Below, piece after piece: positions 1-64,000 of a stretch of DNA of 64,000 nucleotides. Each line of letters starts with the position of its first letter. The stretch's first letter is position 1. The position numbers were made by a program, and so were the translations under genes. The notes below the pieces were generated by a model. It made no database searches. It saw only the letters and a list, made by a program, of their open reading frames with translations, and was not told the origin of the DNA. The stretch comes from Alkalispirochaeta sp. (GTDB lineage: Bacteria; Spirochaetota; Spirochaetia; DSM-27196; Alkalispirochaetaceae). The DNA is taken from contig OZ271854.1 in the NCBI GenBank assembly GCA_965601925.1, positions 3,424,001-3,488,000 of the forward strand, read 5' to 3'.

Positions 1-1726
1 CATCCGAGAGTCCGTGGTAGACCACCGGAGAGACGATGATATCGTCCGATTCCACAACGACATTCACCCGTTTTCCGCGTGACGCCGCCAGTTGGTCGGC
101 AAGATCCGCCGTTCTCGAGAAAAGATCCACGAGGCGGAGTCTCGAAATCGAATCCAAGGCGGTCAGAAGCTTCTCATCATCGGGGTGTTTGGCACGGGCA
201 TACGTGTAAATGTCCCTGAGTACGCGACCGTCAACCTCCCTGACACCGGAGGCGCGCGTCCAGCTTTCGCCGAGCGCGGCGGTGACATAGGAAAGCTCCT
301 CGTTATAGGCGCTGCGAAACTGAGCAATCTCCGGACCCAGCGGTTCGGCCTCTCCGAGTATGCCGTATTCGGCGAGCGTCGTTTCGAGGTCGTGCGCCAA
401 GTGCGCAGTCTTTCGCATACGTAGAAAGCCCGCGTTCGATTTAAAGGTGTGTAGATCGCGCACCAATGCGTCGTGGTCCGCGTCGGTCGCGGTGTACGAT
501 CCCGACGATACGTGCGATTCCAGCGTACCGAACAGCTCCGTAGCCTCCTCCACGAGATTCAGGAAATAGGGTCGTGCCGTAACGATCCGCAGCACCATTT
601 CGCGCGTCGCGGTCTGCTCTTCGAGCTCTCTCTGCAGCGTCTCCGTTTCGGTGATGTCTCTGAGCGAGCACATTACCGTAGTCTTATCTACGGAGCGAAA
701 GTTGAGCTCGACGATCTTCTCGTTGATGGTCACCGTGCGATCCATGACATCGAATACAACCTCGGGTCGGGACGAACCGGAGAAAACCAGTCCCATGGCG
801 TAGATCAAGTCCTCCCGTTTCTGCGAGTCGTTGAAGAGCGTATCGGCGATGTTTTCACCTACCACCGATCGACCGAAAATCGCCGCGCACTCCCGCGAAA
901 TCTCGGGGCGAATCGTTAAATCACTCCCGAAGGAGAGAAAACCCTCTCCGGAGAAATCCAGCAAACTCTGGATCGATCGCGTGCGCTCGCGTACCGTCTC
1001 CTCGAGGTTCACATTGGCCGTTCGCAATACGCGGAGACTGGTGAAGATGGCGATCAGCGAGAAGGTCAATAGGAGCAATATCAGAACCGCCGTGACGACA
1101 ACGGTCAGCCGTGTGACGCGATCGGCGGCCGACTGAATATCGTTACCGAACCCTTCGAGCGCCGAGGTTGCGAAGAACCACAGCTGTGCATTCGTCGCAT
1201 CGATCTCGAAGAAGGCGCGTTGGAGGTCGAAAAGCGTCGCGTCGTACTCTTGACCCAACGTCTCCTCGGCGAGGCCCGCGCGTATCTGGGCCAATACGTC
1301 GGAGACGTTCGTCCGGTCTACCGACGGCATCTCGAACTGCATCGACTCGAGCAGGAGGTCGTTTCCCGAGACGAAGCCGTTTGTCGTGATACTCCAGAGA
1401 TTTCTCGTCTGTCGTACTTGCTGGACTACCGTAGGCCCCAACAACGGAAGTCCTTCGTGAAACGAAAGATCGTCGAGCCGTTCGAATGAGTCCTCGAACG
1501 CGTTTCGCCACGTCTCGTGCGCCTCATCGAGTTCGGAGGCGGTATACAGGAGATCGTAGGTCACGTTTGAGAGGCGATACATGCTCTGGAGGGAGAGCTC
1601 GACGTCCAGTCGAAGAGACTGGAGCACTGTCGCGCGAGTGAAGGCAAACACCGTGAGGGCGATACCGATACCCGTTGCGACAAGGGTAAAAATCGTCACA
1701 AGCCGTAAGCGAACCGTATGTGTCAT
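1..1726 (-). CDS. Membrane-anchored CheA-like histidine kinase (2 TM, PAS-like region, Hpt, start of kinase core); partial, runs off the window start
   Basis: Not in the ORF track; translated manually from ATG 1726 (MTHTVRLRLVTIFTLVATGIGIALTVFAF...). Second TM VVVTAVLILLLLTFSLIAIF, Hpt motif LVRDLHTFKSNAGFL..AHDLE, then CheA-like LFSRTADLADQLAASRGKRV. Confidence 0.75.
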   Translation of the reverse strand, partial: MTHTVRLRLVTIFTLVATGIGIALTVFAFTRATVLQSLRLDVELSLQSMYRLSNVTYDLLYTASELDEAHETWRNAFEDSFERLDDLSFHEGLPLLGPTVVQQVRQTRNLWSITTNGFVSGNDLLLESMQFEMPSVDRTNVSDVLAQIRAGLAEETLGQEYDATLFDLQRAFFEIDATNAQLWFFATSALEGFGNDIQSAADRVTRLTVVVTAVLILLLLTFSLIAIFTSLRVLRTANVNLEETVRERTRSIQSLLDFSGEGFLSFGSDLTIRPEISRECAAIFGRSVVGENIADTLFNDSQKREDLIYAMGLVFSGSSRPEVVFDVMDRTVTINEKIVELNFRSVDKTTVMCSLRDITETETLQRELEEQTATREMVLRIVTARPYFLNLVEEATELFGTLESHVSSGSYTATDADHDALVRDLHTFKSNAGFLRMRKTAHLAHDLETTLAEYGILGEAEPLGPEIAQFRSAYNEELSYVTAALGESWTRASGVREVDGRVLRDIYTYARAKHPDDEKLLTALDSISRLRLVDLFSRTADLADQLAASRGKRVNVVVESDDIIVSPVVYHGLSD

Positions 1727-1902
1727 ATCGATCGTATCCTTGACGCTAAGTCATGATATTAGGAGAAGTACTCCCGACGCGCAAGGGACGAAGAGCCGAT
1801 TTTCGGGAATCGAGAGGACCCGTTTGCACCGAGAGCGTCGGCGGCCGACCCGCGCGATTTTCAAACGCGTCATGGTATGTCTCGGTCGGGGTGGGAGGGC
1901 GT

Positions 1903-2763
1903 CTACTCGCCGGTACGGCTCGTCGGGCGACGCTTGGCGCGAAAGTGCTCCGCCAAAGCGATCGGAATCTTCACCGTCTCGCCGACTTCGGTGCGTCGCA
2001 TGGCCTCAATTGCCACGGGGGGTAACGAAAACCAGTATGAAGCCTCGCGCCGGGCGCGCGCCGCGTCGCGGGACTCCAGCGCATCCACGACTTCGAGGAT
2101 CGATGCTTTTTCAAACGCCATATCTACATCGACACCCGCCGGGTCGTCCTTCCAGTGGCGAAGCGAACGAATGGAGCGTAACGCCGGCGAAAGGAGTGCG
2201 AACACCTTATTGTGCGTCGCGGCAAAGATCGTATCGAGATACTCGGCGAGCGACTCGCTGAACTCCCGCGTGACCGGCTCGTCCCCCCCGGCCGATACGA
2301 CCCGCACCGCCGTCGCCGCGTCGCGAGCGTCGCGCTCGGCAACGGTTATGTAGCGCTCGGCGGCGACGCGAATCCGCACGAGATCGTCCTCCGTCGCATT
2401 ACGCGCCGCCATGGCGAGCACTTCGGGCCACACGATGCGCGAGAACTCCTCCACATCCCACGCCGTGGCGCGCTCTCTGCGTAGCGCAAGACGGAGCGAG
2501 TCCGAGAAGGCGGCCATGGGCGAGGTGGTTACAAAGGCCCCGCGTCCGTGTTGTACGTCTACAAGACCCCGAGTAGCGAGGACGCGGGTGGCGTCGCGCA
2601 CGACGCTTCGACTCACCCCGAACAGGTCGGCAAGCTCAGGCTCGGTCGGAATGGGCTCTCCCGCTTTGAATCGTCCGGCGAGAATGTCCTCGGTCAAATT
2701 GTCGGCCAGCTCCTCCGCCATCGTTCTGCGTTGGAGGTGGCGGTGACCCCGTCGCTCGGTCAT
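1903..2763 (-). CDS. GntR/FadR family transcriptional regulator
   Basis: wHTH IPTEPELADLFGVSRSVVRDA...VQHGRGAFV plus FCD-like C-terminus. Start moved to ATG 2763, 6 nt after a TGnTATGCT -10. Confidence 0.9.
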   Translation of the reverse strand: MTERRGHRHLQRRTMAEELADNLTEDILAGRFKAGEPIPTEPELADLFGVSRSVVRDATRVLATRGLVDVQHGRGAFVTTSPMAAFSDSLRLALRRERATAWDVEEFSRIVWPEVLAMAARNATEDDLVRIRVAAERYITVAERDARDAATAVRVVSAGGDEPVTREFSESLAEYLDTIFAATHNKVFALLSPALRSIRSLRHWKDDPAGVDVDMAFEKASILEVVDALESRDAARARREASYWFSLPPVAIEAMRRTEVGETVKIPIALAEHFRAKRRPTSRTGE

Positions 2764-2805
2764 AACGTCAGCATAGCAGGGGGCAAAATACGTTGACAAG
2801 ATATT

Positions 2806-2834
2806 TTCATCATGTCATCATATGACATGATGAA
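2806..2834. promoter_or_regulatory. Perfect inverted repeat, probable GntR/FadR operator between divergent genes
   Basis: TTCATCATGTCAT-cat-ATGACATGATGAA (13-bp arms), just downstream of TTGACA at 2793-2798. Confidence 0.7.
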
Positions 2835-2894
2835 TCTTTCGTATCACGGATTTACCGTCTCAACGGTTCACGAGCGACGTTTCGAGGGGGGTGT

Positions 2895-4172
2895 ATGACC
2901 GGCGCATATCTTCGTCGCGTTGCGATCGCTCACCAGACGCTGCATTGGTTCATCATCGGGCTCCTGACGCCGGTACTCAGCCTTATCCAAATTGAAAAAG
3001 GGCTTAACCTCGTCGAAATCGGCTTTACCACAACGGTCATGTCGATTGCCGTCGTGCTCTTGGAGGTGCCGACCGGGAGCGTGGCGGATACGATCGGGAG
3101 GAAGCGGACATACGTCCTGTCAACGGGGGTCCAGGGCGTCGGGTTGGTGCTCTTATCGGTAGCGACGGGCCTTCCCGGAGTCGCGGTGGGGCTCATGCTG
3201 TTCGGGATCGCGCGTGCCCTGTCGTCCGGTACCATGGAGGCTCATTTCGTCGACGAGTTTCAACGCCTCGCGCCGGAGGGCGACCTTCACGCCTTTCTGG
3301 CCCGAATCAATATCTTTGTATTGGCGGGCCTCGCCGTCGGCGGTTTGATCGGCGGGTATCTCCCGGAGACGCTCGGTGTCGTTCTCGCACGCGTCGATGT
3401 ATTCGATCGCTTCTCCGGCAACCTCATCGTCGCCGCGCTCATCGCCGCCCTCCAGGCGCTTTTGACCACAATCCTCGTTCGCGAGAGGTCGCCCGTCGCG
3501 GGCGACGAGAGAGGCGCCGCGATGGTCGAGCGCTTCAAGGCGGTATTGGAGACGTCGTTTCGTATCGTGCTTCGCGATCGTCTGGTCTTGGTACTCATGA
3601 TCGGCGCCGCGACGTGGGGAGTCGCATTTGCCGGCCTGGAGACGTTCTGGCAGCCCCACCTCGCCACGCTCGCCGAGGGGAACGGCGCGGAACGGACGAC
3701 GGCGGGCGGTACCGTCGTGTTCGGACTCGTTACCATGGGGTACTTTCTTGCGGGCGCCGTGGGAAGCGCTCTGGCGGTCGGGTTTTCTCGAGTGTTCCGC
3801 GGACGGTTGGCAAGCGTTGTGGCGGCGCTTCGGGTGGGTTGCGGTGTGCTGTTCGTAGCCCTCTCGCTTCAGCGTGGCGTCGGCTCATTTGCCGTGTTCT
3901 ATCTCACGCTCTTTTGCCTCAACGGCGTCGCCGGTTCTCCGGAGGAAACCTTGTTCAATGAAGCGGTGCCGGGGCGTGTTCGTTCGACACTGCTCTCGTT
4001 TCGCTCGCTCTCTCTCCAACTCGGCGGCGCGGTGGGCGCTCTCGTTCTGGGGTTGGTCGCCGAGTATCGCTCGATCGCCCTGGCGTGGCAGATCGCAGGC
4101 GCGGCGTTCGCCCTTTCCGCACTGTTATTCGTCCGGGCGGCGCGTGGTGAACGAATGTCTGTCTCGTCATGA
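2895..4172 (+). CDS. MFS transporter
   Basis: About 12 hydrophobic segments; motif A-like EVPTGSVADTIGRKRT. Confidence 0.9.
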   Translation: MTGAYLRRVAIAHQTLHWFIIGLLTPVLSLIQIEKGLNLVEIGFTTTVMSIAVVLLEVPTGSVADTIGRKRTYVLSTGVQGVGLVLLSVATGLPGVAVGLMLFGIARALSSGTMEAHFVDEFQRLAPEGDLHAFLARINIFVLAGLAVGGLIGGYLPETLGVVLARVDVFDRFSGNLIVAALIAALQALLTTILVRERSPVAGDERGAAMVERFKAVLETSFRIVLRDRLVLVLMIGAATWGVAFAGLETFWQPHLATLAEGNGAERTTAGGTVVFGLVTMGYFLAGAVGSALAVGFSRVFRGRLASVVAALRVGCGVLFVALSLQRGVGSFAVFYLTLFCLNGVAGSPEETLFNEAVPGRVRSTLLSFRSLSLQLGGAVGALVLGLVAEYRSIALAWQIAGAAFALSALLFVRAARGERMSVSS

Positions 4173-4317
4173 TCCGCCCAAATGTTTGGAGCGAGAGAAG
4201 TGTTGCGCTCCCGACGACAAAAGCGGGCGAGCGTCAAGGCGGTCAGCCAGGACTACTGCGCGACGCGGGCGCGCCGACGACGTCTTCTTTGCAGGACCGT
4301 CGATATCGTCTCGTCGT

Positions 4318-5631
4318 CTATTCCGCGATCAACGCGGTGTGAGAGAACCAGAAGTGTTGTACTCCCGGCGCAGGATCCAATCGTAATCCCTCTCGCGGTC
4401 CATCGACCGCCCTGCCGGCTGCGTTCCATCGACTTCCGGTAGCGCGATCCACTACCTCACCGCCGCGCGCCGACAGTTCTACCGGCTCGCCCTCCGTGGT
4501 CCGGGCGAAGAACACGTTTGCGCTTCCCACATCGTCGCCCTCGGCGATCCGTGCCGTGTCCAGGGCGCTTGCGGTTCCCGCTTCCCATATGGCGGCAAAG
4601 CGTTCCCCGCCGAGGGTGAACTCCACCACCCGTTCTCGACTGAGCACGGGGTAGGCCAGGGCGGTACTCTCTCCATTGTGCTCCAGGGATACGACGCGCT
4701 CCATGAGACTCCATTCACCGTTGATTGAGGGTGAACCGCCGCCGACCGGGGGGCGAAAGAGAAACGGTCGCTCGGCGGAGTCGTATCCGACGTACGGATT
4801 GGAACCGTATGCGCGGTTGAAGCCCGTGTTTCGGGAGAGTACGGCCGCCTCGGGCCACATCTCGGCCGCTTCGTCGAAGGAGAGCATCATGACGGGCACG
4901 AAGCGCAACCGCGTTCCCGCAAAAAAACCCGCTACGGCGTCTCCCGACGCCTGTTGCCACCACGATTCCGTCTGACGGTCGTACATGATTAAATTTGAGA
5001 AACGCAACCGGCCGGTCGTACCGAAATCGAGAACTGCGCCGTGATGGCGCCGATCGAAGGCGATGCCGGTGTTGCACAGCGGGCAGTAGGTAACCGTAAC
5101 CGGCACGCCGCCCACCACGTCGTTAACGATCTCGTGCCACGTGAGAACCTGCAAAGGGTAGATGTGAGCGGCCGCCTCGTCGTGCAACGGGTCGTCTTCT
5201 CCGTCCCTTCTGGCGACGACCGCCGACTCGATGACCAGGACCGGTTCGCGACGGTGTACCCACTCGCGCGCCGCCTCGACGGAGACGAACTGCGGATCGT
5301 CGATGGCCGGAATACCGTCCTTGGGCGGGCCGCCGGAGAGTACATCCGCAAAGGATATGGTCGACCGGGAAAAGTCGGTAGAGAACTCGTTGCCGGCGCG
5401 ACCGGGCACACCCTGATCGAGAAACTCCTCGGGAAGATCCATCCGTGCGACCGGCGGAGACGTCGGTAAGGCGCCGGGTGCGACGACCGATACATCGTCG
5501 CGACCGGCCGACGGCTCCGGTGCCTCGGCGCTTCCGACGGCGATCACGGATACCGGGTAGACCGCGGCCGCGGCGAGCACGAGTGCGATCCTGAAGGGTA
5601 AAGTGCGCGGCACCGTTCGGTTGCATCCCAT
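4318..5631 (-). CDS. Exported DUF3179 family protein
   Basis: GGPPKDGIPAID, HEIVND, TYCPLCNTG, NLIMYDRQTESWWQQ. Start at ATG 5631 after SD AAGGAG; the longer ORF overlaps EamA. Confidence 0.85.
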   Translation of the reverse strand: MGCNRTVPRTLPFRIALVLAAAAVYPVSVIAVGSAEAPEPSAGRDDVSVVAPGALPTSPPVARMDLPEEFLDQGVPGRAGNEFSTDFSRSTISFADVLSGGPPKDGIPAIDDPQFVSVEAAREWVHRREPVLVIESAVVARRDGEDDPLHDEAAAHIYPLQVLTWHEIVNDVVGGVPVTVTYCPLCNTGIAFDRRHHGAVLDFGTTGRLRFSNLIMYDRQTESWWQQASGDAVAGFFAGTRLRFVPVMMLSFDEAAEMWPEAAVLSRNTGFNRAYGSNPYVGYDSAERPFLFRPPVGGGSPSINGEWSLMERVVSLEHNGESTALAYPVLSRERVVEFTLGGERFAAIWEAGTASALDTARIAEGDDVGSANVFFARTTEGEPVELSARGGEVVDRATGSRWNAAGRAVDGPREGLRLDPAPGVQHFWFSHTALIAE

Positions 5632-5741
5632 AGTGGCGCTCCTTTCACGCGCGATAAACCATGCATGTATATAAAAATATCGCGCCCTCTCTATGAAACG
5701 TCGAGTGAGGAGCCCTGCATCGGCGCGAAGTTCCGCGCGAT

Positions 5742-6590
5742 CTACCCGAGAGACATCAGCGCCACTCCGACCAGCGCCATGACGATTCCCATACTGCGAA
5801 CGGCGCCGACTCGCTCGCCGAAGAAGACGCGCGAAAGAAAGACCGTTTGGGCCGGCGCCGCCGAGGCGACGACCGTGACGATGGCGAGAAGCCCGTGACG
5901 CAGTGCCAGGACGAATGCGATGTTGGCCGCCATATCCAACGCCCCGGCGGTCAGCACGGCGGGATAGTGTGAGCGGATACGTCGGCGGCGGCGCGACACG
6001 ACGATCAAGAGCGCCATCGCAACGACCGAGGAGAGGCGCGCCGTCGCGAGGGGCCATACGCCGGATTGCTCGGCGGGTAAACTGATACAGATAAAAAAGA
6101 GGCCGAACATACCGCCGGCCAGAGCCCCGTCGGACCACGATTCGAATGTGCGCTTGCGATCGCGCGGCCCATGCATTCCATTGTTATGCCACGACATAAG
6201 GACGATCGCCGGGAGGCTCACGACGATCCCGAGACCCGCCGTCCATGTGAAACGTTCTCCGCCGATAAGACCGAACAATACCGGCACGACCGCTCCCAGC
6301 AGCGCCGCCAAGGGTGAGACGATCGAGACGTATCCGCGCGCGAGCCCGCGGTAGAGGAATGCGAGGCCGACCATGCCGGACAGTCCGGCCGCCGCGCCCC
6401 ACGCAAGATCGCGTGGTCCGGGAAAGGTCGATCGACCGTCGAGGACGGCAAAAATGAGTACGACTGCCAACCCGACGATCTGCGAATGGAGCATGACCGC
6501 AGGAACGGCATTCCTGCGGCTGGCGAGTCCGCCGGCGAAGTCGGCGGTTCCGAAGAACACGGCTGAAAGGGCTGCTAAAACGACGGCCAT
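5742..6590 (-). CDS. EamA/DMT family transporter
   Basis: About 10 TM segments in two repeats; FGTADFAGG start; ATG 6590 is 6 nt after TATATT. Confidence 0.85.
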   Translation of the reverse strand: MAVVLAALSAVFFGTADFAGGLASRRNAVPAVMLHSQIVGLAVVLIFAVLDGRSTFPGPRDLAWGAAAGLSGMVGLAFLYRGLARGYVSIVSPLAALLGAVVPVLFGLIGGERFTWTAGLGIVVSLPAIVLMSWHNNGMHGPRDRKRTFESWSDGALAGGMFGLFFICISLPAEQSGVWPLATARLSSVVAMALLIVVSRRRRRIRSHYPAVLTAGALDMAANIAFVLALRHGLLAIVTVVASAAPAQTVFLSRVFFGERVGAVRSMGIVMALVGVALMSLG

Positions 6591-6823
6591 GGCCGGAATA
6601 TAGCCCTTGGCTGGCGGTTCGGCGAGGCGAGGAGGTTTCGAACGGTGAGCAAAACGGTAGCGCGACATGAGGCGGCACCGGCTCGGAGGATTCCTGCCGT
6701 GCCGATCCTCCTCCGAGCGCACCTTCCGAGGAACGAGTCGGTAAGCCCCCGGCGACAGGATGATCGGAAAGAGCGGCCGGCGCCGATTTACATGCGCGGA
6801 GACGACGCCTATACTCGCCTATC

Positions 6824-7315
6824 GTGAGTAGCAACGCGCGCAAAGTCACCAATCCGTATGTCGGTCATGAGGGGTATCACTGCTTCGGCTGCGATCCCGA
6901 CAATCGGTCGGGACTTCGTCTGGAGTTTGTCGTGGAGGGGGCGGTGTTGAAGAGCACTTGGGAGCCCAGGGCGGAGTTGGAAGGGTATCCCGGGGTGATT
7001 CACGGCGGTATTCAGGCGACTCTTGCCGACGAGATCGGCGGGTGGTACCTCCACGCGGTGCGCGGTCAGGCCGGCATGACCAAAGACTTGCAGATCACCT
7101 ACCACAAGCCGGCGCTCACCACCGACGGCCCGTTTTTTCTGGAAGCGCGGGAGGTCGAAGAGTCGAGGCGGACGGTGACGGTAGCGGTCGAGCTTCGCGG
7201 GAGGAGCGGCACGGTATTCAGTACCACGCGCTGCGTGTACGTCGTCTTTTCGGATGAGGTGGCGCGCAAACGCCTCAGCTTTCCCGGGAAAGAGGCGTTT
7301 TTACCGTCCGAGTAG
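6824..7315 (+). CDS. PaaI/hotdog-fold thioesterase
   Basis: CFGC...N..GL and GYPGVIHGGIQATLADE motifs. Confidence 0.85.
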   Translation: MSSNARKVTNPYVGHEGYHCFGCDPDNRSGLRLEFVVEGAVLKSTWEPRAELEGYPGVIHGGIQATLADEIGGWYLHAVRGQAGMTKDLQITYHKPALTTDGPFFLEAREVEESRRTVTVAVELRGRSGTVFSTTRCVYVVFSDEVARKRLSFPGKEAFLPSE

Positions 7316-7351
7316 CGATCCCGCACCGTCGGCCGGACGGGGTTGGGTGCC

Positions 7352-8014
7352 TTACCGCTCGATGGCACTGAACGATGCGCCGAGGGTGCGTACCATGGCC
7401 GAGCGAGCGAGATCGACGACGGGGACGCCGCAGCTATCGATCAGCGCCGAATCGGAGGTCGCGATCATATCCATCGCGAGTCCCTTGAGCGTGTAGTCCG
7501 CAGACCGGGTAACGTGTAATTCGACGGAGCAGCCGCCATCTTCGAGCTCGTCGGCAAGAAAGCGACCGTGCCGGCGACTGTGGGATACCGGCTCATCGAA
7601 GCAGAGTAGGATATGCTTGGGTTGGAGCGCAACGATCTCATCGGCGAGGATCGATATGGCACGCTCGATAAGCTCTCCGTTGCGAACCTTGCCGTGGACG
7701 CCGCCGATATCCCGGAGCAGGCCGTCGTCGGCCTCGAACACGCGAACGCCTCGGAGGTAGTTGGCGATGGTGAGCAAAACGTTGTGCCCGTCCACGCCGA
7801 TCGTTGCATTGCGAGCTACCCTCGGCGAGACCAGACGCCTACGGCGATCGTGTGCACGATCGGTGGTCGTGACGCCGCGAAACAGTATCTGACGCTCGTC
7901 GCGGTCGAGACGATGCCGGTCTCCCACCAGCTTAAGGCTCCCCGATGTCGGATACCCGCGATCGAGAAGCCATCGATACTCCCGTGTCGCCGCGGCAAAT
8001 GTACCTTCGCCCAT
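7352..8014 (-). CDS. DUF434 domain (PIN-like) protein
   Basis: LLDRGYP..SLKLVGDRHRL..R, VDGHNVL, DGLLRD, PVSHS, IATSDSALID. Confidence 0.75.
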   Translation of the reverse strand: MGEGTFAAATREYRWLLDRGYPTSGSLKLVGDRHRLDRDERQILFRGVTTTDRAHDRRRRLVSPRVARNATIGVDGHNVLLTIANYLRGVRVFEADDGLLRDIGGVHGKVRNGELIERAISILADEIVALQPKHILLCFDEPVSHSRRHGRFLADELEDGGCSVELHVTRSADYTLKGLAMDMIATSDSALIDSCGVPVVDLARSAMVRTLGASFSAIER

Positions 8015-8189
8015 ATGATCGTTTTAGTCTACGAGGGGCGGGAATCGTGACACAAGAGTCTTCCGAATCGAAGCAAAGGGTCCGAATGGTCGCGCCTCGA
8101 CGTAGGTCCCTCGCGCTACGACCCGACGCAGCGCACGCTACGCCGGGTCCGCATTTTCCACGTTACACGATACTGCAGCCGACGGCCCG

Positions 8190-9872
8190 TTACCCCACGA
8201 TGGCCGCGAGGTCGTCCTCGACGGTGGTCGTTACCGCGAGATCGAAGGTCTCCACCAACACTTTCGCGACCCCCGGGCTGAGAAACGCCGGCAACGTCGG
8301 GCCGATCCGTACACCCTTGAACCCGAGGGCGAGGAGGGCGAGAAGCACCGCCACGGCCTTCTGTTCGTACCACGCGATGTCGAACTCGATGGGAAGATCA
8401 TTGATATCTCCCACCTCGAAGATCTCTTTTAGCTTGAGGGCAATGACCGCCAAGGAGTAGCTATCGTTGCATTGCCCCGCATCCAGAACCCGCGGAATGC
8501 CGCCTATGTCACCGAGATCGAGTTTGTTGTAGCGATACTTGGCACACCCGGCCGTAAGGATGACCGCGTCTGCCGGAAGTGCTCGAGCCATATCGGTGAA
8601 GTAGCTTCTCCCCTTCTGGCGTCCGTCGCATCCGGCCATCACGACGAACTTTTTGATCGCACCCGACTTGACCGCGTCGACTACCGTATCGGCGAGGGCT
8701 GTAACCTGGGCGTGGGCGAATCCGCCGGTAATGGTGCCGGATTCCAACTCCGTGGGCGGTGGGCAACGCTTCGCAAGCTCGATGATCTCCGAGAAGTCTT
8801 TGCGCGACTCCGGCGCTCCGTCCCGATCGGGAATGTGCGTGATACCCGGGAAGGCGACCGCTCCCGTGGTGAAGATACGCTCCTTGTACGCGTCCTTCGG
8901 GGGAACGAGGCAGTTGGTCGTCATGAGAATCGGTCCGTTGAACGACGCGAACTCCTTGTCCTGGAGCCACCACGAGTTACCGTAGTTGCCGACAAAGTGA
9001 GAGTACTTCTTGAACACCGGATAGTAGTGCGCCGGAAGCATCTCGCCGTGGGTGTACACATCGACACCGCTGTCTGCGGTCTGCTCCAGTAGCTCATGCA
9101 GATCTTTGAGATCGTGTCCCGAAATAAGGATACCCGGGCGCGTCCCGACGCCGATATTGACCTGCGTAATCTCAGGGTTCCCGTAGGTCTCCGTGTTGGC
9201 GCGGTCCAAGAGTGCCATGACGGTGACTGCCGCGTTTCCCGTATCGAGGACGAGTTGCGTGAGCTCCTCGGCCGTCCCGGCGGTGACCGTTCCCGCGAGG
9301 ATTCGTATCACTTCGCGGTAGAGGGCGGAATCCTCGTACCCCAGGACCGCCGCGTGGTCTCCGTACGCCGCGATTCCCTTCACTCCGTAGATTGTGAGCT
9401 CCCGCAGCGCCCGAGCATCTTCATCGACCTCGGCGAGGATGGACGCCTCGGGAATCATGGCGTATAGCGCCGCTATATCACCCTCCGCGGCGCTCCACTT
9501 CACCGTACGGGGCAGATCGATCGTGGGCGCATGGCGTTGAATCGTCGCCGCAACGTCCCCTTTGAGTCGGAGTGTGAGCCCTATCATGTGCGCGAGACGC
9601 GCATCGTCGAAGGTGGCGTTGGTGATGGTTGCAAAGAGGGTGTGAAAAATCGTCCGGCCGCTCTCGACAACGGTCGCCTCAAAATCGACCGCTTTTTTGG
9701 TGTCGTCCGCAATGCTGCGATCGAGAGTCTCTACCGCCAGGGCGAGACCGCGGACCGCGTATACCAGAACGTCCTGAAGATTGGCCGTCGATTCCTCTTT
9801 GCCGCACACACCGCGCACCGTACACCCGATATTGCCCGCCGCCTCCTGGCATTGAAAACAGAACATGCTCAT
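8190..9872 (-). CDS. hcp: Hybrid cluster protein (hydroxylamine/NO reductase)
   Basis: N-terminal [19 protein letters not shown] (C-x2-C-x8-C-x5-C), [46 protein letters not shown]. Confidence 0.97.
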
Positions 9873-9939
9873 ACAATTCCTCCTGGATAGAACTCAGTCA
9901 GTTTTTTTTGTGACTTCCCCATTCTCCCGCACTCCCATA

Positions 9940-10543
9940 GCCGTGTAATTGACCCCGGTCAATTCGGTGATGTTTTATCGCATTCCCTTTGAGACCAGGC
10001 CGAACTGACCTCCGCCCCGGTCAGTTCGTTGTTGCTTTGCCGCGCTCCCTATGAGAACAGGCCGAATTGACCTCTGCCCCGGTCAATTCGTTGGCGTTTT
10101 CTCGCATTCCCTTTGAGACCAGGCCGAACTGACCTCCGCCCCGGTCAGTTCGTTGTTGCTTTGCCGCGCTCCCTATGAGAACAGGCCGAATTGACCTCCG
10201 CCCCCGGTCGATTCGTTGGTGCTTTGCCGCGCTCCCTATGAGAACAAGCCGAATTGACCTCCCCCCCGGTCAATTCAGTGGTGCTTTGCCGCGCTCCCTA
10301 TGAGAACAAGCCGAATTGACCTCCCCCCCGGTCAATTCAGTGGTGCTTTGCCGCGCTCCCTATGAGAACAAGCCGAATTGACCTCCGCCCCCGGTCAATT
10401 CAGTGGTGCTTTGCCGCGCTCCCTATGAGAACAAGCCGAATTGACCTCCGCCCCGGTCAATTCGTTAGTGCTTTCCTACATTCCCTCTAAGAATGGGCCG
10501 AATTGACCTCTGCCTCCGGTCAATTCGGTGATGTTTTCTCGCA
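9940..10543. repeat. Tandem array of 10 palindrome-containing units, period 62-63 bp (first unit shorter)
   Basis: Units start at about 9940, 9999, 10061, 10123, 10185, 10248, 10310, 10372, 10435, 10497. Consensus GCC-GAATTGACC-(8-9 nt C-rich)-GGTCAATTC plus a 33-nt homologous linker. Confidence 0.97.
9947..9964. promoter_or_regulatory. Fnr-type box upstream of hcp (probable site of the adjacent Crp/Fnr regulator)
   Basis: AATTGACC-CC-GGTCAATT = TTGAC-N4-GTCAA. Centre 9955.5; a -41.5 geometry places the -10 at GAGAAT (9926-9921, minus strand). Confidence 0.75.
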
Positions 10544-10604
10544 GCATACTCGTGAGCGGTCGTGCACCGCCGTCAACATGTGCATATCTGGGAGTCGCTA
10601 CGTG

Positions 10605-11471
10605 CTACTCCGGCAGCCTCGTGTCGTTCGCGAACTCGTCGAGGTGCCCGCCGCAGCGGATCGCAATTCGTAGTTCCTCGTGGAGTCGGTCCAGGCGGTG
10701 TAATTTCCGCGCCATCTCCACCTCCGCGTCGTTTCGCCGAATGACGTCGGTGACGCCGCCACGGGACAGGACGATTCTTCTTGAGGCGGAGAGCGCCAGG
10801 GACGGGTCGTGGGTGACGACCAGTACGATCTTGTCGGCCCCGCTCAAGAACGCAATCGCCTCGTGACGGTTGATTCCGGCGTTCTCGATCTCGTCTATGA
10901 GGACGATCGGCGAGACCGAGAGGAGGGCCGTGTCGGCTATCATAAGAGAGCGGGACTGCCCGCCGCTCAGTTCGGTGAGCTCGCGATCGGCGTCGATGGG
11001 CTCCCCGGTCAAGCGGTTGGCCGCCTCGATCACTTCGCAGACGACCGACTCGTCCACCTCGATGCCGCGGCTCTCTCCGTGAAGCTCCAAAAACTCGCGT
11101 ACCGTCGCGTCCATGACGAAGTTCATGTTCTGCGAAAGCTGCGCGACCAACCGTCCGCCGCCGGCGTAGCGACGCGACAGATCGGGCTCCTCTCCGTTGA
11201 TGCGTATCGAGCGTCCCGTGGGCGTATCTCCCTGGGCGAGCCACTCGATGTCCGCGAGGAGACGGCTTTTGCCGCTGCCGGTGGAGCCGACGATACACAC
11301 CACCTCCCCGGAAGAGATCGTCAACTCCTCGTACGTCTCCGCCGCGCCGGACTTGTCGTGTCCCGGCAGGATCGTCACGGTCTCGACCTCATGCTCGTTA
11401 TGAAGTGTCTCCGATTCGCCGGTGAGTGCCGCGATCGCTTCCGCGACCGACACGTCGTTCGTCGTTTTCAT
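10605..11471 (-). CDS. ABC-type ATPase with no adjacent permease
   Basis: Walker A GSTGSGKS, signature LSGGQ, Walker B VLIDE, H-loop VTHD. Confidence 0.9.
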   Translation of the reverse strand: MKTTNDVSVAEAIAALTGESETLHNEHEVETVTILPGHDKSGAAETYEELTISSGEVVCIVGSTGSGKSRLLADIEWLAQGDTPTGRSIRINGEEPDLSRRYAGGGRLVAQLSQNMNFVMDATVREFLELHGESRGIEVDESVVCEVIEAANRLTGEPIDADRELTELSGGQSRSLMIADTALLSVSPIVLIDEIENAGINRHEAIAFLSGADKIVLVVTHDPSLALSASRRIVLSRGGVTDVIRRNDAEVEMARKLHRLDRLHEELRIAIRCGGHLDEFANDTRLPE

Positions 11472-12175
11472 GAATGGTAATCTCCCGAGGTGAGCTCGAT
11501 TGTCGTCACGTTGCCGATCTGGTGAGCCGATCCGATTCGCTCTTCTCCCAAACAGTAGCTACACACGGCGCTCGGCATGGGATAGCGCAGGCGCGACCCG
11601 GTCACGCCCGCCTGCTCCGGCGCCTCGTCACGCAACAGTCGCGCCAACTCGAACGCTCCCTGGCCGGTAAGGCCGTTGATCGGAAGAATGCGAGAGCGCG
11701 GATTGGCGGAGTGAACCCGGGAAGCGAAGACTTCGCGCTCCGCTTGGCTCACTACGTCGCCTTTGGTTACTACCACGACGTCGGCGGTACGGAGCATGGG
11801 GCCGACCTTACGCGGCGTGTTTATACCACTTAAGTTGTCGATGACCGCCACGGCGTAGACGTCGCGAATGTGGGGCGAACAGCGGTTGCAGAGCCCGGCG
11901 GACTCGGTGAAGAGGATCGAGAAGTCGTGGCGATCTCCCCACGCAAAGGTCCGCTCGATGTTACTGGCAAAGTAGTGGTCCGGGCAGATCGATCCGGATA
12001 GACCCTTCTGGACCGGAATGCCGGCCCGCTCGTACCGTTCGTCGTCGTCGGTGACCAAGCAGTCGAACTTGACTACACCGGTGGCGATCTCCATTCTCCG
12101 GAGCTCTTGAATCGTTTTGAGGATGACCGAGGTCTTGCCGCACGATGGAGGGCCGGCGATCGTAACGAGCTTCAT
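11468..12175 (-). CDS. G3E family (HypB/UreG-like) Cys-rich GTPase
   Basis: GPPSCGKT, CPDH, ESAGLCNRC, TKGD, C-terminal CSYC. Start at ATG 12175 (MKLVTIAG), overlapping the upstream stop. Confidence 0.88.
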   Translation of the reverse strand: MKLVTIAGPPSCGKTSVILKTIQELRRMEIATGVVKFDCLVTDDDERYERAGIPVQKGLSGSICPDHYFASNIERTFAWGDRHDFSILFTESAGLCNRCSPHIRDVYAVAVIDNLSGINTPRKVGPMLRTADVVVVTKGDVVSQAEREVFASRVHSANPRSRILPINGLTGQGAFELARLLRDEAPEQAGVTGSRLRYPMPSAVCSYCLGEERIGSAHQIGNVTTIELTSGDYHS

Positions 12176-13425
12176 GATATCTTCGCTCCTCGGTGCGGCA
12201 TGCGTCCGCCGGCGTCGGTGCGGTCGGCGACGAGGCGCGAAAAGGCGGCGGTCGTCCGCTCCAAGGTTCGCGGTAGTTCGTCGGACAACAGGAGGTCCCA
12301 GCCCGGCCACTGGAGCGGATGCGCCTCGGCGTCGAAATCGTCGTTTGCAGGGTGCGTGGAAGGAAAGAGTCCGAGACGCGTCAGGACGCGGCTCATCGAC
12401 TCACCGGCGATAACGTCGATGAGGGGCTGAATTTCCGGCCTGTCGGCTCGAGTAACCAGGAGAACCGGCGCCGTCAAGGCTCCGTCTTCGGGCCACACGG
12501 CGATCAACGGACTATCTTCGGTGATGGTCCGGGTAAAGAAGTAGGGCATGATGGTGATCGCCGGACGTTCGACGTCGTTCGTCGAGGCGGGACGGGCCGA
12601 GGAGATCATCTGGGCGGGGTGCATGGACTGAAACATATTACGGGCGAGTCTCTCGATACCTTCGGTCCCGAACGTGCGCTCGACACCGATAAGGAGTGAG
12701 TCGAAGAGGTCGAAGTCGCCGATCGGCAGCGCAAGGCTATTCTCGTACTCCGGCGAGAGGATCTCGGCCCAACTCTGCGGTACCGGCCTGTCTCCCAGAA
12801 GGTCGAGATTTACCATGAAGACTGCGGGAACCACCGAGATTACCGAAAAGGCTTTGTGCGGATCCGCCAATGAGTTGACCGTGCCGAGCGTGTTGAGCCG
12901 GGGCCACCCCGTGCGGTCTGCAAAGGCGCCGGAGTCTCTCAGCGAGCGAAAGCGCCGGTCGGTGAAGAACAGCCGGAACCCGGCGGAGAGAAAGATGTCC
13001 GGCAGATCGTCCACCGTCGGTTCCGACGAGATGTGCTCCTCCAGCCACTCCGTACCGGTGTATGCTGCTTGGAGGTTGCACGTCACCGCACTTCCCGTCC
13101 GTTCGCTGAACTGTGCTACGGCGCTCTCTAAGACGTTGGTCATCGGAATACGGATAGGGCATGGAACGAGGCCCGCAATCGTCACCGGGCGCGAGGCGCC
13201 GCTACCCCGTGCACCGTGTTTCGCCGCCCCGCGGAGTCGTAACAGGAGATCGGACGGCTCCAGCCCCACGGCTATCGCCGCCGAACGGACGGTGACGGCG
13301 ACGCCGAACCGCTCGAGCACGTCGCTATCCGTTATGCGCCGAAATCCCGCGTCGGCCAAAACGGGGATCGTCTGCGGAAATGCGCCGGTCACTTCGTATA
13401 TGGTGCTCGTCTCTTGTATCTTCAT
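12172..13425 (-). CDS. ABC substrate-binding-fold protein with N-terminal DUF1858-like domain and no signal peptide
   Basis: N-terminus STIYEVTGAFPQTIPVLADAGF; then GLVPCPIRIP, PQSWAEIL, VWPEDGA. No hydrophobic leader or lipobox. Confidence 0.75.
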   Translation of the reverse strand: MKIQETSTIYEVTGAFPQTIPVLADAGFRRITDSDVLERFGVAVTVRSAAIAVGLEPSDLLLRLRGAAKHGARGSGASRPVTIAGLVPCPIRIPMTNVLESAVAQFSERTGSAVTCNLQAAYTGTEWLEEHISSEPTVDDLPDIFLSAGFRLFFTDRRFRSLRDSGAFADRTGWPRLNTLGTVNSLADPHKAFSVISVVPAVFMVNLDLLGDRPVPQSWAEILSPEYENSLALPIGDFDLFDSLLIGVERTFGTEGIERLARNMFQSMHPAQMISSARPASTNDVERPAITIMPYFFTRTITEDSPLIAVWPEDGALTAPVLLVTRADRPEIQPLIDVIAGESMSRVLTRLGLFPSTHPANDDFDAEAHPLQWPGWDLLLSDELPRTLERTTAAFSRLVADRTDAGGRMPHRGAKIS

Positions 13426-13459
13426 GGTGTTACGATACGGAGCGAAAGACGATATGTAA

Positions 13460-13473
13460 TTGACCGGGATCAA
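13460..13473. promoter_or_regulatory. Second Fnr-type box, between the divergent binding-protein and Crp/Fnr genes
   Basis: TTGAC-CGGG-ATCAA; shares TGTAATTGACC with the hcp box. Centre 13466.5 is 41.5 nt from ATG 13425, with -10 TATCGT at 13437-13432. Confidence 0.75.
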
Positions 13474-13475
13474 GT

Positions 13476-14099
13476 ATGAACGATTTTTTTTCCGACCTGA
13501 GCGAGCGATCCATCGCCAAGCTGGAGGCAGCTCAGATAACGCGCACCGTCCCCGCCGGGGCGATGATTTTCCTCGAAGACGAGGAAGGGACGCAAATATT
13601 TCGCCTCTTGTCCGGTTCGATTCGGCTGTTTCGCACCGCGCCCGACGGTCGCGAGGTCACGATACACATGGTCCGACCCGGTGAACTCTTTGCCGAGATC
13701 GTCCTCTTCGAGCGTGATACCTATCCGGTCAGCTCGGTGACCGTTGAGGAATCGGTCGTGGCGATCATCCAGCGCAGGAGGGTACTGGCCCTCTTGGGCG
13801 ACGCGGCGTTTCGCGAGGAGTTCCTGCGTAACATCGTCGGTAAGATGCGCTTTCTCTCTCAACAGTTGTACATTTTGGCAACAATGGATGTCCGGCGTCG
13901 GTTGATTCGCTTTTTAGAGGTTCGCTACGGTCGAAAAGGTGCGATCGAGAGCGAGCTCTCCAAGCGTGACACCGCCGCAGCCATCTCCGTGCGTCCCGAG
14001 ACCCTCTCACGCACCCTCGCCGCCTTGAGCGACGAGGGGCTTTTGGAGTGGAAGGGCCGTCGGATTACCGTCGACGCCGCGGCGTGGAACGAGGTGTAG
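13476..14099 (+). CDS. Crp/Fnr family regulator (HcpR/Dnr-like)
   Basis: cNMP-fold GELFAE..YP; recognition helix RPETLSR; no Cys, so not Fe-S Fnr; adjacent to the hcp locus. Confidence 0.9.
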   Translation: MNDFFSDLSERSIAKLEAAQITRTVPAGAMIFLEDEEGTQIFRLLSGSIRLFRTAPDGREVTIHMVRPGELFAEIVLFERDTYPVSSVTVEESVVAIIQRRRVLALLGDAAFREEFLRNIVGKMRFLSQQLYILATMDVRRRLIRFLEVRYGRKGAIESELSKRDTAAAISVRPETLSRTLAALSDEGLLEWKGRRITVDAAAWNEV

Positions 14100-14227
14100 C
14101 GCAGCCGCTCTTTTGACGAGGCGGGCCGCGCAATACGAAGTGCGTGTTCATACCCGAGCCGGACCGTCGTCGCGATCACCGTGATCGAAAACGCCCCCTC
14201 TCGACCGGTATCGAGGGGGTAGACGAA

Positions 14228-15673
14228 TCAGCGTATGATCTCGCGCCAATCGAACCATTGACGCTCCGTATGGTTGTCCGACATCTGGTTGGCCACCGCG
14301 AGGCGATACCGCGGATCCTCCCAGGGGCTGCGCAGATTAAGGGGGGCGGCGCCGGCGGCCCCGTAGACCAACAGTTCGTTCTCGTCGAGGAAGACGATCT
14401 CTTCGCGGTAGTCGCCGACGAAGTCGAGGGCGTGGGCGTAGACGCGCATATCCTCGTGATGACGATCGACGACGTCCTCGTAGTAATTATCACGTATCTG
14501 AATACGAACACCGGCGACAACATCGTAGAGGCGTCCGTACTTTGAAGAAAAGACCTCGTCGATTCGGCGGTCACCGTCCCAGTCCATCGTGTACCCGTCG
14601 GTGACCTCCCGGTCGTGACGTAGGAGCTCTTCACCGGTGGCCGACAAAATTACCGCAAAGACGTCGTCGTCGTTGACGGGCCAGTGCACCAGTGTTTCGA
14701 ACCCCTCGCTATGCGGCGCAAACTCACCCACCGCTATCAGCTTGGCGTCTTCGTGCAACCCGGGCGACGACCATATCGGCGCGAGCGTAGCACCGTCCAG
14801 CATGGCGACGTGGAGGTGCTCGTAGGAGATCGCCACCTCGATGCCCTCGTGATCCGGGAGGAAATCGCCGGCGATCGCCTTATCGAGATGGTCGTAGTAT
14901 GGATCTTCGGCGCGCCACTCCTCGGGCGTCATGCGCATGGTTCGTTCACCCTCGGCGCTGTGCATGTACTTCGTCAGAAGCTCGTCGCGCCCGTCGCCGT
15001 CGCGATCGTAGGCCCACGGGTAGTGGGCGTATATCATCTCGCTGTCGTCGCCGTCTGTAGACCAGAGTAGATCGAGCCCGGCGTCGAAAACAAAGATGTC
15101 GCCCCGGCTGTTGCGCTCCTCGACTACGACCAACTCGGACGGGGTTCCGTCTCCGGCAAGGTCGGCTACGATCGTCTTCATACGTAGCGCCCGGTTTCGG
15201 TGATCGCTCTCGGGGTTGGCAATCGGCAGTGGGGCGACGGCCTCGATCGTACCCGTCGCTCCGTCGATCACGCGCATCTCCATCGTGCCCGACGCGGTCG
15301 CAAATGCGCCGGCGACCTCGGACATACCGTCGGAGTCGAGATCCCAGATGACATACTTATAGAAGTAGCGGTTTGAAGGGTGCGGCAGATCAAGCCCGCT
15401 CTCGTAGGTCCATAACAACTCAACCGTCTCGCCGTCGAAGGCGAAGGCTTGCATACGCGTTGAGTTAACGTGACGGACGAAATCGCGCGAATCACCGTCG
15501 TTATTCAGATCGCCGAAGTGTGCCGACGAACCGCGAAAATAGGCGTCTTCACTCGCGTATTCGCTGAGGTCGATGCTCAATTTGAGCTCCGGTTGTGGTA
15601 AGGAACTCGCCTGAGCAGCGAGGTGGCTCGTTGCCGCGATGAGCACCGAAAGTACCATTGCACACGTCTTCAT
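14228..15673 (-). CDS. Secreted beta-propeller protein with DxDxDG repeats, resembling PL11 rhamnogalacturonan lyase
   Basis: Signal peptide; GDLNNDG, WDLDSDGMSE, YDRDGDGRDE, DWDGD, LDFVGDYREEIV; SD AAGGAGG before ATG 15673. Confidence 0.6.
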   Translation of the reverse strand: MKTCAMVLSVLIAATSHLAAQASSLPQPELKLSIDLSEYASEDAYFRGSSAHFGDLNNDGDSRDFVRHVNSTRMQAFAFDGETVELLWTYESGLDLPHPSNRYFYKYVIWDLDSDGMSEVAGAFATASGTMEMRVIDGATGTIEAVAPLPIANPESDHRNRALRMKTIVADLAGDGTPSELVVVEERNSRGDIFVFDAGLDLLWSTDGDDSEMIYAHYPWAYDRDGDGRDELLTKYMHSAEGERTMRMTPEEWRAEDPYYDHLDKAIAGDFLPDHEGIEVAISYEHLHVAMLDGATLAPIWSSPGLHEDAKLIAVGEFAPHSEGFETLVHWPVNDDDVFAVILSATGEELLRHDREVTDGYTMDWDGDRRIDEVFSSKYGRLYDVVAGVRIQIRDNYYEDVVDRHHEDMRVYAHALDFVGDYREEIVFLDENELLVYGAAGAAPLNLRSPWEDPRYRLAVANQMSDNHTERQWFDWREIIR

Positions 15674-15965
15674 ATCCGCCTCCTTGTTCGTATTACCCAT
15701 TTTCATGGCGGATCAGTGAGACGTGAACCTGCAAAACGTTGAGAAAAGGTATCATTTCTTGATCTTTTCGCCGTTCCAACCCGACCTGCGGCGCAACGAA
15801 GGGCAAAACGTCGGCGCCCTCGGTCATCGAGGCGGTGCGTGTGGATGCAGCATGAGGTCCGTGGCGTCCACCGACTCCTCATAATCGCGACCGGTGCGAC
15901 GCGTCACGGTGCGTCGGAGCGGTACACGTCGCACCTCCGACATTCGGTGCTCTGAGTACGCGCTT

Positions 15966-17777
15966 TTAGCGTTCCACTTTCTCGCGCCATACCAGCTCGA
16001 TTCCCGCGCCTCCGTCGTCGAAAAAGCGGATCGATCCGCCGAGTTGCGCCGATAGGCTGCGAACTAACGATAGACCGAGACCCTCGGAGTGCTGATGCGC
16101 CCCGTTGTATCCTCGTCCGTTATCCCGAACTACCAGTGCGACGCTGGAGTCCGAGGTGCGTTCCAGATCGATCGAGATCGTGAGCGGCGATCGTGCGTCC
16201 CTATCCGCCGCGGCGTGCTTTAGACTGTTCGAGATCAGCTCCGTGGTAATAAGACCCAACGGTACGGCCGTGTCCATGCGTGCGTGTACGTGCTCGATCC
16301 TCTTTTCTATCGCCACCGGAGGTATGGGACGATCCACGCCTCCCTCAGCCGACGTATCGATCAACAGGGAATACAAATGGTCGATAAGCTCGCCGAAATA
16401 GGTGTGCAGTGAGACGCGCTCCACATCGTCGGTACGGTATAACTGCTTGTGTACCAAGCCGATCGCCCGACAGCGATTCTTGAGCGTCGAGAGCACCTCG
16501 TTCGTCGCCTTGTCGGCCGCGTCATTCATCTCCAGAGAGACGAGGCCTTCCAATACTTGAAGGTTGTTCTTGATTCGGTGGTGCGATTCGCGCATCAGCA
16601 TCGATTTTTGGCTCACGGTGCGCGATAGTTGATCGTTGAGCGCTCGCACCCTCGTCTCGGAGTGTTTTATCCGCCGGGCGTGAAATCCCAACAGCGCGGT
16701 AATCGTCCCTAAAACGACCAGGACGATCGCCGCGACCATCAGCGCGTCGCCGTGTTGCTCGACAAACGTCGGACGATGGTTGAGTACGGTCGCTCCCGGT
16801 GGAACGGCCGCCATGTGCGCGTCGTACCGCATGAGGCCCGGCTCGTTTACCACGTACGTGTTGGGACTCTCGGTGACCGGATCGACCTCGGACGGCGCTC
16901 TGCCGGAGAGGATCGCGAGCCCCTGATCCGCCATCGTCCAACCTTGCTTGTATCCGTCGGTCACATATCCCGCGGTAAGGCCGAGATGGATCGAGAAATC
17001 CCACGCGCCCAGAACCGGTACGGAACTCGACTCCGCGATCTCCGGAATAATCTCTTCAAAGTTGAGAAAGCCGTCGGCTTCGGTGTAGTGAAAGTGAAGA
17101 TACAACAAGACCGAACGAGCCGGGAGCGATCCGACGCGGCGACGCATATCGGTCCTGCTGTCGGGAATTAAGTAGTGGAAGCGCACCTCGTCGGCATACA
17201 CCGGCTCAAGTTCCCGTATCACGCCTCGGTGGGTCTCCGCGATAGCGGTTGTGTCGCCCAATACGTATACGTCGGTGGTGTCGGGCCACAATGAACGCGC
17301 CAGTTCGATGTTGGCCTCAATGTCGATGCCCTCCACGACTCCGGTGAGCCAATCGTAGGCGGAAAGGCCGCCCATCGCCGAGAGATGATCGATGCCGCTG
17401 AATACTACCGGCGCGTCGGGTGCTATCGCGTCGCGGTACTCCTTTACCAGCGTGAGCGCCGCGTCGTCCGACACCAACACGAGGTCGATTGACATGTCGC
17501 CGTAGCGGTCGGACAGAAACGCGACGAGCGTCTCCACGCTGACGGCGTCGGGGTTGCGTTTTACGTCGAGGTACTCGATGTACAGTTCCACGGACGCGGG
17601 GGAGGCTGCAAATCGTTCGTCGATTCCCCGTTGGATAGCCCGATTCCACAGGAGTGTCTGGTGATACGAGTGGACGATCAATACCGAAGCGCTCGGCGCA
17701 GTACCGGCTCGGAGAGCGTGCGGATGCACGATCGAAACCGCGACGACTACGAACGTAAGGATCGTTGTACGCTTCAT
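15966..17777 (-). CDS. Sensor histidine kinase (HisKA_2 type) with periplasmic binding-protein-like sensor
   Basis: IVHSYH sensor start, TM, H-box ESHHRIKNNLQ, ELISNSLKHA, DNGRG, GLGL. Confidence 0.9.
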   Translation of the reverse strand: MKRTTILTFVVVAVSIVHPHALRAGTAPSASVLIVHSYHQTLLWNRAIQRGIDERFAASPASVELYIEYLDVKRNPDAVSVETLVAFLSDRYGDMSIDLVLVSDDAALTLVKEYRDAIAPDAPVVFSGIDHLSAMGGLSAYDWLTGVVEGIDIEANIELARSLWPDTTDVYVLGDTTAIAETHRGVIRELEPVYADEVRFHYLIPDSRTDMRRRVGSLPARSVLLYLHFHYTEADGFLNFEEIIPEIAESSSVPVLGAWDFSIHLGLTAGYVTDGYKQGWTMADQGLAILSGRAPSEVDPVTESPNTYVVNEPGLMRYDAHMAAVPPGATVLNHRPTFVEQHGDALMVAAIVLVVLGTITALLGFHARRIKHSETRVRALNDQLSRTVSQKSMLMRESHHRIKNNLQVLEGLVSLEMNDAADKATNEVLSTLKNRCRAIGLVHKQLYRTDDVERVSLHTYFGELIDHLYSLLIDTSAEGGVDRPIPPVAIEKRIEHVHARMDTAVPLGLITTELISNSLKHAAADRDARSPLTISIDLERTSDSSVALVVRDNGRGYNGAHQHSEGLGLSLVRSLSAQLGGSIRFFDDGGAGIELVWREKVER

Positions 17778-17928
17778 CTTTTACTTTACTCGTTATAGAT
17801 GCGTCTCGCACGATAACTGTACACCCAATGTGCGGTGTAGGTACATCACTGCTCCGACGACAGTGCCGGTCGCGTCCGTTCGTGGGACGGGGGAGACGCA
17901 GGCGAAATGGTCGTGGCATAGTACACGA

Positions 17929-19419
17929 ATGGACAGCATTGGGGACGTACCGGAGGTACCGTTGGGCGAGCGCCTTGCGACGAAACGGATCGCTACGGGG
18001 CTGTGGCAAGTCGCCGGAGGGCACGGACCGATCGAGGTGAAGTCCGCCGTCGCGGCGATGGTCTCGCTCCACGACGCGGGATTCACCTCCTTCGATATGG
18101 CGGACCACTACGGTCCGGCGGAGGAGATCGCCGGTGCGTTTCGGGAGACGATGCGCGCCCGTGGTACGGCGTCGGGGCAGTTTTTCACCAAATGGGTACC
18201 GGAGCCCGGTTCGATCGACGCCGCGGCCGTCCGAAGGGCCGTCGAACGCTCGTGCACGAGGTTGGGCACCGATCGTATCGATCTTCTCCAGTTCCACTGG
18301 TGGGACTATCTGGAGCCCGGGTACATCTCCGCGATGGAGTCTCTCGCGGCGCTCAGGGAAGAAGGGCTCATCGGTGAACTCGGCCTCACGAATTTCGATA
18401 CCGCTCACGCCCGCATTCTCCTCTCGCTGGGACTCCCGATCGTCTCGAATCAGGTTCACTTCTCGCTCTTGGACGACCGCGCCGCGGGCAGCATGAGCGC
18501 GCTGTGCGCCGCGACGGGTATGAAACTTCTCTGTTACGGCACGGTGGCCGGCGGGTTCCTTTCCGAGCGCTGGTTGGGTAAAGCGGAACCCACGCACGCC
18601 GATTTGGCCGGTAATTGGAGTCTCATGAAGTACTACCGATTCATCCGCGTAATCGGGGGCTGGGAACTTTTCCAAGGGCTCTTGCGCGTACTGGATGGTA
18701 TCGCGCGTAAGCACCGCGTCGGTATCAGTAACGTGGCGACCAGGTGGGTCCTTGACCATTCCGCGGTCGCCGCCGTACTAATCGGCGCTCGGCTGGGAAA
18801 GTCGGAGCACATCGCCGACAATCTCCGCCTCTTCTCGTTCGCTCTCGACGCCGAAGATCGGGAGGCGATTCATGAAGTGCGCGCCCGGATCGCTCCGATT
18901 CCCGGAGACTGCGGCGACGAGTATCGCAAACCGCCCATTCTGACCGCCTCCGGAGACCTGTCGGACCACAAGACGCGTCGGTGGCGTATTCCCATCATCG
19001 AACGCGGGGACGCCGCAGACGATATCCGCGCGACCTACGGCTCCGGCACGACGTGGGAGGAGATGGCCTCCTATAGCCGCGCGGTGCGACACGGGCGGCG
19101 CATCGAGGTGAGCGGTACTACCGCGACGCTCTTTGACCGCGTCATCCCCCCGGGGGACGCCGCCGCGCAGGCTGAGGTGTGCATCGACAAGATCGAGGCC
19201 GCTTTGGAGGCTCTGGGCGGCAGGTTGGAGGATGTGGTGCGTACCCGCGTCTACGTACCCGCCGTGAAGGACGATTGGGAAGCCGTTGCACGGGTGCACG
19301 GCCGTCGGTTCGCCGGTATCAATCCGGTCAACACCCTCGTCGGCGCGCGATTGGTAGGGGACGAGTACCGCGTCGAGATCGAAGCGGAGGCGATCGTTCC
19401 CGATTCGGAATCGACGTGA
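17929..19419 (+). CDS. Aldo/keto reductase fused to a C-terminal Rid (YjgF) domain
   Basis: GLWQ, FDMADHYG, FTKW, DLLQFHWW, LGLTNF; C-terminal WEEMASYSRAVR..VSGTT..DVVRTRVY..VEIEAEA. Confidence 0.88.
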   Translation: MDSIGDVPEVPLGERLATKRIATGLWQVAGGHGPIEVKSAVAAMVSLHDAGFTSFDMADHYGPAEEIAGAFRETMRARGTASGQFFTKWVPEPGSIDAAAVRRAVERSCTRLGTDRIDLLQFHWWDYLEPGYISAMESLAALREEGLIGELGLTNFDTAHARILLSLGLPIVSNQVHFSLLDDRAAGSMSALCAATGMKLLCYGTVAGGFLSERWLGKAEPTHADLAGNWSLMKYYRFIRVIGGWELFQGLLRVLDGIARKHRVGISNVATRWVLDHSAVAAVLIGARLGKSEHIADNLRLFSFALDAEDREAIHEVRARIAPIPGDCGDEYRKPPILTASGDLSDHKTRRWRIPIIERGDAADDIRATYGSGTTWEEMASYSRAVRHGRRIEVSGTTATLFDRVIPPGDAAAQAEVCIDKIEAALEALGGRLEDVVRTRVYVPAVKDDWEAVARVHGRRFAGINPVNTLVGARLVGDEYRVEIEAEAIVPDSEST

Positions 19420-19444
19420 TTCGGAATCGAGGTAAGAGGAGCCC

Positions 19445-20116
19445 ATGAGTGATGAGCGCCGTCGCGTGCTGGAGACCTATATCCCCTTGGTACGGTTTCT
19501 CGCCCAGCAGCTGCCCGACACCGAGATCGTGCTCCACGACGTCTCGAGGCTTGAGAGCTCCATTATCGCCATCGAGAACTCGCACATCAGCGGACGCCGC
19601 GTAGGCGGGTCGGCGACCGATTCGGTGCTCCGTATCCTCAGGGACCAGAGCTATCGCGACAGCGACTTCACCTCGGCCTATACCGGCATCTCCGGGAACG
19701 GGAAGTTTCTTAACTCCGGTACCTTCTTCATAAAGCATGAGGGCGAGTTGATCGGCCTCATGTGCATGAACACCGACCTCACTCCGATGCACGCCCTGAA
19801 GAAAGCCGCCGAAGATCTCTTTGAATCGCGCTCACTCCCGCGCACGGCCGACGAGGTAACGACTCCACCGATCGAAGAGAAGCTCACGCAGTCGGTCAAC
19901 GACATACCGGTGGAAACGACGCTCCAGGTGATTCGTGAGATGGACATGCACCCCGAGCGAATGAGTCAGGACGAGCGTCGTCGTGTCGTCGCGGCGTTGG
20001 ATCGGCGCGGGGTATTCCTTCTCAAAGGGGCTATCGCAAGCGTCGCGCGTGCCTTGAAAGCGTCGGAGGCGACGATCTATCGCTACCTCCGGCAGGTTCG
20101 CGAAAACGGGGATTAG
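19445..20116 (+). CDS. YheO/DauR-like PAS-HTH regulator
   Basis: EIVLHD..SIIAIENSHISGRRVGG, GLMCMN, GVFLLKGA..VA..L..SEATIYRYL. Confidence 0.9.
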   Translation: MSDERRRVLETYIPLVRFLAQQLPDTEIVLHDVSRLESSIIAIENSHISGRRVGGSATDSVLRILRDQSYRDSDFTSAYTGISGNGKFLNSGTFFIKHEGELIGLMCMNTDLTPMHALKKAAEDLFESRSLPRTADEVTTPPIEEKLTQSVNDIPVETTLQVIREMDMHPERMSQDERRRVVAALDRRGVFLLKGAIASVARALKASEATIYRYLRQVRENGD

Positions 20117-20207
20117 CCGACCGTCACCGGTGTCCGAGGTGTGTTGACGGATAATTTGACAAATAATTATTATCGTAAAAAATATTTTTCCTAGCAGGAG
20201 GGGAAAG

Positions 20208-20594
20208 ATGAAGCACACGATCACCACCGATGCGGCCCCTTCGGCGATCGGCCCATACTCACAAGGCGTACGAGCGGGCCGATTCCTGTTTGTTTCCGGA
20301 CAACTGCCGATCGACCCGGCAACCGGGGAGTTTGTCGGTACCGATGTCGCGATACAGACGCGACAGTGTCTCAAAAATCTCGTGGCGATCGTACGTGCCG
20401 GCGGCGGATCGGAGAACTCGGTCGTGAAGACGACGGTTTTTTTGCAGAACATGGCCGACTTTTCGGTGATGAACGGGGAGTACGAGGCGGTATTCGTCGA
20501 CGACCCGCCGGCCCGTGCCGCCGTGGAGGTCTCGGCGCTTCCGAAGGGTGCCCTTGTGGAGATCGAGGCGGTCGCGTTGGTGGGGAACGACTGA
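20208..20594 (+). CDS. ridA: RidA family reactive-intermediate deaminase
   Basis: APSAIGPYSQG, SGQLP, VVKTTVFL, PPARAAVEV..LP...VEIEA. Confidence 0.92.
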   Translation: MKHTITTDAAPSAIGPYSQGVRAGRFLFVSGQLPIDPATGEFVGTDVAIQTRQCLKNLVAIVRAGGGSENSVVKTTVFLQNMADFSVMNGEYEAVFVDDPPARAAVEVSALPKGALVEIEAVALVGND

Positions 20595-20823
20595 TACGCG
20601 ACGGCGCATGCGACAGCTCGGTTTCCGATGCGGGGTCGATCGGGACCCGTCGCGGCGTGCGGGTGCGATTATCACCGCGCCGAGCACGGGGTGACGGAGT
20701 CCCGTTCGCCACCGTCGCCGACGAGTTTTTCGCTCTCGACCACAAGACGTACCGGGTCATCGTGCAAATCGGAAATCAAAACGGGCGCCCTACGGCGCCC
20801 GGGAACGTTCAAGAGGAGGCTTC

Positions 20824-22467
20824 ATGATGAAAAAAACGGCGCTGGCGCTGCTATCGTTGTGTGTCGCCGTACTGCCGATCTTTGCCGGTGGGCAAGGAGA
20901 GTCACAGGCGACCGAGTCGGTCATTACCGCGGCGTACGAGAGCGAGCCGGGTAATCTCAATACGATAATTTGGCCGACCACGGCGGATACCAACGTGACT
21001 CATCTGGTATACGATGCACTCGTCATCCCCGACGAGAATCTCGAAATGGTCGGACGGCTCGCCGAGGACTGGACGGTCTCCGACGACGGGACGGTCTATA
21101 CGTTTACCCTCCGTCGCGGAGTGGCGTGGCACGACGGAACGCCCTTTACCGCGGATGACGTCGCGTTCACGTTCACTGCGATGGCTCATCCGGACTACGA
21201 TATGGGGAGCACCGGTCGTGCACTCACGATCCGCGGTGCCGCGGAGTTTCGTGCGGGCGAGGCAAATAGCGTCGAGGGCATCGAGGTAATCGACGACCAT
21301 ACGATCCGCTTCACCCTCGTCGAGGCGTACGCTCCCTTCCTGTCGGATCTGTTCATCGGGATATTACCCGAACACGTGTGGAGCGAGGTCAATCCGACCG
21401 ACTGGGCGCAACATCCGGCCAATCGCGAGCCGGTGGGAACCGGTCCGTACCGCTTTGTGCAGTGGGAGGCGGGCCAGTACATCGAGCTCGAGGCCAACGA
21501 CGGCTACTTCGGCGGAGCGGCGGCGAACGATCGCTTATTCCTCCGATTCGGCGATCAGAATACGCTTCTGGCGAGTTTCGTCTCGGGGGCGATTGATATC
21601 GCGCCGGCACCGGCCGCGGAGATCGAGACGATCGAGTCGCTGGACTCCGCACGACTCGCCCTGGCCGATCAACTCACCTTCTTCTACATCGGATTCAATG
21701 TGCGAAACGAGCACTTTTCCAATCCGAATATCCGCATCGCCATGGCCCACGCCACGGACAAGGAGCAGATCGTCTCGACGATCCTCGGCGAGTTTGGGGA
21801 GGTGCAGCACGACATTTTCCCGCGAGGTCACTGGTCGCATAACCCGGAGACGCCTCAATTTCCCTACGATCCGGCGCGCTCCCGGCGTATGATCGAGGCC
21901 GAGGGCTACGTCGAAGGGCCCGACGGCTTTTATGTGCGCGACGGTGTCGAACTCGGCCTCACGTTGGAGGTTCCGACGGGCAAGCGGGAGCGCGAGCAGA
22001 CCGCCGTGCTTCTCAAACAGTACTGGGAAGAGGTCGGAATCAGGACCGAGCTCCGCTACCAAGATTTTCCGACTCTGGTGACGAAGCTCCTTCCGCGTAC
22101 TCAGGACGGTCGACAACGCGAGGTGACCGCCGAGGACTTCGACGCCTACATCCTCGGATTCGGCGTCGAGGCGGATCCCAATGAGTATCGCACCTATTTC
22201 CACTCTACGACGATGCCGCCCAACGGATACAATTTCTGCGGATACGTCGATCACGAGATCGATCGGCTCTTCGACGCTCAGTTGACCGCAACCGACTTCG
22301 ACGAGCGCCGAGAGCTCTTTTGGGAGATCTCGCGGCAACTGATCGAGGAGCAGGTGTGGCTACCGCTCTACTACCAGAAGCTCACCTTCGCCTATCACGA
22401 GCGCATCGGAGGGTTTACGCCCGACTATCGCGGTTTCACATTTAACGCGGCGGAGTGGACGAGGTAA
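20824..22467 (+). CDS. Peptide ABC transporter substrate-binding protein (family 5)
   Basis: Leader ..IFAGGQGE; LAEDWTVSDDGTVYTFTLRRGVAWHDGTPFTADDVAFT; GTGPY. Confidence 0.93.
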   Translation: MMKKTALALLSLCVAVLPIFAGGQGESQATESVITAAYESEPGNLNTIIWPTTADTNVTHLVYDALVIPDENLEMVGRLAEDWTVSDDGTVYTFTLRRGVAWHDGTPFTADDVAFTFTAMAHPDYDMGSTGRALTIRGAAEFRAGEANSVEGIEVIDDHTIRFTLVEAYAPFLSDLFIGILPEHVWSEVNPTDWAQHPANREPVGTGPYRFVQWEAGQYIELEANDGYFGGAAANDRLFLRFGDQNTLLASFVSGAIDIAPAPAAEIETIESLDSARLALADQLTFFYIGFNVRNEHFSNPNIRIAMAHATDKEQIVSTILGEFGEVQHDIFPRGHWSHNPETPQFPYDPARSRRMIEAEGYVEGPDGFYVRDGVELGLTLEVPTGKREREQTAVLLKQYWEEVGIRTELRYQDFPTLVTKLLPRTQDGRQREVTAEDFDAYILGFGVEADPNEYRTYFHSTTMPPNGYNFCGYVDHEIDRLFDAQLTATDFDERRELFWEISRQLIEEQVWLPLYYQKLTFAYHERIGGFTPDYRGFTFNAAEWTR

Positions 22468-22523
22468 TGGGACCCACCGGCGGGGTGCGACGCCTCTCGT
22501 ATCCCCGCCGCTGCGCGTAGCCT

Positions 22524-23879
22524 ATGAAGAACTTCGCGGTCGAACTGCTCCGGCGCCTGATACGCGTCGATACCTCCAACCCTCCGGGAAACGAATGGGC
22601 GGCGGTCGAGCTGTTGGAGGGCGTCGCACGCGATCTTGGATTCTCGGCACGTACCTTTTGCACCGCCGACGGCCGAGGCAACATCGCGATCTCCTTTAAC
22701 GGAAGTTATCGCTCGCCGCTCATTCTTTTGAGCCACCTCGACGTCGTACCGGCGCCGAGTGAGCAGTGGACCTATCCTCCTTTTGAGGCGCGTCTCGTCG
22801 ACGGCGCGATTTGGGGGCGCGGCGCGATCGATACGAAGCAGCTTACGGTGATGCACCTCGTCGCCATGGCGATGCTCCGCGAGGCGGGAGCACGATTCGA
22901 ACGGGACGTACTCCTCGTCGCCACCGCCGACGAGGAGGCGGGCAGTCGCTACGGTTTACGCTCAATGCTCGCCTCCGGCGAAGCGGCGTGGTTCGACGGC
23001 GCGGAGGTGTTGACCGAAGGGGGCGGGTTTCCGCTCTTGGTCGAGGGACGGCCGGTATACCTCGTGCAGACCGGTCAAAAGGGGCTGGCGCAACTGCGCT
23101 TCATCGTGCGCGACTCACAGAAGCGCACCCCATTTTTCGCTGGAGCCGGAGTGGCCGCAACGGCCGGTCGCGTGGTCGCGGCATTGTGCGAGCGGGAGTA
23201 CGGAACCGACGATGAGATTCCCGCAACGTCGGCCGAGCTTATCGACGCCCTCGCGCCGCTGTACGGTCTTACCGTGGATCGGGCCTTAAGCAGTCGAGAG
23301 CGCTACGAAGCGCTCCGCACCCGCCTACCCCCCTCGATGGAAACTTTCGTCGGTGCAATGACGAAGAGCACCGTCGTTCCCACGATCTGGAAGGGCGGCG
23401 ACGCGTCGAGCCGGGACGACGGTATGCATGAGATATTCGTCGACGCGCGCCTCCTACCTGCAGCCGATCGATCCGTTCTGGACGGCGTCATCGAGCATGT
23501 CCGCTCAAAGACCGGCGTCACCGGAGAGGTGCTCGGCTTTGAGCGGGGATTCGAGTCGCCCAGGGATCGCCTCCTCTTCGACGCCATGGCGCGGGCAATC
23601 GCGTCGCGGCTCCGCTCTCACCGCGACGGAGACGGCGCACCGTTGGTCGTCCCCTTCATCAGCTCCGGCGGCAGCGACGGTCGATTCTTGAGGGCGCGGA
23701 GCTCAATGATCTACGGCTTCTCGCCGGTTCTCCCCGACCTCCCCTTCGATCGTGCGGTGAGCATGGTCCATGGGGTAGACGAACGTATATCGGTGGCGAG
23801 CCTCTGGTTTGGGTGCGAAGTGGTGTACGACACTGTGCGTCGTTATCTGGGAACGGGGAGCGTAGACGACGATGAGTAG
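22524..23879 (+). CDS. M20 family metallopeptidase/amidohydrolase (copy 1)
   Basis: DTSNPPGNE, SHLDVV, GRGAIDTK, ADEE, TEGG, SDGR, MVHG. Confidence 0.9.
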   Translation: MKNFAVELLRRLIRVDTSNPPGNEWAAVELLEGVARDLGFSARTFCTADGRGNIAISFNGSYRSPLILLSHLDVVPAPSEQWTYPPFEARLVDGAIWGRGAIDTKQLTVMHLVAMAMLREAGARFERDVLLVATADEEAGSRYGLRSMLASGEAAWFDGAEVLTEGGGFPLLVEGRPVYLVQTGQKGLAQLRFIVRDSQKRTPFFAGAGVAATAGRVVAALCEREYGTDDEIPATSAELIDALAPLYGLTVDRALSSRERYEALRTRLPPSMETFVGAMTKSTVVPTIWKGGDASSRDDGMHEIFVDARLLPAADRSVLDGVIEHVRSKTGVTGEVLGFERGFESPRDRLLFDAMARAIASRLRSHRDGDGAPLVVPFISSGGSDGRFLRARSSMIYGFSPVLPDLPFDRAVSMVHGVDERISVASLWFGCEVVYDTVRRYLGTGSVDDDE

Positions 23880-25083
23880 TATGAGCGCCGAGGTCGCACG
23901 GGAGAAACTCGCTCAGGCGACACGCGCGTTGGGCGCGCACGGAATCGACACGTGGTTGATCCTCGGACGCGAGGGCGGCGACCCGGCGATATCGCTCCTG
24001 TTCGGCGCCCACGCAGTCCATACGGCGGCGATGTTCATCGACCCCGACGGGACGCATACCGTTATCGCCTCCCGGAGCGACGCCGCGCACTATGAAGAGT
24101 CGGGCCTCTTCGCTCGCGTGCTCCTCTACGATGAGGATCTCAGTCGGGTCTTTCGCGCCGAGTACCTGCGCCGTTCGCCCCGCACGATGGCGCTCAACAT
24201 CTGTGAGGACGATCACCTGTGCGACGGTCTCACCCGCGGACTTTACTTGCGCCTCGCGGATATGATCGGAACGGAGACGCTGACCGCCGTAGAGTGTTCA
24301 AGTCGGGCGGTTCTCTCCCGCGTGCGTTCGATCAAAACCCCCGCCGAAGTGGTGCGGATTCGACGCGCCGTCGATTGCACGTGCGATATCTTCGACGAGG
24401 TCGCCGGACGGATTACATGCGGGATGTCGGAGATCGAGATCGGCGATCTCTTTGTCGAGGGTATGGCCGCGCGCGGTGTCGCCAACGGCGTGAGCCGCGC
24501 CATGACCCCTCCACTGGTCTGTTTGGTTCGCGCCGGCCTCGCCCACCGCGAACCGCGGATGCATCGCAGCAGAGCCGGCGACATGATGGTCGTCGACTTC
24601 TCCGTCGAGGTTGACGGGTATGTCTCGGACATCGCGCGGACGTTTTATTTTCTCAAACCCGGCGAGAGCGCGCCGCCGCGAGACGTACAACACGCCTTCG
24701 ACACCGCGGTGGCCGCCGTCCACCGCACCGTCGAGACGATCCGTCCCGGCATGACCGGATACGAGGTCGATGCGGTGGGACGGCGCGTCGTAGAGGAGGC
24801 GGGCTATCCGACGATCCGCCACTCGGTAGGCCACCAAATTGGGCGCGAGGTTCACGACGGCGGCACGATTCTGGGCCTCCGGCGAACGCCGCCGCGTCCC
24901 GCCGTGGAGGGTGTCGTGGAGGCCGGAGAGGTCTATGCGATTGAGCCGACGGTGATCCAGGACGATGCGCTTCCGTCGTGTATCGTCGAGGAAAACGTTC
25001 TTATCGAGGACGATTCGGCGCGCCTCTTGAGCCGTCCCCAAAAGACGTTGTATCTGATTCCCCCGCCGGAGCGTCGTCCATGA
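23872..25083 (+). CDS. M24 (Xaa-Pro) family peptidase (copy 1)
   Basis: Metal ligands DFS, SDIART, GHQIG..HD, IEP, VEE. Confidence 0.9.
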   Translation: MSSMSAEVAREKLAQATRALGAHGIDTWLILGREGGDPAISLLFGAHAVHTAAMFIDPDGTHTVIASRSDAAHYEESGLFARVLLYDEDLSRVFRAEYLRRSPRTMALNICEDDHLCDGLTRGLYLRLADMIGTETLTAVECSSRAVLSRVRSIKTPAEVVRIRRAVDCTCDIFDEVAGRITCGMSEIEIGDLFVEGMAARGVANGVSRAMTPPLVCLVRAGLAHREPRMHRSRAGDMMVVDFSVEVDGYVSDIARTFYFLKPGESAPPRDVQHAFDTAVAAVHRTVETIRPGMTGYEVDAVGRRVVEEAGYPTIRHSVGHQIGREVHDGGTILGLRRTPPRPAVEGVVEAGEVYAIEPTVIQDDALPSCIVEENVLIEDDSARLLSRPQKTLYLIPPPERRP

Positions 25084-26366
25084 CATCTCCGGTCGAGCTT
25101 CTTACGCGACTCGTGCGCGCCGACACGTCGAATCCTCCCGGGAACGAGTACGCGGCGGCGGCGGTCCTCGCACCCCTTCTGCGGGAGGCGGGGTTGACCG
25201 TAGAGGAGCTTTCGACGGCTTCGGGGCGCGTGAGCGTCATCGCCACTCTTGAAGGGGGAAGCGAGCCGCCGTTAATCCTGCTCTCGCATCTCGATGTAGT
25301 CCCCGCGGCGCGCGAACGGTGGCGCTACGATCCCTTCGGCGCCGAGATGCACGACGGCTTCATCTATGGACGCGGGACTCTCGATGCCAAACAGTTGACG
25401 GCGATGGAGACAATTGCCCTCCTGCGCCTTGCCGCTACGGGTAGGCGTCCGCGACGACCGGTTACGCTTGTCGCCGCCGCGGACGAGGAGGCGGGGAGTC
25501 GATACGGTGTGGAGTGGTTGCGACGCGAGCGGCCGACGCTCTTCACCCAACCGGGGACCGTCGTTTTGAGCGAGGGCGGCGGGTTCCCGATTCGCTACGG
25601 AGATCGTTGCCTCTATCCGCTTATCTGCGGAGAGGGGGGCCGTGCCCTGGTTACCGTACGGATCGATGGGCCGGGAGGACACGCGTCGAACCCGCCGCCG
25701 GATCACGTGTTGACGAAGATCGCCCGCGTCGTGGAGCGACTATCGTGTACCGACCTCGGACCGTTCGCTCATCCCGTTGTCGAAGCCTTCGATCGCGTCG
25801 TGTCGGAGGTCGCCGAGAGCTCCGATGGCGGTGGCGGTGTCGACGACTCGCGAGCGCGGGATTTACTCTCCGCTCTAAGGCGCCACGCAGGATACGCCGC
25901 GGCGGCGGTCACCCGACTCGATGCGGGGGTACGCATTAACGTGATACCGACTCGCGGAACGCTCGAGATCGAGCTGCGCCTCCCACCGGGTGTTTCTCCG
26001 GAGGCGGTCATGGAGAGGATCGTGGCGGGGATGGAGGCCGATACCGTCGAGTGGTCGGTCGAGTCGGTCGAGTCGGGCTTTCTCGCCGCGCACGAGGACG
26101 TAGTTCCCTCAGTGATAGAACGCGCGCTCCGCGCTCGACGGCCGCACGCGCGACTGCTGCCGATCGTGGCGCCGGGCCGCACGGATGGGCGATTCTTCGA
26201 CGCCGATCGGTGCTCGGTATACGGATTCTCACCGCTTCTCGACGACGATGCATTTCCTGATGTGCTCGATATGGTTCACGGATCGAACGAGCGCGTGTCG
26301 GTGGCGTCTCTCGAATGGGGAACGGATGTGATGTACGAGATCGTAGAGCGTTATGCCGGAGGATGA
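25080..26366 (+). CDS. M20 family metallopeptidase/amidohydrolase (copy 2)
   Basis: MTSPVELL start overlapping the upstream stop (ATGA); SHLDVV, GRGTLDAK, ADEE, SEGG, GGHAS, MVHG. Confidence 0.9.
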   Translation: MTSPVELLTRLVRADTSNPPGNEYAAAAVLAPLLREAGLTVEELSTASGRVSVIATLEGGSEPPLILLSHLDVVPAARERWRYDPFGAEMHDGFIYGRGTLDAKQLTAMETIALLRLAATGRRPRRPVTLVAAADEEAGSRYGVEWLRRERPTLFTQPGTVVLSEGGGFPIRYGDRCLYPLICGEGGRALVTVRIDGPGGHASNPPPDHVLTKIARVVERLSCTDLGPFAHPVVEAFDRVVSEVAESSDGGGGVDDSRARDLLSALRRHAGYAAAAVTRLDAGVRINVIPTRGTLEIELRLPPGVSPEAVMERIVAGMEADTVEWSVESVESGFLAAHEDVVPSVIERALRARRPHARLLPIVAPGRTDGRFFDADRCSVYGFSPLLDDDAFPDVLDMVHGSNERVSVASLEWGTDVMYEIVERYAGG

Positions 26367-26367
26367 T

Positions 26368-27558
26368 ATGCCTGACGACGGGAAGAATATCGTGCGGGAC
26401 AAAATCGATCAGGCTCTCTCGTATATGCGCGATGAAAGCGTGGATCTGTGGATCATCTACGCGAGCGACCGCAGCGATCCGGTGTTGCCGCTGATACCGG
26501 GCGTCGCAACGGTGGGCCCCGGGGCCTTTCTCTTCGCCGCCGACGGCACTCGACACGCCGTATGCAGCGCCATCGACGCCCAGGATATCGAAGAGTCGGG
26601 GCTCTTCGACACCGTCTCGTCGTACGTCGCCACCGAGAGCATCGAGACGCCCTTGCGCGCCGCAGTTGCCTCCACGCCTCACCGACGCGTAGCGCTCAAC
26701 GTTTCGCAGGATTCGCCTCTATGCGACGGCCTCACCGAGGGGCGCTATCGGAGCCTCGTCGCAATGCTAGGCGGAGATGCGTTCGACGGCGAGTTCGTCT
26801 CCTCCGAGCGATTTCTCACGCGCGTGCGGAGCATCAAGTCGGAAGGGGAGATCGCTGCGATTCGCCGTGCGATCGAGGTCACGTGCGACATATATGATGA
26901 GGTGTTCGCCCGGCTGCATGTCGGGCTCACCGAGTATCAGATCGGTGCGTTCTTTGTGGAGGCGATGCGGCGACGCGGAGTAGTTAACGGCATAGACCGT
27001 AGTCTCAGTATGCCGATCGTCATGAAGGAGCGCTTTGCTCACCGGGCGCCGGGGGAGGCTATCGTCGAGGCGGGTGACCTCCTGATCATGGACTTCTCAG
27101 TCGAGGTGGACGAGTACGTTTCCGACATTGCGCGAACCGTCTATTTTCTGCGCCCCGGCGAGGGTGCGCCGCCGGAGGTGGTGCAGACGGCTTTCGACGC
27201 GGTTCACGGGGCGGTGACATCGGCGTTCCGGGCTATTCGGCCGGGTGTGCAAGGCTATGAGGTCGATCGCGCCGCCCGCAATTATCTTCTCGGACGGGGG
27301 TATCCGGAGATAACCCACGCCACGGGACACCAGGTCGGGAGGGCCGTGCACGACGGCGGGGTCCTCTTGGGACCTCAATGGGCGCGCTACGGTTCGGCGC
27401 CGAACGGCGTCATCGAGGAGGGGATGGTATTCACCATCGAGCCCACGATCATCGGTGAGGGTCGGCCCTCTTTCATCGTCGAGGATATCTGCGCCGTCCG
27501 CGAGGACGGTGCGGAGTTTCTCTCACGACGCCAAGATGAGCTCATACTCATCCGATAG
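26368..27558 (+). CDS. M24 (Xaa-Pro) family peptidase (copy 2)
   Basis: DFS, SDIART, GHQVG..HD, IEP, VED; SD GGAGG before ATG 26368 (alternative start 26353). Confidence 0.9.
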   Translation: MPDDGKNIVRDKIDQALSYMRDESVDLWIIYASDRSDPVLPLIPGVATVGPGAFLFAADGTRHAVCSAIDAQDIEESGLFDTVSSYVATESIETPLRAAVASTPHRRVALNVSQDSPLCDGLTEGRYRSLVAMLGGDAFDGEFVSSERFLTRVRSIKSEGEIAAIRRAIEVTCDIYDEVFARLHVGLTEYQIGAFFVEAMRRRGVVNGIDRSLSMPIVMKERFAHRAPGEAIVEAGDLLIMDFSVEVDEYVSDIARTVYFLRPGEGAPPEVVQTAFDAVHGAVTSAFRAIRPGVQGYEVDRAARNYLLGRGYPEITHATGHQVGRAVHDGGVLLGPQWARYGSAPNGVIEEGMVFTIEPTIIGEGRPSFIVEDICAVREDGAEFLSRRQDELILIR

Positions 27559-27566
27559 GAGCAGAC

Positions 27567-28526
27567 ATGGGGCGCTACATTGTGCGGCGGGTTCTTAACG
27601 CGATTCCTATTCTCATCGGTATCACGTTGTTGACGTTTCTCATTATGCAGTTAGCCCCCGGAAATCCGTTGCAGACGATGATCGATCCCAGGATTTCGCC
27701 GGAGGAGGTTGCGCGGGCCGAACGCAGTCTCGGGATGGATCGAGCGGCAATCGTTCAGTATTTCACGTGGTTGGGACAAATTCTCAAGGGTAATATGGGT
27801 TACACGGTGCGTACCGGACAACCGGTCGCGCGGCTCATTCTGGAGCGGCTGCCGGCGACGCTCTATTTGACGATTAGCGCCTTTGTCCTCAGTTTTACGC
27901 TCGGTGTGCCTTTGGGAGTCTACAGTGCGACCCACAAGTACTCCCTGGGAGATTACTCGCTCACCGTGTTCGCCTTTATCGGTATCTCGATCCCCTCGTT
28001 TTTCTTCGGTTTGGGACTCATCTTTCTCTTTGCCCTACGCGTGGGCGTGCTCCCGGCCGGCGGTATGTATACCATCGGCGCCAGGCTCACCGGCTGGGCG
28101 GCCTTCGTCGACCGGATCCGCCATCTCTTGCTGCCGGCGGTGGTACTGGCCCTGCCGAATCTCGCGACCGTCATGCGATTTACTCGTTCCAGTATGGTCG
28201 ACGTACTCAAGAACGACTACATACGTACCGCTCGCGCCAAAGGTGTCCGCGCGCGGGTGGTGCGCTACAAGCACGCCTTGCGCAACGCCCTCATTCCGGT
28301 AGTGACCGTCTTCGGCCTCTCGATTCCCTTTCTCTTCGGAGGCGCATATATCACCGAACAGATCTTCAACTGGCCCGGCATGGGGAGTCTGGGTATTCAG
28401 GCGATATTCTCGCGCGAGCATCCGATTCTGATGGGGCTCAATCTCATCACCGCCACGCTCGTCCTCGCCGGTAACCTCGTTGCCGACGTGTTGTACGCGG
28501 CGGTCGATCCGAGGATTCGGTACTAA
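27567..28526 (+). CDS. Peptide ABC permease (OppB/DppB type)
   Basis: DYIRTARAKG...KHALRNALIP, ITEQIFNWPGMG. Confidence 0.95.
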   Translation: MGRYIVRRVLNAIPILIGITLLTFLIMQLAPGNPLQTMIDPRISPEEVARAERSLGMDRAAIVQYFTWLGQILKGNMGYTVRTGQPVARLILERLPATLYLTISAFVLSFTLGVPLGVYSATHKYSLGDYSLTVFAFIGISIPSFFFGLGLIFLFALRVGVLPAGGMYTIGARLTGWAAFVDRIRHLLLPAVVLALPNLATVMRFTRSSMVDVLKNDYIRTARAKGVRARVVRYKHALRNALIPVVTVFGLSIPFLFGGAYITEQIFNWPGMGSLGIQAIFSREHPILMGLNLITATLVLAGNLVADVLYAAVDPRIRY

Positions 28527-28529
28527 GGA

Positions 28530-29450
28530 ATGGCGACGATGCACGAAACACCCGCCGCCGACCCCGATTACGAACTCGCCCCGGAGCCGTACGGATTCCA
28601 CGTATACGCGTGGCGTCGGTTCCGTAGGAACGGGCTTGCCGTCGGTGGGTTGGTATTTCTCGCATTGTTGATTCTGATTGCCGTAGCCGGCCCGGTGATC
28701 GCTCCCTACGATCCGTACATTTCGCTGCGTCAGGCGGACGGGTCCCTGAGCGTTCTGGCGCCACCCTCAGAGGAGCATCTACTGGGGACCGACAGCTTGG
28801 GGCGCGACGTCCTGAGCCGTATGATCTACGGCGGGCGCGTCTCTCTCAGCGTCGGATTCGTTGCGGTCGTGATCGCCGTCGGCATCGGTATGATTCTCGG
28901 CTCTCTCGCCGGGTACTACGGATCGTGGGTGGACGCGATAGTGATGCGCCTCGTAGATGTGATTATCTCTTTTCCGGTGTTGTTTCTCATCATCACCATC
29001 TCCACGTTGGTCCGTCCCAACGTGTACACCGCCATGGTCGTGATCGGTCTCGTGCAATGGACCAACACGGCGCGGCTGGTGCGGGGGGAGATCTTACGCG
29101 TCAGGGAGTACGAGTTTATAGAGGCGACACGCGCCCTCGGCGCGAAAGGCGGTCGGATCATCGCTCTGCATATCGTCCCGAGTATCATGGCGCCGGTGGT
29201 CGTCCAGGCGACGCTCCAAATTGCGCGCGCGATACTGACGGAGGCCTCCTTGAGTTTTCTCGGCGTCGGGGTGCAGCAGCCGGTGCCGAGCTGGGGCAAC
29301 ATGCTCAACGAGGCGATGAGTCTCACCGTGCTCGCGACCAAGGTATGGATATGGCTCCCGCCGGGACTTGCGATACTACTCACGGTGCTGAGCATTAACT
29401 TCGTCGGCGACGGTCTGCGCGACGCCCTCGACCCCAAGCAGGAACGGTGA
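28530..29450 (+). CDS. Peptide ABC permease (OppC/DppC type)
   Basis: HLLGTDSLGRDVLSR, EFIEATRALGA, PSWGNML, GDGLRDALDP. Confidence 0.95.
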   Translation: MATMHETPAADPDYELAPEPYGFHVYAWRRFRRNGLAVGGLVFLALLILIAVAGPVIAPYDPYISLRQADGSLSVLAPPSEEHLLGTDSLGRDVLSRMIYGGRVSLSVGFVAVVIAVGIGMILGSLAGYYGSWVDAIVMRLVDVIISFPVLFLIITISTLVRPNVYTAMVVIGLVQWTNTARLVRGEILRVREYEFIEATRALGAKGGRIIALHIVPSIMAPVVVQATLQIARAILTEASLSFLGVGVQQPVPSWGNMLNEAMSLTVLATKVWIWLPPGLAILLTVLSINFVGDGLRDALDPKQER

Positions 29451-29457
29451 GTCGGCT

Positions 29458-29790
29458 ATGAGTATGACGACGCGATGGGAACGATGCCTCGCCTTAGCGA
29501 CGGAGCAAGACGCCGACGCGGTGTTGGTAACCTCTGCCGAGAATCGGCGCTATCTCAGCGGATTTACCGGAAGCAACGGCGTGCTTTACATCTCACCGAC
29601 GCGACGACTGCTCGTTACCGACCGGCGATACGGTTATCAGGCGGAACGTGAGGCTCCGGGATGGGATGTCACACTACACGGTCTCGACCGCGAGCGCGAC
29701 GTGGCGTGCATCGTCGCCGCCGGTGTTCGCGCCGCGTATCCCCACGCGACGCCGGGCCCACGGCGCTCGGTGCGATGTCCGAGTTGGTAG
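29458..29790 (+). pseudogene. Truncated Xaa-Pro peptidase: creatinase/prolidase N-terminal domain only
   Basis: DAVLVTSAENRRYLSGFTGSNG..LVTDRRY..QA..E, then loss of recognisable sequence; no catalytic domain before oppD. Confidence 0.7.
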
Positions 29791-29815
29791 TCGAGCGATG
29801 AAAGGGAAGGCCGAA

Positions 29816-30805
29816 ATGCCGTGCGTACTCGAGGTCGACAATTTGCAAACGCAGTTTTTCTCCGACGATGGGACGATCACGGCGGTGGACTCCGTGTCAT
29901 TTCGTATGCACCGCGGAGAGACGCTCGGGATCGTCGGAGAGTCGGGGTGCGGCAAAAGCGCAACCTCCCTCTCGATCATGCGCCTCCTCCCCGAGCACTC
30001 GGGGAGGGTCACCGGCGGCCGCATTCTCTTGGGCGGGACCAATCTTCTGGACTTATCGGAGGAGGAGATGCGTACCGTCCGGGGCAATCGCATATCCATG
30101 ATCTTCCAAGAGCCGATGACGAGTCTCAATCCGGTCTACTCCGTGGGCGATCAAATCGAGGAGGCGATCTCCTCTCACGAGGATGTGAGTCGCAAGGAGG
30201 CCAGAGACAGAACCGTTGAGCTCCTGAGGATCGTGGGGATTCCCGCGCCCGAGCGGCGCCGCGCCTCGTATCCGTTCCAAATGAGCGGCGGTATGCGCCA
30301 GCGAGTGATGATCGCCATGGCGATGGCGTGTAACCCCGACGTCTTGATCGCCGACGAGCCGACCACGGCGCTGGACGTGACGATCCAAGCGCAAATTCTC
30401 GAGCTCATGCAACGAACCCAGGATGAGTTCGGTACGGCGATTCTCTTCATCACCCACGATCTGGGCGTCATTGCCGAGGTCGCCGACCGCGTGGCGGTGA
30501 TGTACGCCGGGCAAATCGTCGAGGCCGGGGGAGTAGAAGATATCTTCTACGCTCCGAAGCACCCCTACACACAGGGTCTCTTGAAGTCCATACCGACCGT
30601 CGAAGGGTCTGCGGAACGTTTGGAGACGATCGCCGGAACGGTGCCGAGTTCACGGCATGTGCCCGCCGGATGCCGCTTTCACCCGCGGTGCCCCCACGCA
30701 CGGGCGATGTGTCGTGACCGGATGCCCGACCAGATCGTCGTAGGAGACGAACATACCGCGCGGTGCCTTCAATACACGCACGCATGGAGGGGCACCGATG
30801 AATAA
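29816..30805 (+). CDS. Peptide ABC ATPase (OppD type)
   Basis: [31 protein letters not shown] tail; alternative start 29798. Confidence 0.95.
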
Positions 30806-31802
30806 GTATCTTCTCCGCGTGGAGGAGCTCACAAAGTACTTCCCCGCAAAGAGGGGGCTTGCGATCGGGACGAGACCCGTGGTGCGCGCCGTCGACGGCG
30901 TGAGCTTGTCGATCCGCGCCGGCGAGACGCTCGGTCTGGTGGGCGAGTCGGGTTCCGGAAAGTCGACGCTGGGCCGTACCGTCCTACGCCTCTTGGAGCC
31001 GACCTCGGGACGCATCGAGTTCGACGGCTCGGACATCGTCCACATGGGGGGCGAGGAGCTCAGGCGATGGCGGCGGGAGGCGCAGATCATCTTCCAGGAC
31101 CCGTACGCCTCGCTGAATCCCCGTATGACCGTGGGACGAATCATATCCGAGGCCTTTGCCATACACGGTCTGTACCGCCGGTCCGAGCGCAATGAGCGCG
31201 TGCGGCAACTACTCGATGAGGTCGGTCTCCGGAGTGAACACGCCAAGCGGCATCCCCACGAGTTCTCCGGCGGACAGCGGCAGCGGATCGGGATCGCACG
31301 CGGAATCGCCTTGCATCCCCGATTTATCGTATGCGACGAGCCGGTCTCCGCCCTCGACGTCTCGATCCAAGCCCAAATCGTCAACCTTTTGAAGAGCTTA
31401 CAGCGGCGCCATGGGCTGTCGTATCTGTTCATCGCCCACGATCTCGGAGTCGTGCGCCACATTAGTGACCGTATCGCGGTGATGTATCTTGGAAAAGTCG
31501 TCGAGATCGCCGACCGAGACGAACTCATCGACCGCGCCTTGCACCCTTACACGCAAGCGCTTCTCTCGGCAATCCCGCGCCCGGAGCCCGGGAGGAGGCG
31601 AACGCGCGTCGTTCTCGCAGGTGATATTCCCTCGCCGGCCGACCCGCCCACCGGGTGTCGATTTCATACACGCTGCCCCCTCGCGACCGAGCGCTGCCGC
31701 ATCGAAGAGCCGGCCCTCACGGAGTATGCGCCGGGGCACGTCGCGGCGTGTCACTACGTAGAGGAACACGGGAGGCCCGACATACACGCGGTATCCGGTT
31801 GA
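30798..31802 (+). CDS. Peptide ABC ATPase (OppF type)
   Basis: [33 protein letters not shown]. Confidence 0.95.
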
Positions 31803-31897
31803 GCGTTCCCGTCACGTTCGGAAGTTCTGCCGCACGACGATATCTCGACTAGGTATCTCGGAAAATGGGTGAGGATCTTGGATTACGGTGAGACGCG

Positions 31898-32064
31898 ATG
31901 ATTACGGTGAACGCCCTTTCGTATCGATACCGGACAACGGCGAGGATGCCGTACGCGATCTATCGTTCTCGATTCCGCGGTCACACGTGTTCGGATTTCT
32001 CGGACCGGGCGACAGCGGTACAAGCACGACGCAGAACATACTCATGGGCCGGCCCCTCGAATGA
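31898..32064 (+). pseudogene. Decayed 5' fragment of an ABC exporter ATPase
   Basis: MITVNALSYRY, then after a frameshift DNGEDAVRDLSFSIPRSHVFGFLGPGDSGTSTTQNILMG (degenerate Walker A); stop at 32064. Confidence 0.65.
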
Positions 32065-32203
32065 GATTCTTTGCGAGGCCCCTGGTAGGGGACGTACGAT
32101 TTGCGTGGCGACACGGATTCTATCTCATCTATGGTGTCGTCTCGGTGGAAAAGCGAAGATGAAGGGAGAAACACGGCTCGGCGTCGAATGGCGGCGTAGA
32201 ATG

Positions 32204-32231
32204 AAAAAGACCGCCGGTAGCGGTCTTTTTT
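32204..32231. terminator. Bidirectional intrinsic terminator directly downstream of the tRNA
   Basis: AAAAAGACCGC-cggta-GCGGTCTTTTTT. Confidence 0.8.
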
Positions 32232-32232
32232 C

Positions 32233-32304
32233 TGGGCGTAACTGGATTTGAACCAGTGACTTCTACCGTGTGAAGGTAGCACTCTCCCGCTGAGTTATAC
32301 GCCC
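32233..32304 (-). tRNA. tRNA-Val (anticodon CAC), CCA not encoded
   Basis: GGGCGTA acceptor stem, anticodon arm CTACC-TTCACAC-GGTAG, T arm CTGG-TTCAAAT-CCAG, 3' TACGCCCA. Confidence 0.95.
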
Positions 32305-32397
32305 AACGTAGTGGGGACTATACCGCGACGCTCGGATTTTCTGCAAGCCCTTCACCAATTGTGGATGTATTGATATGTTTGAACATCAGGAGTATGA

Positions 32398-32922
32398 ATG
32401 CCGACGGATGTTGGAATGTATTTCTGGCGGAAGGGCGACGAGCTGTTTCTATTCGTCTCCGGTCGCATAACCGCCACGGAAGCGTATTCGATGTATCATC
32501 ACGTCGCGGAGTGGATTGAGCACAATCCGTGTCGTTCGATTTTCGTCGATTTGGATCGTACCGATTATATGGATAGCACCACGATCGGTACGCTTATCAG
32601 ACTCCATAAACAGCAACATGCGGCGGGTGGTGAGTTTTTTCTCTGCAACCTCTCTCCCGCCGTAGCCGAGATCATCGAAAAGACCAAGCTCAATCGATAT
32701 TTTTCGATCATCGAGAACGAAGTGCTGCACAATCTGGAAGATGAGTTTCTCAAAAAGCTCCCCGACCATGACGGCGGCGATGTCGACAGCTCCTTCGTAC
32801 TCGACGCGCACAACGACATATGCAAGGTGCGCCCGGAGCTGACGCCGCAGTTTGAGGTGCTTCTTGGCGTCCTCCGCCGACAGGTGTCGGAAGAAAAGGG
32901 ACGGTCGCATAAACCTATCTAA
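32398..32922 (+). CDS. STAS domain protein (anti-anti-sigma-like) with C-terminal extension
   Basis: FVDLDRTDYMDSTTIGTL; SD AGGAG. Confidence 0.85.
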   Translation: MPTDVGMYFWRKGDELFLFVSGRITATEAYSMYHHVAEWIEHNPCRSIFVDLDRTDYMDSTTIGTLIRLHKQQHAAGGEFFLCNLSPAVAEIIEKTKLNRYFSIIENEVLHNLEDEFLKKLPDHDGGDVDSSFVLDAHNDICKVRPELTPQFEVLLGVLRRQVSEEKGRSHKPI

Positions 32923-32935
32923 CGTTTGTTAGTGT

Positions 32936-32965
32936 TTGACGATCTTTTCATGAGAACGGTACCTT
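32936..32965 (+). promoter_or_regulatory. Sigma70-type promoter for the ribA cluster, probably leaderless
   Basis: TTGACG-18 nt-TACCTT-7 nt-ATG 32973; no SD. Confidence 0.55.
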
Positions 32966-32972
32966 TCGATCA

Positions 32973-33617
32973 ATGGCAACTCAACTGGTAGAACGAATAT
33001 CCTGCGCTCGTATTCCCAACAAGTACGGTGAATTTCAGCTCTGTCTCTACGCCAACACGGTAGACGAGAAAGAGCATCTCGCCTTCTCCATGGGCGAAGT
33101 CGAGGATCACGACGATGTGTTGGTACGGGTACACAGCGAGTGTTTTACCGGCGATGTCCTGGGATCTCAGCGATGCGACTGCGGCGAGCAGCTCGATCGT
33201 TCCATGGAACTGATCGCCGCGGAAGGGCGCGGGGTACTCGTGTACATGCGCCAAGAGGGGCGCGGTATCGGTCTTGCGGAGAAGCTGCGCGCGTATGTAC
33301 TGCAGGATGACGGGCACGATACCGTGGACGCCAACCTTATGCTCGGGCATCAAGCCGATGCGCGAGACTATACCGTCGCGGCGCTCATTCTCGCCGATCT
33401 TGGGGTGCGATCCGTACGCCTTTTGACGAACAACCCGACGAAGATCGACGATCTGTCTCGCCTCGGAGTCCGTGTTACCAGCCGTGTGCCGATCGAGCCG
33501 CGGGAAGTGAATAGTAACAACCGCCGATATCTCCTCACGAAAATAAACAGAATGAACCACCTCATGGATCTCGGATTGCCGGTGGCGGGAGGTCGCCCCT
33601 TTGGGCGAGCCAACTGA
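32973..33617 (+). CDS. ribA: Stand-alone GTP cyclohydrolase II
   Basis: VRVHSECFTGD..GSQRCDCGEQL, QEGRGIGL, LLTNNP.K. Confidence 0.95.
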   Translation: MATQLVERISCARIPNKYGEFQLCLYANTVDEKEHLAFSMGEVEDHDDVLVRVHSECFTGDVLGSQRCDCGEQLDRSMELIAAEGRGVLVYMRQEGRGIGLAEKLRAYVLQDDGHDTVDANLMLGHQADARDYTVAALILADLGVRSVRLLTNNPTKIDDLSRLGVRVTSRVPIEPREVNSNNRRYLLTKINRMNHLMDLGLPVAGGRPFGRAN

Positions 33618-34383
33618 CCCGGCGTATCGCGAGACCGACCGCGTTATCGCCGACGCCGCGAAGACTGCTTCTGCGCGCGCGCTTCCTTGGGTTACCCTAT
33701 CGTGGGCTCAGACGATCGACGGGTCCATTGCCGAGAGTAGGGGAGTGCGCACCGCGTTATCGGGACCGGAGTCAATGCGCTACACGCACTATCTCAGGTC
33801 GCGTCACGACGCAATCCTCGTGGGGGTCGGTACGGTGATCGCCGACGATCCGCGCTTGAATACGCGTCTGGTAGCGGGGCGGAGCCCACGCGCCGTCGTG
33901 TTGGATTCGCGGCTGCGGTGTCCGGTTGACTCGCGTATATTGACCACGGCGAGGGACGAGAGCCGGGACGGTCCGGTGATCGCGTACGTCGCCGACGGAG
34001 CCGACGCATCACTCGATGATCGCCGACGCCTGTTGGAAGAGCGCGGTGCGACGGTCGTCGCCGTCTCGGGAGCCGATGGCGGCGCGGTAGAGTTACCGCA
34101 CCTTCTTACGGTACTCGCACGCGAAGGCGTAGCGACGCTCATGGTAGAGGGGGGCGCTCGCGTTCTCTCTTCATTCTTGGCCGCCGGCCTTGCAGACTGC
34201 GTGGCGATCACCATCGCAATGCGACTGCTCCAAGGGTATCGCCTGTGCGGTGAAGAACGCGAGGGGCGACATACTCCGGCGTGGAGCGTGAGCGTCTCCG
34301 ATACGCGCCGCTTTCCACTCGGAGACGACCTTCTGATACTGGGGCGACCGCGCCCCGACTCGGAGGGGAGCTCAGGCGAATGA
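33601..34383 (+). CDS. RibD C-terminal-type pyrimidine reductase (no deaminase domain)
   Basis: WAQTIDGSIA, LRSRHDAILVGVGTVIADDPRLN, LMVEGGA. Confidence 0.88.
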   Translation: MGEPTDPAYRETDRVIADAAKTASARALPWVTLSWAQTIDGSIAESRGVRTALSGPESMRYTHYLRSRHDAILVGVGTVIADDPRLNTRLVAGRSPRAVVLDSRLRCPVDSRILTTARDESRDGPVIAYVADGADASLDDRRRLLEERGATVVAVSGADGGAVELPHLLTVLAREGVATLMVEGGARVLSSFLAAGLADCVAITIAMRLLQGYRLCGEEREGRHTPAWSVSVSDTRRFPLGDDLLILGRPRPDSEGSSGE

Positions 34384-35444
34384 TGCGACGGCGACGCGCA
34401 TTCCAAATCGATGCACCGCAACGGTCGCGGGTGGTATCCGAGGCGGTCGGTACGCCGGAACCGGGAGAGGTCGTCATCGAGGCCGAGTGGGGTGCGGTGA
34501 GTACCGGGAGCGAGCTCCTCGTCTATCGCGGAGATCTGCCCGCCGGGCTCTCGGTGGACGATACGCTCCCGGCGTTGCGGGGAGAACGGGCCTATCCGCT
34601 ACGCTACGGATACACCCTCGTAGGGCGCGTCGTCGCGTGCGGCGACGACCTCGATGCGAGCCGATGGCGCGACCGGCGCGTGTTCGCCTTTCACCCCCAC
34701 GCCTCGTACGCTCGAGTCGGCGTTGAAACGGTCCTCGTTGTGCCGGACGCCGTTGAGGCGGAGTACGCCCCGCTGTATGCCAATACCGAGACCGCCCTTT
34801 CCCTCGCGTGGGACGGCGCGCCGGCGGCGGGCGAAACGATTCTCGTCCTCGGACTGGGAATCGTCGGCATGCTCCTTACCGCGCTAACGTCCCGACAGGT
34901 TCCGGGGCTCCTGGTGGCCGTAGAGCCGGACGCGGCGCGGAGGAGGTGGGCGGAACGATTTCTCCGGTCCGATGATAGGGCTCCGGTGCGCCTCTGTTCC
35001 TCCGTCGATGAAGCGATGCAGACACTCGAACGGTACGCGGGGCGATATCGTGGAACGTACCGCGGGTTCGATCTCGTCTACGAAGTGAGCGGACGCCCCG
35101 AGGTGCTGGACGATGCCGTCGCCTCGGCAGCATTCGGCGCTCGGGTGGTCGTCGGGTCGTGGTACGGCTCGCGTGCGAGTGAGCTCTCATTGGGAGGACG
35201 GTTCCATCGTAGCCGAGTGCGTATCATCTCGAGTCAAGTCAGCACCATTCCCCTCGGGATGGCGGCGCGCTTCGACTACGAACGGAGAACGCAGGCCGTA
35301 TGGTCGTTTCTCCCGCGTCTCGCTCTCGATCGGTTGGCGCGCCGCGTCGTCGGTCTCGGAGACCTCCCGGCACTGTTCGACCGACTCGCCGACGGCGAAC
35401 GTCCGGAGCCGTGGATAGCCGTCGACTACCGACTCAATACATAA
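34380..35444 (+). CDS. MDR-superfamily dehydrogenase lacking canonical Zn ligands
   Basis: AVSTGSE, YPLRYGY, VFAFHPH, Rossmann GLGIVG, GSWYG, FHRSRVRIISSQV. Confidence 0.85.
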   Translation: MMRRRRAFQIDAPQRSRVVSEAVGTPEPGEVVIEAEWGAVSTGSELLVYRGDLPAGLSVDDTLPALRGERAYPLRYGYTLVGRVVACGDDLDASRWRDRRVFAFHPHASYARVGVETVLVVPDAVEAEYAPLYANTETALSLAWDGAPAAGETILVLGLGIVGMLLTALTSRQVPGLLVAVEPDAARRRWAERFLRSDDRAPVRLCSSVDEAMQTLERYAGRYRGTYRGFDLVYEVSGRPEVLDDAVASAAFGARVVVGSWYGSRASELSLGGRFHRSRVRIISSQVSTIPLGMAARFDYERRTQAVWSFLPRLALDRLARRVVGLGDLPALFDRLADGERPEPWIAVDYRLNT

Positions 35445-35467
35445 CGAACCAAAAAAAGGGGATGCCT

Positions 35468-35866
35468 ATGGAAGGAAGATACAGCGTCACGGTGATTAGG
35501 GACTTCGTAGCTCAGCATCACCTTATAGGCGGCGATTGGGGCGCGGAGAACCAGCCCCACTCCCACCACTACCGAATCGAGCTGACCCTCGCCGGGGGCC
35601 ACCTCGACCGGCACAACTATATGGTCGATATCGTCGATATCGAAAAGACGCTGGACGCTTTCGTTACGCGGTATCGCGATACGAGCCTCAACGACGCGCC
35701 CGCGTTCGCGGACACCAATCCGAGCCTCGAGCTCTTCTGCCGCGTAGCGTGGGACGAGATCGTTCCGGCACTGGGAGCACAAACGGTGGACGAGGCGACC
35801 GTTACCATGTGGGAACACGATACGGCAAGGGCGAGCTATACCGCCGCGCCGTCGCCCGCTCGGTGA
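35468..35866 (+). CDS. PTPS/QueD (COG0720) T-fold family protein, non-canonical motif
   Basis: FVAQH..ENQPHSHHY, VDI, LND..F...NPSLE, WEHD. Confidence 0.85.
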   Translation: MEGRYSVTVIRDFVAQHHLIGGDWGAENQPHSHHYRIELTLAGGHLDRHNYMVDIVDIEKTLDAFVTRYRDTSLNDAPAFADTNPSLELFCRVAWDEIVPALGAQTVDEATVTMWEHDTARASYTAAPSPAR

Positions 35867-35915
35867 GACGCACGGCTCCCCGACGCCTTCGGCGTAGCGC
35901 GTCCGGTATGCACGT

Positions 35916-37046
35916 ATGAAGGTCGGAATCGTTCTATTCGGCGATCTCACCGAGCCCTCCGGCGGATATGTGTACGATCGTCACGCCGTTGAGGCGCTCA
36001 CCCGCGCGGGCCACGAGGTGACGATCGTCTCTCAACCGGCGGGATTGACGTACCGTGAACAGCGTCGCCTCGGCCGTCGCGAGGCGGCACACCTCACCGA
36101 CGGTGTCTGCGAGCGCATCGTCGAGCAGGCCTTTGACATGTTGATCATCGACGAGCTGAACCACGCCGCGACACAGCCGTGGCTACGCACGCTGCGTCGC
36201 CGCGTGAGCGACACGCCGATCGTGGCACTCGTGCACCACCTCCGCGCCGACGAGGGGCTCTCGCGGCGGTGGAGCCGCGGCGTGGAGGCGCGTTTCCTGC
36301 GGTGCTGTGACGCGTGGTTGTGCAACAGCACCGTAACGCTCCGCCGCGTATACGCAACCGCAGGGACGGTTCGTGCCTCGGGTGTCTCGTTCCCCGGTGT
36401 CGGCGAGGCGGGATACACGGAAGGTCCGGGAGCTTCGTTACGGAACGACTCGGCCCTTCGCGGAGGACGAGAGCTTGAAGAGGGAGCCTTACGCCTCCTG
36501 TTTGTCGGGACGCTTATACCCCGCAAAAACCTAACCGTTCTTCTCCGAGCCGTCGCCCGCGTCCCCGACGTGACACTCCGCATTGTCGGCGATACGACGC
36601 ACGACCGCCGGTACACGGGGCGCGTTACGCGCCTCATCCGCCGTCTGGGCCTTGCTCGGCGTGCGACGCTCTGCGGGAGACTCGACTCGCGCCGCCTCGT
36701 CGCGGCGTATCGGTGGGCAGATCTCTTTGCGGCACCGTCGCGATACGAGGGTTTCGGTATCGTTTATCTGGAAGCGATGGCGCACGGCCTACCGGTTATC
36801 GCCTCGCGCGCCGGAGGCGCCAAGGACTTAGTGACTCACGGACGCGACGGGTTTCTCGTACCTCCATCTTCGCCGCGCGCTATTGCCGCAACGCTGAAAC
36901 GTCTCTGTGCCGATAGAGCGTCGGTCGCGCAGTTGGGCAAGGCCGCCGGTCGCCGCGCAGCGCGTCACGAATCGTGGGAGCGAAGCATGGACGGGGCGGT
37001 ACGTTTCCTGGAAGATGTGCGCGCCCAATTTCGGCGAACGGTCTAA
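35916..37046 (+). CDS. Glycosyltransferase family 4
   Basis: SGGYVYDR, FVGTLIPRKN, PSRYEGFGIVYLEAMAHGLPVI. Confidence 0.92.
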   Translation: MKVGIVLFGDLTEPSGGYVYDRHAVEALTRAGHEVTIVSQPAGLTYREQRRLGRREAAHLTDGVCERIVEQAFDMLIIDELNHAATQPWLRTLRRRVSDTPIVALVHHLRADEGLSRRWSRGVEARFLRCCDAWLCNSTVTLRRVYATAGTVRASGVSFPGVGEAGYTEGPGASLRNDSALRGGRELEEGALRLLFVGTLIPRKNLTVLLRAVARVPDVTLRIVGDTTHDRRYTGRVTRLIRRLGLARRATLCGRLDSRRLVAAYRWADLFAAPSRYEGFGIVYLEAMAHGLPVIASRAGGAKDLVTHGRDGFLVPPSSPRAIAATLKRLCADRASVAQLGKAAGRRAARHESWERSMDGAVRFLEDVRAQFRRTV

Positions 37047-37056
37047 GGCGTCACCC

Positions 37057-38013
37057 TCAGACGCGGCGAAACAGACACAGCTCGTAGCGCATGAGACCTC
37101 GTTTTGCGAGTTGTTGAAGTGCGTTTCCCCCGCGTACGTTGTCCCATACGCCCCCACTCAGCCTAAAAAAGGCGGCAGGGCCCGCTACGAGGCGCACGAG
37201 AAGGTCGCGCGGTCTGTCCAGTGCCGCATATGCGCTGAAGTCGTGTACCGCATACCGTTCAAAGCCGTGCTCACGCGCGAGTGCTTCGAGCTCCCGTGAA
37301 GAGAGAAAGGTATGCACGTGCCACCCGCGGCGAAACTCATCGATCCAGCGTCGGTGTCGGCGGCGTACGTACCTCGAATCGTTTCTCGGTCGCGATGAAA
37401 CGGCCGATAACTCGAGGCGCGGAGCGACGGATGGTGCCGGAAGGTCGTCGCAGACGGCGAGCACACCGCCGGGCCTCATGTGGTCGGCGAGGTGGGCAAA
37501 AAGAGCCGCGGCGTCGTCGGCGTGGTTGAACGACTCGATCATCCACGCCCCGTCGAGCGGCCCCCAGTCCGCGAGGCGCTCGAACGTCGCCGGTGCTGCA
37601 AAGTCACCTTGTATAATGCGCCGTCTGTGCGCCTCGCCGCTGCGTGCGATGTCATGCATCCCGATGTGCGCTTGAATGGCGCTCAAGGTCACGCCGGACA
37701 CGCGAGCATCGAGGCGGCGACCGATCCATGTCGTGCTCGCTCCCACACCGCAGCCGAGATCCGCAAGATGGGTCTCCACCGTGGAGCGTCGCGGGGTGCC
37801 GTCGTCGCCCGACTCGGCGTGCGGACGCGCAACACCGGCCTCTACGAACGCCGCGACGATCCGACGGTGGATGTAGTGGAGCGCCTCGATGTGACTCGTC
37901 ACACCGGGCGCCCACAGCTCGCGATGAATCGCACCGGTCGCGCCGCTGCCGCGGCCGAAGCGCAGAAATGAGCGCGTGTTGCGATCGTAGTAGTTCCGTA
38001 CGTCGAGACTCAC
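37057..38013 (-). CDS. Class I SAM-dependent methyltransferase
   Basis: YYD..IH..LW N-terminus, ADLGCGVG, GVTLS, IESFNH, RPGG. Start placed at GTG 38013 to avoid overlap with gcvP. Confidence 0.85.
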   Translation of the reverse strand: MSLDVRNYYDRNTRSFLRFGRGSGATGAIHRELWAPGVTSHIEALHYIHRRIVAAFVEAGVARPHAESGDDGTPRRSTVETHLADLGCGVGASTTWIGRRLDARVSGVTLSAIQAHIGMHDIARSGEAHRRRIIQGDFAAPATFERLADWGPLDGAWMIESFNHADDAAALFAHLADHMRPGGVLAVCDDLPAPSVAPRLELSAVSSRPRNDSRYVRRRHRRWIDEFRRGWHVHTFLSSRELEALAREHGFERYAVHDFSAYAALDRPRDLLVRLVAGPAAFFRLSGGVWDNVRGGNALQQLAKRGLMRYELCLFRRV

Positions 38014-38029
38014 CGGCCTAAGATAGCGC

Positions 38030-41000
38030 TCAGCGACTCCTAACTTCCACCGCCACGTCGGTGAGTGACTCGCGATAACTCTCGAGGGGCGCGCAACTGC
38101 ACACGAGATTGCGGTCGCCATGCACGTTGTCGACGCGTCCCACCGCGGGCCAAAACTTGTTCCGTCGCGTCCACTGCGTCGGGTACGCTCCTCGTTCGCG
38201 CGTATACGGACGGCTCCACTCGCCGGTGATGTCCTCCAACGTGTGGGGTGCGTAGCGCAGAGGACTCTCCTCGAGCGGCACCGCGCCGGACCGTATCTCG
38301 TCGATCTCCCCGACGATGCCGATCATCGCGTCGCAAAAGCGATCGAGTTCGCCCTTGTCTTCGCTCTCGGTCGGCTCGACCATGAGCGAGCCGTGTACCG
38401 GCCACGACATCGTCGGCGCGTGAAAGCCGTAGTCGGCCAGGCGTTTGGCGACATCCTCGACGGTAACACCGGTCTCTTTTTCAATCCGCCGAAAGTCGAG
38501 AATACACTCGTGAGCCACCAATCCTCCCGCCCCGGTGTACGCGATCGGAATATGAGGCGCAAGGCGTGATGCGATGTAATTTGCGTTGAGGATCGCCGTT
38601 TGGGAGGCGCGCGTGAGGCCGCGCTCTCCCATCATGGCGATGTAGGCGTAGGAGATGGGCAATACTCCGGCGCTCCCGAGCGGTGCCGACGCGATCACTC
38701 CTGTGGGGCCGGGTTGGTCGGTCGTTCCCGGAAGAAACGGCGTGAGATGTGCGGCGGTCAACACCGGTCCCACTCCCGGTCCTCCGCCGCCGTGCGGGAT
38801 CGAGAAGGTCTTGTGCAGATTGAGGTGGCACACATCGGCGCCGATGCGTCCCGGGCTCGTGAGCCCGACCTGTGCGTTCATATTGGCGCCGTCCATGTAG
38901 ACCTGTCCGCCGCGGTCGTGAACGATACGGATCGCCTCGCGGATTCCGGCCTCGAACACACCGTGCGTCGAGGGATAGGTGACCATAAGTGCGGCGAGTT
39001 CGTCCTTGTGCTTCTCCGCCTTGGCCGCGAGGTCCGCGAGGTCGATGTCACCGTTCTCGGCGCTCGCGACCACCACAACCCGCATCCCGGCCATCGTCGC
39101 AGAGGCGGGATTGGTCCCGTGGGCGGAGTCGGGGACGAGGCAAACCGTGCGCTCGCGCTCTCCACGACTGTGATGCCACGAGCGGATGACCATGAGGCCG
39201 GTATACTCGCCCTGGGCGCCGCTGTTGGGTTGGAGCGTACATCCGTCGAGTTCGGTAATCTCACAGAGCCACGACGAGAGCTCCGAGGCGAGCATTCGGT
39301 AGCCCCCCGTCTGATGGGTCGGTGCGTAGGGGTGTATCGAGGCGAACTCGGGCCACGTAATCGGGATCATCGCCGAGGCGGGGTTAAGCTTCATCGTGCA
39401 ACTACCCAGCGGTATCATCGCCTGAGCGAGGGACAAATCGCGGCTCTGGAGCGCCGTGATATAACGCAACAGCGCCGTTTCGCTGCGATAGGCGTGGAAG
39501 ACGCGGTCTTCGAGATATCCGGTCCGACGTTCCAGCGGCAGTGCGGGACGAAACCGGACGGCCGCCGAGCGCGCGACGAGCGTCCGTCGATCGGTCTCGA
39601 CGTCGAGGGCGGCGAGGAGGACGGATAACTCATCCACTGTGGAGCGCTCGTCCAAGGTGATCCCGATTTTGCCGTCGCCGTGGGGGCGCAGATTGAATCC
39701 TGCACGCTCGGCCGCGGCAATATAACGGCGTTGGGTCGGTGAATCGACCGATAGCGTCACGGTATCGAACATATCGCCGTCGACGGTGGGAATACTGTGT
39801 TCCCTTAATACGGAGCGAAGCGTGGCGGCGAGCACCGCGATGCGCGTCGCGATACGGCGCAGCCCGTCGGGGCCGTGGTATACGGCGTACATCGACGCCA
39901 TGATTGCGAGAAGCGCCTGGGCGGTACAGATATTGCTGGTCGCCTTATCGCGGCGGATGTGCTGCTCACGCGTCTGTAGGGCGAGGCGCATCGCCGGTCG
40001 TCCGGTACGGTCTTTACTGATCCCGACGAGCCGCCCCGGCATGAGCCGCTTAAGGGCCTCGCGAGTCGCCAGAAATGCCGCATGCGGTCCGCCGTAGGCG
40101 AGGGGTACACCGAATCGCTGCGAGTTACCGACCACGATATCGGCGCCCCAGCTTCCGGGGTCGGCGAGCAGGGTGAGGGCGAGGAGGTCGGTTGCCACGA
40201 TCGCCAACGCGCCTTCGCCGTGCAGCGCCTCGACCACCTCTCGATAGTCGCGCACTACACCGTCCGTATCGGGGTACTGGACGATACCGGCGACGTCGCC
40301 GGATCGGAGCGTCCACTCTTCAACCGGAGCGCACACGAGTTCGATCCCCAGCGGCGCCGAACGCATCATGAGGTGCGCAATCGTCTGGGGATGTAGGCGA
40401 TCGTCGACGAGCACCCGCACCGTTTCCGCCTTGCCGCGATACGCGCGCAGCGCCATCGTCATCGCCTCGCCCGCAGCCGTGGCCTCATCGAGCATCGACG
40501 CGTTCGAGATCTCCATCCCGGTGAGCTCACTCACCATCGTCTGAAAGTTGAGGAGCGCCTCGAGACGTCCCTGGGAAATTTCGGCTTGATATGGAGTGTA
40601 TTGCGTATACCAACCGGGATTCTCGAGTATCGTGCGTTGGATGACCGACGGAGTGATGGTGTCGGCGTATCCTAGGCCGATCAGACTGCGCATCTGCGTA
40701 TTGTGTGAGGCCATCGAACGGAGGCGGGCGAGGAGCTCGTCTTCCGCCAGGCCCCTCGGCAGATTGAGCGCGTCGGTCCGACGAATCGACGAAGGAACGA
40801 TCGAGTCGATGAGCCGATCTACGCTCTCTGCGCCGACCACCTCGAGCATCGCTCGGACCTCCTCTTCCCTTGGACCGATATGTCGAGAAGTGTACTCATC
40901 GCTACGGTCGAGGAGTCGTTGGGCGGACGCTACGCGGTTATAGGACGGCTTGTATACCGGACCACGATTCTGGCGGCATCGTATGTTCCGCGAGCGTACG

Positions 41001-42055
41001 GCTACCAAAAGGGGCGCGTCCGCGGCCACCGAGCGATCCACATAGGCGTTGGCGATAAAGGCGTCGCACGACGGCGCCCTACCGCCCGACACGAGTACGC
41101 CGACCTCATCTCCCGACTCGTCCAATACCGGATATCCCTCGCGCGGTACGCCCGGTTCGATCATCACCAGGCGACGGAGGGTGCGCGCAGGTTTCTCGGC
41201 TTTGCGTGCCCGGATGGCGTCGCGACCGGTGAACTCGTGCTCGAGATCGCACGCCCACAAAAGACGAGCTTCCACCGGCGTGATCTCTTCGGTAAGCTCG
41301 TGGCCGTACAGGGCAAAGCCCGCCTCCAGGCGCAGGCTGTCGCGCGCCGCGAGGCCGACCGGTTGGGCGTGAATTTCGCGTATCGTCGCGACCTCGAGAA
41401 GGTACTCCCACATCGCCGGGGCCCTCTCGGCATCGAGAAAGAGCTCGAAGCCGTCCTCGCCGGTGTATCCGGTGCGCGCCGCCTCAACGACGACGGCGTC
41501 CCCGGTTACGGGCCCCTCGACACGGACCTCGGCGATGCCGAAACGCGGAAGATCGGCGACGGCGCTACCCACCGCGTACCCGATAAGCTCTTCGGCCCTG
41601 GGGCCTTGTACGGCGAGCATTGCCGTAGTAGCGCTCTCGTCTTTGAAAACAACGCCGTCGGCCGGTATACGGTCCGTAAGCCACTGCACATCGTCGACTC
41701 GCCGCGCCGCGTTCGCTACGACCAAGAACGTCGTTGCGCCGGTGCGATAGACAAACAAATCGTCGATGATACCGCCGTCATCGCGGCACAACAGCGCATA
41801 CGTGGAGCTTCCCTCGTCAAGGGCGGCGATATCGGCCGAGAGCACACTTGCAAGCCATGACGCGGCCTCCGGGCCCGACACACGCAGCTGAGCCATGTGA
41901 GATATATCGAAGAGTCCGACCGAGTTCCGCGTAGCGTGGTGTTCCGCGATCGTTCCTGCGGGGTAGTGTACCGGCATCTCCCAGCCGGCAAAGTCGGTGA
42001 AGCGTGCACCGGCGGCCTTGTGCCAACGGTGAAGACTGGTCGTGGTTGCGTGCAT
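38030..42055 (-). CDS. gcvT-gcvP: Glycine cleavage T-protein/P-protein fusion (aminomethyltransferase + glycine dehydrogenase)
   Basis: N-terminal FAGWEMP, LFDISHM, RTGYTGEDGFE, ARDSLRLEAG; from about residue 390 RHIGP, YTPYQAEISQGRLE, LGSCTMKLN, PLP motif HLNLHKTF, GDRNLVCSC. One uninterrupted ORF. Confidence 0.93.
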   Translation of the reverse strand: MHATTTSLHRWHKAAGARFTDFAGWEMPVHYPAGTIAEHHATRNSVGLFDISHMAQLRVSGPEAASWLASVLSADIAALDEGSSTYALLCRDDGGIIDDLFVYRTGATTFLVVANAARRVDDVQWLTDRIPADGVVFKDESATTAMLAVQGPRAEELIGYAVGSAVADLPRFGIAEVRVEGPVTGDAVVVEAARTGYTGEDGFELFLDAERAPAMWEYLLEVATIREIHAQPVGLAARDSLRLEAGFALYGHELTEEITPVEARLLWACDLEHEFTGRDAIRARKAEKPARTLRRLVMIEPGVPREGYPVLDESGDEVGVLVSGGRAPSCDAFIANAYVDRSVAADAPLLVAVRSRNIRCRQNRGPVYKPSYNRVASAQRLLDRSDEYTSRHIGPREEEVRAMLEVVGAESVDRLIDSIVPSSIRRTDALNLPRGLAEDELLARLRSMASHNTQMRSLIGLGYADTITPSVIQRTILENPGWYTQYTPYQAEISQGRLEALLNFQTMVSELTGMEISNASMLDEATAAGEAMTMALRAYRGKAETVRVLVDDRLHPQTIAHLMMRSAPLGIELVCAPVEEWTLRSGDVAGIVQYPDTDGVVRDYREVVEALHGEGALAIVATDLLALTLLADPGSWGADIVVGNSQRFGVPLAYGGPHAAFLATREALKRLMPGRLVGISKDRTGRPAMRLALQTREQHIRRDKATSNICTAQALLAIMASMYAVYHGPDGLRRIATRIAVLAATLRSVLREHSIPTVDGDMFDTVTLSVDSPTQRRYIAAAERAGFNLRPHGDGKIGITLDERSTVDELSVLLAALDVETDRRTLVARSAAVRFRPALPLERRTGYLEDRVFHAYRSETALLRYITALQSRDLSLAQAMIPLGSCTMKLNPASAMIPITWPEFASIHPYAPTHQTGGYRMLASELSSWLCEITELDGCTLQPNSGAQGEYTGLMVIRSWHHSRGERERTVCLVPDSAHGTNPASATMAGMRVVVVASAENGDIDLADLAAKAEKHKDELAALMVTYPSTHGVFEAGIREAIRIVHDRGGQVYMDGANMNAQVGLTSPGRIGADVCHLNLHKTFSIPHGGGGPGVGPVLTAAHLTPFLPGTTDQPGPTGVIASAPLGSAGVLPISYAYIAMMGERGLTRASQTAILNANYIASRLAPHIPIAYTGAGGLVAHECILDFRRIEKETGVTVEDVAKRLADYGFHAPTMSWPVHGSLMVEPTESEDKGELDRFCDAMIGIVGEIDEIRSGAVPLEESPLRYAPHTLEDITGEWSRPYTRERGAYPTQWTRRNKFWPAVGRVDNVHGDRNLVCSCAPLESYRESLTDVAVEVRSR

Positions 42056-42077
42056 AGCGGCTCCTTACGGCCATGTG

Positions 42078-42290
42078 CTCTGTCCGAAAACCTGAGAGAT
42101 TAGCCGGCCGTTCGACCGACGTTCCCCTTCGGTGCGGGGCGAAATGCCGCCGACTCTCCAGAGACTGCACGCGCACCCCCGATCCTTTTGCCTGAGAGTT
42201 TCGGATTCGGCCCGGCCGGGGTCGATCCTTGCACCTTCGGCGTCGCTCGCCGCGTATACACAGCGGCAAGCGGTCTCTCTCGGGAGAGGC
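42078..42290 (-). ncRNA. Tandem glycine riboswitch
   Basis: Aptamer 1 GAGAGAC..CGCCGAAGGTGCAA..AAACTCTCAGGCAAAAGGA; aptamer 2 CTCTGGAGAG..CACCGAAGGGG..AATCTCTCAGG..GACAGAG, followed by SD TAAGGAG and the gcv start. Confidence 0.93.
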
Positions 42291-42328
42291 TCTATACGGG
42301 ATAACGTATGGCCGTCGGAAGGCTTATG

Positions 42329-42982
42329 TCAATCGTCTCGGTCGGAACGCCCGGCTACCGGGCTTTGCTCGATTGCATCCAGGACGCGTCGCACGACCGG
42401 CTCAAGCTCTTCGTCGCGGTCGACGTGAAACTCTTCGGTGTTGACGAAGATCTTCGGGGAGAGATCATACGCGTCGTACCACCGCAGATACCGCTCGTTG
42501 AGACCCTCGAGATATGAGCGCGGAATACCCGACTCGAGCCCGCGATTGCGCCTCTTGATACGCTCCAGCGCCGTATCGACGGTGCAGTCCAGGTAGATCA
42601 AGAGATGGGGCGGGTGGGCGTGCTCGAGCATGTTGTCCAAGAGCGTCGAGTAGGTTTTGAACTCTTCCGTGCTCATATCACCGTCGTCGCGCAGCATCTC
42701 CGCAAAGATTCTATCGCCGAAGATCGAGCGGTCGAGAATACCGCCTCCGCTTCGAAATATATCCTTGATCATCCGGAATCGTTCGTTGAGAAAGTGGATT
42801 TGAAGTGTAAAGGCCCAGCGGCGCTTGTCGGCGTAGAAGCGGTCGAGAAGCGCAAGGGAGTCGGGGTTCGCCAACTCCCGGTAGAGCGGAATTCCCGACC
42901 GTCCCTGGATTATCTCGCCGATCGTCGTTTTGCCGACGCCGATCTGTCCCTCGATCAATATCACCGGATAGTCCTCCGTCAT
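42329..42982 (-). CDS. Deoxynucleoside kinase
   Basis: IEGQIGVGKTT, LQIHFL..R, LDRSIFGD, RIKRRNRGLE. Confidence 0.92.
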   Translation of the reverse strand: MTEDYPVILIEGQIGVGKTTIGEIIQGRSGIPLYRELANPDSLALLDRFYADKRRWAFTLQIHFLNERFRMIKDIFRSGGGILDRSIFGDRIFAEMLRDDGDMSTEEFKTYSTLLDNMLEHAHPPHLLIYLDCTVDTALERIKRRNRGLESGIPRSYLEGLNERYLRWYDAYDLSPKIFVNTEEFHVDRDEELEPVVRRVLDAIEQSPVAGRSDRDD

Positions 42983-42986
42983 GGCC

Positions 42987-44267
42987 TCACATCTGCGCGC
43001 CGATGGTGAAGCTGAAGACCGTTACACCCTCTTCGAGGTTGTATCCTACATTGAGTCCCAAGGCGGGAATCGCCACCTGTCGGATAAACACGCGAAAGCC
43101 GCCGCCGAGCCCGTAGAAGCTCTGCGTGTCGATGTAGTCCGTGTCGTACATACCCAACTCCCAGAAGTGAGACAACACCAACGCTCCCCAGTCCTGGCTC
43201 AGAACCGGAAAATCGTAGAATGCCGAGACGCTCCCCCAACGGTCGGCCGCAACGGTTTGAAAGGGGAGGGTGCGATACCCGTCGGCATCGCTGATGATCT
43301 CCTCGGCGAGGAACGCCGTGTCACCGTACCCTCCCGAGGCGAGGAGTCGGACGCGATGGGTCCGCGCGACGGGAAAGGCCCAGTCGAGCGTGCCGGCCAT
43401 CTCCCAACTCGAATCGAGTGTAACGAGGCGTCCGTCGATCTCCGCTCGGGGGCCGACGCGCAGCACATCGATCGGTCGCGTCGCATCCCATTCGATCTCC
43501 ACCGCAGGTTGAAAGAAGTCTCCGTCCTCCAACGACTCGAGGTTGACGGCGGGTGTGTCGCGATCGATATCCCATGCGGCGTAGTCGAGCCTGGCGCTGG
43601 CCGCGATGTCGTCGGTGAAGTTATAGCCGACCGAAAAGCCGAAGCCACGGGAGTTGATCTCGTACTCCCGCAACGTCATCTCGTCCGGGAGCAGCCGCTC
43701 CTCTTCGCCCGTGCCGGCGTTGGCGCTTACGCTCGTGGTCCATTTACTCTGAAACACCGCCGGGTCGACGTAGCCGAAAAAGCCGCTGGCTCCGTTCGTC
43801 CCGATGAAGCCGGCCGAAATCAGCTGCTTATTGCGTCCGAAGAGATTGCTCTCGATCAAAATGAGACCGCCGCTGGTCGTGCCGCCGCCGGCCGAAAAGA
43901 AGGGAATTGGAACGAGCGTCCAGCGTTCGTCGAGCACCACGACGATGTCCAACGTTTCGTCGTCCGCCGTCTCGCTCGTCGTGACGTCTACCGACGCAAA
44001 GAGATCGCTATCGATCAGGGCGACTCTGATCTCCTCTAAAAGCTCGGGTGAAACGGGATCCCCGGGCTCGGCGGGAATCAGATCGTACACGATTTCCTCA
44101 CGAGTACGACGGAGGCCCTCGAGACGAATCTGGCCGACTCGTACCGTCTCGTGCTCCGAGGCGGAAAGCCGGGACCGTGTCGGTATCGAGACGAGAATCA
44201 AAGACACCGCGACGAGCGATAACACCGGGGCCGCTGCACGAACTCGGAATGAACTGCTATGCGTCAT
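42987..44267 (-). CDS. Small Omp85-family outer-membrane protein (one POTRA + beta-barrel)
   Basis: Signal peptide, IRLEGLRRTR POTRA start, ERWTLVP, ESNLFG, alternating beta-strands to FSFTIGAQM. Confidence 0.7.
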   Translation of the reverse strand: MTHSSSFRVRAAAPVLSLVAVSLILVSIPTRSRLSASEHETVRVGQIRLEGLRRTREEIVYDLIPAEPGDPVSPELLEEIRVALIDSDLFASVDVTTSETADDETLDIVVVLDERWTLVPIPFFSAGGGTTSGGLILIESNLFGRNKQLISAGFIGTNGASGFFGYVDPAVFQSKWTTSVSANAGTGEEERLLPDEMTLREYEINSRGFGFSVGYNFTDDIAASARLDYAAWDIDRDTPAVNLESLEDGDFFQPAVEIEWDATRPIDVLRVGPRAEIDGRLVTLDSSWEMAGTLDWAFPVARTHRVRLLASGGYGDTAFLAEEIISDADGYRTLPFQTVAADRWGSVSAFYDFPVLSQDWGALVLSHFWELGMYDTDYIDTQSFYGLGGGFRVFIRQVAIPALGLNVGYNLEEGVTVFSFTIGAQM

Positions 44268-44308
44268 GACATGCCGGAATATACTATACGCCGAAGAGCG
44301 TGGAAAGA

Positions 44309-44343
44309 CGCACGACGCAACGGTGCGTTGCGGCCGGCGCGGT
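44309..44343 (+). repeat. 35-bp palindromic repeat, copy A
   Basis: CGCACGACGCAACGGTGCGTTGCGGCCGGCGCGGT; 33/35 identical to 46156-46190. Confidence 0.85.
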
Positions 44344-44613
44344 ACGCAGCCGTCGGCGAATACACCGGTCTGCGCCGACTCTCACAAAGGAAATCAATGA
44401 AGCGGTGTCGTAGTCGTGTCGAAAGCCGCATTGTGCAACACGAGTAACGCCTTTCATATTTACGAAACATAATAGAGAAAAAATTATATTGATACTGTAA
44501 TGGGATTATGATATTCTTTACGCAATTCTTAGTATATAATGACTTAATTTTAAATATAGTATTTTATTTTGAATTAAGTTAAAATTAATCTCATATCTGC
44601 AAGGGGTAAAGAT

Positions 44614-45930
44614 ATGCATCGACGAATTTCTCAGCTCGCGAGGCTCGGAGTGATATGCCTTACGATCGTTAGCGTGTGGGCCTGCGATAGTCTCTTGGGA
44701 TCGGACGACTCGAATGGAACGGGTGGTGGCGGCGAACTTGCATTTCTTGACATAGCAGGTGCTGAGGCGTTGTTTATCGCCCCGGGTTCGGGGTCGCAAA
44801 GCTCCCTCTCTGCGTCAGTTACCGATGTCAGCACAAACACCCTCTTCCAAATCACCGCAAACGGCTTCGTGCAAGAAGTCACGTTTCTTGACTTGGAAAA
44901 CAATGAGGTTACTCTAACGAATCTGCCCACCGAGATTTACGACGTTAACTCGGCGTACGTCATTGTACTATTCGGTGAAGACGGTTATTTAGTGAGGAAG
45001 AGCGACGGTGCGGCGTTTTCATTGGACGACGTCGGTATCCCGGCCGCCGTATCCGCCCAGCTCAACAACTTCATCAACGCTCCCATCATACAGACCGACG
45101 GTGCCGGCAATCTTTACTACCAAAACCTCTCAGACTTGGGAAGTGCAACCGGCGATGTCGTGAGAATCGATGTGAGCGATCCTTCACGCCTCACCGGAGA
45201 AGCGTATGTGACGGAAGCAAACGCGAGCGTGGATAATTTTTTTGTCTCATCAGATGAACATGTCATTTATCATTACGGCAATGCTGCAAATAGCGTTCGA
45301 GGCAATCGAATTCGTAAGGCGAACGGTGGATTACAAAATCTGTCGTCTGATATCGCCTTGTTTTTCTGGATCGGGAATGACGGTAACATAAAGTATCACT
45401 GGTATGATTCCGATACTTCCACGAGTAGGCTTTTTACCGTTACCATTGCCGCGGACGGCACGTTCTCGCAGACCGAAGTTGTCGGCGTCAATCTTCTTAC
45501 CAGTTTCCAGTCATATTTGTTCAGATTCAATGCGAGTACCGTCGCAGTCGACATCTTCAATAACGCAGTCTATGAGTTGGAGAACGCGACCGACACACCG
45601 CGAGAGATCACGACGATAACCGGTGTCGACGATTTTGACTATGCAGTGGCCTCCACCGATTACTACTATATCGCCGGGGATAACAGCACGAACCAGCCCG
45701 TATTCATTCGTGTCGATCCGAGGGATGATACCTCGTCCAGTATTCTCACCGCCGGCGAGTATGATGTGTATCGCGCGGTAGTGGCGAACGACGGCACGAT
45801 TACCTTCAACGCACAACGTATGAATGACGGCGCGATCGTTCTCGGCGAAATCTCGCCCACGGATAACCGCGTGACGATCCTGAACGAAGATCTCAATGAC
45901 GAGGTCATCGAACTCATTCGGGTTAACTAA
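44614..45930 (+). CDS. Hypothetical beta-rich lipoprotein, lower GC than flanks
   Basis: Lipobox-like VSVWA-C; Asn/Asp/Thr-rich beta repeats; preceded by a very AT-rich stretch at about 44450-44600. Confidence 0.8.
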   Translation: MHRRISQLARLGVICLTIVSVWACDSLLGSDDSNGTGGGGELAFLDIAGAEALFIAPGSGSQSSLSASVTDVSTNTLFQITANGFVQEVTFLDLENNEVTLTNLPTEIYDVNSAYVIVLFGEDGYLVRKSDGAAFSLDDVGIPAAVSAQLNNFINAPIIQTDGAGNLYYQNLSDLGSATGDVVRIDVSDPSRLTGEAYVTEANASVDNFFVSSDEHVIYHYGNAANSVRGNRIRKANGGLQNLSSDIALFFWIGNDGNIKYHWYDSDTSTSRLFTVTIAADGTFSQTEVVGVNLLTSFQSYLFRFNASTVAVDIFNNAVYELENATDTPREITTITGVDDFDYAVASTDYYYIAGDNSTNQPVFIRVDPRDDTSSSILTAGEYDVYRAVVANDGTITFNAQRMNDGAIVLGEISPTDNRVTILNEDLNDEVIELIRVN

Positions 45931-46155
45931 ACACAACCGGCTTCCATTTCGAGCTCGAGCGGGGACCCTCAAAAAGAGAGCTCCGCTCGGCCGATGACTA
46001 CGATAAGGGCTGTGCAACACAACCGTCGTGACGGCGGTCCTGCGTCCCTCCCACACCACCGATAGGCATATCGAGTACTGCATTATCCGCATCCTTCAAT
46101 CATACGTGAGGATATTGAGTACGCTTCTTTCGCCGAGTCGTTGCCGACGCCTCGG

Positions 46156-46190
46156 CGCACGACGCAACGGTACGTTGCGGCCGGCCCGGT
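46156..46190 (+). repeat. 35-bp palindromic repeat, copy B
   Basis: CGCACGACGCAACGGTACGTTGCGGCCGGCCCGGT. Confidence 0.85.
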
Positions 46191-46269
46191 GCGGCGCGCA
46201 GCGCATCGTCGCGCCTCCGATACACGCAAACGCCGACCGTAAACGGTATCGGGGCCGCGGCCATCCCCG

Positions 46270-49200
46270 TCACCGGATCAAGATAAACTCCACGCGGCGG
46301 TTCTTCCAGCGATTCTCACGGTCGGTGTGGGGAACGATCGGCGCCGTGCCGCCGCGTCCCTCGACGCTGATGCGCTCGATATCCATGCCGCGCTCCACAA
46401 GGGCGTCGCGTACGGTATCCGCGCGCGCGGTGGAGAGGGGTTCCAGCTCTTCGCGCTCCTCCTCGGCGGTGCCCGAGAGATTGACCGCATGACCCTCTAC
46501 GCGAATCTCGTAGGTGCGGTACTTGTCGAACACCTCTACGAGTCGGTCGAGCACCGAGATGTTTTTGGCGCCCTGCTCCGTCGCCGGATCGAGCTGAAGC
46601 TCGGGACTGTTGGGCTCGAAGTTGATGTTGGAGATCTGGATACGCAACAGATCACCGTCACGCACGACCAAAATGTCGATCGGAATCGTGCCGGTGACTT
46701 CGCTGCGATTTCCGGTGGTATCCACAGCGCTGAACCGATACGGATAGTCCTCGGCGCTGATGACCAGCTCACCGTCATTGCTGCGGCCGTCCCACACCAA
46801 CTCGGAACGGGGACGGGCCGAACCGTCGAACTGTTGAAAGGGAGCGTTCGTGCGGTCCAGAATCTCGAAACTCCATTCGGCGATGTCGCTCGCGTCCGCG
46901 GTCGTCAGTCCGATGCCTAACTCGTCGTTCAGCCCGTCATTGTCCGGCGAAAAGGGAAGCCCGGCGAGATTCACCGCGAGTTCGGGACCCGCGGTGTCTA
47001 CGACGAGTTCCGGCGATGAGACCCGGGGGAGCGCTCCGTTACGAAATCCCACACTGAAGCGCACCGCATATCGTCCGTCGGCGATCGGTACGCCGTCGAT
47101 GAGGCCGTCCCACACGAGCGTCTCCCGCAGTTCCACGGCCTCGGAGCGAAACGTCTCCACGACCGTTCCCGACTCGTCCACTATCTCTACCAAGCGATAC
47201 TCGGCACCGTCTTGGCGGCTCGCGATCATACCGATCTCGAGCCGGTCGTCGACGCCGTCGCCGTTGGGCGAGATGGTGCGTCGGTCCAGGGTGACGAAGA
47301 TGCGCGCCGTTCTCGTATCGACCTCTATCGCGGCGAGTTCGCCTCGGGCCGTATTTCCCGCCGCGTCGGTCCCCTCCACGGTGTATCGGTATCGGCCGTC
47401 GGCGACGACGTTACCCGCTATGTCGGTGCCATCCCACTCGAACGCCGCGGTGCGGTCGGTCCAGCCGTACTCGCGTATCACCTCACCCGACTCCGCAGTG
47501 ATACGTCCCCTCCAGCCCTCCGCCGCGTCGCTTGACTGACGGACGGATACCGTGTCGCGCCGCCCGTCGCCGTCCGGCGAGAAGATCTCGTGGGAGGCCG
47601 CGAGCTCGAGCGCCGGCGGCGTCGTATCGAGGAGGAAGGCGGTCGTCGATGCCGCGGGACGGTTTCCGTGGCGATACTCGACTTCCAGGGTCGCACGGTA
47701 GCGCCCCTCCTCGGCACGTCCTCCTCCCTGAGTCCTTCCGTTCCAGCTGAAGCGCTCCGGTAATGCGACTCCGGTGGTTCGCATAACATCCTCGCCCGAG
47801 GAGGTCTCAACCACGAAGGTATAGCGTTCCAATCCGCGCGCTTCTCCCGCGACGATGCGGAAATCGAGGGTATCGAAGGCGCCGTCGCCGTTGGGGCTGA
47901 AGGCGCTCCGCGACGGATAGAGCTCCAACGGCGTCTCAGCCGTGTAAATCTCGAACGGCAACGGTCCGATCGACGAGCTGTTCCCCGCTCTGTCCGTCGC
48001 CTGCAGGATATACGCGTACATCCCGTCGGGGACGCGTCGCCGCTCATCGTCTAAGCCGGCAAACGCGAGCTCGGCTTCTGCACGTCCGACCCACTCCCAA
48101 CGGCCGATGGTTCCGTCCGTGTCGTCGAGAACCCGCGCGATCCAACGCTCCTCTTCGCTCGTCGTCTGCGATACGACGAGCTCATCCAAGGTGCCGTCGC
48201 CGTTGGGGGAAATAACGGGTGAGGAAAGCGCCACGTCGGCGGCGGGCGCCACCGTATCCAACACAACGCCCCGGGCACTCACTATCTCTACCTCGTCGCC
48301 GCGGGCAAATCGCACGCGTAGGCGACCGCGATAGAATCCGTCGGGTGCGCGACCCGTCCGCCCCTCTCCGCGCCAGGTCACCGTCTCCAGTTCCCCGATC
48401 CCGGAAGTCTCGAAGATCGTCTCGTCGCCCGTCGTATCCTCGACGGACAGTATCCACTCCGCGATGGGGGATTCGATGTTTACGCCCGGTATGAGTTCGA
48501 CCGCGTCGAGCACGCCGTCACCGTTGGGGCTGAAAGCCGCCTCCGAGATACGCAGTTGTACGTCGACCTCGCGCGTATCCGTACGAAACGGCGACGTCGT
48601 GGTAGAGAAGCGATTTCCCGCCCCGTCGACGCTCGTCACGCGGTAGCGGTAGCGCCCGTCCTCAACGACCGCGCCGTCCTCGTCCGTGCCGTCCCACTCG
48701 AGAGGAGCCAGTTCACCCGAGAAGCTCCACCGCCGCACCGGGGGGCCACCGTCGTCGGGGACGATCTCGGCGGTCCAGAGCGCCTCACGCGACGACTCTT
48801 GGCGTATGGTAACCGCGTCGCGCCGTCCGTCGCCGTCGGGGGAGAATATCGTATCGGCAAGCTCGACTCGTGCCCGCGGCGCCACGGTGTCGACGCGGAA
48901 GGGCGCGCTCGTTGCGCTGGGCCGGTTTCCGTGGCGATACTCGACCTCGATGCGCACGCGATACGTGCCGTCGGCGACGACCCGGCCCGTCGCGCCGCGA
49001 CCGTCCCACTCGTAGCGCTCCCCGGGCGTGCCGCTGTCGGTTATGCGCGCAACAGTACGGTCCGCGCCGTCGAGGATCGCCAGCTCGAAGCGTTCTACGC
49101 CGCGTGCGTCGGCAAGCTCGGTGATCAGATCGATCGAGTCGACCACGCCGTCGTCGTTGGGGCTGAAGGCTTCGCGCTCGCTGGATACGAACACGGGCGT

Positions 49201-51561
49201 CTCGCGCGTATCGAGTTCGACCTCTACGGGGCTCCCGGAGCGTGCATTTCCGGCGCGGTCGGTTCCGGACAGTACATAGCGGTACGGCCCGTCGGGGGCG
49301 CGAGCCCCGTCGGCGGTACGTCCGTCCCACACGAGGCGGCCGTCGGGGCGTCCCGCCCAATCGTATTGCCGCACGATCTCGCCGGCCTCGCTCTCGATGC
49401 GCGCCGTCCATACGGGAATCTCCTCGGTCTCCTGCACGAAGGCGACCGTGTCGAGGCGTCCGTCGCCGTTGGGAGAAAAGATCGGCGTCTCGGCGCGCAC
49501 GGTGAGCCGGGGCGGTGTAACGTCGAGAACAAAGGGCGGTGAGAGCGCCTCCGGCCGGTTGCCGTTACGGTACTCGATCTCCAGACGCACTCGATACCGC
49601 CCTTCATTCATGCGCGCGCCCGACTCGGTGCGACCGTCGAACACCCACGGTCCAGGAACGTCCGTCGCTCCCGTGGCGGTACGGCGTGTATCACCGTTTT
49701 CGTCCAGGACGACGAAGCGATAGGCACGAATGCCTTCGGTTACCGGAACGTCGGGCGTGAAGGTGATCGCGTCCTGCCGGCCGTCGCCGTTGGGCGAGAA
49801 GTGTCCCAGGTTCAAAGTAAGCCCGATCGGGGTGGGCTCGGTGTCTACGATGATGTTTGCGAGGCTCGCCGATCCCTCGTTCAGGGCGCGGTCGGTGGCG
49901 GAGGCGCGATACGAATAGACGCCGTCGGGAACGAGTGAACCCGCACTGTCTCGGCCGTCCCACTCAAACTCGGCGAGCTGGGAGCCGGTGACCGTCTCTT
50001 GATAGACCACCGTGTCGGTCGTGTCGAGGATCTCCATCCGCCACTCGTCCTCGGGAGAGCTCTCCTGAGCGATGCGAAGGGTGTCCTTGTTCCCGTCGCC
50101 ATTCGGCGAGAAAATGATGTCGTCCGGATTCTGCGGTTCGGAGATGGTCGCTTCCGGCGGCGTCGAGTCGACGACAATGCGGAAGACGTCGGTCTCCCGC
50201 AGGTTACCGTTGTCGTCACGGGCGTTCAGCACGAAGGTGTACTCGCCGTCGCCGGCCAGACCGCCGTCTTCGGTGCGACCGTCCCACCGAATCGTCTCGG
50301 GCACCTCGATGCCGCGTCGCACATACAGAAGACGATCGACGATGTTCTGAAATCCGACGTTTTCCGGTCGCTGCTCCTTGTTCTCGATGCGCCGAACGAG
50401 CCCACCCTCGCCGTCGAGAATGTCCAGGGTCCAACTGTCGATAAAGCGTTCGTCCTCAATCGCGACGGGGAGGAGAAATTCGTCTGCGGCGCCGTCGTTG
50501 TTGGGCGAGATGTAGAGCGTGTCGGCGTAATCGATCGCGATTTCCGGCGGATTACGGTCGATGACGCCGAGGGCCGCCTGGACACCGGCTCCCGCCGCCC
50601 ACACGTCGTCGGTGAGGGGCGCCCACGCGCTGTGGATCGCCAGATCGCTCCGGTTCCATCCTTGCTCGCTGATGATTCCGTCCTCGGAAGCGATGTCGGT
50701 CTGAAAGCGGAATGAGATACCGACCGACGGCATGAGCGAACCGGCCTCGCGATCGGAGTCGGTCTGTTCGAGGAGATCGACGTCCCACCCTACATTGAGG
50801 CCGAGGCGGTCGAAGAGGGTAAGTTGACTTCCCACGCGATATCGAACGTTCTGAAATGAGGGCGCGGTAAAGCCGGTGTGCACGGTCCAATCGACCGTTT
50901 CGGTCTCGACGAATGTCGCTTGTATATCCGCCGCCGGGGTAAACGGTGCCGGACTCCCGGTAGTGTCTTCTACCGGTGAGAGTCCCACACCGAGTTGGGT
51001 GACGGCGAATCCCCACCGAATCTCGGGGAGCGACCACACCGGCCCCACAATGTGGATAATTCCCAGATCGAGTCCCCCGGCAAACGCCGTGTTGCCGCCG
51101 TTGGCGCCTGCGTGACCTCGCAATCCCGCGCCGAAGAGGAGCGACGGGTAGAGATCCTTGGCAAAGCTCACGTTGAGGCTCGCCCGTTGCCCGAGATCGA
51201 CCGTGGCGTAGTCGACGCTTGCGAGGTTGAGCGACCCGGTAAAGACGCCCGCCGGGGTCGGCACCGACACACCGAGGTTGCCCGCGTGCCCGTCCCACGA
51301 ACCGTCTCCTACGAGCGTCAAATAGCTTGCGTCGAGATGAACACGCTGCTTCAATGCTGAGGCGGCGGGGTTGATTACATCGCCCGATACCGACTCGGTG
51401 GAGGCGGTATTGGCCGTCGTTGCCAAAAAGAGGGGCGAGCGGAGTTGATCCAACAGCTCGCCGCCGGGCACCGGATCGTACTCCTGGCCGTACGCCGAGG
51501 AGATCGTCGCCAAAGAGAGAACGAAAACGCAGACAATGGTCGCACCGATTCGATAGTTCAT
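46270..51561 (-). CDS. Large envelope protein: putative N-terminal beta-barrel, 12 FlgD-Ig-like SPxxDG repeats, C-terminal OmpA domain
   Basis: Signal peptide; INPAA; 12 (F/I)SP(N/D)xDG motifs, each followed by W(D/N)G-like and DG.Y motifs; INFEPNS, VEGHA, LSTARA, NRRVEF. Confidence 0.85.
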   Translation of the reverse strand: MNYRIGATIVCVFVLSLATISSAYGQEYDPVPGGELLDQLRSPLFLATTANTASTESVSGDVINPAASALKQRVHLDASYLTLVGDGSWDGHAGNLGVSVPTPAGVFTGSLNLASVDYATVDLGQRASLNVSFAKDLYPSLLFGAGLRGHAGANGGNTAFAGGLDLGIIHIVGPVWSLPEIRWGFAVTQLGVGLSPVEDTTGSPAPFTPAADIQATFVETETVDWTVHTGFTAPSFQNVRYRVGSQLTLFDRLGLNVGWDVDLLEQTDSDREAGSLMPSVGISFRFQTDIASEDGIISEQGWNRSDLAIHSAWAPLTDDVWAAGAGVQAALGVIDRNPPEIAIDYADTLYISPNNDGAADEFLLPVAIEDERFIDSWTLDILDGEGGLVRRIENKEQRPENVGFQNIVDRLLYVRRGIEVPETIRWDGRTEDGGLAGDGEYTFVLNARDDNGNLRETDVFRIVVDSTPPEATISEPQNPDDIIFSPNGDGNKDTLRIAQESSPEDEWRMEILDTTDTVVYQETVTGSQLAEFEWDGRDSAGSLVPDGVYSYRASATDRALNEGSASLANIIVDTEPTPIGLTLNLGHFSPNGDGRQDAITFTPDVPVTEGIRAYRFVVLDENGDTRRTATGATDVPGPWVFDGRTESGARMNEGRYRVRLEIEYRNGNRPEALSPPFVLDVTPPRLTVRAETPIFSPNGDGRLDTVAFVQETEEIPVWTARIESEAGEIVRQYDWAGRPDGRLVWDGRTADGARAPDGPYRYVLSGTDRAGNARSGSPVEVELDTRETPVFVSSEREAFSPNDDGVVDSIDLITELADARGVERFELAILDGADRTVARITDSGTPGERYEWDGRGATGRVVADGTYRVRIEVEYRHGNRPSATSAPFRVDTVAPRARVELADTIFSPDGDGRRDAVTIRQESSREALWTAEIVPDDGGPPVRRWSFSGELAPLEWDGTDEDGAVVEDGRYRYRVTSVDGAGNRFSTTTSPFRTDTREVDVQLRISEAAFSPNGDGVLDAVELIPGVNIESPIAEWILSVEDTTGDETIFETSGIGELETVTWRGEGRTGRAPDGFYRGRLRVRFARGDEVEIVSARGVVLDTVAPAADVALSSPVISPNGDGTLDELVVSQTTSEEERWIARVLDDTDGTIGRWEWVGRAEAELAFAGLDDERRRVPDGMYAYILQATDRAGNSSSIGPLPFEIYTAETPLELYPSRSAFSPNGDGAFDTLDFRIVAGEARGLERYTFVVETSSGEDVMRTTGVALPERFSWNGRTQGGGRAEEGRYRATLEVEYRHGNRPAASTTAFLLDTTPPALELAASHEIFSPDGDGRRDTVSVRQSSDAAEGWRGRITAESGEVIREYGWTDRTAAFEWDGTDIAGNVVADGRYRYTVEGTDAAGNTARGELAAIEVDTRTARIFVTLDRRTISPNGDGVDDRLEIGMIASRQDGAEYRLVEIVDESGTVVETFRSEAVELRETLVWDGLIDGVPIADGRYAVRFSVGFRNGALPRVSSPELVVDTAGPELAVNLAGLPFSPDNDGLNDELGIGLTTADASDIAEWSFEILDRTNAPFQQFDGSARPRSELVWDGRSNDGELVISAEDYPYRFSAVDTTGNRSEVTGTIPIDILVVRDGDLLRIQISNINFEPNSPELQLDPATEQGAKNISVLDRLVEVFDKYRTYEIRVEGHAVNLSGTAEEEREELEPLSTARADTVRDALVERGMDIERISVEGRGGTAPIVPHTDRENRWKNRRVEFILIR

Positions 51562-51655
51562 CACCCACCGATTTTACCGCATGTCGAACGCTAAATCATC
51601 AACTGCGGTGGGTGTGTGAATCGTCTTTGTCGTCGGCCTCCGGAGGAGTATGGGG

Positions 51656-52174
51656 CTATCCGGCCCGTTTGCCGCCGACGTCGGTCGTCGACGGCGGCGC
51701 GATACCGGCTATGAGTTGCTTCACGTCGTGGCGCGCATACGTCAATCGCTGCGAGTCGCCGCCGATCGGCGCGACATCGATGCGAAGCGTAACGGTGTCG
51801 AGTCCGCCAATAAGCGCCCCGGCGGACGGCAAAGCGGTGTCCGGGGAGGAACGGACCGCCTCTATGAGGGGCGCCACCGCCGGGATTTCGTCCGGACGGG
51901 GAGCGCAGAAGAGCACGATCGGCGTCGCGGGACCGAACGGTTGGCGTCCGGCGATGCAGGATTGGACGGCTCGGACGTGTTGCCGAGACTCCTCAGACGG
52001 ACTGAAACAGTAACAGTTGATGGCCGAGTTGCCGAAAAGCCTGCGTCGTTCGACGCGCACCAAGAGCGCCGCTCGAATGCCCGTGTCGCCGATCAGTATG
52101 GAGCGGTGCACCGCGGCCCCTCCCCGGTACATCGCTCGCGCCATTTCATCCCAATGCATCTGTTCCTCGCACAT
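51656..52174 (-). CDS. Hypothetical protein
   Basis: Only plausible ORF in the gap, co-oriented with the OmpA gene; no recognised motif. Confidence 0.45.
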   Translation of the reverse strand: MCEEQMHWDEMARAMYRGGAAVHRSILIGDTGIRAALLVRVERRRLFGNSAINCYCFSPSEESRQHVRAVQSCIAGRQPFGPATPIVLFCAPRPDEIPAVAPLIEAVRSSPDTALPSAGALIGGLDTVTLRIDVAPIGGDSQRLTYARHDVKQLIAGIAPPSTTDVGGKRAG

Positions 52175-52338
52175 TCACGTTATCGTGACTTTTTTAGAAA
52201 TCTATGAAAACGCGCACTTTTTATTGCGATACATACGAATAGCGGCCGGCCCGGTACGCGTTGCCGACACGACCGGCGTCTCACTATATTAGTATCGTTC
52301 TCAGACAGTTGTGTTTCCACCACAGGAGTAGCTATATC

Positions 52339-54933
52339 ATGACACTCGATGCATTCACGACAAAGGCGCAGCAGGCCGTAGAGGACGCCGCCACGCGCGC
52401 CAACCAACACGACCATAGTACGCTCGAGGCGGTGCATCTCTCGGTGGCCCTTCTCGAACAGCCGCAAGGAATCGTACCGAGCATACTCGATCGCCTGGAG
52501 GCGCAAACGGCGCTCATCAAAAACGAGATTGAACGGGAGATCGGCCGCCTTCCGAGGGTGACCGGCGACGGTGCGCAGTTGCACCCCTCACCCAATCTCT
52601 CCCGTGTGCTCGCCAAGGCGGAGGCGATGAGCCGAGAGATGGGAGACCGCTACGTCTCTACCGAGCACGTGCTGATAGCGATTCTCGAATCGCCGGATCG
52701 CGCCGCGGAGATATTCAAGAACCAAGGAGTTACCGCGGAGGCTGTGCGGGGGGTACTGGACGACGTCCGCGGGAGTCAACGGGTGGACAGCCAAGACCCG
52801 GAGGGAAAGATGAAGGTTCTTGAGAAGTACACCAAGGATCTCACTTCACTCGCGCGCCAGGAGAAACTCGACCCGGTAATTGGACGCGACGAGGAGATCC
52901 GCCGAGTGATGCAAGTCTTGAGCCGGCGTACCAAAAACAATCCCGTACTCATCGGAGAACCGGGCGTCGGTAAAACGGCGATCGCCGAGGGGTTGGCGCG
53001 ACGCGTTGTCGCCGGAGACGTGCCCGATTCGCTACGGGACAAGCGTATTCTCGCCCTCGATCTCGGTGCGTTGTTGGCCGGGACCAAGTTTCGCGGCGAG
53101 TTCGAGGAGCGTTTTAAGGGAGTGATTGAGGAGATCGCGAAGGCCGACGGCCGGATCGTTCTTTTCATCGATGAGTTGCACACCCTCATGGGTGCGGGAA
53201 GCGCCGAGGGGGCGATGGACGCCTCGAATCTTCTTAAGCCGGCCCTCGCACGGGGCGAGCTGCGAGCCATCGGCGCAACGACTCTCGACGAGTACCGTAA
53301 GCATATCGAAAAGGACGCCGCCTTCGAGCGCCGCTTTCAGACCGTATATACCGCGGAACCGAGCGTCGAGAGCACGGTAGCGATTCTCCGCGGCCTGAAG
53401 GAGCGCTATGAGGTGCACCACGGGGTGCGTATTCGCGACGACGCGCTGCTTGCGGCGGCGACCCTCAGCGATCGCTACATCACCAACCGCTTCCTCCCCG
53501 ACAAGGCGATCGACCTCGTGGACGAGGCGGCGAGCCGCATGAAGATGGAGATCGAGAGTCAACCGACCGAACTCGATCAGTTGGAACGGCGCATCCTGCA
53601 GTTGGATATCGAACGCCAGGCCCTCGTGAGCGAGACCGACGGCGCGGGCCGCGAGCGGTTGGTACGGCTCGAGGAAGAGCTTGCGGACCTTCGCGCCGAG
53701 CGCGACACCATGCGCATCAGGTGGAAAAACGAGAAGGACGTCATCGACCGTATTCGCACCCTCAAGCAGGAGTTGGAGCAGCTTTCGATTCAAGAGGTAC
53801 ACTACGAACGCTCCGGCGATCTTTCAAAAGCGGCCGAAATTAAGCACGGCACCATACCGACGAAGGAGCGCGAACTCGATGAGCTGAGCGCGCGCCTCCA
53901 TGAGGTACAGGGAGAGAACTCGCTTCTGCGCGAGGAGGTGAGCGACGAGGATATCGCTCGCGTCGTCTCGACGTGGACCGGCATCCCCGTGAATAAGATG
54001 ATGTCGTCGGAGATGCAGAAGCTGTTGGAGCTCGAATCGATCATGGAGCGCCGCGTCGTCGGACAGCCCAACGCCATTCGAGCGGTGGCCGACGCGATCC
54101 GGCGCAATAAGTCGGGCATCAGCGACGAGAATCGTCCGTCGGGTACCTTTCTCTTTCTCGGCCCCACCGGCGTCGGAAAGACCGAGCTCGCCAAGACGAT
54201 CGCCTCGTTTCTCTTCGACGACGAGCGCGCCCTGACGCGGATCGACATGAGCGAGTACATGGAGCGTCACGCCGTGAGCCGGCTCATCGGAGCGCCCCCC
54301 GGATACGTGGGGTACGATCAGGGCGGACAGTTGACCGAGGTCGTGCGACGGAGACCGTACTCGGTGCTCCTGTTCGACGAGGTGGAGAAGGCGCATCCCG
54401 ACGTCTATAACGTATTTCTCCAACTTCTCGACGAAGGGCGGCTCACCGACGGACAGGGGCGACTGGTCGACTTCCGCAATACGATCGTCATCATGACGAG
54501 CAACATCGGCAGCGAGCTCATCCTCGGCGCCGACGATCTGGAGGCCGTTCGTCCGCAGGTCGATGAGCTTTTGCATAGGACGTTTCGCCCCGAGTTCCTC
54601 AACCGGCTGGACGAGGTGATTACCTTCAACCGTCTCGGGATGGAGCAGATTCTCTCCATCGTCGATCTCGAAGTCGAACGCCTCAAACGGCGTCTCTCCG
54701 GGCGCGCCATTACCATCGAGTTGGAGGGTGAGGCGCGCGAGCACCTTGCTCATCTCGGGTTCGATCCCGCCTTCGGTGCGCGACCGCTGAAACGAGCCGT
54801 GCAGCAGCACATTCAGAACGGGCTTGCCAAAGAGCTTCTCTCGGGAGGTATCGCCGACGGTGATCGGGTGCGCGTCGCGCGCGCGTCCGGCAACGGGAGC
54901 GAGAGCGAGTTTTCGTTCTTGACCGGCCGATAG
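52339..54933 (+). CDS. clpB: ATP-dependent disaggregase ClpB
   Basis: Two AAA+ modules ([16 protein letters not shown]), long coiled-coil middle domain, [16 protein letters not shown] before ATG 52339. Confidence 0.97.
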
Positions 54934-55123
54934 CGCCGGTCTCCCGTCCGACGCCCCGGCGCGCGGGATGCTTCTCGGACGTCGGGGTACGGCTCGTCCG
55001 TCGATAGTGCGGTGCGGCTTCGACGGAGAGCGCGTCGTAAACCGACGGACGGCGGGCGAGCCGCCGATCCGATCAGGTAACCTCGTTTGACGCAGTCGTA
55101 CGACGCGGAGTACGCTCCCGGCC

Positions 55124-56503
55124 ATGGCTAAGCTTTGGGACAAGGGATACGAGCTGGACACGGCGGTCGAACGATTTACGGTAGGACGGGACTATCTCCT
55201 GGATCGGGAACTCATCGTCGCCGACGCCGCGGCGAGTATCGCCCACGCGCGCATGCTCGAGGCGATAGGGATACTCACGGCCGAGGAGCGCCTATCGCTC
55301 GAAACCGAGCTCCGGCACATCGCTACCGAGGGCGCGGCCGGTGCGATCGAGATTACACGCTCCGAGGAGGATTGCCATACGGCGATCGAGACGCGTCTCG
55401 TTGAGCGTCTGGGCGAGGCGGGTAAGAAGGTTCACACCGGTCGGAGTCGTAACGATCAGGTTGCCGCGGCGACGCGCCTGTACACACGCGAGGCGCTGCT
55501 CGATATAGCCTCGGCGGGAGAGCGCGTGATAACGGTACTCCTCGGTCGGGCCGCAGAGGAGGCCGATACGGTCATGCCCGGGAGAACGCACCTCCAAATC
55601 GCGATGCTCTCGACGCTCGGGCTTTGGTTCGCGTCGTGGGCCGAACAGCTCCTCGACGACTTTGACGTTCTAAGGGCGGCGGCGAGACTCAACGATCGCA
55701 GCCCCCTGGGATCGGCGGCCAGTTACGGAACCTCCTTGCCCCTCGACCGGGAGTTGGTCGCCCGGGAGCTGGGATTCTCCGCCGTACAGAACAACGTGCT
55801 CGCGGTGCAGCACTCGCGAGGCTCGCTCGACGCCCACATCGTAGGCGGTCTGGCGGCCGTGGCGGCGACACTATCGCGCATGGCCCAGGACCTCATTCTC
55901 TTTTCTCTTCCCGAGTTGGGATACGTCCGATTGCCCGAGGCGCTCTGTTCGGGCTCCAGCATCATGCCTCAGAAACGCAATCCCGATGTATTGGAGCTCC
56001 TCCGTTCCCGCGCTGCGGTCGTCGACGGGTGGGCGGCGCAGTGCCGCGGTGTCGTCCGCTCGCTGCCGTCGGGGTATAACCGCGACCTACAGGATACCAA
56101 GGAGCCGCTTCTCCGAGCGCTGCGCACCGTCGAAGAGGAACTTGCGGTAACCGAAGTCCTTATCTCGCGCCTGGAGCCGCAGCGCGAACGCATGCACGCG
56201 GCCCTCGACGCCGACGTCTTTGCGACGGACTACGCGTATCGGCTCGTAGAAGAGGGCATCCCGTTTCGTGAGGCGTATCGGCGTGCGGCGGCCGACTACC
56301 GAACGCAACGGATCCCCGACGCCGTGGAGGCGCTTCGCCGCAGACGGAGCACCGGAACGCCCGGAAATCTCAATCTGGCCGCAGCTCATGAACGCCTTCA
56401 CGACGCGGCGTCCGCCGCCGAAGGCGTTCGTGTTCGGCACACTACAGCCGTCGGCAGCCTTCTCGGAACGTCGACCTCCGTTCGACCGCACCTGGACGGA
56501 TGA
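55124..56503 (+). CDS. argH: Argininosuccinate lyase
   Basis: HTGRSRNDQ, MPGRTHLQ, GSSIMPQKRNPD, GYNRDLQ; promoter TTGACG-18-TACGCT-7-ATG. Confidence 0.95.
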   Translation: MAKLWDKGYELDTAVERFTVGRDYLLDRELIVADAAASIAHARMLEAIGILTAEERLSLETELRHIATEGAAGAIEITRSEEDCHTAIETRLVERLGEAGKKVHTGRSRNDQVAAATRLYTREALLDIASAGERVITVLLGRAAEEADTVMPGRTHLQIAMLSTLGLWFASWAEQLLDDFDVLRAAARLNDRSPLGSAASYGTSLPLDRELVARELGFSAVQNNVLAVQHSRGSLDAHIVGGLAAVAATLSRMAQDLILFSLPELGYVRLPEALCSGSSIMPQKRNPDVLELLRSRAAVVDGWAAQCRGVVRSLPSGYNRDLQDTKEPLLRALRTVEEELAVTEVLISRLEPQRERMHAALDADVFATDYAYRLVEEGIPFREAYRRAAADYRTQRIPDAVEALRRRRSTGTPGNLNLAAAHERLHDAASAAEGVRVRHTTAVGSLLGTSTSVRPHLDG

Positions 56504-56524
56504 CGCCACGCTCCTTCGGGAGTC

Positions 56525-57343
56525 TTACGCGACGTCGCGTCGGCGGCGGAACGCCGCGTATCCGACAAATGCCACAATCGTCAAGAGATACGGTAGGGCG
56601 AGGAGGAGCGTCGGCGGTACATGTAGGAGCGCTTGAGCGCGGACCGAGAACGCCACTACGGCGCCGAAAAAGAGTGCCGCGAGGGCCAACCCGAAGGGGG
56701 TGCGATATCCGAGATAGACGATGACGAGAGCGATCCAACCGCGCCCGGCGGCTATGTTGGGCAGGTACACACCGACCCGGAGGGAGAGCAACGCTCCCGA
56801 GACCCCCGCCAAGGCGCCGCTTGCCACAAGTCCCATGAGCCGATATCGCCGCAGACCGACACCCCGAGAGCGGAGCCATTGGGGTTCTTCGCCGGCGATA
56901 CGGAGCCGAACGCCCGTCGGAGTCCGATACAGAAAGAGCTGCACCACGATCAACACGATCGCGGCGGTTAGTACCGTCGCCCATGCGGATATACTTTCAC
57001 GACCGATTCTCAGCGAACCTCGCGTGCCGAAGAGGATTTCCGAGAGGAGAGGAACCGTTCCGGCGGCGAGGAGATTGAGTGCCAGCCCTACGATAAAGGG
57101 GTTAGCCCGCCACCGGAGCGCGAAGAGGGCAAAGACCGCCGCCACGGCGACGCCCGCCGCTCCGGCGACGACACCGGCGACCGACGCGCTTGCGCCGGCG
57201 ATCGTAGAGGCGGTGGCCGCGAACGCCCCGACGACCATCATCCCCTCCAGACCGATGTTGAGTACGCCGCTGCGTTCCGATAGAAGACCGCCGAGGGCTA
57301 CGATCAGGAGGATTGCCCAACTTTGAGCTATCTGCAGCATCAT
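56525..57343 (-). CDS. Nucleoside/sugar (CUT2-type) ABC permease
   Basis: SERSGVLNIGLEG, GRGWIAL, LPYLLT. Confidence 0.9.
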   Translation of the reverse strand: MMLQIAQSWAILLIVALGGLLSERSGVLNIGLEGMMVVGAFAATASTIAGASASVAGVVAGAAGVAVAAVFALFALRWRANPFIVGLALNLLAAGTVPLLSEILFGTRGSLRIGRESISAWATVLTAAIVLIVVQLFLYRTPTGVRLRIAGEEPQWLRSRGVGLRRYRLMGLVASGALAGVSGALLSLRVGVYLPNIAAGRGWIALVIVYLGYRTPFGLALAALFFGAVVAFSVRAQALLHVPPTLLLALPYLLTIVAFVGYAAFRRRRDVA

Positions 57344-58377
57344 CGGCTCTCCTCCTCGGCAGAGGATCGTCGCGTGAGTCTCCGTCGACGGCGTACCGCG
57401 ATATCGGCGGTGACGAACAGGAACACGACGGCCTGCACGATCGAGCCGAGTTCCCACGTGGTCTGATTTTGTAGTACCGCCGCGCGCGCGCCCGACTCCA
57501 AAAACGCAAAGAAAATCGCCGCCGGTATGAGCAAGAGGGGATGGTTTCGCGCAATGAGTGCGACGGCGATGCCGTTCCACCCCAGTCCGCCGGAGAAACC
57601 GGCGATGCTTCTATGGTGGACCCCAAGCACGAGTATCACTCCCGCCGCACCGTGCATGAGTCCCGAGAGCGCCATCGGTAACGCGGTGTAGAGGCCCACG
57701 GGCATTCCCGCGTATCGCGCAAGGCGACGGTTGTATCCGACGATGCGAAGCTCGTACCCGAAGAGCGTCCAGCGCAGCGCAATCCACAGCGTCACCAGTA
57801 CGAAAAGTCCCCAAAAGACTCCCGCATTGAGTGCCGACGGTGGAAGGAGTCGCGTCAATCTGGCCGCATCGGGAACCGAGCGGCTGGCGAGCAGGCTGCT
57901 GTCGGGATCGCGCAAGGGGCCGGTGAGGAGATAGTCGAGAACGGGAAACAGCGCCGCGGAGAGGAGAAAACTTGTAATGAGCTCGTCCGCGCCGGTACGG
58001 TGCTTGAGCCATCCGGAGAGCCCGGCGATTCCCGCGCCGCCGCCTATCGCTACGGCGACCGCGATCCACGTCGGTAACTGCGTCGTGGTAAGGAGCACCG
58101 TTACGAGGACCGCGGCGGCATATACTTGTCCCTCACCGCCGAGGTTGAACACTCCGGCGCGGAAGGCGACGACGACTCCGGCCCCCGTCAACATCAACAT
58201 CGAGGCGCGAGAGAGAAGGTTGCCGAGGGCGTAACGGTTCGCCCACGGTCCGATGAGTACCGTCGAAAGGGTACGGTAGGGTGCGTCGGCCGTGAGAAAT
58301 ATCACGACGACTACCGTTACGATCGCCGCCACCGCCGCAGTGACGGCGCTCCCGGCCGTCGCCCGAGCACGACTCAC
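57340..58377 (-). CDS. Nucleoside/sugar (CUT2-type) ABC permease
   Basis: AFRAGVFNLGGEGQ, GYELR, GWNGIAVAL. Confidence 0.9.
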   Translation of the reverse strand: MSRARATAGSAVTAAVAAIVTVVVVIFLTADAPYRTLSTVLIGPWANRYALGNLLSRASMLMLTGAGVVVAFRAGVFNLGGEGQVYAAAVLVTVLLTTTQLPTWIAVAVAIGGGAGIAGLSGWLKHRTGADELITSFLLSAALFPVLDYLLTGPLRDPDSSLLASRSVPDAARLTRLLPPSALNAGVFWGLFVLVTLWIALRWTLFGYELRIVGYNRRLARYAGMPVGLYTALPMALSGLMHGAAGVILVLGVHHRSIAGFSGGLGWNGIAVALIARNHPLLLIPAAIFFAFLESGARAAVLQNQTTWELGSIVQAVVFLFVTADIAVRRRRRLTRRSSAEEESR

Positions 58378-59915
58378 GATCGTACCTCCGTCGCGTCGTC
58401 CCGATGCGTCGTCTTAACCCCGGCAAAGGCGCGCGCTATTTCCTCTTTTTGGTACGGCGCGAACTCGCCGACGACGGCTCGGTCGTAGAGCACGGTGATC
58501 CGTTCTGCCAAGATGAGAACCGACTCAATGGCGGAGCTGAGGACTAACACGGCCGTACCCGATCGCGCCATGTCGTGCAGCGTGGCGCGAAGCGCAAACT
58601 GGCCCTCCAGGTCGAGCCCCGCCGTAGGATCGACGATGATGCAGACAGCCGGAGCCTTATCGAGTTCCCGTGCCAGGATGAGTTTTTGGATCGTGCCCCC
58701 CGACAGCGCCTCGAGGGGGGCGGTGGGCGCGACGCGAACGCCGAACACGTCCATGAGGCGCGATGTAACGCCGCGCGTATCTTTCGGATCGCGAAATCCT
58801 CTTGGGTGAACCGTCGCCCTCTCGTGGAGGATCGCGTTCTCCTCGACACTGCCTGTAAGAGCCGCGGCGCGATCGAAGCGGTCCGAGGGTATGTATGCGA
58901 GGCCGGCGCTCCGCAAATCGGACGGTTCCACGACGGCACCCAACGTCTTTTCCGCCAGTCGGATCGCACCTTTCTCCAACTGCGCTTCGCCCGCGAAGTA
59001 TTGCTCGATTATATCGAGACCCGATTCGCGCATTCCCGTTACGGCGCAGACGCATCCCGGATAGGCCGCAAGATCTATGGGGCCGAGAGGACGCACGGTC
59101 TTTCTGCCGCGGATCACCGCGCGGTCGAGTACCAAGGACGCCGTCGTCCGGCTCATCTCGCCGTGCTCCGCCGCACCGTTCGGGGTTACCGAGGCGTGAG
59201 TGGCGCGACCGCCGAAGAGGACGGCCGCCAAACGATCCGCGGACACCGGAGCGGGAATCGTTTGAAGCGTGCGTCCGCCGGCAAGAATCGTGACACGGTC
59301 GCAGACCGAGGCGACCTCCTCCAGATCGTGAGAGATGAACAGGATCGCATTTTGATCGTCCCGAAATGAGTTGAGGCTGGCGAGAATGGCCTTTCGATCG
59401 ATCCCCGATAGGCCGACGGTCGGCTCGTCGAGAATGAGTATCGACGGATTACGCACTAAGGCCGACAGCAGCGCAGCGAGGCGTATCTCCGTTCCTCCGA
59501 GCGCTCCGGCGGGCCGTTCTATGTCCAAGTCTATGTTAAACCGCCTTGCCACTCCGTCGATTCGGCGGAGACCTTCCCGACGCGCCATAAACGGTCCCCA
59601 TCGCGGCTCATCACCGACGAGAAGATTCTGCCACACCGGTATACTCGGAGCCATCCTCGGATATTGGGGAACGATCGCCACCGTCGTGCGGCGCGACGCG
59701 TCATACAGCTCCCGCTCTATTTGGACCGCGCCTCCGTCGGGCTCCTCGATACCGGCGAGGACGCGCACCAACGTCGATTTACCGGCCCCGTTCTCTCCCA
59801 CCAACGCATGGATCTCGCCGGGGAGGAGATCCAGCGACGCATCCGCAAGTGCGCGGATCGAGCCGTAGCGTTTGGTTATGGTGTGGGCGGTGAGAAGGGG
59901 ACGAGATTGGTGCAT
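58374..59915 (-). CDS. Two-domain ABC ATPase of the BMP system
   Basis: GENGAGKS, ILDEPT, second domain YIPSDR, LSGGTIQK; start at ATG 59915. Confidence 0.9.
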   Translation of the reverse strand: MHQSRPLLTAHTITKRYGSIRALADASLDLLPGEIHALVGENGAGKSTLVRVLAGIEEPDGGAVQIERELYDASRRTTVAIVPQYPRMAPSIPVWQNLLVGDEPRWGPFMARREGLRRIDGVARRFNIDLDIERPAGALGGTEIRLAALLSALVRNPSILILDEPTVGLSGIDRKAILASLNSFRDDQNAILFISHDLEEVASVCDRVTILAGGRTLQTIPAPVSADRLAAVLFGGRATHASVTPNGAAEHGEMSRTTASLVLDRAVIRGRKTVRPLGPIDLAAYPGCVCAVTGMRESGLDIIEQYFAGEAQLEKGAIRLAEKTLGAVVEPSDLRSAGLAYIPSDRFDRAAALTGSVEENAILHERATVHPRGFRDPKDTRGVTSRLMDVFGVRVAPTAPLEALSGGTIQKLILARELDKAPAVCIIVDPTAGLDLEGQFALRATLHDMARSGTAVLVLSSAIESVLILAERITVLYDRAVVGEFAPYQKEEIARAFAGVKTTHRDDATEVRS

Positions 59916-59920
59916 CGTCT

Positions 59921-60964
59921 CTATCGTCCGACGGGCAGCGGCATCTCCAGCACAAGTTCGCCCGTTTCCATGCGACGCAGGAGCGATTCCATTTCCGACC
60001 TGATACGCTCCGGTACCGCCTCGACAAAGGCGGGATGATCGGTATCGAAACTGACCATTCCGTCGGCGACGCCCAGGACGACGGCTTCGCCGTAGGGGAG
60101 GGCGCCGGCAATAGCGTCGCGCGTCGCGCGATACGCCGCCTCGTCTTGACGCACGAAGGTCGAGCCGACGACGACTCCCGGCGCCTGGTCGTAGCCGCTC
60201 TCGTCGTACCACAGTACGTAGGTCTCTCGCTCGCGCGACGCGGCGATTACCCCTTGGTTACCGCCTCCCGCAATGGTGAGAATCACATCGGCCCCGCGGT
60301 CGATCATATCCGCAGCGATCTCCTGTGCACGCCCCGCGTCGAACCAGTTGCCCAGCACGCGAAAGTCGACCTCCGCTCCGGCCAACACGGAGCGAACGCC
60401 CAGCTCGTATGCGGGAAGGATGACGTCGTTCATGATCGGATACTCCTGACCGGCCAAGAGTCCGACGATTCCTTCTCCGTTGGCGCCGGGAAGGCCTTCG
60501 GCGGTGACCAGTCCTGCGAAATAACCCGCAGAGAACGCTTGCTCCTGTTGATTAAACAGGATCGTGTGGACGCGCGGGTTGCCCGCCAAGTATCCGTCGA
60601 GCACCAGAAACGACACGTCCGGAACCGCAGCCGCCACGTCGGCGACGATCTCCGGCATGCTCGGATTCGACGTGACGATCAGATCGTAGCTGCCGGAGGC
60701 CGCCATAGACATGACGCCCTCTTCCCACGTCGCCTGGTTGAACCCCCCCTCGACGACGGCCACCGAGGCACCTTCCGCCTCCTGTGCGGCGCGCTGTACG
60801 CCGTCCACCATCATCTCGTACGTCGGGCTCCCGTCGACGACGCCGGGGACGAACACACCGATCCTGAAAAGATCCTCACCGGTCTCCTCGCCGACCGCGC
60901 CGGCAAAGAGAGCGTGGACACACAGTATAAGTACGACAAAAGCCGATAGGAGTACTCTTCTCAT
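59921..60964 (-). CDS. BMP family ABC substrate-binding protein
   Basis: Leader MRRVLL..LFAG; AGYFAG, GNWFDAGRA.E.A..MIDRGADVI; start at ATG 60964. Confidence 0.88.
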   Translation of the reverse strand: MRRVLLSAFVVLILCVHALFAGAVGEETGEDLFRIGVFVPGVVDGSPTYEMMVDGVQRAAQEAEGASVAVVEGGFNQATWEEGVMSMAASGSYDLIVTSNPSMPEIVADVAAAVPDVSFLVLDGYLAGNPRVHTILFNQQEQAFSAGYFAGLVTAEGLPGANGEGIVGLLAGQEYPIMNDVILPAYELGVRSVLAGAEVDFRVLGNWFDAGRAQEIAADMIDRGADVILTIAGGGNQGVIAASRERETYVLWYDESGYDQAPGVVVGSTFVRQDEAAYRATRDAIAGALPYGEAVVLGVADGMVSFDTDHPAFVEAVPERIRSEMESLLRRMETGELVLEMPLPVGR

Positions 60965-61063
60965 ATCCTCATAATATCGATATGCACTCGTCTCGTACAC
61001 GGAACTCGCATACTTCGACACCATTGACCGCGCTTCTTCGGCGATGGTAGGTTCTGCGGTGAC

Positions 61064-62446
61064 GTGGCACATCTGACGTTTTTGGTACTCGATATCGGAA
61101 CCTCGAGCCTCAAAGGTGCGGTGATGACATCCCGCGGAGAGGTCCTGTCGAGCGTACGCCGTTCGATCATGGGACCGTCGGAACCTCCCGACCGGTTTGT
61201 CGCGCATAGGTGGCTCGATGTACTGCGCTACACCGTGCCGCGCTTGGTCTCGCACTACTCGATCGATGCCGTAGTCATAAGCGGCAACGGACCGACGGTG
61301 GTGGCCGTCGATAGCGCGGGTGAGGCGGTGGGGGATCCACTGTTGTGGTTGGATGGACGGAGCGCCGATATCGGTCCCGGCGCATCATTCTATCTCCCTA
61401 AGATCGCGTGGTTTCACCGTAACCATCCCGAGGCCGAACGGGTACGATGGTATCTGCCCTTTCCCGAGTATCTGGTCTTCTATCTCACCGGAGAGGCGGT
61501 CGCGACGACCCCGAGCGACGAGTTCTCCCGCCACATATGGTCGGCCGAGGAGGCGGCGCGCGCCGGAGTTCCCGATACGCTCCTGCCACCCTTCGCGACC
61601 ATCGGCTCGGTCGTCGGGACGGTGCGCACGGGGCCCGCGGAGGAGTTGAATCTCGTCGTCGGTACTCCGGTAGTGGCGGCCGGATCGGATTTTCTCATGA
61701 GCCTCGTCGGGACGAACACGCTGCGTCCCGGTCGAACGTGCGATCGTGCCGGCACGTCGGAAGGCGTTAACCATTGCTCGGCGACGCGCATCGAGCACCC
61801 CGGATTACGCACGCTACCCCACGTCGTGCCGGGCAGATACAACGTAGCGGGAATTCTGTCGGCCACCGGGCTGTTGTTCGAATGGTTCCGCGAGATCAGC
61901 GGGCAGAAGGGACGCGACTACGGCGACATGATGCTCGATATCCTCTCGGTAGCCGATACCGCCGATATTCCGTGGTTCTTTCCCTCGGTCCATCGCGGCG
62001 CGGCGTGGGAGTTCCGGCGCGGAATGTTCATCGGCCTGGGCGCGGAACACGATAGCGCTGCGATGGGGCGTTCGGTCGTCCTCTCGATCGGGTTTGCCGT
62101 GCGCGAGGCGGTGGACGTGCTGGAGGCGGCGGGATGCGACGTGTCGAGTCTGCACTCGTGCGGCGGGCAGGCGAAAAACGGTCTCTGGACACAGATGAAA
62201 GCCAACATCGTGGGCCTCCCCATTCACGTCCCGGCGGTGGTGGACGCCGAGTTGAGCGGCGATCTGTGCGCCGGTCTCGTCGGCCTGGGAGAGGCGGACA
62301 ACCTCGTAGAAATCGCCGACGAGGTGATCCACACCGTACACGTCTACGAGCCCGATGCGACGCGCGCGCCTCTCTTCGACGAGCAGTACCATCGCTATCG
62401 TGAACGCTACGAACTGTTCCGTCGCGCCCTCGAGGATTGCCGATAA
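61064..62446 (+). CDS. FGGY family carbohydrate kinase
   Basis: LDIGTSSLKG, LWLDGR, AAGSD, AGTSE, CGGQAKNGLWTQMKA. Confidence 0.88.
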   Translation: MAHLTFLVLDIGTSSLKGAVMTSRGEVLSSVRRSIMGPSEPPDRFVAHRWLDVLRYTVPRLVSHYSIDAVVISGNGPTVVAVDSAGEAVGDPLLWLDGRSADIGPGASFYLPKIAWFHRNHPEAERVRWYLPFPEYLVFYLTGEAVATTPSDEFSRHIWSAEEAARAGVPDTLLPPFATIGSVVGTVRTGPAEELNLVVGTPVVAAGSDFLMSLVGTNTLRPGRTCDRAGTSEGVNHCSATRIEHPGLRTLPHVVPGRYNVAGILSATGLLFEWFREISGQKGRDYGDMMLDILSVADTADIPWFFPSVHRGAAWEFRRGMFIGLGAEHDSAAMGRSVVLSIGFAVREAVDVLEAAGCDVSSLHSCGGQAKNGLWTQMKANIVGLPIHVPAVVDAELSGDLCAGLVGLGEADNLVEIADEVIHTVHVYEPDATRAPLFDEQYHRYRERYELFRRALEDCR

Positions 62447-62513
62447 AACCTTCTCTTCACCGTTTTTCGCACCCCGACGGCACTACGCAGCTCGTGCCGT
62501 CGCAAAAGAGAAA

Positions 62514-63152
62514 TCACAGACTGTGAGGATACACATCGAGTATCAGTCGCACCGCGAGTCCGGCGATGAGCAGGATTGCGATCCCGGTTCGGGCGCGGCG
62601 CAGATCGAACCGCGATCGCACGATGCGCGTAACCGCCCACACCGCCCCTATCGCTCCGCTCCCGATCGCGAGCGCCGCAGCGAGCCTCAGCGGCAGCGCC
62701 CCCAAGATGAACCACAGGAGTAGACCCTGCACGGGACGACACGCAAAGCAGCGGACGCTCGAGTAGATCACGCCGTGGTGCGAATCGTGCCATCTCGTCC
62801 ATAACCTGGGGCGCAAATCGGAACGCTCGATGTACCTGTCAAACGCGGTGCGGTCGGAGAAGTACGTCGTTTCACACGTCGACTCGTCGAATGCGAAGTA
62901 GCGATGTTCGGCGGCATCATCCAGTTCGCCGACGACGGCCTCTCCGTAGAAGTACCACCTACGAAGACCGGCGACTCCGACGCGATCTACACTCCGGCGA
63001 CAATGGACGAGTATCGAGGAACCGGTCCCCCAGTCGTCGTAGGCGATCTCGTTGCCGTGCGGTGTATCCTGTCGCCAGTTGGAGAAATCCGCGCCGCGGG
63101 CGCCCTCTACGAGCGACAGTAAGAAGAGTAAACAGAAAAAGGTGAATCTCAT
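62514..63152 (-). CDS. Hypothetical membrane protein
   Basis: Signal peptide plus 2-3 C-terminal hydrophobic segments; no family recognised. Confidence 0.6.
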   Translation of the reverse strand: MRFTFFCLLFLLSLVEGARGADFSNWRQDTPHGNEIAYDDWGTGSSILVHCRRSVDRVGVAGLRRWYFYGEAVVGELDDAAEHRYFAFDESTCETTYFSDRTAFDRYIERSDLRPRLWTRWHDSHHGVIYSSVRCFACRPVQGLLLWFILGALPLRLAAALAIGSGAIGAVWAVTRIVRSRFDLRRARTGIAILLIAGLAVRLILDVYPHSL

Positions 63153-63500
63153 GAGCCGTTCTCTCTACACTACAACCATAGCACGACGTACCGGCGTAAA
63201 TCGACGACGGTGCGACGCCGCCGTTCGGGCACCGTCAGATGACCGTCCCGTGGCGACCCCGCCGTGCCCCTCCTGCCGGGTCTTACAACGGTCTTTCCTG
63301 GCGAACGATTTTCCGATACACCTATGGGGAGCGGCGGCGAAGCTGCGGAACGGTACACGTATCCGCGCGTGGTATCGAAGTATATCGCCGGGGGTTTAGT
63401 CGCCTTTTGTCGAGTGACGGATCGAGGGGATGGATAATTTCTTGCGACTGCTATGAGGACGGTGTATGATTACTACATCAATAGTAATAAAGGATTCGGT

Positions 63501-64000
63501 GTGAAGAATCGACCTTTCTACGATGTTCGGTCGGAGGTCGGAGCCCTGGAGGCGGTCTTGCTCCACCGGCCCGGAAAAGAGCTGGAACGGCTTACGCCTC
63601 AGTACCTGGAGGAGCTTCTGTTCGACGATATCCCCTGGCTCGGCAAAGTGCAGGAGGAGCACGACCAGTTTGCCGCCGCCCTCGAGGGACGGGGATGCCG
63701 GGTCTACTATTACGAATCACTTTTGGAAGAGATCCTGAAGGAGGAACGGGTCAGAGGCGAGCTGATCGCCGAGGTCTCTACCTTCACGGGAATCGACCGA
63801 TTGAAAGAGAAAGCGGCAATTCTGGAACATTTGCACACTCAGAATCCCGCCGCCCTGGCGGAGATCTTCATCGCCGGCCTCCACAAAAACGAGATCGCCT
63901 ACAAGCAGGAGAATCGGAGCCTCTCCTATTACATCACCGACGACTACCCCTTTTACATCGATCCCTTGCCCAACCTCTACTTCACCCGCGATCCCGGTAC
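63501..64000 (+). CDS. arcA: Arginine deiminase, partial (runs off the window end)
   Basis: Not in the ORF track. From GTG 63501: VRSEVGALEAVLLHRPGKELERLTP..LEELLFDDIP..EEHDQF..IDPLPNLYFTRDP. Confidence 0.95.
   Translation, partial: MKNRPFYDVRSEVGALEAVLLHRPGKELERLTPQYLEELLFDDIPWLGKVQEEHDQFAAALEGRGCRVYYYESLLEEILKEERVRGELIAEVSTFTGIDRLKEKAAILEHLHTQNPAALAEIFIAGLHKNEIAYKQENRSLSYYITDDYPFYIDPLPNLYFTRDPG

Follow-up and report, generated by a model that had tools for sequence, protein, structure and literature searches.

The window analysed here, a stretch of 64,000 nucleotides from the 5.05-Mb genome of an Alkalispirochaeta species, holds the gene for a hybrid cluster protein (hcp, linked to nitric-oxide stress) together with an accessory operon upstream of it and a divergent regulator gene. 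Positions are those of the window; those with a contig prefix, or in kb or Mb, refer to the genome. The genes and promoter elements of the locus are as follows.

8190..9872, minus strand: hcp, hybrid cluster protein, 560 aa (Pfam Prismane, E 3e-163; NCBIfam PRK05290 and TIGR01703 above cut-off)
9921..9926, minus strand: putative -10-like hexamer GAGAAT in class II geometry, following the intact box at 22 nt (comparison of box-bearing loci)
9949..9962, unstranded: intact HcpR-type box TTGAC-N4-GTCAA (sequence, relatives, consensus in PMC1274295)
10605..11471, minus strand: ABC-type ATPase gene, last of the upstream operon (Pfam ABC_tran)
11468..12175, minus strand: CobW/HypB/UreG-like GTPase gene (below NCBIfam cut-offs)
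12172..13425, minus strand: gene for a DUF1858 and solute-binding protein (domain search)
13460..13473, unstranded: second intact box; TATCGT (13432-13437, minus strand) follows after 22 nt
13476..14099, plus strand: divergent Crp/Fnr regulator, HcpR-like (Pfam cNMP_binding and HTH_Crp_2)

Each intact box (9949-9962 and 13460-13473) is located 22 nt before an NANNNT hexamer, a layout that we take to be the class II arrangement, with the box centred near -41.5. For the second box, class II geometry is predicted from the sequence with respect to the upstream operon. This box ends 2 nt before the ATG of the regulator; through it, the accessory operon would be activated and the regulator gene possibly repressed. 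The genome contains 16 TTGAY-N4-RTCAA sites, two more of which (C1:3624356-3624369 and 3764217-3764230) display the same succession of box, 22 nt and NANNNT, with a putative OsmC-like and an MFS-like ORF downstream (labels from sequence inspection), which may be chance.

The recognition helix of the regulator reads P-E-T-L-S-R. A helix with P-E is paired with a TTGAC box in 4/4 relatives, and the single aligned relative with a GTAAC box carries R-P. No HcpR-named model in NCBIfam or PDB matched the regulator, and the name HcpR, which rests on context and helix residues, fits the HcpR1 regulon as it appears in the accessible part of PMC1274295, with a TTGAC-N4-GTCAA box and Ser/Pro180-Glu181. 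The locus resembles that regulon in its box consensus, the regulator beside hcp, the P-E of the recognition helix and the single site upstream of hcp; the box before hcp combines a conserved TTGAC-N4-GTCAA with a neighbouring Crp/Fnr protein of the S/P180-E181 helix type, as an HcpR1 operator does. In contrast to the locus described below, no tandem array is mentioned in that part of the source (PMC1274295). Likewise, the literature searched, which left most subscription journals outside, yielded no report of an hcp promoter with tandem repeats.

The DNA between the ATPase gene and hcp is occupied by such an array. On the minus strand, the "loop" of its units reads GGGG(G)CRGAG, which we refer to as the joint.

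9953..10542, minus strand: tandem array of nine 62-63-bp units (TRF and splitting by arm)
9957..9981, minus strand: intact box, left arm with flank; repeated directly at 10518-10542 (25 nt, 1 difference)
10002..10027, minus strand: split box u9, sharing the double change (one event) with u7 (sequence)
10064..10089, minus strand: split box u8, joint GGGGCAGAG (sequence)
10126..10151, minus strand: split box u7 with the double change (sequence)
10188..10214, minus strand: split box u6, one unpaired change (sequence)
10251..10338, minus strand: two identical units with split boxes u5 and u4 and joint variant GGGGGGGAG (sequence)
10375..10463, minus strand: split boxes u3 and u2, joint GGGG(G)CGGAG (sequence)
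10500..10526, minus strand: split box u1, which opens the array; 11-bp stem without mismatch, joint variant GGAGGCAGAG (sequence)

TRF places the repeat at 9953-10527 (period 62, 9.2 copies, 87% matches, score 787), and homology extends out to 10542. All ORFs inside the array have 42 aa or fewer, and the array is thus non-coding, in agreement with the first-pass annotation, which had described about 600 bp of non-coding tandem DNA with a period of 62-63 bp. With nine head-to-tail copies the array falls within the definition of a minisatellite (at least four copies of a 10-200-bp unit). It contains ten palindromes, nine with 8-9 nt between the arms and one (9947-9964) with 2 nt; the latter has 8-bp arms and is the TTGAC-N4-GTCAA box that had been assigned to the hcp-proximal unit. 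Expressed as a box spacer, the distance is 10-11 nt in the nine split copies versus 4 in the intact box. The arms and their 8-9-nt gap were recovered as previously described, but the linker, given before as 33 nt, measures 36 nt from one 9-bp core to the next, or 33-34 nt if the full 10-11-bp stems are taken. Of the 8 distinct rows of array units, 4 have an unpaired outermost stem position. Both pairs of units reported as identical, 9999/10123 and 10248/10310, indeed display 0 differences, and we also find the pairing-preserving double change of the former pair, located in its short-loop register, and the single unpaired change of unit 10185. At a distance of 124 bp, 97 nt are repeated exactly (9978-10074 = 10102-10198).

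Short-read contigs of runs X1 and X2 cover the array without listed letter differences, with repeated pieces at ~2x and ~4x the depth of unique pieces. As both runs are recorded as one sample, probably the source, they serve as a check of the assembly and not as an independent occurrence. A contig of run X3 joins across one 124-bp dimer at flank depth, while those of X1 and X2 do not (contigs, one sample), and its differences match exactly the loss of this dimer. This hints at a shorter allele; graph simplification could also give it. An assembly artefact has hardly any probability in our judgement, since short-read contigs reproduce the units with stepped depth, and the same holds for a degenerate CRISPR array of ~29-bp palindromes and 33-bp spacers. 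Period and palindrome length do resemble those of CRISPR. However, the linkers are near-identical copies (mean column identity 86%) and not unique spacers, the CRISPR-like arrays of this genome at 454-465 kb carry another repeat, the commonest linker has 0 exact viral matches, and no Rfam family reaches the gathering score. The combination that marks a CRISPR array, unique spacers between identical repeats with cas genes near, was not found.

The relation of the array to the hcp promoter becomes clearer upon comparison with other genomes. Matches to hcp occur in 28 of 41 genomes, and 30 loci were examined, four of them without the 5' end and one with 15 nt upstream. A TTGAC-type box precedes hcp in 15/30 loci, our own included, and the 14 other genomes have a single box followed by 22 nt and an NANNNT hexamer. 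Of the 15 box-bearing loci, 14 have A at hexamer position 2 and 13 have T at position 6. The first-pass annotation had described the last unit as fused to the hcp promoter, with operator half-sites as arms, and this description holds: the box is of the Crp/Fnr (HcpR) type, lies 22 nt before a -10-like hexamer and is kept in relatives. The ABC ATPase gene directly upstream of hcp recurs at three loci (L007, L011 and L016), and L007 shares the whole order of ATPase gene, box and hcp with less than 100 nt between the genes. Seven loci in five genomes carry a GTAAC-type box before hcp, and three loci carry neither type. The GTAAC-type loci (L018, L020, L022-L024, L029 and L030) belong to more distant genomes of the order, an operator-type switch within one order.

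An array upstream of hcp is absent in all 14 box-bearing relatives, and none of 21 genomes of the family matches the array DNA. The relatives share the box and none has an array before hcp, indicating that the box is old and the array recent; conservation of the array is not observed. Blastn with the array and three units finds no further unit in the own genome (best outside match E 0.18), so that the unit is no dispersed REP or MITE. When metagenomes were scanned for the split box, 4 isolated matches in coding-like DNA and 0 tandem ones came up. A loose repeated-split-box pattern matched 22 of 401 genomes of the class, and among 20 loci examined the 62-bp array occurs in the own locus only.

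Within the array, the hexamer at +22 lacks the A at position 2 in 9/9 copies, and a consensus scan returned 0 promoter-like sites. Functional promoter repeats keep the operator and promoter geometry in their copies; here the operator spacer is 10-11 instead of 4 nt. With this spacer and the -10 lost, only the last box has a working geometry. The segment comprising promoter spacer and -10 aligns in register with the linkers (p 0.006, 0.03, 0.05 and 0.34 for the four linker types, uncorrected), and more weakly in local alignment (p 0.11-0.48). Together with the shared 25-nt end flank, this alignment makes the unit look like a decayed copy of the operator region, in which the box spacer would be 6-7 nt longer and the box-to--10 distance ~5 nt longer. 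The 25-nt direct repeat (9957-9981/10518-10542) would then mark both ends of the original duplication. Half-sites moved 6-7 bp further apart come to lie on opposite faces of the helix, and binding of both by one Crp/Fnr dimer is not to be expected. The literature searched contained no paper on Crp/Fnr spacer length. On sequence grounds, we predict the nine copies to be poor regulator sites, and the last box would still drive hcp.

These features bear on the reading put forward first, that of a selected regulatory array, consisting of phased half-sites, Crp/Fnr decoys or RNA hairpins, whose copy number tunes hcp in the manner of mycobacterial promoter VNTRs. We regard it as quite unlikely. The array does adjoin a real operator, and its arms are more conserved than its linkers (variable columns 3/18 vs 18/36, Fisher p 0.02, units not independent), although lower arm variation would be given by selection and by arm-to-arm correction alike. 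The upstream operon, with its own box, reads toward the array, whose sense strand folds as a chain of hairpins (z -9.4, inflated by repetition). Five terminator-like sites are present versus 0.9 +/- 0.8 in shuffles, three of them on the sense strand with weak U tails. An effect at the RNA level is possible, and the shorter allele hinted at by X3 would fit a variable copy number. Against selection stands the lack of an array in the 14 box-bearing relatives and, the own locus apart, among the 20 loci examined in the class scan, as well as the position of the half-sites on opposite faces that follows from spacers of 10-11 nt. Selection on the palindromes had been suggested from the paired change. 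Only one pair is changed on both sides, a count reached by 61 of 500 shuffles, and the double change falls between the closest arms, where template switching acts. Such switching is known to increase the extent to which arms of imperfect palindromes are identical (PMC3820800, in the accessible part of work on yeast with citations of bacterial studies). Within the linker, a second hairpin, with G-U pairs allowed, does not exceed shuffles (fractions 0.05-0.77), and Rfam returned two chance-level hits only. The marks of a conserved structured RNA (covariation, homologues in relatives, an Rfam family) were thus not found. A role of the array as a CsrA sponge seems doubtful too; CsrA is present, but the CAGAG variant of the loop has no GGA.

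The proposed phasing fares no better. The hcp array has 5.9-6.0 helical turns per unit, whereas the periods of arrays with the same joint elsewhere in the genome correspond to 2.6, 4.3, 4.5 and 5.1 turns. With such unphased sister arrays, the six-turn period looks accidental and needs no explanation. The closest precedent for tuning by copy number is offered by the promoter tandem repeats (VNTR/MIRU) of M. tuberculosis at dop (57 bp), lpdA and cysG, where, in the accessible part of PMC12817950, four promoter copies give 12.5-fold more LpdA. These are likewise 55-65-bp promoter-proximal tandem copies; their number varies, as it may at hcp, and one of the arrays lies upstream of a nitric-oxide-resistance gene. 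They differ in that promoter copies there raise expression, while in the hcp array operator spacing and -10 are broken in 9/9 copies and relatives have no array (PMC12817950, same part). The hcp array works like a promoter VNTR but lacks the geometry of repeated promoters, and it is no REP, CRISPR or conserved RNA. As hcp keeps its own promoter downstream of the array, and arguing from the absence in relatives and from the geometry, we predict little effect on hcp regulation.

A different view of the array is offered by its loop. All five clusters of at least three joints in the genome are hairpin tandem arrays, and the loop of the hcp array is the joint of the four others, which had not been noticed before.

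C1:267321-267816: hairpin array with joint, 27 bp x18
C1:2061 kb: hairpin array with joint, 47 bp x9
C1:2357 kb: hairpin array with joint, 54 bp x7
hcp array with joint, 62 bp x9
C1:4988 kb: hairpin array with joint, 45 bp x5

The first-pass annotation had named absence from relatives and dispersal of the unit as observations that would tell against a role in hcp expression. The former is what we see; the latter does not apply to the unit, which is unique, but does apply to its joint. There are 100 strict or 316 loose matches to the joint outside the five arrays, equivalent to 0.001-0.004 per 62-bp unit. This chance estimate is weakened because there is also a local route to the hcp joint, from the box spacer through a 5-bp slip and one inserted base. 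The variant GGGGGGGAG is present in both the hcp and the 267-kb arrays. In four of the five arrays the joint comes first and a G-run last, while the 2061-kb array does not begin with the joint. At hcp, the terminal G-run is the GGGG spacer of the intact box, read on the minus strand. With polarity set by the skew minimum (1.629 Mb) and dnaA (1.594 Mb), the joint lies on the lagging strand in 5/5 arrays versus 41/100 lone joints, a bias that is suggestive only (two-sided p 0.06, five arrays, three of them kin). These three are built on one dispersed hairpin family, which is itself lagging-biased (13/19 bins). Four other non-coding arrays of at least 4 copies (1523, 1529, 2673 and 4857 kb) are without the exact joint.

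Two other explanations of the joint itself were tried and dropped. No ARAGORN call begins with the joint, which speaks against the 5' end of a tRNA or tmRNA, and a KOPS-like skewed motif does not fit lone joints that lie on the leading strand in 59/100 cases, compared with 340/472 for GGGNAGGG. The 267-kb array is located between a divergent molybdopterin-binding/CinA-like ORF (label from sequence inspection) and a TPR-like ORF, and ends directly at a TATAAT hexamer.

The hcp array has in common with the family arrays a GGGGCRGAG joint between tandem hairpins on the lagging strand. This raises the question of whether its unit derives, by divergence, from the small mobile hairpins of the genome (a REP/SDR-like family), having inserted into the operator centre and resembling the operator by chance. 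The family occurs in 36/99 genomes of the order, and the joint forms the 5' leader of some of its copies (527.7 kb vs 1924.6 kb; lone copy at 841.5 kb). However, the hairpins of the hcp and 267-kb arrays are unrelated to the family, and the hcp array is without its core motifs GCGTTCCTC ... CGGTACGC. This lack of family similarity largely refutes the reading; in addition, the unit has no outside match better than E 0.18, and its arms and flank show the same sequence as the left side of the conserved operator itself. We therefore consider such an origin very unlikely. Two further derivations of the linker were rejected, from a decayed family hairpin (no profile similarity) and from a fold-back copy of the upstream flank (p 0.33-0.82). 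At C1:527630-527716, compared with the sister locus 1924642-1924681, a joint and second hairpin follow the first, resembling a filled and an empty state, and a lone joint with hairpin is seen at C1:841.5 kb.

We hold it probable that the array is a lineage-specific minisatellite of nine split hcp operator copies, likely produced by a genome-wide hairpin-amplifying process at the GGGGCRGAG joint and with little effect on hcp. The observed part of this account comprises the unit anatomy, the single intact end box, the lack of an array in relatives and the joint in four other arrays. Its proposed course would begin with a duplication of ~50 bp around the box between short direct repeats, after which the spacer of the upstream copy would have grown from 4 to 10-11 nt and become the joint. 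In adjacent copies, the right arm of the first would then automatically form an inverted repeat with the left arm of the second, giving the layout of joint, hairpin and GGGG. This unit may have been amplified by slippage or flap capture, probably during lagging-strand synthesis, with slips of 62 and 124 bp in a later phase. Finally, template switching between the close arms would have perfected the stems and copied the one double change.

The same structures might arise from ordinary local slippage, in which the operator region was duplicated and expanded alone and the likeness of loop and joint is coincidental, G-runs being slippery and the box already holding GGGG. Consistent with this, two small events are enough to lead from the spacer to the loop, and the linker falls outside the dispersed hairpin family (48-copy profile, none in the array among 171 matches to E 50; shuffle p 0.47-0.8). 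Two-joint matches outside the own genome (18 of 98 genomes) are near the reversed-pattern control (12). Coincidence is harder to reconcile with the two non-family arrays, hcp and 267 kb, which share both the joint and its GGGGGGGAG variant at a chance of 0.001-0.004 per unit, and with the joint lying on the same strand in all five arrays. On balance, we judge purely local slippage unlikely.

The preferred account, a minisatellite formed by a genome-wide process, can be extended by the hypothesis that amplification is keyed to the sequence, with lagging-strand GGGGCRGAG as the signal that singles out a neighbouring hairpin of any kind (mobile mini-element, promoter hairpin or duplicated operator) for tandem copying. 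This would be an undescribed generator of promoter satellites, here converting an HcpR operator into a variable array; we put it forward as a possibility, and a somewhat doubtful one. If the joint is a true signal, it points to a way of forming bacterial satellites that is linked to a primase, a flap or a recombinase and would go mostly unseen in short-read genomes. If the minisatellite account holds, the locus is a natural record of a transcription factor palindrome turning into a satellite, with operator duplication creating the inverted repeat that feeds amplification. The apparent compensatory change would then need no selection, which cautions against reading such arrays as regulatory.

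A search for candidate enzymes of the Y1/RAYT, RT and TnpB types gave no match in the genome, and neither PF01797 nor NF047646 was found. The 10 Y1 loci in 5 of 21 relatives are flanked by neither joint nor hairpin and have no tblastn match in the own genome. The open frames of sbcD, polA and mutS are intact. An IS91-type Y2 transposase at C1:3754219-3754721 was matched in two reading frames; the joint was not seen at its ends.

Several known repeat classes share part of these properties. The accessible part of PMC6749651 describes non-coding satellites of Leptospira interrogans with 37-69-bp units, which are also intergenic, long in unit, several per genome and often of a length that is no multiple of 3. 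There, the same unit is transposed, whereas the arrays here share the 9-nt joint only and their hairpins differ (PMC6749651). REP/BIME and TIRYT repeats, the latter with a G-rich tag GGGGWSAS, are intergenic palindromes reiterated in tandem with flanking DNA, according to the part of PMC3733652 at hand. In contrast, the hcp array has no GTAG/CGTC tag, its joint misfits GGGGWSAS, its unit is not dispersed and the genome has no Y1 transposase (PMC3733652). For SDR of Nostocaceae, no paper was found in the literature searched.

A scan for the joint across GTDB returned at least 121 stretches, and the 80 examined are mostly other repeat kinds. They include tandem intergenic hairpin repeats of Streptomyces, clostridia and others that share the 9-mer. 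In these, unlike in the own genome, where such sites number 0 and the joint is unpaired, the 9-mer closes its own hairpin with CCCC (24/80 among the matches listed). We know of no name for this GGGGCRGAG-CCCC family. Within the order, a triple joint is present in 3/99 genomes, namely the own genome, G034 and G053, the last with a 24-bp repeat at a contig end; absence elsewhere is weak evidence, as most genomes are fragmented. The G034 case (G034:C168:1749-1825), from another family of the order, is a 34-bp same-joint array right after a stop codon that runs into an N gap. In the own genome, more hairpin arrays with G-run joints like but unequal to the motif are found at C1:4857094-4857346, 1461440-1461531 and 4042530-4042940, in the last of which a tRNA-Leu gene 3' end recurs in units of 137 bp.
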